Below are positions 1-64,000 of a DNA stretch of 64,000 bases, piece by piece. The notes beneath the pieces are model-generated. The model was given only the letters and a program-made list of their open reading frames with translations, made no database searches and was not told where the DNA came from. How positions within the stretch are numbered: position 1 is the stretch's first letter; each line of letters begins with the position of its first letter. Both the position numbers and the translations under genes were made by a program. The DNA comes from Myxococcota bacterium (lineage in GTDB: Bacteria > Myxococcota_A > UBA9160 > JAFDDA01), in contig OZ245817.1 in NCBI GenBank assembly GCA_965228475.1, forward strand, positions 2,336,001 to 2,400,000. The letters run 5' to 3'.

Positions 1-425
1 ACGTCTTCCTCGAGAAGGGGATCATCCTCGACACGATCGAAGTCGCCGCGACCTGGGACCAGCTCGAACGGCTCTACGACGCCGCCATCGCCGGCCTCTC
101 CGCGGTGCCGGGGCTGCTTTCCGGTTCGGCCCACACGAGCCATGCCTACCGCTCGGGGACGAACCTCTACTTCACCTTCCTCGCCCGCCCGGAATCGCGC
201 GGCGACATGGAGTCCACGTACCACGCGTGCTGGCGCGCCGTGATCGACGCGGCGGTCTCCGTCGGCGGCGGCATCGCGCACCACCACGGGATCGGGCGCG
301 TGCGGGCGGGGCGCCTCGAGGAAGAGATCGGCGCGGCGGGTCTCTCGGTGCTCCGCAGCGTGAAGGAGGCGCTCGACCCGGGCGATCTCCTGAACCCCGG
401 AGCGCTCCTCCCGGCCCGGGGTTAG
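1..425 (+). CDS. FAD-binding oxidoreductase C-terminus (alkyl-DHAP synthase / FAD-oxidase_C-like), 5'-truncated by the window edge
   Basis: AHTSHAYRSGTNLYFTF and GGGIAHHHGIGR...ALDPGDLLNPG are typical FAD-linked oxidase C-terminal motifs. The frame is open back to the window start. Confidence 0.8.
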   Translation, partial: VFLEKGIILDTIEVAATWDQLERLYDAAIAGLSAVPGLLSGSAHTSHAYRSGTNLYFTFLARPESRGDMESTYHACWRAVIDAAVSVGGGIAHHHGIGRVRAGRLEEEIGAAGLSVLRSVKEALDPGDLLNPGALLPARG

Positions 426-448
426 GGGTTGGCGGAGCGGGCCTGAAC

Positions 449-1882
449 GTGGCGCGGGAGTTCGTGCTCGCCCTCGACGCCGGGACGACCGGCGTCCGCG
501 CCCGGGCCTATGCGCCCGAGGGCCGGGTGGTCGGCCATGCGCACCGCGTGCTTCCGGTCTCCTTCCCCGCGCCGGGCCGCGTCGAGCAGGACCCGGAGCG
601 TCTCCACGGGGAGAGCGTCGCGGTGCTCGAAGCGGCGATGGCGGAAGCGGGCATCGCGCCCGCCGAGGTGGCCGCGCTCGGAATCGCGAGCCAGCGGGCG
701 ACGGCCCTGGCCTGGGACGCGGAAACCGGCCGGCCCCTCGCGCCCGCGCTCGGCTGGCAGGATCAGCGCCGCTGCCAGGCGCTCGATGACCTTCACGCAC
801 GGGGCATTCCGATCCCCGCCCAGGCCGCCGCCGCCAAGTTTCTCTGGTGGCTCGAACATTCGCCCGAAGTGGGCGAGGCGGCCCGCGCCGGAAGACTCCG
901 GCTCGGAACGCCCGAGGCCTGGCTGAGCGATCGGCTCGCCGGCGGAGCCGCCCACGTGACCGACCCGGGTCACGCCGGCTGCACGGCGCTCTACCACGCG
1001 GAGGAGCGCGGCTGGGCGGAGGGTCTCCTCGCGCTGCTGGGATTCGAGGCGGCGTGGCTCCCGGAGATCGTCGCGAGCGCGGAGCCGGTGGCCGAGGGCG
1101 TCGGCCCGCTCGCCGGGGTTCCCCTCGCGGCCCGGGCGGGGGACCAGCAGGCCGCGGCCTTCGCGGCGGGTCTGCGGATGCAGGGCGACGCCAAGCTGAC
1201 GCTCGGGACCGCGGCGATGCTCGAGGTCCATGCCGGATCGAGCCCGGGAACGCCATCGCCGGGGACGATTCCCTTGCCGCTCTGGCGGCTCCCGGACGGC
1301 AGCGAGCATCACTGCCTCGAGGGTCACGTGGCGACCGCGGGCTCGGCGCTCGAATGGGGTGTCGCACTCGGGCTGGCTCCGGACGTCGCCGGCCTCGATG
1401 CGCTCGCCCGGAGCGCGGCGGATTCCGCGGGCGTCGTTGCCGTCCCCGCCTTCCAGGGGCTCGCGACGCCGTTCGACGACGGAGAGGCGCGTGGCTTCGT
1501 CGGGGGGATCACCCGTGGCACCGGGCGCGCCGAGTTCGCCCGCGCCCTGTTCGAAGGCGTCGCCCACCGCTGCGTCGACGTCGCCGAGGCCATGGGCGTG
1601 ACGGCGGCACCCCTCCCTGCGGACGGCGGGCTCTCGCGCTCGCGCTTCCTGCTCGAGCGCATCGCGACGCTGCTCGGCCAGCCGATCCTCCGGGCCGCGG
1701 ATCCGGAGGGAACCGCCCGCGGCGCGGCCGGCCTCGCAGCCCTCGCCGTGGGCCTCGACCCCGCGCGCTTCCTGGCGGCCGGGGCGCCCGAGCGCATCGA
1801 ACCCGCGCCGGAAGATCGCGAGGGCGAGCGCGCCCGATGGCGTAGCATCGTCACCGAGCGGGTCGGGACCCGGTCGCCGTGA
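449..1882 (+). CDS. FGGY-family carbohydrate kinase (glycerol kinase-like)
   Basis: LALDAGTTGVRA, ASQRATALAWD, GDQQAA, AKLTLGT and DGGLS motifs. GTG start at 449 inferred inside ORF 227..1882. Confidence 0.85.
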   Translation: MAREFVLALDAGTTGVRARAYAPEGRVVGHAHRVLPVSFPAPGRVEQDPERLHGESVAVLEAAMAEAGIAPAEVAALGIASQRATALAWDAETGRPLAPALGWQDQRRCQALDDLHARGIPIPAQAAAAKFLWWLEHSPEVGEAARAGRLRLGTPEAWLSDRLAGGAAHVTDPGHAGCTALYHAEERGWAEGLLALLGFEAAWLPEIVASAEPVAEGVGPLAGVPLAARAGDQQAAAFAAGLRMQGDAKLTLGTAAMLEVHAGSSPGTPSPGTIPLPLWRLPDGSEHHCLEGHVATAGSALEWGVALGLAPDVAGLDALARSAADSAGVVAVPAFQGLATPFDDGEARGFVGGITRGTGRAEFARALFEGVAHRCVDVAEAMGVTAAPLPADGGLSRSRFLLERIATLLGQPILRAADPEGTARGAAGLAALAVGLDPARFLAAGAPERIEPAPEDREGERARWRSIVTERVGTRSP

Positions 1883-1931
1883 GCCGGCGCCCGGGAGGAG
1901 CGGCAGGCGTGCGCAGGGGCGCGGAGCGGGT

Positions 1932-3512
1932 GTGAAGAAGTTCTGGATCGGGCTCGTCGTGCTCGTGCTGCTGCTCGGGGTGGCCCTGGCTGCAACGCTG
2001 ACCCTCGGCGGGCCGCGGATCCTGACGGAGCTGATCGTGCGCGGCGGCGCGGCGCTCGGCTACCAGGACGTCGCGGTCACGGTCGAGTCGGTCGGCCCGA
2101 AGCGGACCGTGATCTCGGAGATCTCGGCCGGGCCGGCGCCCGGCCTGCGCGCCGAAGGCGTTGTGCTCGAATACGACTGGCGTTCGCTCCGAGCGCTCCG
2201 TGCGACCCGCGTCCGGATCGAGGACGTCCGGCTCCATGGCCGCTGGAACGAAGACGGCATGGTGTTCCCGGCGCTCCCGCCCGCTGACAATTCGGGCCCG
2301 CTGATCGCGGTGCCGGCCTGGGAGGCGCTCGAGGTGGGGAAGGGCGCCGTCGCGCTCGGCGGCGCGCGCGGACCCGTCACGGTCTCCTTCGCGAACTTCA
2401 AGGCGAGCGCCCCGGAGGGCGCCCGGCTCTCGGCGGCGGGCATCGCGTCGATCGACAGCCAGGCGCCCCCGATCGACGCGGACTTCGATCTCGTCCTCGA
2501 CGGCGACCGGCTGCTCGGCCACGCGAACGTCCACTCGCGGGACGGGAAGCTCGACCTCCGAGCCGCCTTCGGCGACCCGGGCGAGGGCCCCGGCACGTTT
2601 CCGACCGTGGCCCACGCGGGCGAGCTGCGCATGGCCGGGCAGGTGCGCGTGAAGGCCGAGGAGGCCGATCTCTCGCCGCTCACGCCGGAGTTCTCGGCCA
2701 GGGGCACCGTCCGCTTCGGGACGGAGAACCAGCGGCTCCAGATCTCGGGCAAGGGTCTCGCGCTCGACGGTTTCGGGATGTCGCTCTCGGGGCTGCAGGT
2801 GGCGCTCGACCTCGAGCAGCTCGTGCCGCCGGTCGGCGGCGCGGGACAGCGGATCTCCGTCGATACCGCGGCCATGGGCGTGCCGCTCGGCGGGGGCGAC
2901 GTCCGCTTCGGCGTGCGTCCGAACGGGGTGATCGACGTCGAGGCCCTCGACTGGAAGCTCCACGGCGGCCGCCTCCGGAGCGCCGCGGCCCTCGATCCGA
3001 ACGCCGAATCGAACGCCCTCACGCTCGAGGTCGCGGGGCTGGATCTCGCCCGCCTCTCCGCCGGTCTCGGCCGCGACGACCTCGAGATCACCGGGGTGAT
3101 CGACGGCACGCTGCCGCTCCGCCTCGAGGGCGATCGAATCTTTGCGGAGGAGGGACGTCTCATCGCCAGTGAGGCGGGCGGAGTGATCCGCTATCGATCC
3201 GGGGGCGGAACCCCCGGGGAGGCCCCGCCGGAGAGCGGGACCGTGGGAGGCATGGAGCTCGTGTTGGACGCTCTCGAGAACTTTCACTACCGCACGCTCG
3301 ACGTCACGATCGGCGGCGAGCTGACCGGGGAGCTCCTGCTCAAGCTGCGGATCGAAGGATCGAACCCCGACGTCTACGATGGCTATCCCTTCCAGCTGAA
3401 CCTGAACCTGGAAGGGCCCCTGGCCGACGTGATCCGGGGCAGTCAGACCGGCTTCCGCGTGCAGGATGCCGTCGAAGAGCGCTTCCAGAAGAAGCGCAAG
3501 GAGAAGCGATGA
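1932..3512 (+). CDS. ydbH: YdbH-family (AsmA-like) intermembrane protein
   Basis: N-terminal TM helix, beta-rich body, C-terminal ALENFHY...GSNPDVYDGYPFQLNLNLEG. Directly precedes ynbE- and ydbL-like genes. Confidence 0.8.
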   Translation: MKKFWIGLVVLVLLLGVALAATLTLGGPRILTELIVRGGAALGYQDVAVTVESVGPKRTVISEISAGPAPGLRAEGVVLEYDWRSLRALRATRVRIEDVRLHGRWNEDGMVFPALPPADNSGPLIAVPAWEALEVGKGAVALGGARGPVTVSFANFKASAPEGARLSAAGIASIDSQAPPIDADFDLVLDGDRLLGHANVHSRDGKLDLRAAFGDPGEGPGTFPTVAHAGELRMAGQVRVKAEEADLSPLTPEFSARGTVRFGTENQRLQISGKGLALDGFGMSLSGLQVALDLEQLVPPVGGAGQRISVDTAAMGVPLGGGDVRFGVRPNGVIDVEALDWKLHGGRLRSAAALDPNAESNALTLEVAGLDLARLSAGLGRDDLEITGVIDGTLPLRLEGDRIFAEEGRLIASEAGGVIRYRSGGGTPGEAPPESGTVGGMELVLDALENFHYRTLDVTIGGELTGELLLKLRIEGSNPDVYDGYPFQLNLNLEGPLADVIRGSQTGFRVQDAVEERFQKKRKEKR

Positions 3513-3691
3513 GAACCCTTGGCCTGGCCGTGCTGGCTGCCGCGGCGGTGGCGTGTCAGCCGACCGTGCGCGTCGAGCCGCCGAAGGAACCGATCGTGGT
3601 CAACCTCAACGTGAAGATCGAACACGAGGTCCGCATCAAGGTGGAGAAGGACGTCGAAGCCTTGTTCGCCGAGAACCCGGATCTTTTTTAG
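3509..3691 (+). CDS. ynbE: YnbE-family lipoprotein
   Basis: Lipobox AVAC followed by PKEPIVVNLNVKIEHEVRIKVEKDV...NPDLF. Confidence 0.9.
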   Translation: MRTLGLAVLAAAAVACQPTVRVEPPKEPIVVNLNVKIEHEVRIKVEKDVEALFAENPDLF

Positions 3692-3697
3692 GAGCGC

Positions 3698-4048
3698 GTG
3701 ATGAAGACTCTCTCCCTACAGCGGATGATGATGCTGCTGGCGGCCTTCGTGCTGGCGTCGGCCCCGATGGCCCTGGCGGCGAGCCCGCTCGATACCGCCA
3801 AGTCCGCCGGCCTGCTCGGTGAGCGTTGGGACGGCTACCTCGGCGTCGTGAAGAGCGACACCGCCGCGACGGCCCTCGCCAAGGAGATCAACTCGAAGCG
3901 CCGGGCGCACTACGCGAAGATCGCCTCCGGCGAGGGAACCTCCGTCGAAGCCGTGGCGGCGATCGCGGGCGAGAAGCTCGTCGAGGGGGCGCCGAGCGGG
4001 CACTACGTCCGGACCTCCGCCGACGCCGACTGGACGCGCGTGCCCTAG
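3698..4048 (+). CDS. ydbL: YdbL-family (DUF1318) protein
   Basis: Signal peptide, AKSAGLLGERWDGYLG...EINSKRRAHY, and operon context. Confidence 0.88.
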   Translation: MMKTLSLQRMMMLLAAFVLASAPMALAASPLDTAKSAGLLGERWDGYLGVVKSDTAATALAKEINSKRRAHYAKIASGEGTSVEAVAAIAGEKLVEGAPSGHYVRTSADADWTRVP

Positions 4049-4843
4049 GTGGGTCTGCTCGAGGGGCGGCGCGCGCTGGTCACGGGCGGTGGCTCCGGGA
4101 TCGGCCGCGCCACGGCCCGGCGTTTCTCCGAAGAGGGCGCGCGCGTCGCCGTGCTCGACCGCGATGCCGAGAGCGCGGAGGCCGCAGCCAGAGAGGTCTC
4201 GGGCCGCGCCTTCGTCGCCGACGTGCGTGAACCCGCCGCCGTGCGCGAGGCGGTCGATGCCGCGGCCGCCTGGCTGGGGGGCCTCGACACGGTCTCCCAC
4301 AACGCGGGAACCGGGCAGCTGCTCGGCTTCGAGGACGTCTCCCCGGCGCAGTTCGACGACCTCGTCCAGGTGAACCTCTCCGGGACCTTCCACGTCCTCC
4401 AGGCCGTGACGCCGCACCTGCGCGCGGCCGGCGGCGGGAGCATCGTCACCAACGCCTCCGAGAGCGGGATCCGCCCGACCCAGGGCGAGCTGCCGTACTC
4501 CGCGGCGAAGGCAGGGGTGATCGCGACGACCCTCGGTGCGGCCCAGGAGCTCGGCCCGACCATCCGGGTGAACTGCGTCTCCCCGGGTGTGATCCGGACC
4601 CCGCTGACCGAGCCGCTGTTCGCGGCGCCCGGTCTGCTCGACCCGGTGGAGCGCGCCGCCCCCCTCGGCCGCGGCGGCGAGGCCGAAGAAGTGGCCGACG
4701 TGATCCTCTTCCTCGCGAGCGATCTCGCGCGCTACGTCACCGGCCAGAACCTGGTGGTCGACGGCGGCATGGGGCTCCCGCAGGCAGGAATCGACGAGGT
4801 CCTCCGCCGCGTCCTCCCGGCCATGAAACCGAAGAAGGCCTGA
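4049..4843 (+). CDS. Short-chain dehydrogenase/reductase
   Basis: TGGGSGIG, NAG, YSAAK and VNCVSPG motifs. Confidence 0.92.
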   Translation: MGLLEGRRALVTGGGSGIGRATARRFSEEGARVAVLDRDAESAEAAAREVSGRAFVADVREPAAVREAVDAAAAWLGGLDTVSHNAGTGQLLGFEDVSPAQFDDLVQVNLSGTFHVLQAVTPHLRAAGGGSIVTNASESGIRPTQGELPYSAAKAGVIATTLGAAQELGPTIRVNCVSPGVIRTPLTEPLFAAPGLLDPVERAAPLGRGGEAEEVADVILFLASDLARYVTGQNLVVDGGMGLPQAGIDEVLRRVLPAMKPKKA

Positions 4844-4942
4844 GGCGGCCCTGGGGCTTCTCTCCCGGGCCCACCGCTGGCACGTTCCCCGAGGCATTCC
4901 GCGCCGCTGCACGCGGCGCTGCGCGGGAGCTGCAGGTTTCCG

Positions 4943-4968
4943 TCAAGGCGCGGGCCGAGCGGGCCGAT
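4943..4968 (+). promoter_or_regulatory. Sigma-28 (FliA/SigD)-like promoter
   Basis: TCAAG(4943-4947)-15 nt-GCCGAT(4963-4968). The same motif and spacing recur at several other sites in the window. Confidence 0.6.
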
Positions 4969-5005
4969 GAGTCCGGCTGGGGGTTTCCCCCGAGGAGGAC
5001 GAATC

Positions 5006-5437
5006 ATGTCGATCAGTCATTGGCTCGCAGGCCGGATGGCCCTGGTGGGCTGCGCCGCGCTGGGCCTGGCCCTCGCCGGCCCGGCCGAAGCCGACCCGGC
5101 GAAGATCGCCCCGGGCAGCAACAGCGCCGAGCGCGCCTTCGGGAAGTTCGCGGGTTCCTGGATGAAGACGATGGAGCAGCGCGAGGCGACCAACCGGGGC
5201 AAGCCCGAGATCAAGCGCTACGCCGGACGGACCTACGCCGCCTACACGGGCTACGGCTCCGATTGGGACATCGAGGTCCACGCCACGGGCGACAGCGTCT
5301 CCCCCTACGTGGGCGTGCTCCACTACAAGGAGCAGCACTTCACCTGCGCGGACGAGACCACGAACAAGTGCTCCGTGGCCTCCCAGACCCCGGTGACCGA
5401 GGTCTTCCCGTACCGAAACGGCAAGTGGAAGTACTAG
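5006..5437 (+). CDS. Hypothetical secreted protein
   Basis: SD GAGGAGG before ATG 5006, signal peptide ending AEA, strongly GC3-biased codons, C-terminal YRNGKWKY. Confidence 0.75.
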   Translation: MSISHWLAGRMALVGCAALGLALAGPAEADPAKIAPGSNSAERAFGKFAGSWMKTMEQREATNRGKPEIKRYAGRTYAAYTGYGSDWDIEVHATGDSVSPYVGVLHYKEQHFTCADETTNKCSVASQTPVTEVFPYRNGKWKY

Positions 5438-5518
5438 GCCGTCCGTAGAAGGGGCCGATTCCCGCTTTCTCGCTCGAGCCCGAAGAGAAGGCTAGCGATG
5501 CGCGGTCGGATATGAGAT

Positions 5519-5554
5519 TCCTCCCTGGGAGCGCGCCCGTGCTCCCAGGGAGGA
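5519..5554 (+). promoter_or_regulatory. Perfect 14-bp hairpin sequestering the SD of the MAPEG gene
   Basis: TCCTCCCTGGGAGC (5519-5532) is the exact reverse complement of GCTCCCAGGGAGGA (5541-5554), which contains GGAGG. Confidence 0.6.
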
Positions 5555-5559
5555 TGCCC

Positions 5560-5943
5560 ATGGATCTCGTGGCGGCCGTCGTCGTGGCGGTGTTGATCCA
5601 GTACTTCTACTTCGCGGTCCTCGTGGGCCGCTCCCGCATGAAGACCGGGATCGCCGCGCCGGCCGTGACCGGGGACCCGGTCTTCGAGCGGACGCTCCGC
5701 GTGCAGCAGAACACGCTCGAGCAGCTCGTGATCTTCCTGCCGTGCATCGCGCTGTTCGCCCACTACGTGAGCGCGAACCTGGCGGCCCTGCTCGGGCTCG
5801 TCTTCCTGCTCGGCCGCGGCCTCTACGCCGCCGGCTACATCCAGGAGGCCGGGAAGCGCGGGCCGGGCTTCATGGTGACGCTGCTGGCCCAGGCCTGCCT
5901 CGCCGTGGGCGCCCTGGTCGGGGCGCTGCGGGCGGCGCTCTAG
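5560..5943 (+). CDS. MAPEG-family membrane protein
   Basis: VGRSRMK...APAVTGDPVFERTLRVQQNTLEQL...LLGRGLYAAGY, about four TM helices. Confidence 0.9.
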   Translation: MDLVAAVVVAVLIQYFYFAVLVGRSRMKTGIAAPAVTGDPVFERTLRVQQNTLEQLVIFLPCIALFAHYVSANLAALLGLVFLLGRGLYAAGYIQEAGKRGPGFMVTLLAQACLAVGALVGALRAAL

Positions 5944-6040
5944 CGACCCTCTCGAAGCTCCAGTTCCGGCTCCGGCAGGCCGCTCCAGAACGTTCGGTGC
6001 GCGTCGGTTAGACTCGCTGCCTGCGCCGAAAGGAGCTTCC

Positions 6041-7318
6041 GTGGAACCGAAGAGCGTCCTGTCCGTCGACGAAATCGAGCTCGGGCTGCCCGAGTTCTGG
6101 CTCCGGCCCCTCGCGGAGCGCGAGGGTGCCTTCGCCACCCTGCGCGCCGAGCGGCCGGTCTCCTTCCACGAGGAACCCGACGTCGAGTTCGTTCCCTTCC
6201 CGCGCGGGCCCGGCTTCTGGTCCCTCACGCGTCACGCCGACATCCTCGAGGCCAGCCGCCGCGCGGACGTCTTCTGCTCGGGCAAGGGCAGCAACATCGC
6301 GGACCTGCCGCCGCCGTTCCTGCAGTTCTTCGGGTCGATGATCAACATGGACGACCCGGACCATGCGCGGCTGCGCAAGATCGTCTCGGCCGGCTTCACG
6401 CCGCGCGTGCTCGAGAACGTCGAGGCCGACGTCTCCCGGATCGCGAGCCGCATCCTCGACAACGTGATCGAGAAGGGCGAGGTCGACTTCGTGACGGACG
6501 TCGCGGCGCGGCTTCCCCTCGCGATCATCTGCGACATGATGGGCATCCCGGAGAGCCAGCACGATCTCATCTTCGAGAAGACGAACGTGATCCTCGGCGC
6601 CGGCGACCCGGAGTACGTGCCGGACCCGACGCAGATCGTGCCGACCCTGCTCGCCGCCGGCGCGGAGCTCTCCCAGCTCGTGCAGGAGCTCGGCCGGGAC
6701 CGCCGCAACAAGCCGACCGAGGATCTCACTTCGGCCCTCGTGAACGCCGAGGTCGACGGCGAGAAGCTCTCGGACGCGGAGCTCGGCTCCTTCTTCGTCC
6801 TGCTCGTCGTGGCCGGGAACGAGACGACCCGCAACGCCATCTCCCACGGGACGAAGGCGCTCTCGGACTTCCCGGAGCAGAAGGCCGCCTGGGCGGCCGA
6901 CTTCGACGGTCTGGCGCCGACCGCCGTCGAGGAGATCGTGCGCTGGGCCACGCCCGTGATCCACTTCCGCCGCACGGCCACTCGGGACACGGAGATCGGG
7001 GGGCAGGCCATCCGCGAGGGCGAGAAGGTCGTGCTCTGGTACTGCTCGGGGAACCGTGACGAGGCGGTCTACGACGATCCCTTCCGCTTCGACGTCGCCC
7101 GCAAGCCGAACCCCCACGTGGGCTTCGGCGGGCCGGGCCCGCACTTCTGCCTGGGCGCCCACCTCGCACGGCGCGAGATGACGGTGATGTTCCGGGAGAT
7201 GTTCCGGCGCATCCCGGACTTCGAGGTCGTAGGCGAGCCCGAGCGCCTGCAGTCCTTCTTCATCCACGGGCTGAAGCACATGACCGTGCGCTTCACGCCC
7301 GGGGGCGCCGGGAACTAG
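6041..7318 (+). CDS. Cytochrome P450 (CYP124/125-like lipid or steroid oxidase)
   Basis: AGNETT I-helix, EIVR (ExxR) motif, and heme motif FGGPGPHFCLG. Confidence 0.95.
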   Translation: MEPKSVLSVDEIELGLPEFWLRPLAEREGAFATLRAERPVSFHEEPDVEFVPFPRGPGFWSLTRHADILEASRRADVFCSGKGSNIADLPPPFLQFFGSMINMDDPDHARLRKIVSAGFTPRVLENVEADVSRIASRILDNVIEKGEVDFVTDVAARLPLAIICDMMGIPESQHDLIFEKTNVILGAGDPEYVPDPTQIVPTLLAAGAELSQLVQELGRDRRNKPTEDLTSALVNAEVDGEKLSDAELGSFFVLLVVAGNETTRNAISHGTKALSDFPEQKAAWAADFDGLAPTAVEEIVRWATPVIHFRRTATRDTEIGGQAIREGEKVVLWYCSGNRDEAVYDDPFRFDVARKPNPHVGFGGPGPHFCLGAHLARREMTVMFREMFRRIPDFEVVGEPERLQSFFIHGLKHMTVRFTPGGAGN

Positions 7319-8193
7319 CGGGCCCCGGAGCCCGCGCCGAGCTCGGCCTCGAGGGGCCCGGCGGGCTCGACGGGGAAAAAGAGCGGCTCGCCGCGGGCGC
7401 GGAAGCCCGCGATGGCCTCGCGCCCGGCGGCCGAGGTGATCCAGTCGACGAAGGCCTGCGCGCCGCGGATCTTCGTGTGCGGGTGGCGCGCCGGGTCGAC
7501 GGCGATCACGCCGTACTCGTTGCGCATGCGCGGGTCGTGCTCGACGAGCAGGGCGAGCCCCTCCCGGTTCCGGAAGGCCACCCACGTCCCGCGATCCGTC
7601 AGCGTGTAGGCCGGAAGCTGGTTCGCCGTGTTCAACGTCGCGCCCATGCCGGAGCCGGTCTCGCGGTACCAGGTGCCCGGGCCGGTCTCCGGGTCGAAGG
7701 CGGTCGCCTGCCAGAGGGCGCGCTCGGCCTTGTGGGTGCCCGAATCATCGCCGCGCGAGAGGAAGAGCGCTTCGCTCCGGGCGATCTGCTCGAGCGCCTT
7801 CGTGATGTCCCCGCCGCCGGCGACGCCGGCCGGGTCTTCGGCGGGCCCCACCAGCACGAAGTCGTTGTACATCACCGCGTGCCGGGCGAGGCCGTAGCCC
7901 TCGGCGACGAAGGCCTCCTCCGAGGGCCGGTGGTGGACGAGCAGCACGTCGGCATCGCCGCGCCGGGCGAGGTCGATGGCGCGCCCAGTCCCCACCGCGA
8001 TCACCCGGACCCGGACGCCGGTCGCGGCCTCGAACTTCGGCAGCAGATGCTCGAAGAGGCCCGAGTCCCGGGTCGAGGTCGTCGAGGAGAGGGTGATCGT
8101 CTCGGCCTCGTCCGTCGCGTCGGCGTGGGCCGGAGCGGCCAGCATCACGGCGAGGATGCACAGCCCTCGTGCCCACCGGGAAAAGTGCCTCAT
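7315..8193 (-). CDS. tupA: Tungstate ABC transporter substrate-binding protein
   Basis: STTSTRDSGL, AVGTG, SRGDDSGTH and GSGMGATL motifs, with a signal peptide. Confidence 0.88.
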   Translation of the reverse strand: MRHFSRWARGLCILAVMLAAPAHADATDEAETITLSSTTSTRDSGLFEHLLPKFEAATGVRVRVIAVGTGRAIDLARRGDADVLLVHHRPSEEAFVAEGYGLARHAVMYNDFVLVGPAEDPAGVAGGGDITKALEQIARSEALFLSRGDDSGTHKAERALWQATAFDPETGPGTWYRETGSGMGATLNTANQLPAYTLTDRGTWVAFRNREGLALLVEHDPRMRNEYGVIAVDPARHPHTKIRGAQAFVDWITSAAGREAIAGFRARGEPLFFPVEPAGPLEAELGAGSGAR

Positions 8194-8939
8194 GCGAGGA
8201 GATCCCCCTTGAGGAAGGCCTGGGCCTCCGGGGTCTCGGGCCGGTCGAAAAAGCCTTCGGCCGGGGTCTGTTCGAGCAGGCGGCCGCGGTGGAGGAAGAG
8301 CACTTCGTCGGCGAGGCGCCGGGCCTGGCCGAGGTCGTGGGTCGTCATCACGATCTTGGTTCCCGTTGCCCGGATGCCGCGGATCAGCTCTTCGAGCGCG
8401 CGGGTCGAGGCCGGGTCGAGGGCGCTCGCGGGTTCGTCGAGCCAGAGCACTTCGGGTTCGACCGCCCAGGCCCGGGCGAGGGCGACCCGCTGGCGTTGCC
8501 CGATGGAGAGGGCGCGGGCCGGACGCGCGGCGAGGTCCGCGAGGCCCGCGGCCTCGAGGGTCCTGGCGACGCGCTCGGCGCGGGCCTCCCGCGCGAGTCC
8601 GCGCAGGCGGAGGGCGTAGTCGAGGTTCGCGGCCACGCGCCTGCGCAGGAGGACCGGGCGCTGGAGGAGCATCGCCTGGTGGGCCGGGGCTTCGTCCGCC
8701 CGCGCGCCGAGCCAGCGCACGCGCCCCCGGCTCGGACGGACGAGGCCGTGGGCGACGTGCAGCGTCAGGCTCTTTCCCGCGCCGTTCGGGCCGAGGATGA
8801 CGCTGCAGCCGCCGGCGCCGAGCTCGAAGTCGAGGCCGTCGAGCCGCGCGGCGCCCGCGAGGTCCAGCCCGACGCCTTCGAAGCGCAGGGGAAGGATGCT
8901 CGGGGCAGCCTCCTGCGGAGCGGCGTCAGGCTTCGGCAA
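8190..8939 (-). CDS. tupC: Tungstate ABC transporter ATP-binding protein
   Basis: Walker A GPNGAGKS, LSIGQRQR, LDEP, and operon context. Confidence 0.85.
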   Translation of the reverse strand: MPKPDAAPQEAAPSILPLRFEGVGLDLAGAARLDGLDFELGAGGCSVILGPNGAGKSLTLHVAHGLVRPSRGRVRWLGARADEAPAHQAMLLQRPVLLRRRVAANLDYALRLRGLAREARAERVARTLEAAGLADLAARPARALSIGQRQRVALARAWAVEPEVLWLDEPASALDPASTRALEELIRGIRATGTKIVMTTHDLGQARRLADEVLFLHRGRLLEQTPAEGFFDRPETPEAQAFLKGDLLA

Positions 8940-9630
8940 GTTCCGCCATCCCTTGCGCGAGCTGCGCCACGGCCGTCACCGCGACCGAGAGCACGATCAG
9001 GACGATGCCGAGGCCGAGCGCCAGCGGCAGATCGCCGCGGCTCGTTTCGAGCGCGATCGCCGTCGACATCACCCGCGTCGCGTGGGCGATGTTGCCGCCG
9101 ACGATGATGGCCGAGCCGATCTCGGTGATCGCGCGGCCGAAGCCCGCGAGGAGCGCCGTCAGCAGGCTGTAGCGGGCCTCGTAGATCAAGGTCGCCATCG
9201 CACGCACGCCGCGCGCGCCGAGGGACTGGAGCGTTTCGCGGTATTCGCCCCAGTGGTCCTCGAGAACCTGGCGCGAGAGCGCGGCGAGCAGCGGCAGGAC
9301 GAGCAGCGTCTGACCGACGATGATCGCCTGGGGCGTGAAGAGCCATCCGAGCGATCCGAGCGGCCCCGAGCGGGAGAGCAACAGGTAGACGAACAGGCCG
9401 ACGACGACCGCGGGAAGCGCCATCAGGCCGTTCAGGAGGGCCAGGACGACCCGGCGCCCCGGGAAGCGTGCGATCGCGAGGGCGGCGCCGACGGGGACGC
9501 CCACGAGCACGCCCAGGGTGAGCGCCGTCAGGCTCACGCGCAGGGAGAGCCCGACGATCTCGAGCAGCTCGGGGTCCGCGCCGGCGATCAGCCCGAGTGC
9601 ACTGCGAAAGGCCGCGACCAGATCCGCCAT
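8926..9630 (-). CDS. tupB: Tungstate ABC transporter permease
   Basis: LPAVVVGLFVYLLLSRSGPLG and AGFGRAITEIG...VGGNI...TRVMSTAIALETSRG. Start placed at ATG 9630. Confidence 0.88.
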   Translation of the reverse strand: MADLVAAFRSALGLIAGADPELLEIVGLSLRVSLTALTLGVLVGVPVGAALAIARFPGRRVVLALLNGLMALPAVVVGLFVYLLLSRSGPLGSLGWLFTPQAIIVGQTLLVLPLLAALSRQVLEDHWGEYRETLQSLGARGVRAMATLIYEARYSLLTALLAGFGRAITEIGSAIIVGGNIAHATRVMSTAIALETSRGDLPLALGLGIVLIVLSVAVTAVAQLAQGMAELAEA

Positions 9631-9699
9631 CCCGGGGGGATAGCTCAGTCCCTGCGCCAGGGGACAGCCGGCACCACCCCGAGGCGGCCCGGTGTAGCG

Positions 9700-9737
9700 T
9701 GTACCGATCGGTACGTTACAATGTACTGATCGGTACG
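9700..9737 (+). promoter_or_regulatory. Tandem TetR-type operators flanking a -10 box
   Basis: Perfect palindrome GTACCGATCGGTAC (9701-9714), near-identical GTACTGATCGGTAC (9723-9736), and TACAAT (9717-9722) between them. Confidence 0.75.
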
Positions 9738-9779
9738 GTACGCGCCCCGGCCGGCCGAAGACCTCGAAAAGGGGGACCC

Positions 9780-10715
9780 ATGACGACCGCCGCTTCGAAC
9801 ACCCTCGCACCCGGTTCGCGCCACGAGATCCCCGTGCGCGACCCCGGCTTCGCCTTCGACGCCTCGATCCCGCGCCACTGGCTCGCGGACAACCCGATCG
9901 CCACGCACTTCTTCAACGGCCTGAACCTGGTCTTCCCGGACGGGGAGCGCTGCTTCATTCGCGCCGTTTCCGACCACGCCTCCGAGATCCGGGATCCGGC
10001 GCTTCGCGAGCAGGTGAGCGCCTTCTTCGGCCAGGAGGCGCGCCACGCCGCCGAGCACGAGCGCTACTTCGACACGCTCCGCGAGCAGGGCTACGAGATC
10101 GACCGGTTCCTGGGCCGCTTCGGCCGGCTCGCCCGCCTCTCGAACCGCCACCTGCCGCGCAGCCTGCGCCTTGCCATGACCGCCGGTGCCGAGCACTGGA
10201 CCGCGGTCTTCGGCGCACAGGCGCTCGAGGACGAGCTCCTGCTGAAGCGGGCCCACCCGACGCTCCGCAACCTGATCCTCTGGCACGCGACCGAGGAGAT
10301 CGAGCACAAAGCGGTGGCCTTCGACGTCTTCATCGAGGCATACGGACGGGGGCCGCTCGGGTGGCTCCTGCGCATGGTCGGCTACGGCGCAGCGACCGTG
10401 ATCCTGTTCGGCTGGACGATCGCCGGAACGCGGATGCTCCTCCGGCAGGACGACCTGCGCCGCAACGACGTCGACCGCGCCCGGCGCGAGCTCCGGACGC
10501 ACCATCGCTGGGCGAACCTGAAGGCGACCCTTCGGGCGGCGGCCTCGTATCTGCGCCCGGGCTTCCACCCGAACGAGACCGACGAACTCGGCCTCGCCCA
10601 CGCGCGGCTCGCCGAGTTCGGCATCACCGACGGCTCCGGAGCGGGCCTCGCCGAGGCACCCGGCGAGTCCCCGCCCGGGGCCGGCGCGGCGCTGGCGGCG
10701 GGAGGTGCGGCCTGA
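9780..10715 (+). CDS. 'Metal-dependent hydrolase' family protein (ferritin-like, ExxH ligands)
   Basis: FPDGERCFI, GQEARHAAEH, GAEHWTA, WHATEEIEHKAVAFDV and YLRPGFHP motifs. Confidence 0.88.
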   Translation: MTTAASNTLAPGSRHEIPVRDPGFAFDASIPRHWLADNPIATHFFNGLNLVFPDGERCFIRAVSDHASEIRDPALREQVSAFFGQEARHAAEHERYFDTLREQGYEIDRFLGRFGRLARLSNRHLPRSLRLAMTAGAEHWTAVFGAQALEDELLLKRAHPTLRNLILWHATEEIEHKAVAFDVFIEAYGRGPLGWLLRMVGYGAATVILFGWTIAGTRMLLRQDDLRRNDVDRARRELRTHHRWANLKATLRAAASYLRPGFHPNETDELGLAHARLAEFGITDGSGAGLAEAPGESPPGAGAALAAGGAA

Positions 10716-11371
10716 GTCCGAAGGCGGCGACCCGGCCGCGCGGCGCCGAGAGTCGCGAGCGGCTGCTCGAGGCCGCGATCGCGCTCGTCTCGGAGCGGGG
10801 CGTGCGCGGTGCGGCGGTCGGGCCGCTGTGTGAGCGCGCGGGCGTCGCGCGCACGGCGCTCTACTGGCACTTCGAGAGCAAGGAGGGCCTGATCGCCGAA
10901 GTCATCGAAGCGATCGGCAGCCAGCTCATCGAGCGCATCCAGAAGCAGGTCTACCTCGAGGGCGACCCGATCGAGCGGGTCACGCGCCTCGTCGACGGCT
11001 GGCGCGAGCTCCTCGACGAAGCGCCCGAGCTGATCCGGCTTCCGATGCTCGTGCAGCTCGAACACGGCGAGGACCCGAGCGGCCTTCTGCCGCGTGCGGT
11101 CGCGCGCGTGCTCGACCGGGCCGAGGGCGCGCTGGTGGAAGGTCTCGAGGACACGCTCGGCGCGGAGATCGACGCGCCGGCCCAGGTGGCCTGGACGATC
11201 ATGGCGCTCCTGCAGGGCGCCGCCGTGCGCCAGGTCGCGCGGCCCGACGAAGGTCTGGATGCCTTCTTCGACGAGCTGCGCCGGACGATCGTGCTGGTGA
11301 TCGCCTCGCGACTCTCGCCGGCCGCCCAGCGGGAGATCGAAGCAACCCTGGCCGGGCGGGTGCGCCCCTAA
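10712..11371 (+). CDS. TetR/AcrR-family transcriptional regulator (start uncertain, possibly CTG)
   Basis: SRERLLEAAIALVSERG...AGVARTALYWHFESKEGLI HTH. GGAGG at 10701-10705 precedes a CTG that overlaps the upstream TGA. Confidence 0.85.
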   Translation: MSPKAATRPRGAESRERLLEAAIALVSERGVRGAAVGPLCERAGVARTALYWHFESKEGLIAEVIEAIGSQLIERIQKQVYLEGDPIERVTRLVDGWRELLDEAPELIRLPMLVQLEHGEDPSGLLPRAVARVLDRAEGALVEGLEDTLGAEIDAPAQVAWTIMALLQGAAVRQVARPDEGLDAFFDELRRTIVLVIASRLSPAAQREIEATLAGRVRP

Positions 11372-11439
11372 CGAAGCAACGCTTGCAGAGCGGGTGCGCC
11401 CCTAGCGAAGCAACGCTCGCAGAGCGGGTGCGCCCCTAA
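11356..11439. repeat. 34-bp tandem repeat, about 2.5 copies, between convergent genes
   Basis: GCGGGTGCGCCCCTA(A/G)CGAAGCAACGCT(T/C)GCAGA starts at 11356 and 11390, with a partial copy at 11424. Confidence 0.9.
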
Positions 11440-12527
11440 AGTTCGATGCGTGCCGCCTGGGCCGGGTCCGCGAAGTCGAGGCCCTGCTCGCGGTAGACCT
11501 TCCGCACCGCCTGGGTGTCGTCGCCGAAGGTGTGGATGTCGGTGACGGTCCGCTCGGCCGGATCGACGCGCCAGCCCTGGGCCAGGTAGCCCGGCACGAG
11601 CCGGTCCGGAACGAGTCCGATGCGCAGCAGGTTCGGGAGCACCGTCTGGGCCATGGGATCCCGCAGCCCCTCGAGGTCGAGGTTCTCCGGGTGCTGCACC
11701 TCCGAAAGGAACTTCGGGAGGAACTCGCCGAGGTCGATCCCGGTCTGGGCGAGCGCCTGGAACTGCGACTGGAAGGCCGGCTTCCCGGCGCGGCCGCCGA
11801 TGCGCGCGATCGCGTCGTAGGCCCAGTTCTCGAGCCGTTCGCGCGTCTCCGGGGCGAGGGCGGGGATCCGGTCTTCGAGCGTGAGGACGCCGTAGGCGAC
11901 GTGGCGCGCCTCGTCCTCGTGCACGCGCCCGATGAACTGGGCGAGGACGGGTTCGATGGCCATCTCCTCGCCGAGGCGGAAGAAGGAGAGGGCGATGCTC
12001 TCGAGGATGACCTGCATGCCGACGCACTTCGCTTCCCAATCGCGCTCGGCCAGCAGCTCGGTGACGATGCGCTGCAGGTCCGGGTCGATCGGGAAGCGCG
12101 TGCCGTGGCAATCGAGATAGCGGGCGAAGACTTCCACGTGGCGCGCTTCGTCGATCACCTGGGCCGCGGCGGCGAACTTGCCGTCCATGTCCGGCACGGC
12201 GTTCACGAGCTGGCCGCAGGTCATGAGCGCGGCCTGCTCGCCGTGCAGGACCTGGGAGATGAGGAAGAGGTTCGCGGTCTTGAACAGCCGCGCGCGGTCC
12301 TCGTCCGGCAGTTCCTGCACGCAGCGCAGGCGCGAGAGGAAGTCCGCCTTCGGATCGAGGATGTAGGCGCTCGGCTCGAAGTCGTTCCAGTCGACGTCGA
12401 GCTCGGCGTTCCACTGGTGGCGCTTCGACTTGCTGTAGAGGGACTCGAGCTTCTCGTGCTCGAGGCCGTAGTCGTCGCGGAAGGTGCTCGCGACGAGGGC
12501 GTCGGTGGTGAACTGGGACGGGTCCAT
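11436..12527 (-). CDS. Ferritin-like di-iron protein (AurF-like superfamily)
   Basis: LHGEQAAL, DEARHVEVF, LESIAL and DEARHVAYG give two ExxH motifs. Confidence 0.85.
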   Translation of the reverse strand: MDPSQFTTDALVASTFRDDYGLEHEKLESLYSKSKRHQWNAELDVDWNDFEPSAYILDPKADFLSRLRCVQELPDEDRARLFKTANLFLISQVLHGEQAALMTCGQLVNAVPDMDGKFAAAAQVIDEARHVEVFARYLDCHGTRFPIDPDLQRIVTELLAERDWEAKCVGMQVILESIALSFFRLGEEMAIEPVLAQFIGRVHEDEARHVAYGVLTLEDRIPALAPETRERLENWAYDAIARIGGRAGKPAFQSQFQALAQTGIDLGEFLPKFLSEVQHPENLDLEGLRDPMAQTVLPNLLRIGLVPDRLVPGYLAQGWRVDPAERTVTDIHTFGDDTQAVRKVYREQGLDFADPAQAARIEL

Positions 12528-12711
12528 CGGGTTCTCCCGGGCGCAGCGAGGGGGCAGCTTAACGGTCGGTCAACTGGCGGGTCAATCGAAACTCCCGCAT
12601 GGAATCCGGAGGGGTGCAGGTTTTACGCTCCGCTTACGAAAGAAAAGCGGATCCCGGTGACACCGCAGCCCGGTTGCGGGCGACTCACGAGCAGCCAACC
12701 AAGGAGCTGCC

Positions 12712-12945
12712 ATGCCCGTGCGTCCGCTTGCCCGTCTCGAGAACCTCGCGCTGCGCGCCTTCACCGCGCTCACCGTGCTCTTCGTCGCTTCGCCGAGCCT
12801 TGCCGTGACGGACCCGCGGGCCGTCCAGGGCGCCGCCGATTCCCTCGGCCCGGCGATCCCGGAGCCGAGCTCGATCCTGCTCTTCCTGGCGGGCGTCGGG
12901 GTGGTGGCCTGGGGCGTGAAGAACCGCCGCTCCCGCATCGACTGA
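12712..12945 (+). CDS. Minimal PEP-CTERM protein (77 aa)
   Basis: SD AAGGAG, signal peptide ending SLA, then IPEPSSILLFLAGVGVVAWGVKNRRSR. Confidence 0.7.
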   Translation: MPVRPLARLENLALRAFTALTVLFVASPSLAVTDPRAVQGAADSLGPAIPEPSSILLFLAGVGVVAWGVKNRRSRID

Positions 12946-13010
12946 TCGCCCGCGAGCATCGACTAGGACTGGAACACGTTCTATTTTGAGCCTCCCACTG
13001 GGAGGCTTCC

Positions 13011-13814
13011 ATGTCCGACCCCGCCGTTCTCGTCGAGAAAGACGGTCCGATCCTGACCGTCACCCTGAACCGTCCCGAGAAGCGCAACGCCGTCAACTGC
13101 GAGGCGCTCTGCCGTCTCTACGACGCGTGGGTCGACCTCGACCAGGACGACGCCCTGCGGGTCGCGATCCTGACGGGCAAGGGCGAAACCTTCTGCGCCG
13201 GCATGGACCTCGCCGAGATCGGCAAGCTCCAGAAGGGCATCCGCGACAACGAATGGCTCGAGCGCGTCGGCCGCGAGCCCCACGTGATCTTCGGCGGCTG
13301 GCTCAAGACCTACCGGCCGGGCAAGCCGCTCATCCTCGCCGCCGAAGGCTTCGCCCGCGCCGGCGGGACGGAGATCCTCCAGGGCACGGACATCCGTGTG
13401 GCGGGGGAGAGCGCGTGCTTCGGCGTGACCGAGGTCCAGCGCTCGCTCTTTCCGATGGCGGGCTCCGCGGTCCGTCTGCGGCGCCAGATCCCCTACGCGA
13501 TCGCCGCGGAGATGCTGCTCGCCGGCGAGGACCTTCCGGCCCGGCGGGCCTACGAGCTCGGCCTGGTGAATCACGTCGTGCCGGACGGGCAGGCCCTCGC
13601 GAAGGCCCGGGAGATCGCCGAGCGGATCGCGGCGAACGGGCCCCTCGCGGTGAAGGCCCTCGTCGCGACGCTGCGGGAGACCGAGACCCTGCCCGAGCCC
13701 GTGGCCTTCGAGATCGAGCAGAAGCACGCCATGCCCGTGATGATGTCGAAGGACGCCATCGAGGGGCCGAAGGCCTTCCTCGAGAAGCGGCCGCCCGTCT
13801 TCAAGGGGCATTAG
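13011..13814 (+). CDS. Enoyl-CoA hydratase (EchA19-like)
   Basis: LNRPEKRNA, FCAGMDL and GGTEILQGTDIRVAGESA...GSAVRLRRQIPY, resembling mycobacterial EchA19 as recalled. Confidence 0.9.
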   Translation: MSDPAVLVEKDGPILTVTLNRPEKRNAVNCEALCRLYDAWVDLDQDDALRVAILTGKGETFCAGMDLAEIGKLQKGIRDNEWLERVGREPHVIFGGWLKTYRPGKPLILAAEGFARAGGTEILQGTDIRVAGESACFGVTEVQRSLFPMAGSAVRLRRQIPYAIAAEMLLAGEDLPARRAYELGLVNHVVPDGQALAKAREIAERIAANGPLAVKALVATLRETETLPEPVAFEIEQKHAMPVMMSKDAIEGPKAFLEKRPPVFKGH

Positions 13815-13899
13815 GCCTCACTCGCGGAGGGCGGCCCGCCGGATCTCGCGCGTCCGGCACGCTGACGTACACTCGAAGGCGACTCCCCAGGAGGCCTCC

Positions 13900-15372
13900 A
13901 TGGCTCGCTACGCCTACGACCGTCTCACGGCCCTCGACAACTCCTTCCTCCTCTTCGAGCGCCCGAACGCCTACATGCACGTCGCATCGACCCAGGTCTT
14001 CGAGATCGGGCCCCTGCGCACCGCCGACGGCGGAGTCGATGCCGAAGCGATCCGCAAGGCGATCGGCGCCCAGCTGCACCTGATCCCGCGCTACCGGCAG
14101 AAGCTCGCCAAGACGCCGATCGAGGGCCGCCCGGTGTGGGTGGACGATCCGGCGTTCAACCTCGACTACCACGTTCGCCACACGAGCCTGCCGAAGCCCG
14201 GCAACGAGGCGCAGCTCAAGCGGCTCTCCTCGCGGGTCATGGAGCAGCACCTCGACCGCCAGCGGCCCCTCTGGGAGATCTGGATCGTCGAAGGCCTCGA
14301 CGACGATCACTTCGCGATGATCTCGAAGGTCCACCACTGCATGATCGACGGCGTGTCGGGCGTGGACCTGCTCCGCATCCTGATGGCACCGACGCCGGAC
14401 CAGCAGATTCCCGAGGCCCCGATGTTCATCCCGCGCCCGGAGCCCTCGGGGTTCGAGCTGCTGCGGGACGAGGCCATGCGCCGGATCGCCATGCCTTTCA
14501 AGCTGCTCGGGGGGCTCGGCGAGCTCGTCGGCGAGGCGCGGGACGCTCGCCGCGACCTGGTGAACCGCGTCCAGTCGCTCTCCTCGATGATCGGCCGCAC
14601 CCTACGCAGCGCCACGGAGACGCCGCTCAACCGCGACATCGGCCCGCACCGCCGCTTCGACTGGTTCAAGATGGAGCTCGACGAGCTGAAATCGATCCGG
14701 CGCGCGCTCGACGGGTCGCTGAACGACGTCGTGCTCACGATCGTGACCGGTGCCGTGCAGCGCTTCCTCGAGGCGCGCCAGTGCGACACCCACGACATCT
14801 GCTTCCGCGTGATGGCGCCAGTCAGCGTCCGGGCCAAGCAGGAGCAGGGTGCCCTCGGCAACCGGGTCTCGGCCTGGATCATCGACCTTCCGGTGGGCGA
14901 GGCGGACCCGACGGCGCGCTTCAAGAACATCCACGAGCAGACGACCCAGCTGAAGCAGAGCAAGGAGGCCGTGGCGGCGGAGCTCCTCACCCAGGCGGCC
15001 GAGTTCACGCCCACCGGGCTGCTCGCCCTCGGTGCGCGCAACGTGACGCGCATGCTCCCCTTCAATCTGGTCGTGACCAACGTGCCCGGGCCGCAGTTCC
15101 CGATGTACATGCTCGGCGCGCAGATGCTCGACATCTACCCGCACGTCCCGCTGATGGATCATCTCGGGCTCGGCATCGCGCTGATGAGCTACGACGGCCA
15201 GCTTCACTGGGGTTTCAACGCGGACTACGACGTCGTTCCGGACCTGCGGGACTTCGTCGAGGACATCCAGGCCGCGTACCACGAGCTCGCGCGGGCGGCC
15301 GGGGTTTCCGTGGAAGGCGCCCGGCCGGCCCCGAAAGGCAACGGGGCGGCAGCGCCCTCGCCGAGCGCCTGA
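13900..15372 (+). CDS. Wax ester synthase / diacylglycerol acyltransferase (WS/DGAT)
   Basis: RLTALDNSFL, catalytic HHCMIDG, and NLVVTNVPGP. Confidence 0.93.
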   Translation: MARYAYDRLTALDNSFLLFERPNAYMHVASTQVFEIGPLRTADGGVDAEAIRKAIGAQLHLIPRYRQKLAKTPIEGRPVWVDDPAFNLDYHVRHTSLPKPGNEAQLKRLSSRVMEQHLDRQRPLWEIWIVEGLDDDHFAMISKVHHCMIDGVSGVDLLRILMAPTPDQQIPEAPMFIPRPEPSGFELLRDEAMRRIAMPFKLLGGLGELVGEARDARRDLVNRVQSLSSMIGRTLRSATETPLNRDIGPHRRFDWFKMELDELKSIRRALDGSLNDVVLTIVTGAVQRFLEARQCDTHDICFRVMAPVSVRAKQEQGALGNRVSAWIIDLPVGEADPTARFKNIHEQTTQLKQSKEAVAAELLTQAAEFTPTGLLALGARNVTRMLPFNLVVTNVPGPQFPMYMLGAQMLDIYPHVPLMDHLGLGIALMSYDGQLHWGFNADYDVVPDLRDFVEDIQAAYHELARAAGVSVEGARPAPKGNGAAAPSPSA

Positions 15373-15440
15373 CCGGTTCACGAGGCGCGGGCCGGGTCTG
15401 ACCCGAAGTCGGCCAAGTCGCACATTCGTTGCCGTGATCC

Positions 15441-15484
15441 GGCGCACGGCCGGGTCGCTTTGGGCGCACGGCCGGGTCGCTTTG
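15441..15484. repeat. Perfect 22-bp direct tandem duplication
   Basis: GGCGCACGGCCGGGTCGCTTTG at 15441-15462 and 15463-15484. Confidence 0.9.
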
Positions 15485-15497
15485 CCCGCGTCTTCGA

Positions 15498-15523
15498 TCA
15501 ACCCCCCGACGCGACCGTCCGAT
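15498..15523 (+). promoter_or_regulatory. Sigma-28-like promoter
   Basis: TCAAC-15 nt-TCCGAT upstream of the PilZ-type gene. Confidence 0.55.
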
Positions 15524-15546
15524 GAGGGAGGGGAAGGGGGGGATCC

Positions 15547-16269
15547 ATGGCGGGCTCCCGAACCGTCCTGCTCCTCGATGGATTCGACGTCTCCATGGAG
15601 ACCGTGACCGAGCGCCTGCGCGCGCTGCGGATTCCGGCCGTGCGCGCGAAGACCGCGGACGAGGCCTTCGTGCTCGCCGAGGGCCAGGCCATCGGTGCCG
15701 TCGTGCTTCCGAGCGACCTGTTCGGGCCCGATGCCCACGGCGTCGTCGCCGCCCTGCGCGCCTGCTCGGCCGGCCAGCGGCTGAGCTTCCTCGCTGCGGG
15801 CCCCGAGCCCGACGAAACGCGCCGCACCGAGCTGCGCGAGGCGGGTGTGGCCTTCGCCCTGTTCGACCCCTACGACGACGCCCTGCTTCGCTTCCAGGTG
15901 AATCGCGCCCTGGCGGCGGCGGACGGCCTCCAGCCGCGGTCGGCGCTTCGCGTCCCGTGCAGCGCCCCCGCGCGGGCCCGCACCGGGAACCGCGAGAAGC
16001 CCGGGCGGCTCTACACGATCTCCGAACTCGGGCTCTTCTTCGAGACGCCGCGTGCTTCGATGCGCGGCGCCGCCGTCGAGTTCGAGATCCAGCTCGAGGG
16101 CCGGATGGTCCGGGCGGCCGGGCAGGTCGCCATGAGCAACGTCCCCGGCAACCTGAACAACCCGAAGCTCCCGGTCGGGATCGGCGTGGCGTTCAGCGAC
16201 GTCGAGGACGAGAGCACGAGCGTGCTGCGCCAGACCGTCGAAGAGATCGCCCACGCCCTCGACGTCTAG
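15547..16269 (+). CDS. Degenerate receiver-like domain plus PilZ-like domain
   Basis: N-terminal REC-like pattern (VLLLD...), RSALR (RxxxR), TISELG, and GIGVAF at the end of the PilZ barrel. Confidence 0.65.
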   Translation: MAGSRTVLLLDGFDVSMETVTERLRALRIPAVRAKTADEAFVLAEGQAIGAVVLPSDLFGPDAHGVVAALRACSAGQRLSFLAAGPEPDETRRTELREAGVAFALFDPYDDALLRFQVNRALAAADGLQPRSALRVPCSAPARARTGNREKPGRLYTISELGLFFETPRASMRGAAVEFEIQLEGRMVRAAGQVAMSNVPGNLNNPKLPVGIGVAFSDVEDESTSVLRQTVEEIAHALDV

Positions 16270-16344
16270 GGCCCCGGCGCCCCGGCTCTTCGTGAAGGAT
16301 CGGCCGGGCGGATCGAACCGCCTCCCCGCTATGCTGCCCGCGCC

Positions 16345-17292
16345 GTGCCCGTCCACAGCACCTCCGGAAGAAGCCGGCTGGGGTTCGCCCTCGCGACGGC
16401 GACGATGCTCTCCTGGGGCACGCTGCCCGTGGCGCTCTCGGCGATCCTCGCTCGCCTCGATGCGCTCACCATCACCGGCGTCCGCTTCTTCGTTTCGGCA
16501 GCGGTCCTCGCCGGGGCGCTGCTGGTGAGCCGCCGCCTGCCGAAGCGCGCCGGTCTGCGCGCGAGCGGCTGGGGCCTGCTCGTCCTGGCGACGGCCTTCC
16601 TCGCCGCCAACTACCTGGCCTACATCGTCGGTCTCGATCACACGACGCCCGCCGACGCCCAGGTGCTGATCCAGGGCGCGCCGATCCTGCTGGCGCTCGC
16701 CGGGATCTTCGTCTTCGGCGAGCCGTTCTCCCGCGTGCAGTGGGTCGGCTTCGCGATCCTGGTGGCGGGCCTCGGGCTCTTCTCCCTGAGCCGCTTCGAG
16801 GCCGAACTCGGCGCCCGCCACGGCTTCGGCAACGCGATGATCGCGCTCGCTGCGGTGACCTGGGCGGGGTACGGCATCGCCCAGAAACAGCTCCTCCGCG
16901 TACTGCCTTCCCAGCACATCATGCTGACGATCTACGTGGGCTGCGCCGCGATCTTCCTGCCGCTCGGATCCTTCGCCTCGCTCGGGAGCCTCGACGGAGC
17001 GGGCTGGGCGCTCCTGCTCTTCTGCGCGCTCAACACGGTCGTGGCCTACGGGTGCTTCTCGGAGGCGCTCGAGCACTGGGAGGCCTCCCGGGTCTCCGCG
17101 GTACTCGCGCTGACGCCGCTGGCGACGCTCGTCTTCCAGCGCCTGTGCGTGCTCGTCTGGCCGGGCTTCGACCCGGGCCCGCCGCTCGGTGCGCTCGCGA
17201 TCGCCGGGGCCTTCATCGTCGTGGTCGGCTCCCTCACGACCTCGATGGGGGCGCCGAAGGCGCTTCCCGCGATCGAGGCGGTCGAAGCATGA
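16345..17292 (+). CDS. DMT/EamA-family transporter
   Basis: About 10 TM helices, WGTLPVAL and AYGCFSEALEHWEASRVSAVLALTP. Confidence 0.9.
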   Translation: MPVHSTSGRSRLGFALATATMLSWGTLPVALSAILARLDALTITGVRFFVSAAVLAGALLVSRRLPKRAGLRASGWGLLVLATAFLAANYLAYIVGLDHTTPADAQVLIQGAPILLALAGIFVFGEPFSRVQWVGFAILVAGLGLFSLSRFEAELGARHGFGNAMIALAAVTWAGYGIAQKQLLRVLPSQHIMLTIYVGCAAIFLPLGSFASLGSLDGAGWALLLFCALNTVVAYGCFSEALEHWEASRVSAVLALTPLATLVFQRLCVLVWPGFDPGPPLGALAIAGAFIVVVGSLTTSMGAPKALPAIEAVEA

Positions 17293-19094
17293 ATCTGCGA
17301 CACCTCGCCACGACGATCGGGGCGCTGGCGGTGCTCGGCGCGCTGGCTCTGGCGGCGATCGAATGGATCGTCGCGCTGCTCGCCTACCTCGAGACGCCCT
17401 GGGGTGGCGGCTTCCCGGTGGGGCTCGCCGTCGCGGCCTTCGGCGAGCACTTCGCCACCCACGCGCTCTGGTGGTTTCCCGTCTCGATTCCGCTCGGCCT
17501 CTTGATCGCACGGCTTCGCTCCGGCGAGCGCTCGCGCGGGGCCGGCGCCGCGCTCGGCGGGAGCGTGCTCGCAGGGATCTCATTCTTCGTCTTCCTCGGC
17601 TCGCCGTTCTTCGACGCCGGCACCTTCGCGCCCGATCCGCCGTCGGCGCGGGCCGAGCGCAGCGATCGGCCCCACGTCCTCTGGGTCGTCCTCGATACGG
17701 CGCGGGCCGACCGCATGAACATCCACGGCGCGCGCGAGGCGACGACGCCGTTCCTCGCCGAACTCGCGCGGAGCTCGCGCGTCTTCGACGCGGCCGCCGC
17801 CGACGGCACCTGGACCGCACCGTCCCACGCTTCGATGTTCACCGGCTTGAGCGTGCGCGGGCACGGCGTCGGGCGGACCACGCCGGTGCTCTCCCACCAG
17901 TTCGAGACGACGGCCCAGCGGCTGACGGAAGCCGGCTGGCGGACGGCCTCCTTCTCGAACAATCCCTTGATCAGCCATCCCTCGGGTCTCGCGCGCGGGT
18001 TCGAGGACGTCTTCCTCCCGACCCAGCTTCGCCTGCTCGGGAACTCCATGGCCGAGCAGTGGGTCATCCGGCAGGGCTTTACGCCCGTCGTCCCCTGGCT
18101 CGATCCGGATCAGGGCGCCGCCCTCACGGCGGACCGCGTGGCGCGCTGGCTCGACGCCGAGGCGGGGCAGGGCGAGCCGCTCTTCGTGTTCGTCAACCTG
18201 ACGGAGGCGCATCTTCCCTGGGAGCTGCCCGAGCCCCACCGCCGGGCGTTTCTGGATGCCGAGGAGTCCGCCCGCTCCCGGGCCCTCCGCTACAGCGTGC
18301 ACGGCGACATCCAGGACGCGCTGAACCGGCGCGTCGCCCGGGACGGGACGAGCTTCCTCGCCGCAGAGGACGCCGACATCCTGCGCAAGCAGTACGACGC
18401 GACGATCCGCTACCTCGATGGGCGCGTGGCGGAGCTCGTCGCGCTCTTCGAGGCGGCCGGCCTGTGGGAGGACACGCTCTTCGTGCTCACGTCGGACCAC
18501 GGCGAGTACCTCGGCACCCACGATCTCTGGTCGCACCTCTATCGCACGTACCAGGACCTGACCCACGTGGCGATGCTGATCCGCCCGCCCGGGGGAACGA
18601 CGGGGACCACGAGCGACGTCCCGGTCCTGCTCTCGGACCTTCACGCCACGGTCCTCGCCGCGACCACGGGAGCCGCGCCGGGAGCCGGCACGGGGCGGGA
18701 CCTGCTCGCGGACCCGAGCGCGCTGGCCGAGCGCCCGATCGTGAGCGAGGCCGGCCCGATCGGCGCCAGGGCGGCCGTCGGCGCCCGGGGCTTCCGGGAG
18801 GCCGAGACGCCGCGCGGCCGGAAGCTCGCCCGGCCCGAGATCGCGCTCCGGGACGCGCGCTACAAGCTCGTCTGGCCCGAGGGCGGCTCGCCGGAGCTCT
18901 ACGATCTCCAGAACGACCCCGGCGAGACGCGGAACCTGCTCGGCCGACGGCCGGCCGTGGCGCGCCGGATGCAGCAGGAGCTGCGCCGCTACCTGGCGGA
19001 AGAGCCGGCCTATGCGCCCGGTGCCGAGGAGATGCTCGACCCGGACTCCGGCCTCGGACAGGCCCTGAAGGCGCTCGGCTACATCGAGGACTGA
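17289..19094 (+). CDS. Membrane-anchored sulfatase-like / alkaline-phosphatase-superfamily enzyme
   Basis: N-terminal TM helices, VVLDTARAD, WTAPSHASMFTG, EAHLP, TSDHGE and YDLQNDPGE. Confidence 0.85.
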   Translation: MNLRHLATTIGALAVLGALALAAIEWIVALLAYLETPWGGGFPVGLAVAAFGEHFATHALWWFPVSIPLGLLIARLRSGERSRGAGAALGGSVLAGISFFVFLGSPFFDAGTFAPDPPSARAERSDRPHVLWVVLDTARADRMNIHGAREATTPFLAELARSSRVFDAAAADGTWTAPSHASMFTGLSVRGHGVGRTTPVLSHQFETTAQRLTEAGWRTASFSNNPLISHPSGLARGFEDVFLPTQLRLLGNSMAEQWVIRQGFTPVVPWLDPDQGAALTADRVARWLDAEAGQGEPLFVFVNLTEAHLPWELPEPHRRAFLDAEESARSRALRYSVHGDIQDALNRRVARDGTSFLAAEDADILRKQYDATIRYLDGRVAELVALFEAAGLWEDTLFVLTSDHGEYLGTHDLWSHLYRTYQDLTHVAMLIRPPGGTTGTTSDVPVLLSDLHATVLAATTGAAPGAGTGRDLLADPSALAERPIVSEAGPIGARAAVGARGFREAETPRGRKLARPEIALRDARYKLVWPEGGSPELYDLQNDPGETRNLLGRRPAVARRMQQELRRYLAEEPAYAPGAEEMLDPDSGLGQALKALGYIED

Positions 19095-19224
19095 GCGCGG
19101 ACCACGGGTCGGAGGCTGGCTTGCCCCGCGGGGGTAGGCCATCGGGCCGATGCGGCCAACCCACCGGAAAGACGACGATTCCGCTCACCGAGGCGACACC
19201 GCCTCCGGTGCAGAGGAGTCGTCC

Positions 19225-21768
19225 ATGGCCGCCCTTCGGAACATCGTTCGAAACGCAGTCTTCTTCTACGCGCTGGGCCTGGTTCTGGCGCCCTCGAGCG
19301 CCTTCGCAGCGGACACGGACTCCGACGGCGTCGACGACGCCTTCGACACCTGTTCCGAGCTCGCGCACCCGGCCCAGGGCGACGCCGACGGCGACGGCTT
19401 CGGCGACCCCTGCGATTGCGACTTCGACAACGACGGCTTCTGCAACATCAGCGACTTCACCGCCTTCGTCGCGGACTTCATCGCCGGCCGCGACTCCGGC
19501 GCCGGGACGGACATGAGCAGCGACGGCGCGGTGAACGTCGACGACTTCAGCCTCTTCATCACGGGCTTCACGAGTGGCCGCCCCGGCCCGGGAGCCACGG
19601 GCGCTGCGGACCCGGCGGCGATGTTCCCCGGAGTCGATTGCGAGGGCCCGGCCCTCGAAGACCTCTGCGAGATCACGGTGGTGCCGGGCATCGTCATCGA
19701 GGCGATTCGCGACCAGCTCGAGGCGCTGGCGGACGGTCTCCACGTGACGGGGGACGTTCGGGTACCGGCCTACGAAGGCGTGGCCCTGCTCGGCGATGCG
19801 ACGCTCGTGATCGAGCCCGGCGACGGCCCTTTCGGCTTCGACACGATCCGCGGCACGGCGACCTTGAGCTTCGGCTTCGAGACCGGCTTCTTCGGTGAGG
19901 TGCCGGTCGACTCCGTGATCGTGGATCTCGGCCTCGACCTCGGCGAGAACATCGAGGCCGACATCCCGCTCCAGCCGGACCTTCACTATCTGCTCTTCCA
20001 CGCAGGCGTCGGTTTCGACATCGAAGCGGGCCCGCTGCTGATCGAGGGCCCGGGCGGGTCGATGACCCTGCTCTTCAACCCGAGCGACCCGTTCTTCTAC
20101 GCGGGCGCCCAGGTGAACAACATCCCGATCCCGACCCCCGGCGGGCTCTTCTTCCTGACGGCGGGAGGCGGCGTCGGCATGTCGCACCAGGGCCTGATCC
20201 CCTTCGCTCCGGCGACGACCGACGGGATCGCCGCGCTCTTCCCGAACTTCGAGGGGCACTTCATCCAGCAGGTTCTCGGCGAGCTCCCGACCTGCGCCGG
20301 CTGTCCGACCCTCGAGGGCAACGGCTACGCGATCCTCGACCTCGATCCGCAGGAGGACGGCCTCGCGATCTTCGGGCCCGCCGAAACGGGAGGCGACGTC
20401 CAGCTCGGCATGAACGGCTTCTTCGCGCTGACCGGCTCCCTCGGGCTGGTGAGCCTCGAGGTGGATCTCTTCTCGGCGACGGGCGGGATCATCGCGACCG
20501 AGGGCGACCTCTCGACCTTCGTCGGAGGCCGCATCGCGACCCCGCCGGACCTGTTCGCCTTCAACCTGGACAGCGGCTTCGAGATCTTCCCGGCGCCGAC
20601 CACCCTCGAACTCGGACTCGGCGTGATGCTGAGCTCGGACCCGGCGATGCGCTTCTTCCGCTTCGAGGGGGAGCTGCTGAACGTCGGAGCGTCCGGGGTG
20701 GTCACCAACACCGGCGTGAACGTGACCCCCTTCTCGAGCGAGGGCTTCTTCTTCCAGACGGGCGGTTCGGGCACCTTCATCGGCGGCTCGACCCAGGCCG
20801 AGTACGTGGTCGAAGGCGTGCGCGCGCTCGAAGAGACGAGCTTCGAGATCAACTTCCCGGCCGACGACGACACGGAGATCGTCATGCGCTCCCGCTACGA
20901 GATCGGCAGCAACCGGCTTCGCCAGTCGACGCTCTGGCTGTCGCCGCGGCGCATCGCCCAGGAAGGCCTCCTCGACATGCCGAACTACACCTTCACGATG
21001 TTCGGCGAGCACACGCGGGATGGCACGCTCCTGCAGGGCACTCTCGAGGTGCCGATCCCGTACCACTACCCGGCGCTCGAGGCGATCCTCGAGATCAGCG
21101 ACCTCATCAGCCAGCAGGAAGCGGCGGTGGCCGCCATCGAAGCCGAAGCGGGACAGCTCGCGGGTCAGATCGCGGCAATCCAGGCCCAGCTCGATCCGGC
21201 GATCGATGCCCTGGACGTCGCGCTCGACGTTCTCGAGGACGCCGAGAACGCCCTCGAGGAAAACCTCGACGACATCGCCGACACGGAGCGGATCGACTGC
21301 GGCTGCAGCGAGTGCCAGATCTGGAACGTCGTCTGCTGGACGCAGTGCGGCCTCTGCGAGGGATCGCAGGAAGCGACTCTGATCTACCTCCGCGGTCTCA
21401 CGAGCGGGCTGCGGCGTGCGGTCGAGCTGGCGGAAATCGTGGTCCTCGGGCTCCAGGGGGAGGTCGCCGAATACCAGGTCCAGCTGAATGCCCTCCAGCA
21501 GTCCCTCACCCTCGTGAACGTGGGGCTCACCCCTGCGCTGGCGGCACTCTCGGCGCTCTATGCCCAGCGCGACGCACTCCCGCCCGAGGACGGGGTCTTC
21601 GATGCCGAGGTGACGCTCAGCATGACCCGCGAGGACCTCACCGGCTCGGTCGGCGGCGACTTCCAGGGAACGCCCGTCGGGGCCGGCACGGTCTACATGG
21701 ACGGCGCTCCGCGCGCCTGCTTCCGCCCGCCGGCGCCGGGCGCTCCGGAGTTCTGCACGCTGCTCTAG
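19225..21768 (+). CDS. Large secreted protein: N-terminal Ca-binding (thrombospondin type 3 / dockerin-like) repeats, beta-rich core, C-terminal coiled coil
   Basis: SD GAGGAG, signal peptide (AFA), DTDSDGVDD...DADGDGFGDPCDCDFDNDG...DMSSDGAVNVDDF, and heptad-rich helices flanking CGCSECQIWNVVCWTQCGLC. Confidence 0.75.
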   Translation: MAALRNIVRNAVFFYALGLVLAPSSAFAADTDSDGVDDAFDTCSELAHPAQGDADGDGFGDPCDCDFDNDGFCNISDFTAFVADFIAGRDSGAGTDMSSDGAVNVDDFSLFITGFTSGRPGPGATGAADPAAMFPGVDCEGPALEDLCEITVVPGIVIEAIRDQLEALADGLHVTGDVRVPAYEGVALLGDATLVIEPGDGPFGFDTIRGTATLSFGFETGFFGEVPVDSVIVDLGLDLGENIEADIPLQPDLHYLLFHAGVGFDIEAGPLLIEGPGGSMTLLFNPSDPFFYAGAQVNNIPIPTPGGLFFLTAGGGVGMSHQGLIPFAPATTDGIAALFPNFEGHFIQQVLGELPTCAGCPTLEGNGYAILDLDPQEDGLAIFGPAETGGDVQLGMNGFFALTGSLGLVSLEVDLFSATGGIIATEGDLSTFVGGRIATPPDLFAFNLDSGFEIFPAPTTLELGLGVMLSSDPAMRFFRFEGELLNVGASGVVTNTGVNVTPFSSEGFFFQTGGSGTFIGGSTQAEYVVEGVRALEETSFEINFPADDDTEIVMRSRYEIGSNRLRQSTLWLSPRRIAQEGLLDMPNYTFTMFGEHTRDGTLLQGTLEVPIPYHYPALEAILEISDLISQQEAAVAAIEAEAGQLAGQIAAIQAQLDPAIDALDVALDVLEDAENALEENLDDIADTERIDCGCSECQIWNVVCWTQCGLCEGSQEATLIYLRGLTSGLRRAVELAEIVVLGLQGEVAEYQVQLNALQQSLTLVNVGLTPALAALSALYAQRDALPPEDGVFDAEVTLSMTREDLTGSVGGDFQGTPVGAGTVYMDGAPRACFRPPAPGAPEFCTLL

Positions 21769-21840
21769 TCGCGGCGCTTGCGCAGGTTGCCTGTGCAAAG
21801 GCCGATGGGAGCGCCGGAACCTCGCCTCCGGTGTCCCCGC

Positions 21841-21882
21841 AAGACCGCCCGAGCTGCCCCCGCGGCTCGGGCGGTCTTTCCC
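21841..21882 (+). terminator. Intrinsic terminator-like hairpin
   Basis: AAGACCGCCCGAGC-loop-GCTCGGGCGGTCTT followed by pyrimidines. Confidence 0.65.
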
Positions 21883-22004
21883 GTTCCCGGACGCTATGCG
21901 CCTCCGCCTCGAGATCGCCGCAATCCGGGCCAACGAACCCTTCGCGCCGACGCGGTTTCTCCAAAGGCTCGCTCTAGCTTTTCGGGCGAAGCGTCGGGAG
22001 AACC

Positions 22005-23387
22005 ATGTCGGAAACCGGAACGAAGCCCTCGCAGCGGGGTCATGCGCGCATCCAGAACTCTCAGCTCGTCCGCATCGGCGTCGTCGGGCTGCTCCTGCTG
22101 GGGCTCCAGATCCCCATCCTGCTCATCGATCAGCAGATCGGCGCACGCCAGGCGACGCGGGACGAGGCGGTCCGGGAGGTCACGAGCCGCTGGGGAGGGG
22201 AGCAGCGCATCCTCGGCCCCGTGCTGCGGGTTCCCTACCGGGCGACCCACGTCGAGGTGGACGACGTCGGGCGGCGGCACACGCGCGAGGTCGTCCGCCA
22301 CGCGAGCTTCCTCCCGCAGGATCTCGAGATCGCCGCGGAGGCGAGCGGGGAGACGCGCTACCGCGGCATCTTCGACGTGCCCGTGTACCGCTCCCGGGTG
22401 GACCTCGTCGGGAGCTTCGGCTCCATCGACTTCGCCGACTGGGACGTCCCCGCGGAGAAGATCCTCTGGGAGCGCGCGGAGCTCCTGGTCGGCATCTCCG
22501 ATGCCCGTGCGCTGCGGGGGCAGCCCGTCGTGGTCTGGCAGGGCGGGGCGTATGCGTTCGAACCCGGCGGTGCCCACCTCGGCGACTGCGCTTCGAGCCT
22601 GCGCGCGAAGCTGGCCGGCGATCGGGCGGAGGACTTCGCGGGGCCGATGACCTTCGAGATTCCCCTCGAGCTGAACGGCGCCGTGCGCATCGCCTTCGCG
22701 CCGGTGGGCGACAGCACGGTGGCCACGCTGCGCTCGAACTGGCCCGATCCGAGCTTCGAGGGGCGCTGGCTCCCCGCCGAGCGATCCATCTCTCCCGAGG
22801 GCTTTTCGGCGCGCTGGGAGGTCTCGCAGATCGGGCGCGGCTATCCGCGGCGCTTCGCGAGCGCCATCGACCACGGTGCCCTGATGTCCGCGACCTTCGG
22901 CGTCGGGTTCCTCTCTCCCGTCGATCCGTACCGCATGGCGGAGCGCAGCGTGAAGTACGAGCTCCTCTTCCTGGCGCTTCCGTTCCTCACGCTCTGGCTC
23001 TTCGAGGTGGTCGGCGGGATCCGGGTGCACCCCGTCCAGTACCTGTTCATCGGGGCGGCCCTGTGTCTCTTCTATCTGCTGCAGCTGGCGCTCGCGGAGC
23101 ATCTCGGCTTCGGACTCGCCTACACGATCGCCGCGGCGAGCGTCGGGGGGACGGTGCTGCTCTACGGCCGCGCGATCCTCGGCGCGGGCTCGCGTGCCTC
23201 CGTGCTCGGCGCGCTCGTCGCGGCCCTCTACGGGTACCTGTACATCCTGCTGCGGGAGCAGGACTTCGCCTTCCTGCTGGGGTCGCTCGGGCTCTTCGCG
23301 GCCCTGGCGCTCGCGATGTGGCTCACGCGGAAGGTGGACTGGTACGCGCTCGACGGGAGCGGGACGGCCCCGCAGACGCCGCGCTAG
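22005..23387 (+). CDS. creD: Inner-membrane protein CreD
   Basis: WGGEQRILGP, RYRGIFDVPVY, SNWPDPSFEG, YRMAERSVKYELLF, VHPVQYLFIG and MWLTRKVDWY. Confidence 0.92.
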   Translation: MSETGTKPSQRGHARIQNSQLVRIGVVGLLLLGLQIPILLIDQQIGARQATRDEAVREVTSRWGGEQRILGPVLRVPYRATHVEVDDVGRRHTREVVRHASFLPQDLEIAAEASGETRYRGIFDVPVYRSRVDLVGSFGSIDFADWDVPAEKILWERAELLVGISDARALRGQPVVVWQGGAYAFEPGGAHLGDCASSLRAKLAGDRAEDFAGPMTFEIPLELNGAVRIAFAPVGDSTVATLRSNWPDPSFEGRWLPAERSISPEGFSARWEVSQIGRGYPRRFASAIDHGALMSATFGVGFLSPVDPYRMAERSVKYELLFLALPFLTLWLFEVVGGIRVHPVQYLFIGAALCLFYLLQLALAEHLGFGLAYTIAAASVGGTVLLYGRAILGAGSRASVLGALVAALYGYLYILLREQDFAFLLGSLGLFAALALAMWLTRKVDWYALDGSGTAPQTPR

Positions 23388-23415
23388 CCCACAGGCGTCT
23401 GCTAGCTTCGCCGTC

Positions 23416-23934
23416 GTGACGGACTCGACCGCCTGGCGACGCTGCAACGCCTGCAAACGACCGATCGCGCTCGGCGCCGTGTACCAGGTCTGCAGCGTCT
23501 CGACCTGCAACCAGAAGCGGACGGGCATGGTGTTCTGCACCGTCGACTGCTGGGAGGTGCACCTGCCGAGTGCGAACCACCGCGAGGCGTGGGCGGTCGA
23601 GAAGACGGCGCCGAGAACGGCCGACGGGCCGGCCAAGGCAACGGCAGCACCGCCGAAGCCTGCGGGGAGGGAGCCGCGGCGTCGGATCGTCCGGCCGGAA
23701 GCCGTGTCACGTCCTGCGAAAGCCGCCGCGGCGAAGGGTCCCGTCGACGACGCCATTCTCATCGTTGCGAGCCGGCTCAAGGACTACGTCCGGGCCCGCT
23801 CCGGCTTCAACACCTCGGACCGCGCCCTCGGGCCGCTCTCGGACATCGTCCGGCGGGCCGTGGACGAGGCCATCGAGCGGGCGCGCCGCGACGAGCGCAA
23901 GACCGTCCTCGACCGCGACATCCCCTCTCGCTGA
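23416..23934 (+). CDS. Bacterial histone-fold protein with N-terminal Cys/His zinc-binding domain
   Basis: N-terminal CNACKRPI...CSVSTC...FCTVDCWEVH...H, a basic Pro/Ala linker, and C-terminal ILIVASRLKDYVR...NTSDRALGPLSDIVRRAVDEAIERARRDERKTVLDRD, with the histone-fold RKTVxxxD signature. Confidence 0.82.
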   Translation: MTDSTAWRRCNACKRPIALGAVYQVCSVSTCNQKRTGMVFCTVDCWEVHLPSANHREAWAVEKTAPRTADGPAKATAAPPKPAGREPRRRIVRPEAVSRPAKAAAAKGPVDDAILIVASRLKDYVRARSGFNTSDRALGPLSDIVRRAVDEAIERARRDERKTVLDRDIPSR

Positions 23935-24014
23935 GATCCGTGGGCTCGCCACTTTCGGCGTCGGGACGCCACCCATGCATGCCGGGGTTCATCCCCGGTA
24001 GCGGGAGGTGTGCC

Positions 24015-24647
24015 ATGCGTGGAATCGGACGAGTCGCGGCCTTCTCGGCTGCCGTTGGCCTGGCGGTTGCCGCGGGAGCGGAGGCGTCGGCGGCTCCCAT
24101 CTACCTGAACATCGACAACATCACGGTCGAGGTCGGCCCGGGAACGTCGGCGGGCAGCTTCAACAACACGTTCGCGAGCGGCCAGACGATCGACAAGGTG
24201 ATCGACGCGCCCTCCGCCGACGCCGCGGAGTTCCACAACCAGACGACCCACATCTGGTTCACCGCCGATCAGATCGGTGGAGGCCTCGAGCTGCTCTTCG
24301 ACTTCGGCCAGGGCTACGACATCTCCACCCTGCATTTCTGGAACTACACCGGCGAGGGCTTCGACGTCGACCAGGTCGACTTCACTTTCTTCAACCCCGG
24401 AAACGTCGAGGTCGGCGATCTGACGATCAACCCTGCACTGGGCAGCAGCCCGGGCATCCTCGCCGAAGACATCCCGCTGCCCGCACCCATCAACGTCCGC
24501 TACGTCACGGCGTTCCTGACGGGTTCGAACGGAGAGGTCGACTTCCAGAACATCGGGTTCACCGCCGAGGTGTCGGTGCCGGAGCCGTCGCTTCTCGCGT
24601 TGCTCGGTGGCGTCCTCGTCGCCGTCTCCAGACGCCGGCTGGTCTGA
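24015..24647 (+). CDS. PEP-CTERM surface protein (discoidin/galactose-binding-like passenger suspected)
   Basis: SD GGGAGG, signal peptide (ASA), LFDFGQGYDISTLHFWNY, and C-terminal VPEPSLLALLGGVLVAVSRRR. Confidence 0.85.
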   Translation: MRGIGRVAAFSAAVGLAVAAGAEASAAPIYLNIDNITVEVGPGTSAGSFNNTFASGQTIDKVIDAPSADAAEFHNQTTHIWFTADQIGGGLELLFDFGQGYDISTLHFWNYTGEGFDVDQVDFTFFNPGNVEVGDLTINPALGSSPGILAEDIPLPAPINVRYVTAFLTGSNGEVDFQNIGFTAEVSVPEPSLLALLGGVLVAVSRRRLV

Positions 24648-24825
24648 ACCCGCTTCGGGTTCCGTCGCGGAAGGCTCGATCGCCGCAAGCGGGCGCATTT
24701 TCCCACTGGGTCGACCGGATCTGTCGCAGAACGGAGACGGTGGGGCAGCAGCGTTCGTACGGGCGATGCTTTTTCGGAACGGATGAAGCGCGCTTCATGC
24801 GAGAGTTCTCCCTCGGGAGGAATCC

Positions 24826-26229
24826 ATGCGCTACCGAGCCACCCTCGAGTTCTTTCTCGCGTCCGTCCTGCTCTCGATCGGGAACTCCGGATGTCTGAAG
24901 CCGGAGCTCACCAAACGGCATGATCGGATCGTTCCCAGCGCTGGCGTGTGCACGGAGGCCGGGGCCGCCCTTGCGGCCTTCAGCATTCCGACGCCGGGCG
25001 CCGGGTCCTCGTCCGGCGTGACGGACCTCGACGGGCGGGGCCAGAAGGCGTTGATCCAGGCCGTGGCGGCCACTTCGCCCGATTCTCTCTTTGAGGAGCT
25101 CGGGAAGCGCTTCAGCGCACCCGCAGCGCGTCCGACCGTTGAGCATGCGAATCGCTTCCAGCGAACGGTGGTGCTGTCGGTCGATCACAAGGCCGCAGGG
25201 GCGGCAGATCGCATCCGCGAGGCTCGGATCACCCTGACGCCCGAGGGCGCAGACTTTCTGAGCTGGGATCGGTTCGTCACCGAGTTCGGGAGCGTGGACC
25301 TCGGCAAGATCACCGCGGGACAGAGCCGAACGTCCTCGCTCGAAGCGTCGATCGGTGCGCCCCAGGTTCCGGAGGGGCTCTCGGTCAAGCCGCGCGTCGA
25401 GGTTTCCCGCTCCCTGAACGAAGAGGTCCAGCTCAAGCAGCGCTACGTGACCCTCACCGGCATCCTCGATGCGGACCGGGCGGAGGTGATCCAGCAGGGG
25501 ACGACGGGGATCGACCTCGCCGGGAACGTGACCCTGGCTCTGAGCGTCGCGGTGACCCCCCTGCAGGGCCCCGTGGAGGTGACGGAGTTCTCCGGCCTCT
25601 CGGCCGGGGGAGGGCCGAGCCGCCAGGCGGACGTCCGTTTTCGGCTCTTCGAGGTCCACGTGCCGACGATCCCAGGGAAAACGGATCCGATCCAGGCCGC
25701 GGCCAAGCTGGCCTACGAGATCCGACACGTCACCAAGAACGCGAGAACCATCAGCGAGGGCGACGACCATGTCGCGCTGTGTTCGGGCGAGGCCAGCGTC
25801 GAGGGGAACTTCACGCTCGTTCCGGTCGAGGACATGAAGTTCTCGACGTGGCACCTGTCGGCCGAAGGTGCGGTCGATGCGGATCGCGACCCGCCCGCCA
25901 CGAGCGCGACGTATTCCGTCGAGGTGCCGCGGCGACCGAGCCATGATTGTTCCACCGACGACCGGGTCGAGCTCGGGTTCCGCTCGGCCGCGGCCGCGGA
26001 CGACCTGTTGACGTGGCTCTCGGCGACGACCGCGGCGAGACCCGACGAAGCCGTCCAGATCGCGAACCGGCCGCTGTGCCAGTGCCTGAATCGCTACCGG
26101 GACGACGCCTGGGTCGACAGCGAGTGCGGTCCGATGAGGGGCCTGCTCGTGCCCGAGCTCTACACCTGGGAACACCGGGTCAACTGGCAACCTTCATCGA
26201 CGCGTTCGAACGTCCGAACCGCGCCTTGA
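24826..26229 (+). CDS. Hypothetical (lipo)protein
   Basis: SD GGAGG, hydrophobic N-terminus ending NSGC, 467-aa ORF with no recognised family. Confidence 0.7.
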   Translation: MRYRATLEFFLASVLLSIGNSGCLKPELTKRHDRIVPSAGVCTEAGAALAAFSIPTPGAGSSSGVTDLDGRGQKALIQAVAATSPDSLFEELGKRFSAPAARPTVEHANRFQRTVVLSVDHKAAGAADRIREARITLTPEGADFLSWDRFVTEFGSVDLGKITAGQSRTSSLEASIGAPQVPEGLSVKPRVEVSRSLNEEVQLKQRYVTLTGILDADRAEVIQQGTTGIDLAGNVTLALSVAVTPLQGPVEVTEFSGLSAGGGPSRQADVRFRLFEVHVPTIPGKTDPIQAAAKLAYEIRHVTKNARTISEGDDHVALCSGEASVEGNFTLVPVEDMKFSTWHLSAEGAVDADRDPPATSATYSVEVPRRPSHDCSTDDRVELGFRSAAAADDLLTWLSATTAARPDEAVQIANRPLCQCLNRYRDDAWVDSECGPMRGLLVPELYTWEHRVNWQPSSTRSNVRTAP

Positions 26230-26251
26230 TGGCGAGGTCGCGCCGACCCGC

Positions 26252-26902
26252 CTAGCCCTGCCGGCGGCCCCACAAGAGGAGCCCGGCGATCGAGAGCAAC
26301 GCCAGGCTCGACGGCTCGGGGACGATCCGGAAGTTCGGGCCGAAGTAGCCGTCGGTGCGTCCGGGCTGTTCGGCGGCCGGGAAGTCGAAGCCGTTCGCGT
26401 CGCGGGGTGCGCCGTAGCTGATCTGGGGGACGGCCGTCGCGTCGACGACGAAGCGGAACTCGTCGCACAGGGCGCAGTTCGTGCTCGCCGTGTTGTCCGC
26501 ACCGATCACGTACTCGCCCGGAGCCAGCACGAGAAGCTCGATGTCGTTGAAGAGCCAGCGGCCCTCGGCGGCGGTCGAGGCGAAGGGGGTGCTGGCGTCG
26601 GTGATGATCGTCTCGGCCAGGAGCTCCTCCGAGCCGTCGTCGCGCCAGAGCCGGATCCGGTGGTCTTGGCGAATGCCTTCCTCGGCACTGCCCGAGGGCA
26701 GGAAGGAGTCGAAGAAGCCGAGGCCATCGACGGTGACCTCCTCGTGAACCGTGAAGCTCCAACCGAGGGTCAGGCTCTCCGAGAAGCGGTTCCCGGTTTC
26801 GCCGACGAAGTCGACGGCCAGGACGGCGTGGGCCGCCGCCGGGGTGAGCAGGGCGAGCGCCAGGGCGAAGGCGGAGACGGAACGGCGGATGGCTGTGGCC
26901 AC
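26252..26902 (-). CDS. PEP-CTERM surface protein (DUF4082-like passenger)
   Basis: Signal peptide (AHA), TLGWSFTV...DGLGFFD...GYFGPNF, and C-terminal VPEPSSLALLSIAGLLLWGRRQG. Confidence 0.85.
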   Translation of the reverse strand: MATAIRRSVSAFALALALLTPAAAHAVLAVDFVGETGNRFSESLTLGWSFTVHEEVTVDGLGFFDSFLPSGSAEEGIRQDHRIRLWRDDGSEELLAETIITDASTPFASTAAEGRWLFNDIELLVLAPGEYVIGADNTASTNCALCDEFRFVVDATAVPQISYGAPRDANGFDFPAAEQPGRTDGYFGPNFRIVPEPSSLALLSIAGLLLWGRRQG

Positions 26903-27043
26903 GATCGGGACTCCCGCGCGTCCGGCGCGCGGAGCCCGGGCATCGGGCGGCACGGCCGGAGTTGGTCCCTGGGAAGTGGTCGGAGGGGGGCCGTTGTGGC
27001 AACCGATCGGCAAAGAACGGGCAAACCCCGGGGGATCGGCGGG

Positions 27044-27517
27044 CTAGGGGAGGGGGCCCCGGAGGCGGACGCCCGAGGCCGTGAAGGCGACCTCGCGCTG
27101 CGGGCCGACGATCGAGGCCGGGTCCCCGTCGCGGGATTCCTCCTCGTAGTGGCGCGCGCGGTCCTCGGAGATCGTCTTCACCGTGACCACGCCCTCCGCC
27201 TGGGCGCGAGCCCCGACGGCGTCGGGCGGCAGGAAGAAGCCGTAGCCGAGGAAGCGGATGCGGATGTGCTCGCCGCCCTCGCGCAGGACCGTCCAGCAGC
27301 CCTTCTTCTGACAGACGTCGACGAGCGTTCCCGAGAGGAGGATGGGCTTCTCGGTGAAGGTCTCCGGCGCGCGGAGGACGTCGGCGAGGGGCGTCGCCTC
27401 GGAGAGCGTCGGCGGGGCGCCGAAGTACCGGACCGGCGGCGCCTCGGCCGTGGCCGCGACCGCAACGAGCGTGGCGCTCAGAAACCCGAGGAGGCCGAGC
27501 CGAGTTCGTCTTCGCAT
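27044..27517 (-). CDS. DUF4920-family protein
   Basis: Signal peptide, DVCQKKGCW, RIRFLGYGFFLP, RHYEEE and FTASGV. Confidence 0.85.
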   Translation of the reverse strand: MRRRTRLGLLGFLSATLVAVAATAEAPPVRYFGAPPTLSEATPLADVLRAPETFTEKPILLSGTLVDVCQKKGCWTVLREGGEHIRIRFLGYGFFLPPDAVGARAQAEGVVTVKTISEDRARHYEEESRDGDPASIVGPQREVAFTASGVRLRGPLP

Positions 27518-27683
27518 GGGGCGAGACTAGCAGCCGCCGCAGAGCCTTCTTGAACCGAGGAAGGGCCGAGAGGTGAGGGGGAGCCCCCGCGCGCTGAATT
27601 CCGCGGGGCGAAGCCCGGTCGAAGGTCGGAACCGGGCCCGCTCCGCGTAGGATGGGGCCGGCACCACTTCGCTGGGAGACCCC

Positions 27684-28889
27684 ATGAGCCACCCGAATCG
27701 ACGGATCCGACGCCTCTTCGCAACGGCCTTCGCCCTCGCCGCGGGCCTCCTGTTCGCCACCGCGGCCATCGCCGCCGGCCCCAAGGCCACGGCCCAGCCC
27801 ACCGGGCGCACCATCGCGCCGCGCGCGCTCGCCTGCGTTCCGCCGCTCGTCGCGAGCCCCGATGGCAAGGGCTGCGTCTGCCCCGAGGGCACGAAGCCGA
27901 GCGGGAACCAGTGCGTCCCCGCGCCGGGCATGCGCGCGATCCAGCCGCGGGGCGGCCTCCAGAAGAAGGCGCCGACGATGATCGAAGCCGTCCCGCAGCG
28001 CGACGGCACGCTCGCTCCGAAGCGCAGCGGCATGGACGGCCCGAGCGCCGTCATGCAGAAGAACCGCGGGCTCACGCGCATGACGACGCGGGCGGGCGAG
28101 TTCGGCACGCTGCTCGAGGTGCGTCAGATGTCCGGCGACGTCATGACCGCCTGGGGCATCACCCACGCCATCCAGACCCCGCAGCAGCTCACCTTCCGCT
28201 GGACCACCCAGGCCGCGAACCCGGCCTCCGCGCGCCAGCGCATCACCGGCCTCACCTCGAACGGTTCGCCCGTCGTGCTCCAGGACAGCATGGCGCCGCT
28301 GCCGACCGGGCCGTATGCCTTCTTCAACTTCCCGTTCCCGTCCGGCTTCGAGAGCTTCATCGTCCAGGTCACCGTCATCGACGGCGGCGGCCAGGAGATC
28401 CAGAGCGTTCCCGTCCACATCACCTACGGCGCACCGACCGGGCCGACCCCGCGCATCAGCATGCCGCAGATCATTCTCACCATCACCGAGATCCACATGA
28501 TCGACGACAGCGACCTGCACGGGAGCGGCGAGGTCGACTTCTGCGCCTGGGCCACCTGGACGGGCGGAAGCACCGGCCAGACGATCTTCTCGAACGACGA
28601 CATCGCCTCGGGCGCGAGCTTCAACCCCAACGCGACCGTCGTGGTCGACGCGACGCCCCAGAACCTGACGCTCCACGTCAAGGGCCGCGACAGCGACACC
28701 CAGAGCTTCACCACCGTCGGCTGCGAAGGCGACACCAGCGACTACGACTTCGCCACCGGCCAACGCCACATCCACATCGGCCCCGCCGCCGCCGACACCC
28801 CGGCCCACGCCTTCACCGACTTCCCCGTGCACGGCACCGAGGACCTCGAGTTCGTGGTGAAGGGGACGTGGAAGGTGAAGACGCCTTAG
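27684..28889 (+). CDS. Secreted protein with Cys-rich N-terminal module and putative C2-like C-terminal domain
   Basis: Signal peptide, CVPPLVASPDGKGCVCPEGTKPSGNQCVP, and IHMIDDSDLHGSGEVDF...VKGRDSD. Confidence 0.7.
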   Translation: MSHPNRRIRRLFATAFALAAGLLFATAAIAAGPKATAQPTGRTIAPRALACVPPLVASPDGKGCVCPEGTKPSGNQCVPAPGMRAIQPRGGLQKKAPTMIEAVPQRDGTLAPKRSGMDGPSAVMQKNRGLTRMTTRAGEFGTLLEVRQMSGDVMTAWGITHAIQTPQQLTFRWTTQAANPASARQRITGLTSNGSPVVLQDSMAPLPTGPYAFFNFPFPSGFESFIVQVTVIDGGGQEIQSVPVHITYGAPTGPTPRISMPQIILTITEIHMIDDSDLHGSGEVDFCAWATWTGGSTGQTIFSNDDIASGASFNPNATVVVDATPQNLTLHVKGRDSDTQSFTTVGCEGDTSDYDFATGQRHIHIGPAAADTPAHAFTDFPVHGTEDLEFVVKGTWKVKTP

Positions 28890-29027
28890 GGCGCCAGCCT
28901 TCGTTCGCGCCGGCTCGTAATTGAGATGCCGCCCGATCCGTGAGGCGGGCTTTGGCGTTTCCATGCCACGGCGGGGGCGCTGAAGTCCACCTATCGCCTA
29001 GACGATTCCTGCCACGGAGGCCTCTAG

Positions 29028-29696
29028 GTGAAGCGTCGAGTCCTATGCGCGGTCCTGGCATGCATGATTCCGAATGTGGGGGATGCACTCGTCATTGACG
29101 ACTTCGAGGCGGGGGCCATCTCGCGGGGGACCCGAGGCAGCCTGACGCAGAGCATGCTTCCGACCGATCACGTGCTTGGGGGGACCCGGGAGATCAACCT
29201 GGGCCGGGCGCCGTCGTATTCCCTGGAGCTGACGGATGGTGATGATGGGCTCGAGTTCGCGCGAGAGTTCATGCCTACGATGTTGGCTGAGTTCCTCTAC
29301 CGGATTCCGTTGGGTGCGGACCTGGCCCCGAGCGGGGAAGATCGGTTCTTGATTCGGGCCGACTATCTGCTTCCGGATGTGTTCAACCGGAGGCTCGCGG
29401 TGGCGGTGCGAGACGGGAACGGCGGACTGTCGAATGCCGTCATCGATCCTTTCGAGCCCGGGGTGATCGAGATCCCCTTCGCGTCGCTCTCTCATCCGAC
29501 GGGCGTTGCTGCAGACCTCTCGGCCGCGGTCGTGGTCTTCGTCCAATTTGCCGCTTCGCTCAGGGACACCGGAGTGCCCGGGGCCCCGGGCCTGCTCATC
29601 TCGGACATCCGGACCGTCCCCGAGCCACAAGCCGCGCTGGTCGTTACCCTGACCTTCCTGTCCTTCTTGGTGCTTCGTCAGCCTCGTCACCGGTAG
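29028..29696 (+). CDS. PEP-CTERM-like surface protein
   Basis: Signal-like N-terminus, ALVIDDF start of the mature protein, C-terminal VPEPQAALVVTLTFLSFLVLRQPRHR. Codon usage is less GC-biased. Confidence 0.72.
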   Translation: MKRRVLCAVLACMIPNVGDALVIDDFEAGAISRGTRGSLTQSMLPTDHVLGGTREINLGRAPSYSLELTDGDDGLEFAREFMPTMLAEFLYRIPLGADLAPSGEDRFLIRADYLLPDVFNRRLAVAVRDGNGGLSNAVIDPFEPGVIEIPFASLSHPTGVAADLSAAVVVFVQFAASLRDTGVPGAPGLLISDIRTVPEPQAALVVTLTFLSFLVLRQPRHR

Positions 29697-29706
29697 AGTC
29701 CGCTTG

Positions 29707-30597
29707 TCAGAAAGCTCCGTGGGCCGCGCTCCAGCACGATACGACGAGGGCGGCGCCCGCCGCACCGGCCAGCCATTGGCCGGGACGTGGCGGCGGTTCG
29801 GGAAAGGCCCACCCGGCCAACGGGCCGGCCATGCATCCGGCGAAGAATCCGAAGAAGTGGGCCGAGAGATCCGTGCGCGGGCTCATCCCCGTCATGGCGA
29901 GCAGTCCGAAGGCCGCGGCGAAGGGCAGCCAGGCCCGTCCGCCCGCGAAACCCTGCCGCCTGCGCCGGACCACGCCGACACCGCCGAGGATGCCGACCGC
30001 CGCGAAGACCGCGGTGGATGCGCCCACCGAGATGTGGTGCGAACCGTAGAGCATGGCGTTCGCGTAGTTCCCCGCGGCACCGGCAAGCAGCACCAGCAAC
30101 GACCCGATGCCCGCGCCGAGCATCCCGCAGACCGCGGCGAGGAAGAGGGTTCCGGCCAGGACGTTCGAGAGCAGGTGGGGGAGGTCGGCGTGAAGGGTCA
30201 GGGCCGTGACGGTCCGGAAGAGATCGCCGGCGAGGATGCGCGCGGCATCCGCGCTGCCGGACTCGAACCACGGCCCGCCCGCCTGGCGCGGGCCCGAGAC
30301 CAGGAAGACGGCGAGCAGCGCGATCGAGAGGGTAATGCCCGGCTGGAAATCTAGCGGCGGGGGAGGGGCTTGGTTCTTGGGCGGATCGTCTTGGTGCTCG
30401 AGCGTCCACTCGTCGATCGCGCTTCGGGCTCGCTCGGCTTCGTCCCCGCGCACGGTGACGACGAGCCCACCGTCCCGAGCGCGGATGCGCGGTGCGAGGC
30501 CGATGGCCACGAGCACCAGCGCGTACTCGTCCGCCTGTCCGCGACTGGAAACGGCGCAGACCTCGACCTCGGCCGGGGTCCGATCGTGCGGATCCAT
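29707..30597 (-). CDS. Rhomboid-family intramembrane serine protease with N-terminal soluble domain
   Basis: FRTVTALTLHADLPHLLSN, VGASTAVF (GxS), and DLSAHFFG (catalytic His). Confidence 0.9.
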   Translation of the reverse strand: MDPHDRTPAEVEVCAVSSRGQADEYALVLVAIGLAPRIRARDGGLVVTVRGDEAERARSAIDEWTLEHQDDPPKNQAPPPPLDFQPGITLSIALLAVFLVSGPRQAGGPWFESGSADAARILAGDLFRTVTALTLHADLPHLLSNVLAGTLFLAAVCGMLGAGIGSLLVLLAGAAGNYANAMLYGSHHISVGASTAVFAAVGILGGVGVVRRRRQGFAGGRAWLPFAAAFGLLAMTGMSPRTDLSAHFFGFFAGCMAGPLAGWAFPEPPPRPGQWLAGAAGAALVVSCWSAAHGAF

Positions 30598-30686
30598 GGG
30601 AGAAGGCTAGCCCCCTCTGCGCTGACTCCGGAGAGGGAACGCTCCCCAGCCAGGGCCGGGAGGTCTCCGAGGCCGTCTTCGTGCAG

Positions 30687-31451
30687 CTACTTTCCGCCGG
30701 TCTGATCCGGGCGCCGCTGCCTAGAACCCTCGCCGCCAAACCTTGCGGCCACCATCGATGGCTCCGAGCGGGGCGTCATCCAAAGCAGCGCGATCGCGAC
30801 CAGCGCGTACAGCGTCGAGGCCTCGGGTTCCGGCACGACGACCGACACGGCGCCCGGAGCGAAGTCGAGCCTGGCCACGTACTGACCGTCTCCGGAGAGC
30901 GACAGGGAGCCTTCTTCGTACCGCAGGGCTGCTCCGAACTCGTGCACGGTCCTGTAGTCGAACGGGCCGGGTCCGATCTTGATCGAACGACTGATCACGA
31001 GTTCGGGATCCTCGAAGATGGTCCCTGTCGAGCTCAGATGCAATCCCAGCAAGGAGATCGGCCTTCCGTCGAGCATGGAGATGCTCGGCGAGGAGTCGTT
31101 CACAGAAATCATGTCCGTCTTGACGGAGCCCCCGAAAGTGAAGATGCCGATCTCGTTGAGGCTCAGGCTCGCGTTGCGCAAGTCGAACGAGAGCCCGGCG
31201 GCCTGAAGCTCCACGACCCCCGACGAAAGGACGTAGAAGGTCGAGATCCCGCTCCCCCCCGGAACGGTCGGCTCCCGCTCGACATACTCGAAGGAGATCC
31301 GGATCGGGTCGCCCACCGAGAACCTGCTGCCGAACGCAAGCGGCACCGAGGAGACCGTTGTCTCCACAGCCACCTGGATCGTGGCCGCGTGGCTCAGCAC
31401 GGGGAGAAGGAGCGTCGCGCAAGCAGCGACCAGGGAGCGAATAGGGAGCAT
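30687..31451 (-). CDS. PEP-CTERM-like surface protein with extended tail
   Basis: SD AGGGAGG, signal peptide (SHA), VPEPEASTLYALVAIALLWM followed by about 30 extra residues. Confidence 0.65.
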   Translation of the reverse strand: MLPIRSLVAACATLLLPVLSHAATIQVAVETTVSSVPLAFGSRFSVGDPIRISFEYVEREPTVPGGSGISTFYVLSSGVVELQAAGLSFDLRNASLSLNEIGIFTFGGSVKTDMISVNDSSPSISMLDGRPISLLGLHLSSTGTIFEDPELVISRSIKIGPGPFDYRTVHEFGAALRYEEGSLSLSGDGQYVARLDFAPGAVSVVVPEPEASTLYALVAIALLWMTPRSEPSMVAARFGGEGSRQRRPDQTGGK

Positions 31452-31529
31452 CGGATCGGGCCTCCCTGTTGAGTGGCTGCCCGACCGTCCGAATCGCGCG
31501 TGCCGCGGCACGTGCTTGATCCCTGAAAG

Positions 31530-31565
31530 AAAAAGCCCCCGGAACCACAAGGATTCCGAGGGCTT
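31530..31565 (-). terminator. Intrinsic terminator downstream of tRNA
   Basis: Minus strand reads AAGCCCTCGGAA...TTCCGGGGGCTTTTT. Confidence 0.7.
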
Positions 31566-31568
31566 GAT

Positions 31569-31645
<77 letters not shown>

Positions 31646-31665
31646 GCAAGATCTCTGGTGGCGGC

Positions 31666-31693
31666 AAGATAGGCGAGAAGGGGCGCGCGTCAA
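31666..31693 (-). promoter_or_regulatory. Sigma-70-like promoter of the tRNA
   Basis: Minus strand TTGACG-16 nt-TATCTT followed by a GC-rich discriminator. Confidence 0.6.
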
Positions 31694-31800
31694 GCGCGCG
31701 GGATTGCGTGCGAGATGCGAGCGCTTGGGGGCGCAACCCCCCGGCACTTCGACATTTTTCCGTTTCTGGGGCCACTCCCTTCCAGAACCGGAGGAGCACC

Positions 31801-32364
31801 ATGCGCATCCTGAACCACCCGCTGACCCTGGGCCTCGCTGCGGCCGTCGCCATCACCGGCGTCGCGCTGCCCGCCGCGGCCGGATCCTTCTACCGCTACG
31901 AAACCGAGACCGGCGGCATCGCCTACACGGACGACGCCAAGCGCATCCCCGCCCGCTACCGCGACGCGGCCGAGCACGTCACGACGAAGAGCCTCGAGAG
32001 CTTCGAGCGCTTCACGCCGATGGCGCCCTCACAGCCCGCGCCCTACGCGGCGCGCCTCGGCGACCGGCTCGACCATCTGCGATCGATGAATGCCACGCCC
32101 GACGAGAGCAGGTTGGCCTCGCAGGGAGGGCAGCCGAGCGTCACGATTCGCTCGAGTGGTCGTTCGAATGTGGTCGAGACCACGACGCCCCATGGCGCCG
32201 ACGGTCCGACCGTCGTCGATACCGTTCGCGTACGACCCCGGGGCTCGAACATCACCGAGTCTTGGACCGTCGTTCGCCAGGGCGACAAGATCATCTCCGT
32301 CGTCCAGCCGCGCAGCCGACAGCAGGACTCGCGCTGGATCAAGGAGAGCGATCTCCTCGAGTAG
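31801..32364 (+). CDS. Secreted DUF4124-like protein
   Basis: SD GGAGGAG, signal peptide, FYRYETETGGIAYTDDAKRIPARYR. Confidence 0.75.
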   Translation: MRILNHPLTLGLAAAVAITGVALPAAAGSFYRYETETGGIAYTDDAKRIPARYRDAAEHVTTKSLESFERFTPMAPSQPAPYAARLGDRLDHLRSMNATPDESRLASQGGQPSVTIRSSGRSNVVETTTPHGADGPTVVDTVRVRPRGSNITESWTVVRQGDKIISVVQPRSRQQDSRWIKESDLLE

Positions 32365-32389
32365 CGTACCGTCCAAGCTGAACCTGCTG

Positions 32390-32426
32390 ACCCCGCGGTC
32401 TCTCCGAGTCCGCGGGGTTTCTTTTC
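32390..32426 (+). terminator. Intrinsic terminator
   Basis: ACCCCGCGG-loop-CCGCGGGGT followed by TTCTTTTC, between convergent genes. Confidence 0.75.
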
Positions 32427-32434
32427 GTTGAGAC

Positions 32435-33205
32435 TCAGGCGTCGATCAGGGACGGCGCCTCGGCCGTGTGCAGCGCGGGCGTCCGCTCGTAGACGAAGCT
32501 CTCGAGCTTGCGGGCGTCGCGTCCGTCGAGTTCGACGAAGCGCATGCCGAGGCCCATGCCGAAGGGCGAGTTCTCGGTGCCGTGCCACACGACCATGGCG
32601 GTCGGGCTGAGCGCCTCGCGCAGCTCCGGGAGCTGGAACTGGACGCGCCACTCGCTGTGGGTCGGCAGGCGGAGGTCGGTGCGCACGAAGACGCCGCCGC
32701 GCGAGAGGTTCACGGTGCGCACGCGGGCGGTCTTCTCGGAGAGGTAGATCGTGAGCGGCGCGTTCACGTCGACGCGGGGCAGGCCGCGCACGGTGGGCGA
32801 GGCGAGGAAGCGGGTCACCGTCGCGAGCAGCTCGACACGCTGGAGCGGCTTGATCAGGACGTCGTCGGCGCCCGCGCGCACGGCGCGCACGCGGTCCACG
32901 GGCGCGTCGCTCGGAAGCAGCATCACGAAGTGGGTCCCGGCGATCTCCGGGTCGGCCCGGACGGCGCGGCAGAGATCCACGCCGTCGGTGCCGGGCATGT
33001 CGAGGTCCGAGAGCACGAGCTTCGGGCGCTCGCGGCGGATGGTCTCGAGCGCTTCCGCGCCGCTGGCCGCCTGGAGCACGCGCCCGGCGCGGGCGAGGAA
33101 GAGGCTCGTCAGGTCGCGCATCATCGGGATGTCGTCGACGACGAGAATGGAGCGGGAGTCCACGGCAGCGCTGTCTTGCGGGGGGCCGTCAGGCCTTTCG
33201 CTCAT
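32435..33205 (-). CDS. Response regulator receiver plus PilZ domain protein
   Basis: ILVVDD, SDLDMP and LIKP (REC); RGLPR and NLSRGG (PilZ RxxxR and NxSxxG); GLGMRF. Confidence 0.88.
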   Translation of the reverse strand: MSERPDGPPQDSAAVDSRSILVVDDIPMMRDLTSLFLARAGRVLQAASGAEALETIRRERPKLVLSDLDMPGTDGVDLCRAVRADPEIAGTHFVMLLPSDAPVDRVRAVRAGADDVLIKPLQRVELLATVTRFLASPTVRGLPRVDVNAPLTIYLSEKTARVRTVNLSRGGVFVRTDLRLPTHSEWRVQFQLPELREALSPTAMVVWHGTENSPFGMGLGMRFVELDGRDARKLESFVYERTPALHTAEAPSLIDA

Positions 33206-33765
33206 TGCGTTCCGCGGGAGCCCCCCGGCGCGGCCTTGGCCGGCGCCTGGCTGCCGCTCGTCCCCGAAGGCTCGATGGCGATGCCGAGCACGCGCTGGAA
33301 GCTCGTGAGGTCCGGCGAGACGTTCCAGCCCGAGCGGCCGCCGCTCGTCCAGGACTGCTCCTCGACGATGCGCTGCTCCACGAGCGTGCGCACGTCGTAC
33401 ACGTGGTAGACGACCTTCACGGTGGCGGTGTCGCCGCCCTCGTCGAAGAAGACCGGGCCGACGTCGAAGTCGGTGAAGCGCAGGCGCTGGAGGTCCGGAG
33501 CCAGGGCCAGGAACTCGGCGCGCTCCTCATCGGCGACGAAGCGGCTCGCCACCCCGAGCTCGCCCCAGCGAACCAGGTTGGCGTAGGTGCGCAGGCTGTC
33601 GTGGAAGGTCCCGTCGGTGTCCGCGACACTCGGCTGGTGCGTGCAGCCGGCGGCCAGCAGCAGGGCGGGCAGGGCGAGCCAGCGGCTGCCGCGTGCGATG
33701 CGTCGCGCAAGGTTCGTCCGCCCTTGGCTCGTCGGCTCCTGGCTCGTACGGGTTCGGTTCGTCAT
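33202..33765 (-). CDS. Hypothetical lipoprotein
   Basis: Lipobox LAAGC and YANLVRWG. Its stop overlaps the start of the REC-PilZ gene. Confidence 0.7.
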   Translation of the reverse strand: MTNRTRTSQEPTSQGRTNLARRIARGSRWLALPALLLAAGCTHQPSVADTDGTFHDSLRTYANLVRWGELGVASRFVADEERAEFLALAPDLQRLRFTDFDVGPVFFDEGGDTATVKVVYHVYDVRTLVEQRIVEEQSWTSGGRSGWNVSPDLTSFQRVLGIAIEPSGTSGSQAPAKAAPGGSRGTQ

Positions 33766-34004
33766 GGTTCCCTTCCTCGTGCGGCCTCGTGGCCATGCTC
33801 GTGTGGCCTCGTGGCCATGCGGGCGACCGGCAGACCGCGCCGAAGGCGCGCGCGCGCCGATAGCTTTCACTGGGGTCCGTATCGGCCGAACCGGGCCCGG
33901 ACTCCAGAGGGAACCGGCCGGAGGCAGCCAGGTTTTCCAAGGGTGCGGCGCGCCAGGGGAATCCGGCCCAGAATGGGCCGTTCGAATGGGTCGGGGAGGC
34001 GTTC

Positions 34005-35024
34005 GTGACACGGAGCCGGCGGGGCGGGAAGAGCGGCGGAGAAGGCCCGAGCGGGGCGGGCCGGGCCGGGCTCCGGCTCGGCTTCGACATCGGGGGGACC
34101 AAGGTCGCCGTGGCCCTCGGCGAAGGCGATCGGCTGCTCGCGCACCGGCGGGTGCCCTTTCCGGCGACGGGCGACCCGCGCGAAGACCTCGAGCGCATCA
34201 CGGATGCGGCCCGCGGCCTCCTGGCCGGCGCCGGCCGATCGGCGCGGCAGATCGAGGCGCTGGGGATCTCGGCCCCGGGCCCGCTCGACCCGGAAGCCGG
34301 CGTCATCCACAACCCGCCGAACCTGCCGGGCTGGCGGGACGTGCCGCTGACCGAATGGCTCGGCCAGTCCTTCGACGTGCCCGTCGCCCTCGAGAACGAC
34401 GCCGACGCCGCCGCCCTCGCCGAGTGGCGCTTCGGTGCGGCGCGCGGCGCACGCCACGCGGTCTACCTCACCATGTCGACGGGGGTCGGCGGGGGGCTCG
34501 TGCTCGGCGGGCGGCTGCACCGCGGGCAGGGGAGCGCCGGCGAGATCGGCCACGCCCCGATCGAGTGGGAGGGCGAGCCCTGCGTCTGCGGTCTCCGCGG
34601 GTGCCTCGAGGCCTACATCGGCGGCGCGGCCTGGACGCGTCGACTCCGCAAGGTCGCGCCCGAAGACGGCGCCGTGGCCGAAATGGCGGGCGGCCGCGAG
34701 GCCGTCTCGCCTGCGCACGTCCTGGCCGCCGCGCGCGAGCGCGACGCCTTCGCCCTCGAGGAGCTCGCGCGCTGGAACGGCTACCTCGCCCGCGGGATCG
34801 TCTGGCTGACGATGGTGCTCCAGCCCGAGGTCGTGGTGCTCGGCACGATCGCGACGGCCGCCGGCGAGGAACTCTGCTTCGCCCCGGTCCGCGAGGCGGT
34901 CGCCGCCCACGTCTGGCAGCGGGAGGGGATCGTCCCTCGCATCGTGCCCTCGGAGCTCGGCGATCTGCTCGGCGAGTACGCCGCGCTCGCCGCCGCGCCC
35001 GAGCCGGCCGGGCCGCCCCGCTAG
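34005..35024 (+). CDS. ROK-family sugar kinase (glucokinase-like)
   Basis: FDIGGTK, LENDADAAALAE, STGVGGG and GEIGH...CVCGLRGCLEAY. Confidence 0.92.
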   Translation: MTRSRRGGKSGGEGPSGAGRAGLRLGFDIGGTKVAVALGEGDRLLAHRRVPFPATGDPREDLERITDAARGLLAGAGRSARQIEALGISAPGPLDPEAGVIHNPPNLPGWRDVPLTEWLGQSFDVPVALENDADAAALAEWRFGAARGARHAVYLTMSTGVGGGLVLGGRLHRGQGSAGEIGHAPIEWEGEPCVCGLRGCLEAYIGGAAWTRRLRKVAPEDGAVAEMAGGREAVSPAHVLAAARERDAFALEELARWNGYLARGIVWLTMVLQPEVVVLGTIATAAGEELCFAPVREAVAAHVWQREGIVPRIVPSELGDLLGEYAALAAAPEPAGPPR

Positions 35025-36091
35025 GCCTCGCCGCCCTCGAGCTTCGCCCGCACGTCCTCGAGCAGCCGCATGTAGAAGCGCAGGTTGTGGAGCGAAGCGA
35101 GGCTCGCGCCGAGGGCCTCGCCCGTGTGGATCAGGTGGCGCAGGTAGGCGCGCGAGTGGCGCGCGCACACGGGGCAGTCGCAGGCGGGGTCCGGCGGCCC
35201 CTCGTCGTCCTTGAAGCGCGCGTTCTTGATGTGGAGGAGGCCCTCGCTCGTGAAGAGCACGCCGTGGCGGCCGTGGCGCGTCGGCAGCACGCAGTCGAAG
35301 AGGTCGACGCCGCGTTCGATCGCCGCGACGAGATCCTCCGGGCGCCCGAGCCCCATCAGGTAGCGGGGCTGATCGACCGGGAGTTCGGCGGTCGCTTCCG
35401 CGACCAGGTCCGCGCGCCGTTCGGGCTCCTCGCCGAGACCGAGCCCGCCGTGGGCGTAGCCGTCGAAGCCGATGGCGACGGTCGAGCGCGCGCTCTCGCG
35501 CCGCAGGGCCGCGTCCGCGCCGCCCTGGACGATCCCGAACACGCACTGGTCTGGCCGCTTGCGCGCCGCGGCCGCGCGCTCGGCCCAGCGCAGCGTGCGC
35601 TCGGTGGCCGCGCGGACCTCGGCGGCCTCCGCATCGATCGGCGGGCACTGGTCGAGCACCATGGCGACGTCCGGCCCGAGCGCCTCCTGGATGCCGACGA
35701 CCGACTCCGGCGTGAGCAGGCGCCGCGCGCCGTCGAGGGGCGATTGGAAGGTCACGCCTTCTTCGCGGAGCTTCATGCGGTCGCCGAGGGAGAAGACCTG
35801 GTAGCCGCCGCTGTCCGTGAGCCAGGGGCCGCGCCAGCCCGTGAAGCCGTGCAGACCGCCGAGCCCGCGCACGCGCTCTTCGCCCGGGCGCTCGTGCAGG
35901 TGGTAGGTGTTCGCGAGCAGGATCTGGGCGCCGATCCCTTCGAGCGCTTCCGGGCCGAGCCCGCGCACCGCGCCGTAGGTGGCGACGGGCATGAAGGCCG
36001 GCGTCTCGACCGTGCCGTGGGGCGTCGTGAAGCGGCCGCGCCGGGCCGCGCCCTTCGTCGCGAGGACCTCGAAGGAGAAGCCCTCTCTCAT
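35021..36091 (-). CDS. tgt: Queuine tRNA-ribosyltransferase
   Basis: TPAFMPVAT, LANTYHL, TDSGGYQVFSL, GIVQGG, RYLMG, FDCVLPTR and the Zn site CDCPVC...H. Confidence 0.97.
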   Translation of the reverse strand: MREGFSFEVLATKGAARRGRFTTPHGTVETPAFMPVATYGAVRGLGPEALEGIGAQILLANTYHLHERPGEERVRGLGGLHGFTGWRGPWLTDSGGYQVFSLGDRMKLREEGVTFQSPLDGARRLLTPESVVGIQEALGPDVAMVLDQCPPIDAEAAEVRAATERTLRWAERAAAARKRPDQCVFGIVQGGADAALRRESARSTVAIGFDGYAHGGLGLGEEPERRADLVAEATAELPVDQPRYLMGLGRPEDLVAAIERGVDLFDCVLPTRHGRHGVLFTSEGLLHIKNARFKDDEGPPDPACDCPVCARHSRAYLRHLIHTGEALGASLASLHNLRFYMRLLEDVRAKLEGGEA

Positions 36092-37173
36092 GCGGGCGCC
36101 TCGCCGCGGCACGGAAGGATGAACATGGCGTCGCCGTAGGAGAAGAAGCGGTAGCCGCCGGTCACCGCCTCGGCGTAGGCCGAGAGGATGCGCTTCCGCC
36201 CGCAGAAGGCCGCGACGAGCATGAGCAGGGACGAGCGCGGCAGGTGGAAGTTCGTGAGCAGGCCGTCGACGACGGAGAAGGCGTCGCCCGGGCGCAGGAA
36301 GAGGTCGGTCGTGCCGGAGCCGGCGCGGACGCCGCCCCGGCCATCGGCCTGGCTCTCGAGCACGCGCGTGACCGTCGTCCCCACGGCGATCACGCGGCCG
36401 CCGGCCGCGCGCGTGCGGGCGATGGCTTCGGCCGTGGTTTCGGGCAGGACGAAGCGCTCTTCGTGCAGCCGGCCCTCGCCGAGCTCGCGGGCGCCGATCG
36501 GGCGGAACGTCCCGGCGCCCACGTGGAGCGTCACGCTCGCGCGTTCGACGCCGCGCTGGGCGAGCTCGGCGAGCAGGGCCGGGGAGAGGTGCAGGCCGGC
36601 GGTCGGCGCGGCCACCGCGCCGGGCGCTTCGGCGAAGACGGTCTGGTACCGCTCCTCGTCGCGGGCGTCGGCCCGGGTTCGCTCGATGTAGGGCGGAAGC
36701 GGCATCTCGCCGAGAGCGTAGGGGTCGGCGCCGGCGGCGAAGACGAGCCGGACCTCGCCGTTCTCGTGGCGCGCCGTGATCTCTGCGTCCACGCGCTCGC
36801 TGCCGCGCTCGAAGGTGAACTTCTGGCCTTCGCGCAGGCGTCCGCGGCAGCGCACCAGGGCCCGGAACGCGCCGCCGCCTTCGGCGCCGAGCAGCAGCGC
36901 CTCGGCCGCGCCGCCGGATTCCTTCCGTCCGCGCAGGCGTGCCCGAAGCACCCGGGTCGTGTTCACGACGAGCAGGTCTCCCGCCCGCAGCCAGCGCGGC
37001 AGCTCGACCACCTTGGCGTGGGCTTCGACGCCGCCCTCCCGGGCGAGCACGAGCAGGCGCCCGCCGTCGCGCTCGCTCGGCGGCTCCTGGGCGATCTGTT
37101 CGGGCGGCAGCGTGAAGTCGAAGCGGTCGAGCTCGGCCTCGGCGGCCCGCTCCTCGGGGCTCGGCGCGTCCAT
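36088..37173 (-). CDS. queA: S-adenosylmethionine:tRNA ribosyltransferase-isomerase
   Basis: PLPPYI, YQTVFA, AAPTAGLH, TLHVGAGTF, TNFHLPRSSL and YRFFSYGDAM. Confidence 0.97.
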   Translation of the reverse strand: MDAPSPEERAAEAELDRFDFTLPPEQIAQEPPSERDGGRLLVLAREGGVEAHAKVVELPRWLRAGDLLVVNTTRVLRARLRGRKESGGAAEALLLGAEGGGAFRALVRCRGRLREGQKFTFERGSERVDAEITARHENGEVRLVFAAGADPYALGEMPLPPYIERTRADARDEERYQTVFAEAPGAVAAPTAGLHLSPALLAELAQRGVERASVTLHVGAGTFRPIGARELGEGRLHEERFVLPETTAEAIARTRAAGGRVIAVGTTVTRVLESQADGRGGVRAGSGTTDLFLRPGDAFSVVDGLLTNFHLPRSSLLMLVAAFCGRKRILSAYAEAVTGGYRFFSYGDAMFILPCRGEAPA

Positions 37174-38456
37174 CAGTGCGCGCCACCGGCGACGTCCGGG
37201 CGGGGCTCCACGCGAAACGCGTCGCGCAGCGCGGGCGAGGCCGCGAGGGCGTCCCAGGAAAAGAGCACCCGGCCCCGGGCGCCGAAGTCATCGACGGTGC
37301 GGAGCTGGGCTGCGGCCCCTTCGGGCGTGCGGCGGAAGAGCCAGGCGCCGAGCCCGATCCAGATGCGATCGCCGGCCACGCCGCCGACGAAGGCGCCGGC
37401 CTGGTAGCGCAGGAGCCGCTCGTCGCGCGTGTAGAGCATGGGGACCGCGAAGTGGAGGTGGCCCGCGTCGAGCCAGCCGAGCCAGTCCTGGTAGACGGAG
37501 AGGTAGGCCCGGTCCGTCCAGGCGAAGACGGCGGCCGAGAGCTTCGCGGCGGGAGCGTCCGCCTCGAGCTGCTCGCGGAGACCGCCGACCAGCCGCGCGA
37601 GCTCGGCGCGCCGCCAGTCGTCCCAGGCGTTCGCGTTCGTGAGCACGTCGCCGAAGGGCGCATCGAGGCCCGTCGCTTCCTTGAAGCGCGCCCGGGTCGC
37701 CTCGCCGTAGCCGAAGTCCATGCCGACGCCGAAGCGCGAGCCGGGCGCGAAGGGCAGGACGTCCGGGTAGCGGATGTAGTCGAGGTGGAGCCCATCGAGG
37801 CTCGGGTAACGCTTGAAGAGTTCGGCCACGAGCCCGCGGTACCACGAGGAAACCCCGGGCGCCGCCGGGTCGAGCCAGATCGCCGGCGTGCCCATGCGCA
37901 GGTGGGGCGCCTCGGGCTCGGGCATCTCCATCTCCGGGTAGGAGAGGATCGAGCGTCCGCGGCGGTCGACGTGGAGGACGCCCTCGCCGAGTGCGCGCAC
38001 GATCGCCGCCTCCGTGTTGTCCGAGAGCGAGAGCACGTTGATCCAGGCATGCACGCGGAGGCCCGCCGCGTGCGCCGCGGCGAGGAGCGCCGCGAGCGGG
38101 TCCGGCGATTCCGCACCGGCCGCCGCGCGCGCGGCCTGCCAGGCCTCGGCCGGCTCGGCGACGTCGCTCGGCCACCACGCGACCCCGCGCCGGTAGACCT
38201 GGACGAAGAGGTCCGTCGCCCCGACGGCGCGTGCATCCTCGATCAGGGAAGGGATGCGCTCCGGGCGTTCGAGCACGCGCTGGGAGCCTTCGGCGAGCAC
38301 CCAGAGGCCGAGGGGCGTCGGCGTCGCGGCTTCGGCCGCCGCGGGGCGGGGGAGGGGAGGTGCCGGCTTCGCCGCGTCGCCCGCAGCGGGGCCGGGCGCC
38401 GCGAACAGTGCGCAGGCCAGAACGGCTCGGATGCGAAGTCGGGCAAGGGCGCGCAA
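37173..38456 (-). CDS. Glycoside hydrolase, GH10-like/DUF187 (YddW-type)
   Basis: LFVQVY, AHAAGLRVHAW, WLDPA and DGLHLDYIRYP. Confidence 0.8.
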   Translation of the reverse strand: MRALARLRIRAVLACALFAAPGPAAGDAAKPAPPLPRPAAAEAATPTPLGLWVLAEGSQRVLERPERIPSLIEDARAVGATDLFVQVYRRGVAWWPSDVAEPAEAWQAARAAAGAESPDPLAALLAAAHAAGLRVHAWINVLSLSDNTEAAIVRALGEGVLHVDRRGRSILSYPEMEMPEPEAPHLRMGTPAIWLDPAAPGVSSWYRGLVAELFKRYPSLDGLHLDYIRYPDVLPFAPGSRFGVGMDFGYGEATRARFKEATGLDAPFGDVLTNANAWDDWRRAELARLVGGLREQLEADAPAAKLSAAVFAWTDRAYLSVYQDWLGWLDAGHLHFAVPMLYTRDERLLRYQAGAFVGGVAGDRIWIGLGAWLFRRTPEGAAAQLRTVDDFGARGRVLFSWDALAASPALRDAFRVEPRPDVAGGAH

Positions 38457-38625
38457 GGCGGTCGGAACCTACCCGAGGGGGAAGGCCGTCACAAACGCGC
38501 GAGACGGCGCCGCGCCCGCTGCCTCATGGCCGCGATGCGGCGCGATGTTTGCGGCTCGGGGAAAGCGATGGCCGGCCTGCGGTGGGTCGTTGACAGGGCC
38601 GGTGGGCCCCGCACACTCGGTGCCG

Positions 38626-40695
38626 ATGCGCCGCCGCCCGTCCCTGCTCGCTTCGTCGTCGACCGTGGGTTCGCTCCTCGCACTCGCCTGCATCGCGGCG
38701 GGTCTTCAGGGTTCGCCGCTCGCCGCCGCGTCGACCGAGCCCGCCACGCCGGATGCGCTGCTCTCGCGCCCGGGCTGGGCGCTGCGCGCGGGCGTCGCCG
38801 CGTACCGCGCGGAGGACGACGCGCGCGCCCTCGAGATCCTCGGACACGTCGCGAAGCGGCACGAGATCGTCGGCGACCACGCCGAGCTCCTCCGCCTGCG
38901 CATCCTGGCGCGCGGGGACGACCCGGCCGCCGCCGCCGAGGCCGCCCGCGCGGCCGTGGCGCGCTACGGCAAGGGCCCGCTCGGCTCCCGGCTCGAGGAG
39001 GCCGCCGGCAGCGCCCACCGCGCCGCCGGGGACGAAGAGGCCGCCCGCGCCGCGTGGCAGCGCGCCTACGACCTCACCGACCGCTCCGTCGACCGCGCGC
39101 GGCTCCTGCGCTCGCTCGCGGAATCCTACGACCGGAGCGGCATGCTCGAGGCCGCCGCCGAGCGCTGGCTCGAGATCTGGAAGCGCTACCCGCTCTCGCC
39201 GGGGGGCGACCCGGCGGAGGTCCGCCTGCGCGAGATCGAAGCGGCGCTCGGGAAGAGCGATCGCAAGGGTATGGACTATCGCAAGCGCGGCGACTCCTTC
39301 CGCTCGCTCGGCCACAACGCCCAGGCGATCGTCGCCTACGAGAAGGCGATCGCGAGCGGCGATCTGAAGCCCCGTGATCAACGACGTGCCCAGCGAAGCC
39401 GCGCCCAGTCGATGTTCGCCCTGCGCCGCTACGAAGAGGCAATCCCCGCCTTCGAGGCGCTCGCCCCGGATCCGAGCTCACGCGTCTGGCGTGCGCGCTC
39501 GGTGGCGCGCAACGGCGATGTGCTCGGTGCGGTCGAAGCGCTCGAGAAGATCGCCGGCGAAGGCTGGGGCAAGACCTCGGTGTATGCCCGCTACCTCGCC
39601 GCACTGCTGCTCGTGGACGAAGACGAATCCGAGCAGCCCCGGGCCCGGCGCCACTTCGAGAAGATCGCCGGCGAATCCGCCTACCCGCGCTACGCGAACC
39701 CCTCGGTCTGGTACCTCGGCTGGACGTCCTGGCGGGAGGGCCGCTACGAGGAGGCGCGCAAGCAGTTCGCCCTGCTCGCGGCGCGGCTCGAGAAGGACCC
39801 GATCGGCCGCCTGCGCGCGCGCTACTGGGAAGCCCGCGCCGCCGAGAAGCTCGCAGACCCGGCCGCCGAAGCGAGCTTCACCGCCATCGCTCGCGAGTTC
39901 CCGCTCACCTACTACGGCTGGCGCGCCCAGAAGCGCATCACGTCCTTCGAGCCCGTTCCGCCGAAGCCGCTCGAAGCCGGCCGCCGCGCGGTCACGACCG
40001 GCGACCTCGCCCGGGCGCGCATCCTGCTCGAGGCCGATCTCGAAGACGAGGCCGTCCGCGAGCTCCTGCGCCAGGCCGGCCGCGCGAAGGGGCTCGCCGA
40101 CCGCATCGAGATCGCCCGGCTCCTCGCCGACGCCGGCGCCTACAACCGGGCCCAGGGCATGATCCTGCGCCCCTACCGGACGGATCTCGCGCGCGGCGTC
40201 GTCCCCGGCCAGGAGGAGGCGTGGTGGCTCGCCTGGCCCGCGGCGTTCTCGCCGGAGATCGAGGAGCTCTCGCCCGCGGATTCGAGCGTGGATGCCGCGG
40301 TCGTCTCGGCCGTGATGCGCGAGGAGAGCGGCTACCGCCCGGGCGTGACGTCGCCGGCCGGAGCGCGCGGGCTGCTCCAGATCATGCCGAAGACCGGCGA
40401 GCGCCTCGCGCGTCAGGCCGGGCTCGGCGGCTTCCATCCGGACCAGCTCTACCGCCCGCGTGTGAACATCCAGCTCGGGAGCTTCTACCTCGATCAGCTC
40501 ACGCGCGAGTTCTCGGGCCGGCTCGAGGCGGCCATCGCGAGCTACAACGCCGGGCCGGCAGCCGCCGCGCGCTGGACGGCGGAGCAGCCGGGGCTCGAAG
40601 ACGACGAGTGGGTCGAGGCCGTTCCGTACTCCCAGACGCGGGCCTACGTGAAGCGCGTGCTGCGAAGCGTCCACGCCTACCGCGTGCTCTACTGA
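38626..40695 (+). CDS. slt: Soluble lytic murein transglycosylase with TPR repeats
   Basis: MREESGY, GARGLLQIMP, ASYNAG and QTRAYVKRV SLT motifs after a helical repeat region. Confidence 0.9.
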   Translation: MRRRPSLLASSSTVGSLLALACIAAGLQGSPLAAASTEPATPDALLSRPGWALRAGVAAYRAEDDARALEILGHVAKRHEIVGDHAELLRLRILARGDDPAAAAEAARAAVARYGKGPLGSRLEEAAGSAHRAAGDEEAARAAWQRAYDLTDRSVDRARLLRSLAESYDRSGMLEAAAERWLEIWKRYPLSPGGDPAEVRLREIEAALGKSDRKGMDYRKRGDSFRSLGHNAQAIVAYEKAIASGDLKPRDQRRAQRSRAQSMFALRRYEEAIPAFEALAPDPSSRVWRARSVARNGDVLGAVEALEKIAGEGWGKTSVYARYLAALLLVDEDESEQPRARRHFEKIAGESAYPRYANPSVWYLGWTSWREGRYEEARKQFALLAARLEKDPIGRLRARYWEARAAEKLADPAAEASFTAIAREFPLTYYGWRAQKRITSFEPVPPKPLEAGRRAVTTGDLARARILLEADLEDEAVRELLRQAGRAKGLADRIEIARLLADAGAYNRAQGMILRPYRTDLARGVVPGQEEAWWLAWPAAFSPEIEELSPADSSVDAAVVSAVMREESGYRPGVTSPAGARGLLQIMPKTGERLARQAGLGGFHPDQLYRPRVNIQLGSFYLDQLTREFSGRLEAAIASYNAGPAAAARWTAEQPGLEDDEWVEAVPYSQTRAYVKRVLRSVHAYRVLY

Positions 40696-40703
40696 GAGAC
40701 GCG

Positions 40704-41720
40704 ATGTCGCCCGAATCCGCAGCCGAGGACGAAGACGCGCCGCTCTGGCCTTCGCTGCGCAGCCGGGAGGATGCCGCCTGCGACGTCGTGGGCGTCGGCG
40801 AGTGCGCGATCGACCACGTCGGGACCCTCGAGGGGGGTCTCCCGGACTTCGCGGGCAAGCGCCCCCTCGCGGGCTATCAGCGCATGCCGGGCGGGCAGGT
40901 CGCGACGACCCTCGGCGGCGTCGCGCGGCTCGGCCTGCGGGCCCGCTTCATCGGCGCCGTGGGCGACGACGGCGCGGCGCGGGACGTGCAGCGGCCCCTC
41001 GCCGAGGCCGGCGTCGACCTCTCCTGCGTGAAGACCGTGCCGGGCGCGCCGACGCAGATGGCGATGATCCTCGTCGATTCGGCCTCGGGCGAGCGCACGC
41101 TCGTCTGGTACCGCGACCCGGCGCTGGCGCTCGGGCCGGGCGACCTGCCCGGCGGCTGCATCGAGGATGCGCGCGCCCTGCACGTCGACACCGGGCACCT
41201 GGACGCGGCCACCGCCGCGGCGGAGCGGGCGAGGGCGGCGGGCATCCCCGTCGTACTCGATGCCGACGCCCCGCTCCCGGGCCTCGAGCGGCTCCTGCGC
41301 TCGGTGGATTTCCCGATAGTTTCCGAGTCGTTCGCCGATGCTTCCTCAGGAAGTGCCTCCATTTCCGCGGCGCTCGATGCGCTGGTCGGGAACGGGGCGC
41401 GGATGGCGGTGATGACGCTCGGCGAGCGCGGTGCCGTCGCGAAGATCGGCGGGCGCCTGCTGCGCTCCCCGGGTTTCGTGGTGGAGCCCCGCGATACGAC
41501 CGGCGCCGGAGACGCCTTCCGCGCGGGCTTCTTGATGGGCTTGCTCGAGGGCGCGAACGCCGAGCGGACCCTCGAGTGGGCCCACGCCGTGGCCGCGTGC
41601 AACTGCATGGGCTTCGGCGCCCAGGGAGGGTTGCCCGACCGGGCCGCCCTCGAAACGTTCCTCGCCGCGCATCCGCGTCAGCCCTGGCGGGAGCCGCCGG
41701 GCCTGGAAGCGGGGGCCTAG
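40704..41720 (+). CDS. PfkB-family carbohydrate kinase
   Basis: PGGQVAT, GAVGDD, TLGERG and DTTGAGDAF. Confidence 0.92.
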   Translation: MSPESAAEDEDAPLWPSLRSREDAACDVVGVGECAIDHVGTLEGGLPDFAGKRPLAGYQRMPGGQVATTLGGVARLGLRARFIGAVGDDGAARDVQRPLAEAGVDLSCVKTVPGAPTQMAMILVDSASGERTLVWYRDPALALGPGDLPGGCIEDARALHVDTGHLDAATAAAERARAAGIPVVLDADAPLPGLERLLRSVDFPIVSESFADASSGSASISAALDALVGNGARMAVMTLGERGAVAKIGGRLLRSPGFVVEPRDTTGAGDAFRAGFLMGLLEGANAERTLEWAHAVAACNCMGFGAQGGLPDRAALETFLAAHPRQPWREPPGLEAGA

Positions 41721-41766
41721 AGCGGACGCACGCGCAGGCGCTGCGGCGGCCGCGGAGGCGAACGCC

Positions 41767-42189
41767 ATGGCGAAGGGCGAAGGGAACTCGCGGCTCCTGC
41801 TGCTCGTCTTGATCGGGCTGCTCGGGGCCGGGGGCTACAACTACCACCGGAACTATCAGGTCGAGGCGGCCGTCCCGCGCCCGTACAAAGCGTACTCGGA
41901 GGCGGACCTCCAGGCGCTGCTCGCCGCGTACCAGGGCGAGAACTCGGCCCTCGAAGCGCGCTACGAGAGTGCCCAATCCGCACGCGGCGCGCGTTCGGGC
42001 CCGGGCCTGCTCGACGAGAACGTGAAGGCCTTCGAGGCGGCCCAGCGCCGCTCGCAGTCGAGCCGGGAGATCGGGCAGAAGCTCTCGATGCAGCAGGCCG
42101 CCGCGCGCGAGATCGAAAGCGAGCTCGACCTGCGCCGCGATCAGGCCGACGTGATGAAGCTCCACCTGAAGCGCCTGCTGACGATCTAG
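41767..42189 (+). CDS. Hypothetical membrane-anchored coiled-coil protein
   Basis: SD GGAGG, N-terminal TM helix, helical body. Confidence 0.7.
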   Translation: MAKGEGNSRLLLLVLIGLLGAGGYNYHRNYQVEAAVPRPYKAYSEADLQALLAAYQGENSALEARYESAQSARGARSGPGLLDENVKAFEAAQRRSQSSREIGQKLSMQQAAAREIESELDLRRDQADVMKLHLKRLLTI

Positions 42190-42290
42190 CGACGCGGGGC
42201 GACGATGAACGACGCCCGGCGCAGCCTTTTCGCTGCCCCCCCCGGCGCCGACGTGGCCGCGCGCCGCCCGAAACCGCTATGGGTCGGGTC

Positions 42291-44243
42291 ATGCGCACGG
42301 CACCGAGCTTCTCGAGACTCGTCGCGGTCCTGCTCTGCGGGATGCTCGGCGGCGCGTCCGTCGCGGAGCCCCCCGGCCAGTCCTGGGGCCACTACGGCGG
42401 CGACCCGGGCGGGCACCGCTACCTCGCCGCAGACCAGATCACGCCCCAGAACGTCGAGGATCTGGAAGTCGCCTGGCACTGGCGGAGCGGCGAGCTCGAC
42501 GGCGAGCCGCCCCACGCCGAGACGGCCTTCGAAGCGACCCCGATCCTCTTCGAGGACACGCTCTACCTCTGCACCGCGCTGAACCAGGTGGCGGCCCTCG
42601 ACCCGGACACCGGCGCGGAGCGCTGGCGGCACGACCCGCAGGTCTCGCGGAAGGGGCGCTGGTCGAACCAGCACACGTGCCGCGGCGTGGCGAGCTGGCA
42701 GGGGGAGGGCCGGGAAGGCCTCTGCCGCGCCCGCATCTTCACCAACACCGTCGACGCCCGGCTGATCGCCCTCGATGCCCCCACCGGCCGGCCGTGCCCG
42801 GGCTTCGGCGAGGACGGCACCGTCGACCTGCGCGAGGGCGTCGGCAAGATCGCCTGGCAAGGCGAGTACGGCATGACCTCGGCGCCGCTCGTCCTCGGCG
42901 ACGTCGTGGTGGTCGGCTCCGCCATCGGCGACAACCAGCGGACGGACGCTCCGAGCGGCGTCGTGCGCGGCTTCGACGCGCGCACCGGGGCGCTTCGCTG
43001 GGGCTTCGATCTCGCGCCCCCGGGCTTCGTGCGGACGCCCGAGAACACGAGCGAGGCGGGCTGGGCGCTCGGCACGCCGAACGTCTGGGCGCCCATGTCC
43101 GCGGACGTCGAGCGCGGTCTCGTCTTCCTGCCGACCGGCAACCCGGCACCCGACTACTACCACGGCGGGAAGCGCCCCGATCACTACGGGAGCTCGGTGG
43201 TGGCCGTGCGCGCCGAGACCGGCGAGGTGGTGTGGCGCTTCCAGACGGTCCACAACGACGTCTGGGACTTCGACGTCCCGGCGCAGCCGACGCTCACCGA
43301 GATCGAGCGCGACGGCGAGCGGATCCCCGTCGTCGTCCAGGCGACGAAGATGGGCCACTTCTTCATCCTCCACCGCGAGACCGGCGAGCCCGTCTTTCCC
43401 GTGGAGGAGCGGCCGGTGCCCGCGAGCGACGTGCTCGGCGAGAAGCTCTCGCCGACCCAGCCGTTCCCGCTGCTTCCGCCGCCGCTCATCCGCCACGAGC
43501 CGCTGCGCGAGAGCGACGCCTGGGGCATGGCCGTGCTCGACCGCATGGCCTGCCAGCGCAAGATCCGCGGCATGCGTTCCGACGGGATCTTCACGCCGCC
43601 GAGCCTCGAGGGCTCGATCATGCTCCCCGGCAACGGCGGGGGCTCGAACTGGGGCGGCGTCGCCGTCGATCCGGTTCGCCAGCGGCTCATCGCGAACACG
43701 ATGGATCTCGCCTGGACGATCCACCTGATCCCCCGGGATGCGTTCCCGGCGCGGCGCGAGGCCGAGAAGGGGAGGGGCATCGAGTTCGCCCCGCAGACGG
43801 GGATGCCCTTCGGGCTGCGGCGTGACACGCTGCTCTCCCCGCTCGGCATCCCGTGCAATCCGCCGCCCTTCGGCACCCTGGCCGCGATCGACCTGACCAC
43901 CGGCGCCATCGAGTGGCAGGTGCCCCTCGGCACGACGCGCGATCTCTCGCCGGTTCCGATCCATTGGCGGATCGGCGTCCCGAACATCGGCGGCCCGATG
44001 GTGACTTCGACGGGACTCGTCTTCATCGGCGCCGCGCTCGACGACTATCTGCGCGCCTTCGATCTCGCGAGTGGAGAGGAGCTCTCCCGCTGGCGGCTCC
44101 CGGCGGGCGGGCAGGCGACGCCCATGAGCTACGTCGGGCCGAGCGGGCGCCAGTACGTGGTGATCGCGGCGGGAGGTCACGGCCGGGCGGGGTCGAAGAT
44201 CGGCGATTCGGTGGTCGCCTTCGCCTTGCCGAAGGCCGACTAG
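42291..44243 (+). CDS. PQQ-dependent dehydrogenase (quinoprotein glucose/quinate dehydrogenase-like, lacking the N-terminal TM anchor)
   Basis: FEATP, TCRGV, FQTVHNDVWDFD, GGSNWGG and LPAGGQATPMSY. Confidence 0.9.
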   Translation: MRTAPSFSRLVAVLLCGMLGGASVAEPPGQSWGHYGGDPGGHRYLAADQITPQNVEDLEVAWHWRSGELDGEPPHAETAFEATPILFEDTLYLCTALNQVAALDPDTGAERWRHDPQVSRKGRWSNQHTCRGVASWQGEGREGLCRARIFTNTVDARLIALDAPTGRPCPGFGEDGTVDLREGVGKIAWQGEYGMTSAPLVLGDVVVVGSAIGDNQRTDAPSGVVRGFDARTGALRWGFDLAPPGFVRTPENTSEAGWALGTPNVWAPMSADVERGLVFLPTGNPAPDYYHGGKRPDHYGSSVVAVRAETGEVVWRFQTVHNDVWDFDVPAQPTLTEIERDGERIPVVVQATKMGHFFILHRETGEPVFPVEERPVPASDVLGEKLSPTQPFPLLPPPLIRHEPLRESDAWGMAVLDRMACQRKIRGMRSDGIFTPPSLEGSIMLPGNGGGSNWGGVAVDPVRQRLIANTMDLAWTIHLIPRDAFPARREAEKGRGIEFAPQTGMPFGLRRDTLLSPLGIPCNPPPFGTLAAIDLTTGAIEWQVPLGTTRDLSPVPIHWRIGVPNIGGPMVTSTGLVFIGAALDDYLRAFDLASGEELSRWRLPAGGQATPMSYVGPSGRQYVVIAAGGHGRAGSKIGDSVVAFALPKAD

Positions 44244-44264
44244 CGCCGAGAGCGCAAGGCCGGC

Positions 44265-44909
44265 TCAGTCTTCGTCGGAGTCGCCGGAGTCGGCCTTCTC
44301 GAGCAGCTTCTCGTTCGTGCCGAGCTCGAGGTCGAGCTCCATGCTCTCGCTGTCGTTCGAGGAGACCTCGCGCGTCGCGTCGTCGTCGTCGAGCACGCGC
44401 AGGGCCCGCAGGCTGTCGCGCTTCGGTGCCGGCTTGTCGTCGCTCTTCGATTCCTTCGGTGCGGCGGTCTGGTCCGTGTCGCACTTCGGGCAGATCGGGT
44501 CGGGCTTGTTCAGGTCGTAGAAGACCGCGTTGCAGGACCAGCAGGTCCAGCGGATCCCGAGCTTGTTGAGGCGCTTCCCGCCGGCCACGACCAGCTTGCC
44601 CGGCTTGACGGGCTTCGCGGCAGCGCGGGCGGCCTCGCGCTCGGCCTTGGCCAGGGCCTCGGCCTGCTTCTTCGTGAGGCGCTTCTTCTTGGTCGCCTTC
44701 TTCTTCGCTGCGGCCTTCTTCGCCGGCGCCTTCTTGGCGGTCGCCTTCTTCGCAGCGGCCTTCTTGGTCGCCTTCTTGGCGGCGGGCTTCTTCGCCGCCT
44801 TCTTGGTGACCTTCTTCTTGGCCGTCTTCTTCTTGGCGGCGGTCTTCTTGCGCGCAGCGGACTTCTTGGTCGTCTTCTTCTTGGCGGCAGTCTTCTTGGC
44901 CGGACTCAT
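44265..44909 (-). CDS. FYDLN_acid (TIGR02300-like) zinc-ribbon protein with long histone-H1-like Lys/Ala N-terminus
   Basis: MSPAKKTAAKKKTTKK... repeats, LGIRWTCWSCNAVFYDLNKPDPICPKC, and an acidic C-terminus. Confidence 0.85.
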   Translation of the reverse strand: MSPAKKTAAKKKTTKKSAARKKTAAKKKTAKKKVTKKAAKKPAAKKATKKAAAKKATAKKAPAKKAAAKKKATKKKRLTKKQAEALAKAEREAARAAAKPVKPGKLVVAGGKRLNKLGIRWTCWSCNAVFYDLNKPDPICPKCDTDQTAAPKESKSDDKPAPKRDSLRALRVLDDDDATREVSSNDSESMELDLELGTNEKLLEKADSGDSDED

Positions 44910-46291
44910 TCGTGAGCTCCCTCGCCGAGGCGGATGCCGGGCGCTGCATCCGCGAGGTCGCGGATTCCACTCCGCTCGAGATCTGTGGGACCGTCGAACC
45001 GTGCGTGGTCCATTTCGATCCGGACTCCCTCCCTGGGGGCGCGAAGCCCCGCCTGTTCGATCCAGGCGCGGTAGCACCCCTCGAGCGCCTTCCGCGCCGC
45101 CGCCGGCGAGGCGTCCCCCTGGGCGCTCTTCACCGGCGAGTATTCGGCGCTGCGGCGCGTTTCCATTACCGCAACCCGGGTGGTTCGTGCCAGTGCATCG
45201 AAGACGAAACGCTCGGCCTTGTAGGCATTCGGGCCCGTCGGGTCCGGGTCGTCGACGTGAGGCACGCGCTTGTGCGCCAGGTGGAGGGGGAGGGGCGGGC
45301 CCTCGGCCACGCGCCGCACGAACGCCGTTTCGAAGACGTGGATCCCGATGCTCCCGGCCCAGTGCACCAGGCGCCCCGAGGCGTCGCGGGCCGCCGCCAG
45401 GGTCTCCGGCAGCTCGCTGTACTCGACGATCTCCGTGCGGCCCCGGTGCCGGCACAGGAAGCCGACGTTCTCGAGCGGGTCGCGCTTCTCGACGGCCTTG
45501 CAGGACATCTCGGCGCCGCGCTCGAGGTGGAAGCCCAGGTACTCCGGATCCGCGAGCCGGGCCAGCGGGTTGTCGACGTGGTGGTAGAAGAGGGCGCGCA
45601 GGCCCCGGGCGTCCATGGCGTCGAGGGCGCCGGAGCCGAGCAGGGCGGCGAACAGTCCGCCGTGGCCGTCCGGGGCCATGGCCAGCCGGTCGGGGGCCGC
45701 GAGCAGGATCCGGCCCTCGGCGTCGAGCGCGGGCAGCGAGCCCTGGACGACGAAGTGGACGTCCTCCCGGGCGAGCCCGAGGAAGTGCTCGGCCTCGAAG
45801 TAGGCCCGGGTCGCCGCGTCCGTTGCGGGGCTCGTCATGATCCACCACGGGATCGAGCGGCCGGTGCGCCGGGCCTGGCCGCGCAGGCGCTGGGCAAAGA
45901 TGCCGAAGAGCGTCCGGCCGCTGACCGGGCCGATCGGGTAGCGGCCCTTCGGGCCGTCGAAGCCGAGCCGCGTGCCCTGGCCGCCGGCCACGGTGACGAC
46001 GCCGACGCCGCCCTCGGCGAGGAGATCCAGGCCCAGGGCCCGGTGGCGCGGGGCCTGGCTCGGCGCCTCGTCCAGCCCCAGGACTTCGACCGGCTCGATC
46101 GAGGCCGGGCTCGGCGGCTCGGCCGAACGGGCCGCCACGAAGCCGTCCCAGAGCGAAGCCAGGTCCAGCGCCGAGAGCTCGGCCTGCAGGCGCCGTCGGC
46201 CCTCCGGATCCAGCTCGGACCAGAACCGCAGGGCGTGTGCCTGGCCGGCCGCTGCGATCGGCTCGACCCAGTCCTCGTCCGGAAGCGCCAT
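44906..46291 (-). CDS. UDP-N-acetylglucosamine pyrophosphorylase (UAP1 / UDPGP type 1 family)
   Basis: AGGQGTRLGFDGPKG, WWIMTS, APDGHGG, VDNPL, VEYSEL, KAERFVFDAL and EYSPVK. Confidence 0.9.
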   Translation of the reverse strand: MALPDEDWVEPIAAAGQAHALRFWSELDPEGRRRLQAELSALDLASLWDGFVAARSAEPPSPASIEPVEVLGLDEAPSQAPRHRALGLDLLAEGGVGVVTVAGGQGTRLGFDGPKGRYPIGPVSGRTLFGIFAQRLRGQARRTGRSIPWWIMTSPATDAATRAYFEAEHFLGLAREDVHFVVQGSLPALDAEGRILLAAPDRLAMAPDGHGGLFAALLGSGALDAMDARGLRALFYHHVDNPLARLADPEYLGFHLERGAEMSCKAVEKRDPLENVGFLCRHRGRTEIVEYSELPETLAAARDASGRLVHWAGSIGIHVFETAFVRRVAEGPPLPLHLAHKRVPHVDDPDPTGPNAYKAERFVFDALARTTRVAVMETRRSAEYSPVKSAQGDASPAAARKALEGCYRAWIEQAGLRAPREGVRIEMDHARFDGPTDLERSGIRDLADAAPGIRLGEGAHE

Positions 46292-46368
46292 GGGCGGGGC
46301 GGTAGCACACGTCCGTGGGGGAGCGGGGAGGCGAAGGAGTCGCGGCCCGGCGAATCGACGGATTCACT

Positions 46369-46396
46369 ACTTTACATAATCTATCTTATCGGACGT
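46369..46396 (-). other. dif: Chromosomal dif site (XerC/XerD recombination site)
   Basis: Minus strand ACGTCCGATAA-GATAGA-TTATGTAAAGT has the 11-6-11 architecture and a XerD arm close to E. coli TTATGTTAAAT. It is a conspicuously AT-rich patch in an intergenic region. Confidence 0.88.
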
Positions 46397-46489
46397 TAGC
46401 GAGAAGAGGGCGAGGGAGCGAAAGCGGGCCAGGGCCCAAGGGTCGCGGGCCGGACGGCCTGCTGGGGGCTTCGGAGCGGCCGAGGCCGC

Positions 46490-47254
46490 CTAGCTGGCGG
46501 AGGCGCTGCGGAGCGACTGAGCCGCGCGGAGCTCGCGCAGCCGCGCCACCGTGTGGGCCGGGACTTCGTCGAGCACGGCGGCTTCTTCGAGCTCGGCGAA
46601 CAGTGCGAGCGCGGCCTCCGGCTCGCCGGCTTCGATGCGCGAGCGCGCGGCCGCGGCCAGCGATTCCCAGCGGCCCGGGAAGTCCGCGATCCGGCCCGCG
46701 CGTTCGTGGGCTTCGGCGGCAGCGGTCCATTCGCCGGCGTCCTCGTGGGCCCGGGCCGTTCGCCCGAGCAGCAAGGCCGCCAAGGCGGAATCCGGATCGA
46801 CGGAGTCGAGGCCGGCCTGCCAGGCGTCCTGGGCCAGATGCGGTGCTCCGAGGGCTTCGTGGAGGTTCCCGGCCTCGAGCATGGCGAGCGCTCCGGCGGC
46901 GGTTCCGGCGTGCTCGGCGCCCACGGCTTCGAACCGGCCGACGTAGGTCTCGCGGGTGGTCCGCGCGACCTCCGGGTTGGCGGGCTCGAGGATCTCGATG
47001 TCGTCGGGCTGCGCGCCCATCGCCGTCAGGTACTCGGTCCGGACGTCGGCCAGCGCGGAGGCGCCCTCCTGCTCGCTGCGGTCCGCGTAGCCCGAATACA
47101 GGTCCGTCCCCAGCGCGATCGCGAGGATCGCCACCGCCGCCACGCCGAGCAGAATGCGGTTCTCGGAGACCCAGCCGGCCATGCGATCGAAGCTCTCCTC
47201 GATCTCGTGCAGGGTCTCTTCGGCCTGATTCGGTTCGTCTCGACGGCGCGCCAC
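46490..47254 (-). CDS. YfgM-like membrane-anchored TPR protein
   Basis: N-terminal WVSENR plus TM helix, then TPR-like helices. Lies downstream of der. Confidence 0.7.
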   Translation of the reverse strand: MARRRDEPNQAEETLHEIEESFDRMAGWVSENRILLGVAAVAILAIALGTDLYSGYADRSEQEGASALADVRTEYLTAMGAQPDDIEILEPANPEVARTTRETYVGRFEAVGAEHAGTAAGALAMLEAGNLHEALGAPHLAQDAWQAGLDSVDPDSALAALLLGRTARAHEDAGEWTAAAEAHERAGRIADFPGRWESLAAAARSRIEAGEPEAALALFAELEEAAVLDEVPAHTVARLRELRAAQSLRSASAS

Positions 47255-47335
47255 GGCAGGTTCTCCCGGAGTCTCGGTTCGGCCAGGCTCGCCTGGCGGG
47301 GTCTCGGTCTCGGTTCGATCTCGAAGCGGCGGAGT

Positions 47336-48688
47336 CTAGCGCCGTCCCTCTCCGCGGCGATGGCGAAGCAGCAGCCGCACCGGGGTCCCCTGGAGCCCGA
47401 AACGCTCCCGGAGCTGGTTCTCGAGGAAGCGCACGTAGCTCTTCTGGATCGACTCCGGCGCGCTGCAGAACAGGACGAAGGTCGGCGGCGCCTCGGCGGT
47501 CTGGGTGGCGTAGAGGAACTTCACGGGCCGCCGGCGCGAGCCACGCTGGGCCATGGCCGGTTCATGCTTGTTCGTTGCGTCCTTCAGCCACTCGTTGAGC
47601 GCCGAGGTCTCGATCCGCGTGTGCGCCGCCGCGGCGAGCTGGCGCACGAGCGGCAGGATCTTCCCGCAGCGCGCCCCGGTCTTGGCGGAGACCTGGAGGA
47701 CCGGCGTATCGGACATGAAGCGCAGGCGGCGCTGGATCTCCTCGACCGTCCGGCGGCGCTGGGGCGCGTCCTCCTTGGCGGCGAGGTCCCACTTGTTCGC
47801 GAGCAGCGCCGCGGCCCGGCCGCGCTCCCGGGCCATGCCGGCCACGCGGACGTCCTGGTCCGTGACGCCCTCGTTCGCGTCGATCACGACCAGCGCCACG
47901 TCCGCACGCTCGAGGGCGCGCAGCGCCATGTAGGCCGAAGCGCGCTCGGTGCCCTTCTCCCGGCGCCCGGGCCGCCGGAGGCCCGCCGTGTCGATCAGCA
48001 CGAAGTCGCCGTCCTCGGTCCGCAGCAGGCTGTCGACGGCGTCGCGCGTGGTTCCCGGCACGTCCGAGACCACGACGCGCTCGTCCCCGAGCAGCCGGTT
48101 CGTGAGCGAGCTCTTGCCGACGTTCGGGCGCCCGACCAGGGCGATGCGAATCACCCCTTCGAGTGTTTCCTCAGGGGCTCCGGACTCCGGCACCTCGGCG
48201 ACGAGCGCCTCGAGGGCGTCGAAGGCGCCCGTGCCGTGCTCGGCCGAGACCGTGCGCAGGGGCAGCCCGAGGCGGTGGAACTCGGCGGCGCGCGCTTCGT
48301 GCTTCGGCTGGTCGATCTTGTTCACGACGAGCAGCAGCGGCCGCGAGCCCTTGCGCAGGGTCCGCGCGATCTCCTCGTCCTCAGGCAGGAGCCCGCCCTT
48401 CCCGTCCACGACGAACATCACCGCGTCGGCCCCCTCGACGGCCTCGCGGGCCTGGGCCTGCACCGCCGCCTCGAGCCCGGCTTCGGCCTCCGGGTCGAGC
48501 CCCGCGGTATCGACGAGCAGGATCTTCCGGTGGCCGAGATCGACGGTCTCGGTGATGCGGTCGCGCGTGACGCCCGGCGTGTTCTCCACGAGCGCCCGCC
48601 GCGATCCGGCGAAGCGGTTGAACAGCGTGCTCTTCCCGACGTTCGGGCGGCCCACGATGGCGATGATGGGGAGAGAGCGGTCGGCCAT
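47336..48688 (-). CDS. der: Ribosome biogenesis GTPase Der (EngA)
   Basis: Two GTPase domains (GRPNVGKS twice, DTAG twice, NKID and NKWD) and a KH-like C-terminus. Confidence 0.97.
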   Translation of the reverse strand: MADRSLPIIAIVGRPNVGKSTLFNRFAGSRRALVENTPGVTRDRITETVDLGHRKILLVDTAGLDPEAEAGLEAAVQAQAREAVEGADAVMFVVDGKGGLLPEDEEIARTLRKGSRPLLLVVNKIDQPKHEARAAEFHRLGLPLRTVSAEHGTGAFDALEALVAEVPESGAPEETLEGVIRIALVGRPNVGKSSLTNRLLGDERVVVSDVPGTTRDAVDSLLRTEDGDFVLIDTAGLRRPGRREKGTERASAYMALRALERADVALVVIDANEGVTDQDVRVAGMARERGRAAALLANKWDLAAKEDAPQRRRTVEEIQRRLRFMSDTPVLQVSAKTGARCGKILPLVRQLAAAAHTRIETSALNEWLKDATNKHEPAMAQRGSRRRPVKFLYATQTAEAPPTFVLFCSAPESIQKSYVRFLENQLRERFGLQGTPVRLLLRHRRGEGRR

Positions 48689-48815
48689 GGCGGCGCAACC
48701 ATAGCCTCGTCCGGCGCCCTGCCCTGCCCGGACCGGCCTTCCCCGATGGACCCGGCTCCCGGGCCGCAGCGCCCGCAGCCTTCGTGGCCAAATCCGCGTC
48801 ACGGCACGCGTTTGC

Positions 48816-48845
48816 TTGACATTTCTTCTCGGCGGCCCGTAGAGT
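48816..48845 (+). promoter_or_regulatory. Sigma-70-like promoter
   Basis: TTGACA(48816-48821)-18 nt-TAGAGT. Confidence 0.6.
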
Positions 48846-48902
48846 CGGCGACTGAAACGACCCTCGTGGCGACCTCGGTCGGCCCGAAAGGGAGGAACGC
48901 AA

Positions 48903-49376
48903 GTGAGAAGCCACGAAACTCGGAACAAGGCTCGGATCATGGCTCGGACCCTCGGGCTGGCCCTGGCGCTGGCCGTCGTCGCGGGCTCGCCGGGCACGGC
49001 CCAGGCGACCGGGGAGACCCTGAAGCGCGCCACGAGCAACATCCTCATGGCCCCCTTCGACATGGTGATGTCGCCGATCGTCGCGGGAAAGACGATCGTG
49101 ACCAACATGCAGGAGATCGACGATTCGACGGGCGTGCGTGTCGCCTACGCGGTCCCCGGCTACATCTTCCTGACCGGGATGCAGCTCGGCGCCTCCACGA
49201 TCCGCGCGATCAGCGGCGTCCTCGAGTTCCTGCCCGGCCTCGGCCTGCTCTTCTTCGACACCGACCTCGACCCGCTCTACGACCCCGTCGAGAACGGCGA
49301 CGCCATGGTCGACTACGACACCCGATTCCTGAACATGAAGTTCGGGATCGACTACACGGGCGCTTCGGCCTACTAG
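48903..49376 (+). CDS. Secreted/membrane protein resembling the TIGR04073 exosortase-associated family
   Basis: SD GGGAGG, signal peptide, TLKRATSNILMAPFDM...IRAISGVLEF helical pattern. Family resemblance is from recall only. Confidence 0.5.
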   Translation: MRSHETRNKARIMARTLGLALALAVVAGSPGTAQATGETLKRATSNILMAPFDMVMSPIVAGKTIVTNMQEIDDSTGVRVAYAVPGYIFLTGMQLGASTIRAISGVLEFLPGLGLLFFDTDLDPLYDPVENGDAMVDYDTRFLNMKFGIDYTGASAY

Positions 49377-49425
49377 GCTCGGCGCCCGTGCCAGCGCCCG
49401 GCGGGTCCCCCCGCCGCGGCGCGGC

Positions 49426-50373
49426 TCATTCCGAGAGGAACCGCTCCACCGCGCCGGCGACGGCCTTCTCGTCGTCCGGGTGGAACCACTGCACGTCCGG
49501 GACCCCGCGCAGCCAGGTCCGCTGGCGCCGCGCGAAGCGGCGCGTGTCGGCCTTCATGGCGGCGAGCGCGTTGACGACGGTGTCGACGCCGTCGACCACC
49601 GGCTGCATGTGGCGGTAGCCGATGCCGCCCATGGGCTTGAGCTCGGGCCCGTAGCCGCGCTCGCGGAGTCCGCGCACCTCGCGCAGCAGGCCCGCCTCGA
49701 TCATCTGCTCGCAGCGCAGCTCGATGCGCCGGTCGAGTTCGTCGGTTCCCGGGTCGACGGCCAGGTGCAGCACGCGGAACGGGACGGCGCCCGGCGCCCG
49801 GTTCTCGGCCCGCTGGGCGGCGGTCTCCCCGGTGCGGTGCGCGAGCTCGAGGGCCCGCACGAGGCGCACCGTATCGTTCGGGTGGAGCTCCCGCGCGCGG
49901 TCCGGATCGAAGCGCTCGAGCTCGCGGTGGAGCCAGCCCGGGTCGCCCTGCTCCCGGGCCTCGCGGGCCTGGTCTTCCAGGCGCTGGCGGAGCTCCGGGT
50001 CCGCGCCGCCCCCGTCGACGAGGCCCTCGAGGAAGGCGCGCACGTAGAGCCCCGTCCCGCCGACCACGAGCACCGGCTGGCCCTTGGCATGGAGGTCCGC
50101 GGCGACGGCGCGCGCGTCCTCGGCGAAACGCGCCGCGTTGTAGGGCACGTCGGGAGCGACGACGTCGATCAGGTGATGCGGGACGCGGGCCCGTTCGGCG
50201 AGGCTCGGCTTGGCCGTCCCGATGTCGAGGTAGCGGTAGACCTGCATCGAGTCCGCGCTCAGGATCTCGGCGCCGATCGCCTCGGCGAGGCCGAGCGAGA
50301 GCCCCGTCTTGCCGGCGGCGGTCGGGCCGGCCAGGACGACGACGGGCGGTTTCTCTGCGGGGCTCTCGGACAT
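49426..50373 (-). CDS. miaA: tRNA dimethylallyltransferase
   Basis: GPTAAGKT, ADSMQVY, DIGTAKP, GGTGLY and TRRFARRQRTW. Confidence 0.97.
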   Translation of the reverse strand: MSESPAEKPPVVVLAGPTAAGKTGLSLGLAEAIGAEILSADSMQVYRYLDIGTAKPSLAERARVPHHLIDVVAPDVPYNAARFAEDARAVAADLHAKGQPVLVVGGTGLYVRAFLEGLVDGGGADPELRQRLEDQAREAREQGDPGWLHRELERFDPDRARELHPNDTVRLVRALELAHRTGETAAQRAENRAPGAVPFRVLHLAVDPGTDELDRRIELRCEQMIEAGLLREVRGLRERGYGPELKPMGGIGYRHMQPVVDGVDTVVNALAAMKADTRRFARRQRTWLRGVPDVQWFHPDDEKAVAGAVERFLSE

Positions 50374-50424
50374 GGCGGCGGAGCCTAGCAGCGCCGGTCG
50401 CCGGGGCTCGCGCGGGCCTCGGCG

Positions 50425-52362
50425 CTAGCGGCGCGAGAAGAGCCGCTCGATCGCGTCCCGGGCCAGGGGGACGGCGACCGGCCGTCCGTGGGGGCAGGTC
50501 GGCGCCCAGGGGATCGTGTCGAGCTCGGCGAGCAGGGCGCGCTGCTCTTCCGGGGCGAGCTGGTCTCCGGCCCGCCGGGCCGAGTGACAGGCCATGGTCG
50601 CCAGGCGCAGGTCCGCCTGGGAGAGCGTGCGGCTGCCGGGCTGGAAGCTCGCGCCGGCGTCGCGCGCGCCCGAGACCTCGTCGGCGAGATCGCGCACGAG
50701 GCGTTCGGGGGATCGGCCCGAGAGCAGCGCCGGGATCGCCCGCACCACGACCGACGCCTCGCCGAAGGGTTCGACCTCGAAGCCCATGCGGCCGATCGCT
50801 TCCGCCGCCCCCTCGATGGCGGCCACGGCTTCGGGCGCGAGCTCCACCGTCTCGGGCATCAGCAGGGTCTGGCGCGCGACCTTCCCTTCGAGCCACTCGG
50901 CCCGCAGCCGTTCGTAGAGCACGCGCTCGTGGGCCGCGTGCACGTCGACGAGCAGGACCCCGTTCGGGCCTTCGCAGACGAGGTAGGTCGAGAGGACCTG
51001 ACCGAGGCAGCGGAGTTCGCCGAAGCGCAGCGGCGCCTCGGGGTTCGCGGACGGGAACGCGCCCTGCCCTTCGGGCGGCGCTTCGCCCGCGGCGGCGCTC
51101 GCCTCGGGAGTCCGGTTCCCGGCGAACACCCAGTCCGTCGTGCCGGAGCCCGCGGCCGGGCTCGGCGGGGCCGAAGGCGAGAACGCGCGCTCGAAGGCGC
51201 GGTCGGCGACGGCCTGGGCCGGCGTCGCTTCCGGGACGCTCCCGGGTTCGGTGCCGCTGCCCGTTTCGGCGGCGAACCAGCGCCGGGCGGCCACGGCCGC
51301 CGTGAGTCCGTCGCGCAGGAGCTTGTGGATCGCGCGCGGGTCGTCGAAGCGCACCTCCCACTTCGCCGGGTGCACGTTCACGTCGACGGCCTCGGGCGGG
51401 AGCTCGAGAAACAGCACGTGGGCCGGGAAGCGTCCGCGCGGTAGGACGTCGCGGTAGACGTTCATCACCGCGTGTCGGAGCAGGCGGTCGCGCACCGGGC
51501 GGCCGTTCACGTAGAGGTGCAGGCCGGCGGCCGTGCCGCGGTGGTATTCGGGCCGGGAGGCGAAGCCGTGCAGGCGCGCCCTTCCCTCGCCGAGCGCCGT
51601 TTCGTGTTCGACGGCCACCATCGCCCCGGCGTCGTCGTCCGAGAGCACGGCGGCGATCCGGTCGAGGGGTTCGGCGACGCTCGGCCAGACCAGGGGTGGC
51701 CGTTCGTCGCGCCGGATCTCGAAGTGGACCTCGGGCCGGGCCAGGGCCGCGCGGCCGAGCCAATCCGCGGCGTGCCCCCACTCGGTGGTCGCGGTCTTCA
51801 GGAACTTCCGCCGCGCGGGCACGTTCGCGAAGAGGTCGGCGACCTCGATGCGCGTGCCCTCCGGGCCGGCCGCGGTGCGCGCGTCGACGAGCTCGCCGCC
51901 GTCGATGCGCAGCTCGAAGCCCTCGGGCGCGCCGCGCCGCCGCGTCCGCAGCCGGAAGCGCGAGACCGAGGCGATCGCCGGCAGCGCCTCGCCGCGGAAG
52001 CCGAAGGTGGCGATCCGGCGGAGGTCGTCCGCGCTGCGGACCTTGCTCGTCGCATGGCGCTCGACCGCCAGGCGGGCCTCCTCGGGCGACATCCCCGAGC
52101 CGTCGTCGGAGACCGCCACCAGGGCCCGGCCGCCGTCGCGCAGATCGACCCGCAGGCGCTTCGAGCCGGCGTCCAGGGCGTTTTCGACGAGCTCCTTGAC
52201 CACGGAGGCCGGCCGCTCGACGACCTCGCCTGCGGCGATCTGGTCGACGAGGGCGCTCGGGAGGCGTTGAATGCGCGGGCTTTCCCCCGTGGGGCGTTGC
52301 CCGTCTTCGCGCGCATCGGCGCCTGCTGCGTCGCGCGCTTCGTCCGAGTCGGCTCGCGCCAC
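50425..52362 (-). CDS. mutL: DNA mismatch repair protein MutL
   Basis: IAAGEVVERPASVVKELVENALDA, GFRGEAL, DVNVHPAK, endonuclease motif DVHAAHERVLYE and CPHGRP. GTG start at 52362 with AGGAGA SD. Confidence 0.97.
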   Translation of the reverse strand: MARADSDEARDAAGADAREDGQRPTGESPRIQRLPSALVDQIAAGEVVERPASVVKELVENALDAGSKRLRVDLRDGGRALVAVSDDGSGMSPEEARLAVERHATSKVRSADDLRRIATFGFRGEALPAIASVSRFRLRTRRRGAPEGFELRIDGGELVDARTAAGPEGTRIEVADLFANVPARRKFLKTATTEWGHAADWLGRAALARPEVHFEIRRDERPPLVWPSVAEPLDRIAAVLSDDDAGAMVAVEHETALGEGRARLHGFASRPEYHRGTAAGLHLYVNGRPVRDRLLRHAVMNVYRDVLPRGRFPAHVLFLELPPEAVDVNVHPAKWEVRFDDPRAIHKLLRDGLTAAVAARRWFAAETGSGTEPGSVPEATPAQAVADRAFERAFSPSAPPSPAAGSGTTDWVFAGNRTPEASAAAGEAPPEGQGAFPSANPEAPLRFGELRCLGQVLSTYLVCEGPNGVLLVDVHAAHERVLYERLRAEWLEGKVARQTLLMPETVELAPEAVAAIEGAAEAIGRMGFEVEPFGEASVVVRAIPALLSGRSPERLVRDLADEVSGARDAGASFQPGSRTLSQADLRLATMACHSARRAGDQLAPEEQRALLAELDTIPWAPTCPHGRPVAVPLARDAIERLFSRR

Positions 52363-52450
52363 GATTCTCCTTTTCCCTTGAGGACTTGGACGTATCATGT
52401 GCCGGTAGGCGTCGTCAAGGCGCCTCAGGGTGAATTTCCCCCGCAAACGC

Positions 52451-52481
52451 ATTGACAAGATCGCGGACCGGTCAATAGATT
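52451..52481 (+). promoter_or_regulatory. Sigma-70-like promoter overlapped by an inverted repeat
   Basis: TTGACA-18 nt-TAGATT, with ATTGAC (52451-52456) and GTCAAT (52471-52476) forming an inverted repeat. Confidence 0.6.
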
Positions 52482-52522
52482 CCAGCCCAAGGCCTCGGAT
52501 CGGGGATGGGGGGGATTTCGAC

Positions 52523-53491
52523 ATGGATGCCGGCCAAGACAACCGTGCCATGAAGCCGAGTGGCGAAGCCACGGAGGGGCCCGAAGCCCTCGGTCGCCCG
52601 CTCGGGCGAAGGCGCAGCGACCGCATCGTCGGCGCGAGCCGCGCGACCCAGCAGGTCGTCGAGCGCGCCACCGCCGCCGCCCGCTCGGACCTGCCCGTGG
52701 TGGTCCACGGGCCCTCGGGTTCCGGCAAGACCTTCATCGCCCGGGCCGTCCATGCCTGGAGCGATCGCGCTTCGGGCCCGTACCGTGCGCTGAACTGCGG
52801 GAGTCTCACGCCCTCGGCCCAGGCACGGGAGCTCTTCGGCGCCGCCGGGGAAGCGGGTGTGCTCGGCGAGCTCGCCGGCGGCACGCTCGTGCTGGCCGAC
52901 CCCGACGAACTGCCCTCGGCCGTTCGCAAGGACCTCATCGAAGCCATCCGCGCGCGCAGCTTCCGGCCCACCGGTGCGGACGCGCCCGTCGCCCTCGAAG
53001 CCCGGGTGATCCTCGTGACACGAAACGGGGAAGATCGTCTCCTCGGCGACCTCCCCCATCACGAGATCGAGCTCGTCGGCCTCGACGGACGGCGCGAGGA
53101 CATCCTGCCGCTCGCGGCGCAGTTCCTCGCCGTGCACGCCGAAGAAGCCGGCCATCGCCCCGTCGGGTTCACCTCGGACGCGCGCGAGTACCTGCTGACC
53201 GAGACCTGGCCCGAGAACGTGCGGGAGCTCGAGGAGCGCGTGCGCCAGGCCGTGCGCATCGCCGGCAACGGAGCGATCTCCGCCGAGGCGCTGATGCTCG
53301 CGGCGGAGTCGGCCGAGGTGCCCTCGTTCAAGGAAGCCAAGCGCGCCTTCGAGACGCGCTACGTCGAGGGGCTCCTGCGGCGCTGCGGCGGCAACATCAG
53401 CCGCGCCGCGCGTCTGGCGAAGAAGGACCGCAAGGACTTCTACGACGTGATCCGCCGCACGGGCGTCGACCCGCAGGAGTTCCGCGGCTAG
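52523..53491 (+). CDS. Atypical sigma-54-activator-like AAA+/Fis-HTH regulator
   Basis: GPSGSGKT, ALNCG, RELFG, WPENVRELE and GNISRAARLA. No GAFTGA loop and no N-terminal receiver. Confidence 0.8.
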   Translation: MDAGQDNRAMKPSGEATEGPEALGRPLGRRRSDRIVGASRATQQVVERATAAARSDLPVVVHGPSGSGKTFIARAVHAWSDRASGPYRALNCGSLTPSAQARELFGAAGEAGVLGELAGGTLVLADPDELPSAVRKDLIEAIRARSFRPTGADAPVALEARVILVTRNGEDRLLGDLPHHEIELVGLDGRREDILPLAAQFLAVHAEEAGHRPVGFTSDAREYLLTETWPENVRELEERVRQAVRIAGNGAISAEALMLAAESAEVPSFKEAKRAFETRYVEGLLRRCGGNISRAARLAKKDRKDFYDVIRRTGVDPQEFRG

Positions 53492-53539
53492 CCGGATCGG
53501 CAGCCTCGCCCGGACCCCGGCTCGGCTACGATCGCCCGC

Positions 53540-54343
53540 ATGCGTGTTGCCGTAGTCCAGATGTGCTCGACGGATGACCTGGCCGCGAACCTGAAGGCGG
53601 CCGAGGGCTTCGTGCGCGAGGCGGCCGAGGCCGGCGCGAAGCTCGTGGCCCTGCCCGAGAACTTCCCGTTCCTCCGGCGCGAGGGGCAACCGGTCCCCTG
53701 TCGCCAGCCGATCGACGGCCCGATCGTCTCCGCCGTCCGCGCCTGGGCCGAGGAGCTGGGCATCTGGATCCTCGCCGGAACCTTCCCCGAGACCCGCGCC
53801 GAAGACGAGCGCTTCCACAACACGAGCGTGCTGATCGATGCGCAAGGCCAGCTCGCCGCGGCCTACCGCAAGATCCACCTCTTCGACGTGGACCTCTCGG
53901 CGAGCGGCGGCGAGGCGTACCGGGAATCGACGAACGTAGCGCCGGGCGAAGACGTCGTGGTCGCGGAGACGCCCTTCGGAGGCCTCGGCCTCTCCGTCTG
54001 CTACGACCTGCGCTTCCCGGAGCTCTACCGGCAGATGGCGGACGCGGGCGCCCGCTTCCTGGCCGTGCCGAGCGCCTTCACGCCCCACACGGGGAAGGAC
54101 CACTGGGAAGTCCTGCTGCGGGCCCGCGCCATCGAGAACCAGGCCTTCGTGCTCGCTCCGGCCCAATGCGGGCGTCACAGCGCCGAACGGGCGAGCTACG
54201 GGCGCTCGCTGATCATCGACCCCTGGGGCCTCGTCCTGGCCCAGGCCGGGGATCGCCCGGGCGTGATCTTCGCCGATTGCCGGGCCGAGGATCTCGAGCG
54301 CGTCCGGGCCGGGCTGCCCGCCCTCGAGCACCGCCGCCTCTAG
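53540..54343 (+). CDS. Carbon-nitrogen hydrolase (Nit-like deaminated glutathione amidase)
   Basis: LPE, YRKIHLFDV, VCYDLRFPE and HWEVLLRARAIENQ. Confidence 0.93.
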   Translation: MRVAVVQMCSTDDLAANLKAAEGFVREAAEAGAKLVALPENFPFLRREGQPVPCRQPIDGPIVSAVRAWAEELGIWILAGTFPETRAEDERFHNTSVLIDAQGQLAAAYRKIHLFDVDLSASGGEAYRESTNVAPGEDVVVAETPFGGLGLSVCYDLRFPELYRQMADAGARFLAVPSAFTPHTGKDHWEVLLRARAIENQAFVLAPAQCGRHSAERASYGRSLIIDPWGLVLAQAGDRPGVIFADCRAEDLERVRAGLPALEHRRL

Positions 54344-54370
54344 CCGCCCCGCTTCGGCCCCGGAGCCGTC

Positions 54371-54396
54371 TCAAGGCCCGCCCGGGCCCTTCCGAT
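54371..54396 (+). promoter_or_regulatory. Sigma-28-like promoter
   Basis: TCAAG-15 nt-TCCGAT upstream of the FHA gene. Confidence 0.6.
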
Positions 54397-54447
54397 GCAG
54401 CGAGAGAGCCCCGGTACCGCCGGGGGTCGAGCCCCTGCGGAGGTGCC

Positions 54448-54855
54448 ATGGCGAACGATCCGTCCGAAACGAGCGACGTCCCCTGCCTGATCGTCGAGAC
54501 CGGCCAGTTCACCGGGACCCGCTTCGACATCGACGCCGAGGAGATGGTGATCGGGCGGAACCCGGCCAACGACATCGCCCTGCTCGATGACGGACTCTCG
54601 CGGGAGCACGCCGTGATCTCGTGCGATCCGGCGAGCGGGATCGCCACGATTGAAGACCTCCAGTCGAGCAACGGGACCAAGGTGAACGGCAAGCGCGTCC
54701 GCTCGGCCGAGCTCTGCCACGGCGACGAGGTCCAGCTCGGCCGCACGATCTTCCGCTTCTTCGAGCCCGGCCTGCCCCTGCACGCGCCGCGCACGGCCGG
54801 CGACGAGGACGAGACCCAGGCCCTCTCGGGCCCGAGCGTGCCGCCCCGGAAGTAG
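54448..54855 (+). CDS. FHA-domain protein
   Basis: IGR, SREHA and DLQSSNGTKVNG. Confidence 0.92.
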   Translation: MANDPSETSDVPCLIVETGQFTGTRFDIDAEEMVIGRNPANDIALLDDGLSREHAVISCDPASGIATIEDLQSSNGTKVNGKRVRSAELCHGDEVQLGRTIFRFFEPGLPLHAPRTAGDEDETQALSGPSVPPRK

Positions 54856-54862
54856 CCGCGCC

Positions 54863-55525
54863 CTAGGGCGTGGCGTAGGCGCCTTCGCGCCGGCGCTGCT
54901 CGTAGTGGCGCTTGATGTGGTCGACGACTTCGTCGATGTCGTCGGTCACGTGGAAGAGTTCGAAGTCGGCCTCGCTGACGGTGCCGCGCGAGAGCATCTG
55001 CTCGCGCATCCACTCGAACAGCCCGCCCCAGAAGTCCGAACCGAAGAAGATCACCGGCACGTCGGACATCTTCCCCGTCTGCTTCAGGGTCAGGGCCTCG
55101 AAGATCTCGTCGAAGGTGCCGAAGCCGCCGGGCAGGCCGACGAAGGCCGCCGCGTACTTCACGAACATCACCTTGCGCACGAAGAAGTACTTGTGGTTCA
55201 GCTGGATGTCGGCGTAGGCGTTGCCGAGCTGCTCCTGGGGGAGCCGGATGTTCAATCCGATCGACTGGCTCTTGCCCTCGGAAGCGCCGCGATTGGCCGC
55301 CTCCATGAGGCCCGGGCCGCCGCCGGTGATGACGTTGAAGCCGGCGTCGGAGACGCGGCGGCCGAGCGTCACGGCGTCGCGGTAGGTCTGGGTGTCCGGC
55401 CGGAGGCGCGCACTGCCGAAGATGGAGACGGCGGGCCAGAGCGGCTGGAGGGTTTCGAAGCCTTCGACGAATTCCGCCATGATGCGGAAGACGCTCCAGG
55501 TGTCCTTGATTCGGGAATCGGTCAC
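54863..55525 (-). CDS. LOG-family (TIGR00730) nucleotide monophosphate nucleosidase
   Basis: SIFGSAR, TGGGPGLMEAAN, YFFVRKVMFVKY and PGGFGTFDE. Confidence 0.92.
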   Translation of the reverse strand: MTDSRIKDTWSVFRIMAEFVEGFETLQPLWPAVSIFGSARLRPDTQTYRDAVTLGRRVSDAGFNVITGGGPGLMEAANRGASEGKSQSIGLNIRLPQEQLGNAYADIQLNHKYFFVRKVMFVKYAAAFVGLPGGFGTFDEIFEALTLKQTGKMSDVPVIFFGSDFWGGLFEWMREQMLSRGTVSEADFELFHVTDDIDEVVDHIKRHYEQRRREGAYATP

Positions 55526-55565
55526 GGTTCTCCTCGGCTCCCCGCTGCGGGGGCCTCGATGGTTC

Positions 55566-55591
55566 ATCGGACGCGCAAGTCCTCGACTTGA
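55566..55591 (-). promoter_or_regulatory. Sigma-28-like promoter
   Basis: Minus strand TCAAG-15 nt-TCCGAT upstream of the LOG gene. Confidence 0.6.
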
Positions 55592-55656
55592 AGCGCCCCG
55601 CCCCTCGGGAAACGCGCCCGTCCGCCCCTTCGGAACCCGCCCTTGGGCCAGGCGGT

Positions 55657-55947
55657 TCAGGGTTTCTTGAACAGGGCGTCGAGCTGCGCCTTGGCGTCGC
55701 TCGCGGCGGGCGCCGCGGCGGCGCCCCCTTCGACCCGGGGCGAGAAGTAGTCGCAGCGGTTGCCGCGATCGCGGTCGGCCACGCGCTCGGCGTTGGTCTC
55801 GCGACACTCGTTGTAGGCCGAAGGGTCGTGGTGCCGGCAGTTCAGGCAGACGTGGAGGTCGCTCGCACAGCGCTCGCACGCTTCGCGGAACCCGAGCCGC
55901 TCCGAGGGCGCAAGCGGCCGCTCCGTCTGGCAGGAATGACACCGCAT
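55657..55947 (-). CDS. Small Cys-rich putative zinc-binding protein
   Basis: MRCHSC...CERCASDLHVCLNCRHHD...NECRE...NRCDYF...LDALFKK. Confidence 0.75.
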   Translation of the reverse strand: MRCHSCQTERPLAPSERLGFREACERCASDLHVCLNCRHHDPSAYNECRETNAERVADRDRGNRCDYFSPRVEGGAAAAPAASDAKAQLDALFKKP

Positions 55948-56044
55948 GCGAAAAGGCTGCGCCGCGGGCGTGGCGCTGTCAATCCCACCGGCCCTGCGGC
56001 CGCTCCCCGCTTGGGAGGAAGGCGCTGTGGTAGCTTCGCGCGCG

Positions 56045-56662
56045 ATGGCACCTCTCCGGTCGGCGTGTTGGGGATTCCTCGCGCTCGCCCTCGCCTTTCC
56101 GGCGACGGCGCAGGGGCCGGACCTCAACTACCTGGCCCTCGACTGGGTGCGCGGCCGCTTCGCCTCCCCGGTCGTCTGCGAAGGCGGCGGCGAGGCCGCT
56201 CGGGTCCAGCGGCGTCTGACGGTGGCGCCCGGCCCGAAGCGCGCCCGGCCCATCACGAACCGGATCACCTTCCACGGCATCGACGTCAAGAAGGCCGAGC
56301 GCTGCATGGACGTTCTCGGCAAGGACCAGCCGGAGGTACGCGGGGGGATCCAGATCACCCTCCCCGGCCACTCGCGCCCGGACCTCGCCCCCTCCGAGTT
56401 CCGCCGGGTCCTGCGCAACGAGGGAGGCTTCGACTTCGACATCACCGAGGGCCGCCTCCAGCTCACGGACTGGAGCGTGCCTCGCGAGCGTCGGGTCATC
56501 GACCTCCGGGGCGGGAAGGCGCGGTTCCGGGCCGTGCGCCGCGGGAGCGACGCCGCGCGGATCCTCTCGGGCTACGAGAGCCCACAGAAGCTGACGCTGG
56601 AGCTCGAGGCGCCCGAGGGTGAGACGCTGCAGTTCCAGCTCGCGCTCTACGACTTCCGGTGA
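56045..56662 (+). CDS. Hypothetical secreted protein
   Basis: Signal peptide (ATA). Its stop overlaps the start of the next gene. Confidence 0.65.
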   Translation: MAPLRSACWGFLALALAFPATAQGPDLNYLALDWVRGRFASPVVCEGGGEAARVQRRLTVAPGPKRARPITNRITFHGIDVKKAERCMDVLGKDQPEVRGGIQITLPGHSRPDLAPSEFRRVLRNEGGFDFDITEGRLQLTDWSVPRERRVIDLRGGKARFRAVRRGSDAARILSGYESPQKLTLELEAPEGETLQFQLALYDFR

Positions 56663-57906
56663 ACGGCCCCTTCGAACGGGACGGGCTCCGCTGGTGGCTG
56701 GCCGACGGTGTCGAGCCCGAAGGCTTCTTCGCGCTCGCCGCCTCCGCCGCGAAGGCCCTCGAAGCCGGTGCCGAGCCGTTCAAGGCCGGGCGGCGCAAGC
56801 ACGCCTGGCGCCTGGCGCTGCGTGGGCCGGCCGAGGACCACCTCTGGAAGGTGAATCACTACCCCGCCGGGAAGCGCGCGCCCCGGGTCTCGAAGGCGCG
56901 GCGAGAGCTCGCCCGCGCCGAGGCCGTGGCGGCCCGCGGCGTCGCCACGCCGGTCCCGCTCGCGGCCGGCGAGGAGATCCGCGACGGGAAGCTCGTCTCC
57001 TGCCGCCTGGCCGTCGCGCTGCTGCCGGGCGTGCAAGACCTGCGCGCCCGTCTCGATGCGGCACCCGAAGCGCCCGCAACGCGGCGGGAGATGGCGACCG
57101 CCTTCGGCGCTTTCGCTTGCGCACTCCACGAGGCGGGCATCCACCAGGACGACTTCCAGCCGAACAACTTCCTGGTGCGGCACGGAGCGGGTGGGACGCC
57201 CGAGTTCCTCGCCATCGACTTCGAGCGAACGCGCATCGTCCGGTTCCGGCGAAGCGTTCCGAGGCGGCTGCGGCTGCGCGCCCTCGCGAAGCTCGACCGC
57301 GAGACCCACGCGCTGCCGGCCTCCCTGCGTCACCGCTTTCTCCTCGGCTACGCGGGGGGCGATGTCGGCGAAGCCCGCCAGCTCGCAAGCGAGATCGCCG
57401 AGGCTGCGGCCGTCCTCGCCCGGCGCGACCGGGCCCGTCTCGAGCGCATCGCCGTCCCGGGCCGCCGCTACATCGCCTGGGGCAAGGGGCTGGCGCGGAA
57501 AGGCCAGGAGACCGCGCTCGAGCCCGGTGGCGCCGCGGAAGAGGTGTTCCTCGCGGGTACCGAAGAGGCTTCCGCCCTCGCGACCTTTGCTTCCGCCCTC
57601 ACCCTCGCCGCGCGCGGCCTGGCCCCGCGGCCCGTCGGCGTCTCGTGGGAAGGGCCCCGCGCGCGCCTCTACTTCGCGCCCGCTCCGGGGGGCGCCGCGC
57701 CCCCGGACGATGCCGCGCTCCGCGTCCTCGAGCACAAGCTCGCGCGCTACGGGCGTCTCGCGCACCCGCCTTCGGCGGACGACGTTTCCTTCGAGCAGAG
57801 TTCGGGCCGGACCGTCGCGCGGCTGCGCAACGTCGAACGCTGGGAGGTCAGGCCGCGCTTCGGTGGCCGAGGCGGATCCGCTGGACGACCTCGATCAGGT
57901 CGCTGA
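56659..57906 (+). CDS. Lipopolysaccharide kinase (Kdo/WaaP/InaA)-like protein
   Basis: LWK, RRE, GVATPVPLA and LHEAGIHQDDFQPNNFLV...IDFE kinase motifs. Confidence 0.7.
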   Translation: MNGPFERDGLRWWLADGVEPEGFFALAASAAKALEAGAEPFKAGRRKHAWRLALRGPAEDHLWKVNHYPAGKRAPRVSKARRELARAEAVAARGVATPVPLAAGEEIRDGKLVSCRLAVALLPGVQDLRARLDAAPEAPATRREMATAFGAFACALHEAGIHQDDFQPNNFLVRHGAGGTPEFLAIDFERTRIVRFRRSVPRRLRLRALAKLDRETHALPASLRHRFLLGYAGGDVGEARQLASEIAEAAAVLARRDRARLERIAVPGRRYIAWGKGLARKGQETALEPGGAAEEVFLAGTEEASALATFASALTLAARGLAPRPVGVSWEGPRARLYFAPAPGGAAPPDDAALRVLEHKLARYGRLAHPPSADDVSFEQSSGRTVARLRNVERWEVRPRFGGRGGSAGRPRSGR

Positions 57907-58177
57907 TCGCCTTGCGCGAGGCCTCGGCCTCGCCCTCTTTCGCGGCGGATGCGACCTCGCCCGCGCCTTCGGCCAGCACGGGATAACCGAGCTGGGCGGC
58001 CTCCTCGGCGTGGGCGTCGGCGAGGCTTCGTACGCCCGCCAGATTTCCCGCGGCATGGGCGTCCTGGAGATCGTCGATCCATTCGCCGAGGCCGACGACG
58101 AAGCGATCGATCGCCGGGGCCACCTCCGCGTCGTCTTCGCGGGTGGATCGGATCGGGGACAGCCGGTCGTTCGACAT
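57848..58177 (-). CDS. Small Hpt-like helical protein (degenerate)
   Basis: PIRSTREDD...IDRFVVGL...LQDA...AAQLGYPVL resembles stand-alone Hpt domains, but the canonical HxLKG motif is altered. Preceded by TCAGC-N15-GCCGATA. Confidence 0.55.
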   Translation of the reverse strand: MSNDRLSPIRSTREDDAEVAPAIDRFVVGLGEWIDDLQDAHAAGNLAGVRSLADAHAEEAAQLGYPVLAEGAGEVASAAKEGEAEASRKAISDLIEVVQRIRLGHRSAA

Positions 58178-58212
58178 GTCCGGCGTATCGGCCGGAGCCG
58201 CCCGGGAGCTGA

Positions 58213-62423
<4,211 letters not shown>

Positions 62424-62502
62424 GGGCCGCGCAGCGTACCCCAAGTTCGCAGCGCTGGGTCGCCTCCCGCCGCCTCCCGAGCCGTCCGTGTACACTGCCG
62501 TG

Positions 62503-63510
62503 ATGCCGAAGAACACCCAGATCGTTCTCGTCGAACGCCCGAGCGGCGCTCTCGAAGAGTCCCACTTCTCCGTCCGCGAGGCGGAGGTGCCCCAGGCGGC
62601 CGATGGGCAGGTCGTCGTCCGCAACGTCCTGCTCTCCCAGGACGCGGCCAACCGCGCCTGGATGCAGGGCGCGACCTACCGCGAGGCCGTGAACGAGGGC
62701 GACGTCATGCACGGCTATGCCATCGGCCAGGTCGTCGAGTCGAAGGCCGCCGGCTGGGCCGAAGGCGACCTCGTCATGGGCGAGATCGGCTGGCAGGAGT
62801 ACGCCGCCCTCGACGGCCGCGCCGTCACCGCGTGTACGGACCACCGGCCGCTCTCCCAACAGATCTCCGTGCTCGGCATCGCCGGGCTCACCGCCTACCA
62901 CGGGCTCCTCAACGTCCCGGGCATCGCCGAAGGCGAGACCCTGCTCGTGTCCGCCGCAGCGGGGTCGGTCGGCTCGCTCGTCGGGCAGATCGGACGTTTG
63001 AAGGGCGCCCGGGTGGTCGGTATCGCCGGCGGCCCGGAGAAGTGCGGCTGGGTCGTCGACGAGCTCGGCTTCGACGCCTGCATCGACTACAAGGGCGAGG
63101 ACGTCTCCGCGGGCATCGCGAAGCACGCCCCGGACGGCATCGACGTCTACTTCGACAACGTGGGCGGGCCGATTCTCCAGGCGGCGCTGTTCGCCATGAA
63201 GGATCACGGCCGCATCTCCTGCTGCGGCGCCGTCTCGATGTACGACGGCGGTCCGCTCACCGGCCCCGTCGGCGTCCCGGGCCTGCTGGTGGTGAAGCGC
63301 ATCCGGATGGAGGGCTTCATCGTGATGGACTTCATGGACCGGAACGCCGAGGCGCTCCACGCGCTCTCGGGCTGGGCCGCGAGCGGGGATCTCGTGGTCG
63401 CCGAGGACATCATCGAAGGCCTCGAGAATGCGCCGCGCGGGCTGATCGGGCTCCTGGCGGGGGAGAACCGCGGGAAGCGCATGATCCGGGTCTCGCCGGA
63501 CCCGAGCTGA
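62503..63510 (+). CDS. NADP-dependent oxidoreductase (prostaglandin reductase / YncB-like)
   Basis: GLTAYHGL, SAAAGSVG, GIAGGPEKC, DVYFDNVGG and GENRGK. Confidence 0.92.
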   Translation: MPKNTQIVLVERPSGALEESHFSVREAEVPQAADGQVVVRNVLLSQDAANRAWMQGATYREAVNEGDVMHGYAIGQVVESKAAGWAEGDLVMGEIGWQEYAALDGRAVTACTDHRPLSQQISVLGIAGLTAYHGLLNVPGIAEGETLLVSAAAGSVGSLVGQIGRLKGARVVGIAGGPEKCGWVVDELGFDACIDYKGEDVSAGIAKHAPDGIDVYFDNVGGPILQAALFAMKDHGRISCCGAVSMYDGGPLTGPVGVPGLLVVKRIRMEGFIVMDFMDRNAEALHALSGWAASGDLVVAEDIIEGLENAPRGLIGLLAGENRGKRMIRVSPDPS

Positions 63511-63521
63511 GCCGCCCCGAG

Positions 63522-64000
63522 CTAGAACCCGAAGCTCTCGAGCCCCCGGCAGTACTTCGAGATCTTGTTCACGAAGAACGGGAAGACGCCCGTGATGCGG
63601 TCGGCTTTGTCGTCCGCGTCGGGGTCGTACTTCAGCTCGACGACGACGCTCTCGCGGTCGATCGCGCGGGCCAGCAGCCGGTTGCGGAAGCGGCGCAGGC
63701 GATGGAACTCGAGGTCGCGGTCGAGGGTCAGGCGGAAGCGCCCGCAGCGGGAGGCCCAGTACTCGCGGCGGTAGCGGTTGAGCAGGGTCGGCTGGAGGCT
63801 CGTGAGCTCCGCCCGGCGCGCGGGCGGGAGATCGCAGGCGAGCAGCACGTCGGTCAGGCGCTCGGCGTCGAAGGGGCGATCGAGCCGGAACGCGGGCGCG
63901 CCGAAAGCCTCCTTGCGACCAAGCAGGTTGCGCTTGATCTTGAACTCGAGCCGCCCGCCCTCGATCTCGCCCTCCGGCTCGCCGTACCAGCGCAGCCGGA
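63522..64000 (-). CDS. VTC / polyphosphate-polymerase domain protein, 5'-truncated by the window edge
   Basis: RLRWYG...LEFKIK...NRYRREY...RLTLD...VVELKY...ISKYCRG. Confidence 0.8.
   Translation of the reverse strand, partial: RLRWYGEPEGEIEGGRLEFKIKRNLLGRKEAFGAPAFRLDRPFDAERLTDVLLACDLPPARRAELTSLQPTLLNRYRREYWASRCGRFRLTLDRDLEFHRLRRFRNRLLARAIDRESVVVELKYDPDADDKADRITGVFPFFVNKISKYCRGLESFGF

Follow-up and report, generated by a model that had tools for sequence, protein, structure and literature searches.

The study of bacterial histones is a young field, in which bench work has covered only HBb, Bd0055-type singlets and the Leptospira protein HLp. A further group, the ZZ histones, belongs to the alpha3-histone subfamily, with D0LYE7 from Haliangium ochraceum as an example (Schwab et al., Nat Commun 2024, PMC11390915); our literature search returned no experimental work on its members. 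In their description of the family, Schwab et al. (2024, PMC11390915) present eukaryotic ZZ domains as peptide readers and report that the peptide-binding pocket of these domains is not conserved in ZZ histones. Here, we analyze a protein encoded at 23416-23934 of the window, the whole 64,000-nucleotide stretch of myxococcotal DNA under study, which almost certainly belongs to the ZZ-histone family, as judged from its sequence. Because its architecture fits that of the ZZ histones as Schwab et al. (2024) catalogued them computationally, a placement already proposed by an initial sequence-only reading, we regard it as a fresh member of a known, uncharacterized family and not as a new architecture.

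The gene is delimited by GC3, in-frame start codons and homologues:

23416..23934, plus strand: ZZ-histone gene, GTG start, 172 codons and a TGA stop

As that reading had recognized, the 172-aa frame is hidden inside a longer call: the mechanical ORF spans 23194-23934 (246 aa), and 23194 and 23416 are its only in-frame start codons. GC3 is 0.88 over 23416-23934 and 0.94 in each folded domain; the in-frame stretch ahead of it (23194-23415) combines a GC3 of 0.70 with a GC2 of 0.95, the off-frame signature of creD, which ends at 23387 (stop at 23385-23387). In a 20-sequence alignment, 23416 is the start column, or lies at most two columns off, in homologues without a long N-terminal extension, and 97 of 188 family proteins have their first Cys at position 10. 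We therefore treat the gene as real and, on these sequence criteria, the GTG at 23416 as its correct start. At E<=1e-3 the protein matches 2598 database proteins (~2,600), mostly from Myxococcota MAGs, along with 592 cluster representatives (50% identity), numbers that by sequence comparison lie far above chance. Searches of family collections gave no match in PHROGs, nothing significant in Pfam and a sub-threshold hit to the NCBIfam model archaea_histone (16.7 bits vs a cut-off of 50).

Two putative signals flank the gene:

23403..23408, plus strand: -10-like hexamer TAGCTT, inside GCTAGCTT, with no Shine-Dalgarno between hexamer and GTG
23982..23998, plus strand: GC-rich hairpin CCGGGG-TTCAT-CCCCGG in the 3' intergenic region, from a fold of 23925-24020

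The hexamer lies precisely 7 nt ahead of the GTG, the position first given for it, and leaderless or near-leaderless expression is plausible from the upstream sequence. A competing account, which concerns expression only, would have the gene co-transcribed with creD, its translation depending on re-initiation or on weak internal initiation, with TAGCTT as a chance occurrence. Both genes lie on the same strand with 28 nt between the creD stop and the GTG, and a generic sigma-70 scan of 23000-24200 found no promoter and did not detect TAGCTT. Nor does a clear terminator separate the two genes, since a hairpin spanning the creD stop folds no more stably than shuffled sequence (z -1.1). This account is at odds, however, with the recurrence of an upstream element, GCTANNNT: 26 of 77 homologous loci carry it, compared with a baseline of about 1% per 60-nt window, and the window's copy fits this family-wide element. 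It also sits poorly with four other homologues lacking a Shine-Dalgarno, in which TANNNT ends 6-11 nt ahead of the start, and with the rarity of this hexamer-to-start geometry, which precedes just 0.48% of all ATG/GTG codons in the genome. Finally, creD adjoins a homologue in 0 of 80 loci, and we give co-transcription somewhat less than even odds. The genes upstream and downstream likewise adjoin a homologue in 0 of 80 loci, and all-against-all clustering of flanking ORFs yielded families shared by 10 of the 80 at most; the largest, thiolase-like and enoyl-CoA-hydratase-like, probably reflect local synteny. Since no neighbor family exceeds that count and creD is never adjacent elsewhere, the gene would stand alone with its own promoter, its mRNA probably being leaderless or near-leaderless. 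On the 3' side, the fold of 23925-24020 reaches -49.9 kcal/mol (z -3.0; 0 of 200 shuffles as stable); its hairpin is a possible terminator without a T-run, at a place where the terminator scan made no call. Rfam returned no RNA family for 22800-24300.

The N-terminal part of the protein is a candidate metal-binding domain:

23428..23610, plus strand: two-zinc ZZ-like finger, residues 5-65, with ligands C10, C13, C41, C45 / C26, C31, H49, H55

The Cys/His cluster seen at the outset reads C10-xx-C13 ... C26-xxxx-C31 ... C41-xxx-C45-xxx-H49 ... H55, and its division into a C4 and a C2H2 site follows the family description in Schwab et al. (2024, PMC11390915). All eight ligands, together with R161, are invariant in 73 aligned sequences of 36-69% identity. 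The ligands are invariant also in 77 domain sequences, across which 13 of 58 columns do not vary; the zinc domain is the most strictly conserved part of the protein. Of 80 related loci, 77 carry the full ligand motif, and the remaining three are cut by a contig end or contain N. In the AlphaFold2 (AF2) model the domain has a pLDDT of 94-98, with strands at 6-9, 16-18, 22-26 and 60-64 and a helix at 43-53. Residues 1-60 are thus predicted, from sequence and model, to form a compact cross-brace finger with ligands sufficient for two zinc ions, and the combination of eight invariant ligands with a ZZ-like modeled fold upholds the suggestion of a metal-binding domain.

Structural neighbors of this domain are weak. 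Foldseek with residues 1-66 retrieved the p62 ZZ domain 6miu (prob 0.91, TM 0.50) and 9lgr (TM 0.59), with ZZ neighbors spanning E 0.07-0.4 and TM 0.50-0.62; VIA placed ZZ domains at Z 4.0-4.8 (7dd9, Z 4.4; 6e86, Z 4.0), a range that its own guidance assigns to common arrangements. The matches with a stated identity are all ZZ domains (p62, BIG, Nbr1, ZZZ3). A TRASH finger, considered as another identity, is unsupported, ZZ domains being the best structural neighbors. At the sequence level, the Pfam ZZ family PF00569 matched 0 of the 77 domain sequences at E<=1; weak Pfam matches were to DUF7576 (26/77, best E 0.014), C1_2, zf-FCS, zf-HIT and zf-MYND, and comparison with PDB sequences gave no link to solved structures (best E 0.57). 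A stand-alone 64-aa form of the domain occurs in seven 'Rokubacteria' loci, which argues that it works as an independent module. A search for fusions found no partner but histone folds, bar one longer protein (446 aa, PF00296) that is probably a merged gene call; seven shorter proteins that also turned up are probably fragments.

The C-terminal part was identified by phmmer, profile, Foldseek, VIA and the AF2 model:

23746..23931, plus strand: alpha3-truncated histone fold, residues 111-172

Here, the proposal that the last ~60 aa form a Bd0055/HBb-type histone fold is supported. A single-sequence phmmer search reached HBb (8cmp/8fvx) at E 7.6e-5, and a 61-sequence profile gave a gapless 58-residue match to 8fvx/8cmp at E 1.4e-18, followed by HTkC (9f2c, 1.8e-9), HLp (9qt0, 6.6e-9) and HMfB (0.0073). 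The full-length model has a pLDDT of 87.9, with 88-98 in the histone fold, and comprises alpha1 (118-129), alpha2 (135-158) and a one-turn alpha3 (166-168); it superposes on 9ezz_B in Foldseek (TM 0.87, rmsd 1.1 A) and on 8cmp_A in VIA (Z 9.2, rmsd 1.2 A, 58/58 residues). Its pTM is 0.50, so that the inter-domain arrangement is undefined in the model. The RKTVxxxD motif is present as R161-K-T163-V-L-D-R-D168, which also fits RxTxxxxD. DNA contacts listed in the HBb paper (N22, R57, S9, T53, T8, S24, K10, K12, K52, K16) correspond in the same order to N132, R167, S119, T163, A118, S134, R120, K122, K162 and R126, i.e., nine of ten are kept, seven identical and two as K->R, with T8 changed to Ala. 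The RD clamp D49/R51/D58 of HBb is D159/R161/D168 here, and its interface residues L31, I35, L38, V11 and I59 are L141, V145, A148, L121 and I169; by this alignment the hydrophobic positions of the dimer interface are kept.

It could be argued that the histone fold is a non-DNA-binding dimerization scaffold, a role argued for DUF1931 proteins and many TAF-type folds, and that the Cys-rich domain senses metal or redox state or binds RNA. In favor of this, a set of eight Cys/His residues might in principle respond to redox state or metal, the zinc domain has a mildly basic pI of 8.7, and the profile match 9qt0 is labeled 'DUF1931 domain-containing protein'. That same entry is, however, titled as the DNA-binding bacterial histone HLp. 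The retained HBb contacts and K-T loop, which DUF1931 proteins lack as far as the source describing them goes, speak against a scaffold, as does the strongly basic linker, and we consider it very improbable.

Ten natural relatives carry the ZZ domain followed by two tandem histone folds. In an AF2 model of one such doublet (pLDDT 85.9), the best neighbors are single-chain histone pseudodimers, with 1f1e on top (E 1.2e-5, 136 columns) and Melbournevirus doublets, H2A-H2B fusions and 1wwi also present; the doublets are accordingly modeled, and predicted to fold, as pseudodimers. Together with the kept interface and DNA-contact residues, they lend indirect support to a homodimer that would bind and bend DNA.

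Between the two folded domains lies a tether, recognized from its composition and low pLDDT, that contains a short conserved motif:

23611..23745, plus strand: flexible Pro/Ala/Arg/Lys linker, residues 66-110 (45 aa)
23671..23697, plus strand: linker motif E-P-R-R-R-I-V-R-P, residues 86-94, consensus [GP][PV]RR[ILR][VIL][RV]

The linker holds 11 K+R, 3 D+E, 9 P and 12 A (pI 11.9), is modeled at pLDDT 64-70 without secondary structure and varies in sequence across the family. The description of a basic, tail-like linker therefore suits the window's member and its close kin; it does not extend to the family as a whole, whose linkers are rich in Ala and Pro and carry a net charge of +1 at the median. 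Family-wide conservation is limited to the short RR-hydrophobic motif. RR is found in 153 of 188 family linkers, at a median of 30 aa past the last His (IQR 28-33) and 20 aa ahead of the histone fold (IQR 19-24), and R89 is invariant in the 20-sequence alignment. In the monomer AF2 model, pLDDT does not rise over residues 81-100 (64-67), and docking of the motif is thus without AF2 support.

Within the phylum, the ZZ domain is present in 87 of 301 genomes. Presence is dense in groups of the source organism's own order and class (f7, 6/6; f8, 8/9; f10, 17/19; f12, 7/9; f13, 9/10), and in the order the gene is, by these searches, near-universal, single-copy and usually the sole histone-fold gene detected. 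With the two queries used, it is the only such gene in 26 of 30 carrying relatives. Obligate pairing with a stand-alone histone paralogue is rejected, a separate singlet being found in just 4 of 30 ZZ-bearing relatives. Replacement of HU is rejected as well: PF00216 (HU/IHF) occurs in 41 of 41 relatives, so that the ZZ histone need not serve as sole nucleoid protein.

We favor, with a probability of roughly 0.6 for the mechanism as a whole, a two-module nucleoid protein that packages DNA. The histone folds of two chains would join in a handshake, and the resulting dimer would, by analogy with HBb, hold DNA by its backbone at the minor grooves, irrespective of sequence, and bend it. Each dimer would carry two zinc modules on flexible basic tethers of ~45 residues, and through these modules it may make an additional contact, whether with a protein or peptide, in the manner of eukaryotic ZZ domains, or with nucleic acid. 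Electrostatic grip on DNA may also come from the basic linker and the RR-hydrophobic motif within it.

How abundant such a protein is bears directly on this mechanism. Schwab et al. (2024, PMC11390915), in their remarks on B. bacteriovorus, describe its ZZ histone as lowly expressed and of low abundance, which is evidence against a role in bulk packaging. The protein might instead be a low-abundance adaptor or regulator, in which the histone dimer anchors to DNA and the zinc module recruits a specific partner or targets particular sites or DNA structures. According to Hocher 2023, Bd3044, which we infer to be the B. bacteriovorus ZZ histone, cannot take over when Bd0055 is lost, in line with such a role. 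The universal HU/IHF, the exceptional conservation and stand-alone occurrence of the zinc domain and the peptide reading of eukaryotic ZZ domains point the same way. Yet no conserved neighbor gene in the 80 loci points to a partner, the zinc domain is fused to histone folds only (setting aside the probable gene-call fusion), and its frequent status as sole histone-fold gene fits a self-sufficient chromatin role. On balance, we consider an adaptor or regulator unlikely, and retain the DNA-packaging, two-module protein as the preferred reading.

A bolder version, which we hold to be improbable, makes the ZZ histone the main histone-fold chromatin protein of the order, and usually its sole one, in contrast to its minor accessory place in Bdellovibrio, with the zinc module binding the RR motif of another dimer or, as an autoinhibitory latch, its own. 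If true, dimers could be cross-linked and DNA bridged or condensed under regulation, in effect a stripped-down bacterial counterpart of the tail-reader interactions of chromatin. More generally, should the zinc module read a basic peptide or a DNA structure, bacteria would pair histone folds with reader-type domains. A single member by itself adds little; single-copy near-universality in the order, the fixed RR-hydrophobic motif, the predicted doublet pseudodimers and the stand-alone zinc modules are additions at the family level and offer concrete handles for a first characterization. The ZZ figures or HMM logos in the supplement of Schwab et al. (2024) may already contain the linker motif or the doublets.

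Set against the catalogued ZZ histones, as far as the published family description goes, the window's protein has the same architecture (an N-terminal two-zinc finger, C4 + C2H2, and a C-terminal, bacterial-dimer-like truncated fold), comes from shared taxa (Myxococcota and Bdellovibrionota) and coincides with the published HMM numbering at C10, C13, C26, C31, C41, H49 and H55. It differs in the fourth C4 ligand, given there as C43, whereas in our alignments (73 + 77 relatives) C45 is invariant and position 43 is Val. The linker of this member is also unusually basic and its gene lacks a Shine-Dalgarno.

The eukaryotic ZZ fingers (p62/SQSTM1, Nbr1, ZZZ3, HERC2, p300; PF00569) appear alike in cross-brace two-zinc topology and overall fold, a resemblance with weak structural scores. 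The third ligand pair of ZZ domains is CxxC, whereas here it is CxxxC-xxx-H.

The archaeal nucleosomal histone HMfB (1A7W) shares the fold and RxTxxxxD, and the profile matches it distantly (E 0.0073), over profile positions 29-59 only. Nucleosomal histones have a full alpha3 and a four-helix-bundle dimer-dimer interface; here alpha3 is truncated to the single turn at 166-168 and the chain ends at 172, four residues past D168, so that the tetramer/hypernucleosome interface is absent. From sequence and model, wrapping of DNA is not expected.

The closest solved relative is HBb/Bd0055 of Bdellovibrio bacteriovorus (8CMP, 8FVX, 9EZZ, 9F0E), whose fold is homologous over its full length, without gaps, at 33% identity and a model rmsd of 1.0-1.2 A, and which shares the one-turn alpha3, the D-R-D clamp, the K-T loop and 9/10 DNA contacts. 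HBb has nothing beyond the histone fold (about 60 aa) and is highly expressed and essential, whereas the ZZ histone adds 110 N-terminal residues and is thus no histone fold alone. At another locus, the same genome encodes a protein of the HBb type, a 62-aa singlet that is 57% identical to the histone domain of the window's ZZ histone.

The studied gene is a frame of 172 codons that runs from a GTG start to a TGA stop (window positions 23416-23934, + strand). The mechanical ORF list merged this frame into a 246-aa ORF from 23194, in agreement with the sequence-only reading of an ORF hidden inside a longer call; 23194 and 23416 are the only in-frame start codons. The 246-aa version was rejected as the gene. 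Its 222 additional 5′ nucleotides overlap the 3′ end of creD. GC3 and GC2 of the histone frame are 0.70 and 0.95 in this upstream stretch; GC3 is 0.88 over the 172-codon ORF and 0.94 in each folded domain. Homologues without a long N-terminal extension begin at 23416 or at most two alignment columns away, and 97 of 188 family proteins have their first Cys at position 10. Features in and around the gene are:

19150-21768, + strand: 872-aa protein with thrombospondin type 3 repeats near its N-terminus (Pfam TSP_3, 8.1e-8)
22005-23387, + strand: full-length creD, cell-envelope integrity protein (Pfam CreD, 7.7e-137; NCBIfam, 1.5e-138)
23671-23697, + strand: RR-hydrophobic motif EPRRRIVRP (residues 86-94), matching the family linker motif
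24015-24647, + strand: secreted-looking protein ending in a VPEPS...hydrophobic...RRR tail
26252-27013, - strand: secreted-looking protein ending in a VPEPS...hydrophobic...RRR tail

The two tails may be PEP-CTERM sorting signals. A conserved gene neighbourhood was sought across 80 homologous loci and not found, and creD adjacency is kept in none of them.

By sequence and model, the C-terminal domain is a histone fold of the HBb (Bd0055) type. A single-sequence search matched residues 114-169 without gaps to the HBb chains 8cmp and 8fvx (E 7.6e-5), and a profile of 61 family domains reached E 1.4e-18 over 58 positions of HBb, followed by HTkC (1.8e-9), Leptospira HLp (6.6e-9), HmvA (3.9e-6) and, as a distant match, HMfB (0.0073). 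The AlphaFold2 model, built on a 73-sequence alignment (mean pLDDT 87.9), places α1 at 118-129, α2 at 135-158 and a single-turn α3 in the histone domain (pLDDT 88-98). Foldseek superposed this domain on HBb chains with TM 0.84-0.89 and rmsd 1.0-1.2 Å. An independent structure search of 48,161 representative chains ranked 8cmp_A first (Z 9.2, rmsd 1.2 Å, 58/58 residues), then HLp (Z 8.2), HTkC (Z 7.9) and many eukaryotic histone-fold proteins. The Cys/His pattern and basic linker of the sequence-only reading are present as described, and its RKTVxxxD motif reads RKTVLDRD. Residues were mapped by single-sequence alignment to those named in PMC11317129, HBb residue n corresponding to n+110. The RD clamp (HBb D49/R51/D58) becomes D159/R161/D168, and the dimer-interface residues L31, I35, L38, V11 and I59 become L141, V145, A148, L121 and I169. 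Seven of ten key HBb DNA contacts are unchanged (N132, R167, S119, T163, S134, K122, K162), two show a K-to-R substitution (R120, R126) and the tenth is altered (T8 to A118). The chain stops four residues past D168; it thus shares the truncated α3 of HBb and would be expected to lack a nucleosome-type tetramer interface.

Support for pairing comes from family members with two folds. Ten representatives (231-274 aa; P0122, P0123, P0126-P0130, P0136, P0144 and P0149, with genomic examples G018:C87 and G025:C86) have two tandem histone folds C-terminal to the zinc domain, and motif counts identify doublets in 12/188 family proteins; Schwab et al. 2024 (PMC11390915) do not mention doublets in their main text. 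In the AlphaFold2 model of one doublet, P0127 (pLDDT 85.9 overall, 91-98 in both folds), loop β-bridges are formed. Its top PDB match is the M. kandleri doublet 1f1e (E 1.2e-5, 136 columns), followed by Melbournevirus doublets, engineered H2A-H2B fusions, the SOS histone domain and 1wwi; the best matches are single-chain histone pseudodimers. Because doublets are modelled like such pseudodimers, they lend Rosetta-stone-type support to the view that the studied ZZ protein, with its one fold, would pair with a second copy. Our preferred reading, to which we assign a probability of about 0.6, is a DNA-bending histone-fold homodimer with two tethered zinc modules. The protein would pair through its histone fold, and the homodimer would bind DNA non-specifically at minor grooves and bend it like HBb, with the two zinc modules of each dimer attached through flexible, basic linkers. 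These modules may read peptides, bind nucleic acids or link dimers via the RR motif.

The N-terminal zinc domain is, as judged from profile searches, an orphan by sequence. Its profile found no match among PDB sequences (best E 0.57), none of 77 zinc-domain sequences matched Pfam ZZ at E<=1, and their weak Pfam matches were scattered over DUF7576, C1_2 and FCS-, HIT- and MYND-type fingers. Over these 77 sequences, 13 of 58 columns are invariant, among them all eight ligands and the core CSVSTCN. Residues 5-65 are modelled as a small β-rich unit with one helix at 43-53 (pLDDT 94-98). Every structural neighbour with the matching domain named in its title is a ZZ domain, but the scores are weak: several p62/SQSTM1 entries (best Foldseek E 0.072, prob 0.91, TM 0.50), Arabidopsis BIG (Foldseek TM 0.59) and, in the Foldseek-independent search, Nbr1 (Z 4.4) and ZZZ3 (Z 4.0). 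Two chains scored higher in that search, the chromatin-complex subunits 6tda_L (Z 4.8) and 9ynv_M (Z 4.5), presumably the ZZ-bearing Rsc8 and Ada2. As such low scores fall, by the tool's own note, among common arrangements, the designation "ZZ-like" is consistent with the model but not proven. Stand-alone zinc-domain proteins of ~64 aa with all eight ligands occur at seven loci of 'Candidatus Rokubacteria' MAGs (L077-L083, e.g. L081:3980-4174), with no histone fold detected in 4-kb flanks. The only longer zinc-domain protein, P0272 (446 aa), also has a luciferase-like monooxygenase domain (PF00296) and is probably two genes joined by the gene caller.

The linker has a family median length of 41 aa (Ala 19.5%, Pro 17.7%), and its net charge of +8 in the studied protein is exceptional against a family median of +1. 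Within this otherwise variable segment, 153/188 family proteins contain an RR pair in the context [GP][PV]RR[ILR][VIL][RV], a median of 30 residues past the last His (IQR 28-33) and 20 ahead of the histone fold (IQR 19-24). The main text of PMC11390915 makes no mention of this motif.

Of 3042 candidates from a word-indexed protein search, 2598 matched at E<=1e-3; the best 120 (58-95% identity, 135-218 aa) are mostly unnamed, with three called 'histone H3/H4' (JGI) and one oddly 'predicted amidophosphoribosyltransferase'. Exhaustive HMMER searching of 50%-identity representatives gave 592 at E<=1e-3, 354 at E<=1e-10 and 55 at E<=1e-30. The only invariant columns in an alignment of 73 sequences (36-69% identity) are those of the eight metal ligands and R161. 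By record title, the 80 loci are chiefly from MAGs of Myxococcota or 'Deltaproteobacteria', and some are from Bdellovibrionota. The zinc-domain profile matched 87/301 sampled genomes of the phylum (82/272 of high quality): in families belonging to the same order and class as the window, almost every genome has the domain, mostly in single copy, and many other families have no match (e.g. 0/26, 0/23, 0/18, 0/18). Matches including the zinc domain occur in 30/41 close relatives, and a separate HBb-type singlet in 8/41, four of these among the 30. With singlets so rare among carriers, these queries usually detect the ZZ histone and no further histone-fold gene. In the two nearest relatives, whose genomes are 89% and 81% complete, they detect a singlet and no ZZ histone. 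The window's genome has both, its 62-aa singlet lying outside the window (G000:C1:4014547-4014732, + strand; L002:1630-1818) and being 57% identical to the ZZ protein's histone fold. A purine-rich GAGAGGAAAAGGGGG stretch lies immediately 5′ of the singlet's ATG.

The main rival reading holds that the protein is a low-abundance adaptor or regulator, not a bulk packaging protein. The B. bacteriovorus ZZ histone is reported as lowly expressed (PMC11390915); HU/IHF-family genes are present in 41/41 relatives. On expression of the gene, two observations weigh against a leaderless start: a generic scan called no promoter, and creD, which has the same orientation, stops just 28 nt before the GTG. Across 77 homologous loci, 61 have a strict Shine-Dalgarno-like pentamer 4-18 nt 5′ of the start, and 26 (within L004-L083) have a GCTANNNT element within 60 nt upstream, against a baseline of 1% per 60-nt window. 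This element (such as GGCTACGCT or GCTATGCT) mostly ends 18-33 nt 5′ of the start codon and is probably the family's -10 promoter element. The window's copy, GCTAGCTT, ends 7 nt 5′ of the GTG, where the TAGCTT hexamer of the sequence-only reading is indeed present, and no Shine-Dalgarno sequence precedes this start. Four other homologues lacking one have TANNNT ending 6-11 nt 5′ of the start, a type of geometry that precedes 0.48% of all ATG/GTG in the window's genome. Given the -10-like element so close to the GTG, the missing Shine-Dalgarno sequence and this genome-wide rarity, leaderless expression is a reasonable reading, held at roughly even odds. A stable GC-rich hairpin (z -3.0) lies 3′ of the gene.

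ZZ histones have been defined as an N-terminal ZZ-type finger with C4 and C2H2 sites joined to a bacterial-dimer-like histone fold, with HMM ligands C10, C13, C41, C43 and C26, C31, H49, H55 (PMC11390915). Full-text literature searches found no biochemical study of any ZZ histone. The studied gene almost certainly belongs to this known, uncharacterised family. The peptide pocket of eukaryotic ZZ domains is described as not conserved in ZZ histones, and half of the proteomes with a ZZ histone as having no second histone (PMC11390915). In B. bacteriovorus, the second histone-fold protein, Bd3044, is described as longer and less conserved, and as unable to take the place of Bd0055 (Hocher et al. 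2023, PMC10627809); its transcripts are reported to peak late in growth phase (2025 preprint, 10.1101/2025.09.24.678257). Seven of the eight published ligand numbers coincide with those of the studied protein. The fourth C4 ligand is given as C43 (C53 in D0LYE7; Fig. 4 legend, PMC11390915), whereas the studied protein and every relative in family alignments A1-A3 have this Cys at position 45; position 43 is Val here and mostly Val in the relatives. Judged from these alignments, the discrepancy probably reflects a misnumbered residue in the Schwab paper and not a real difference between the proteins.
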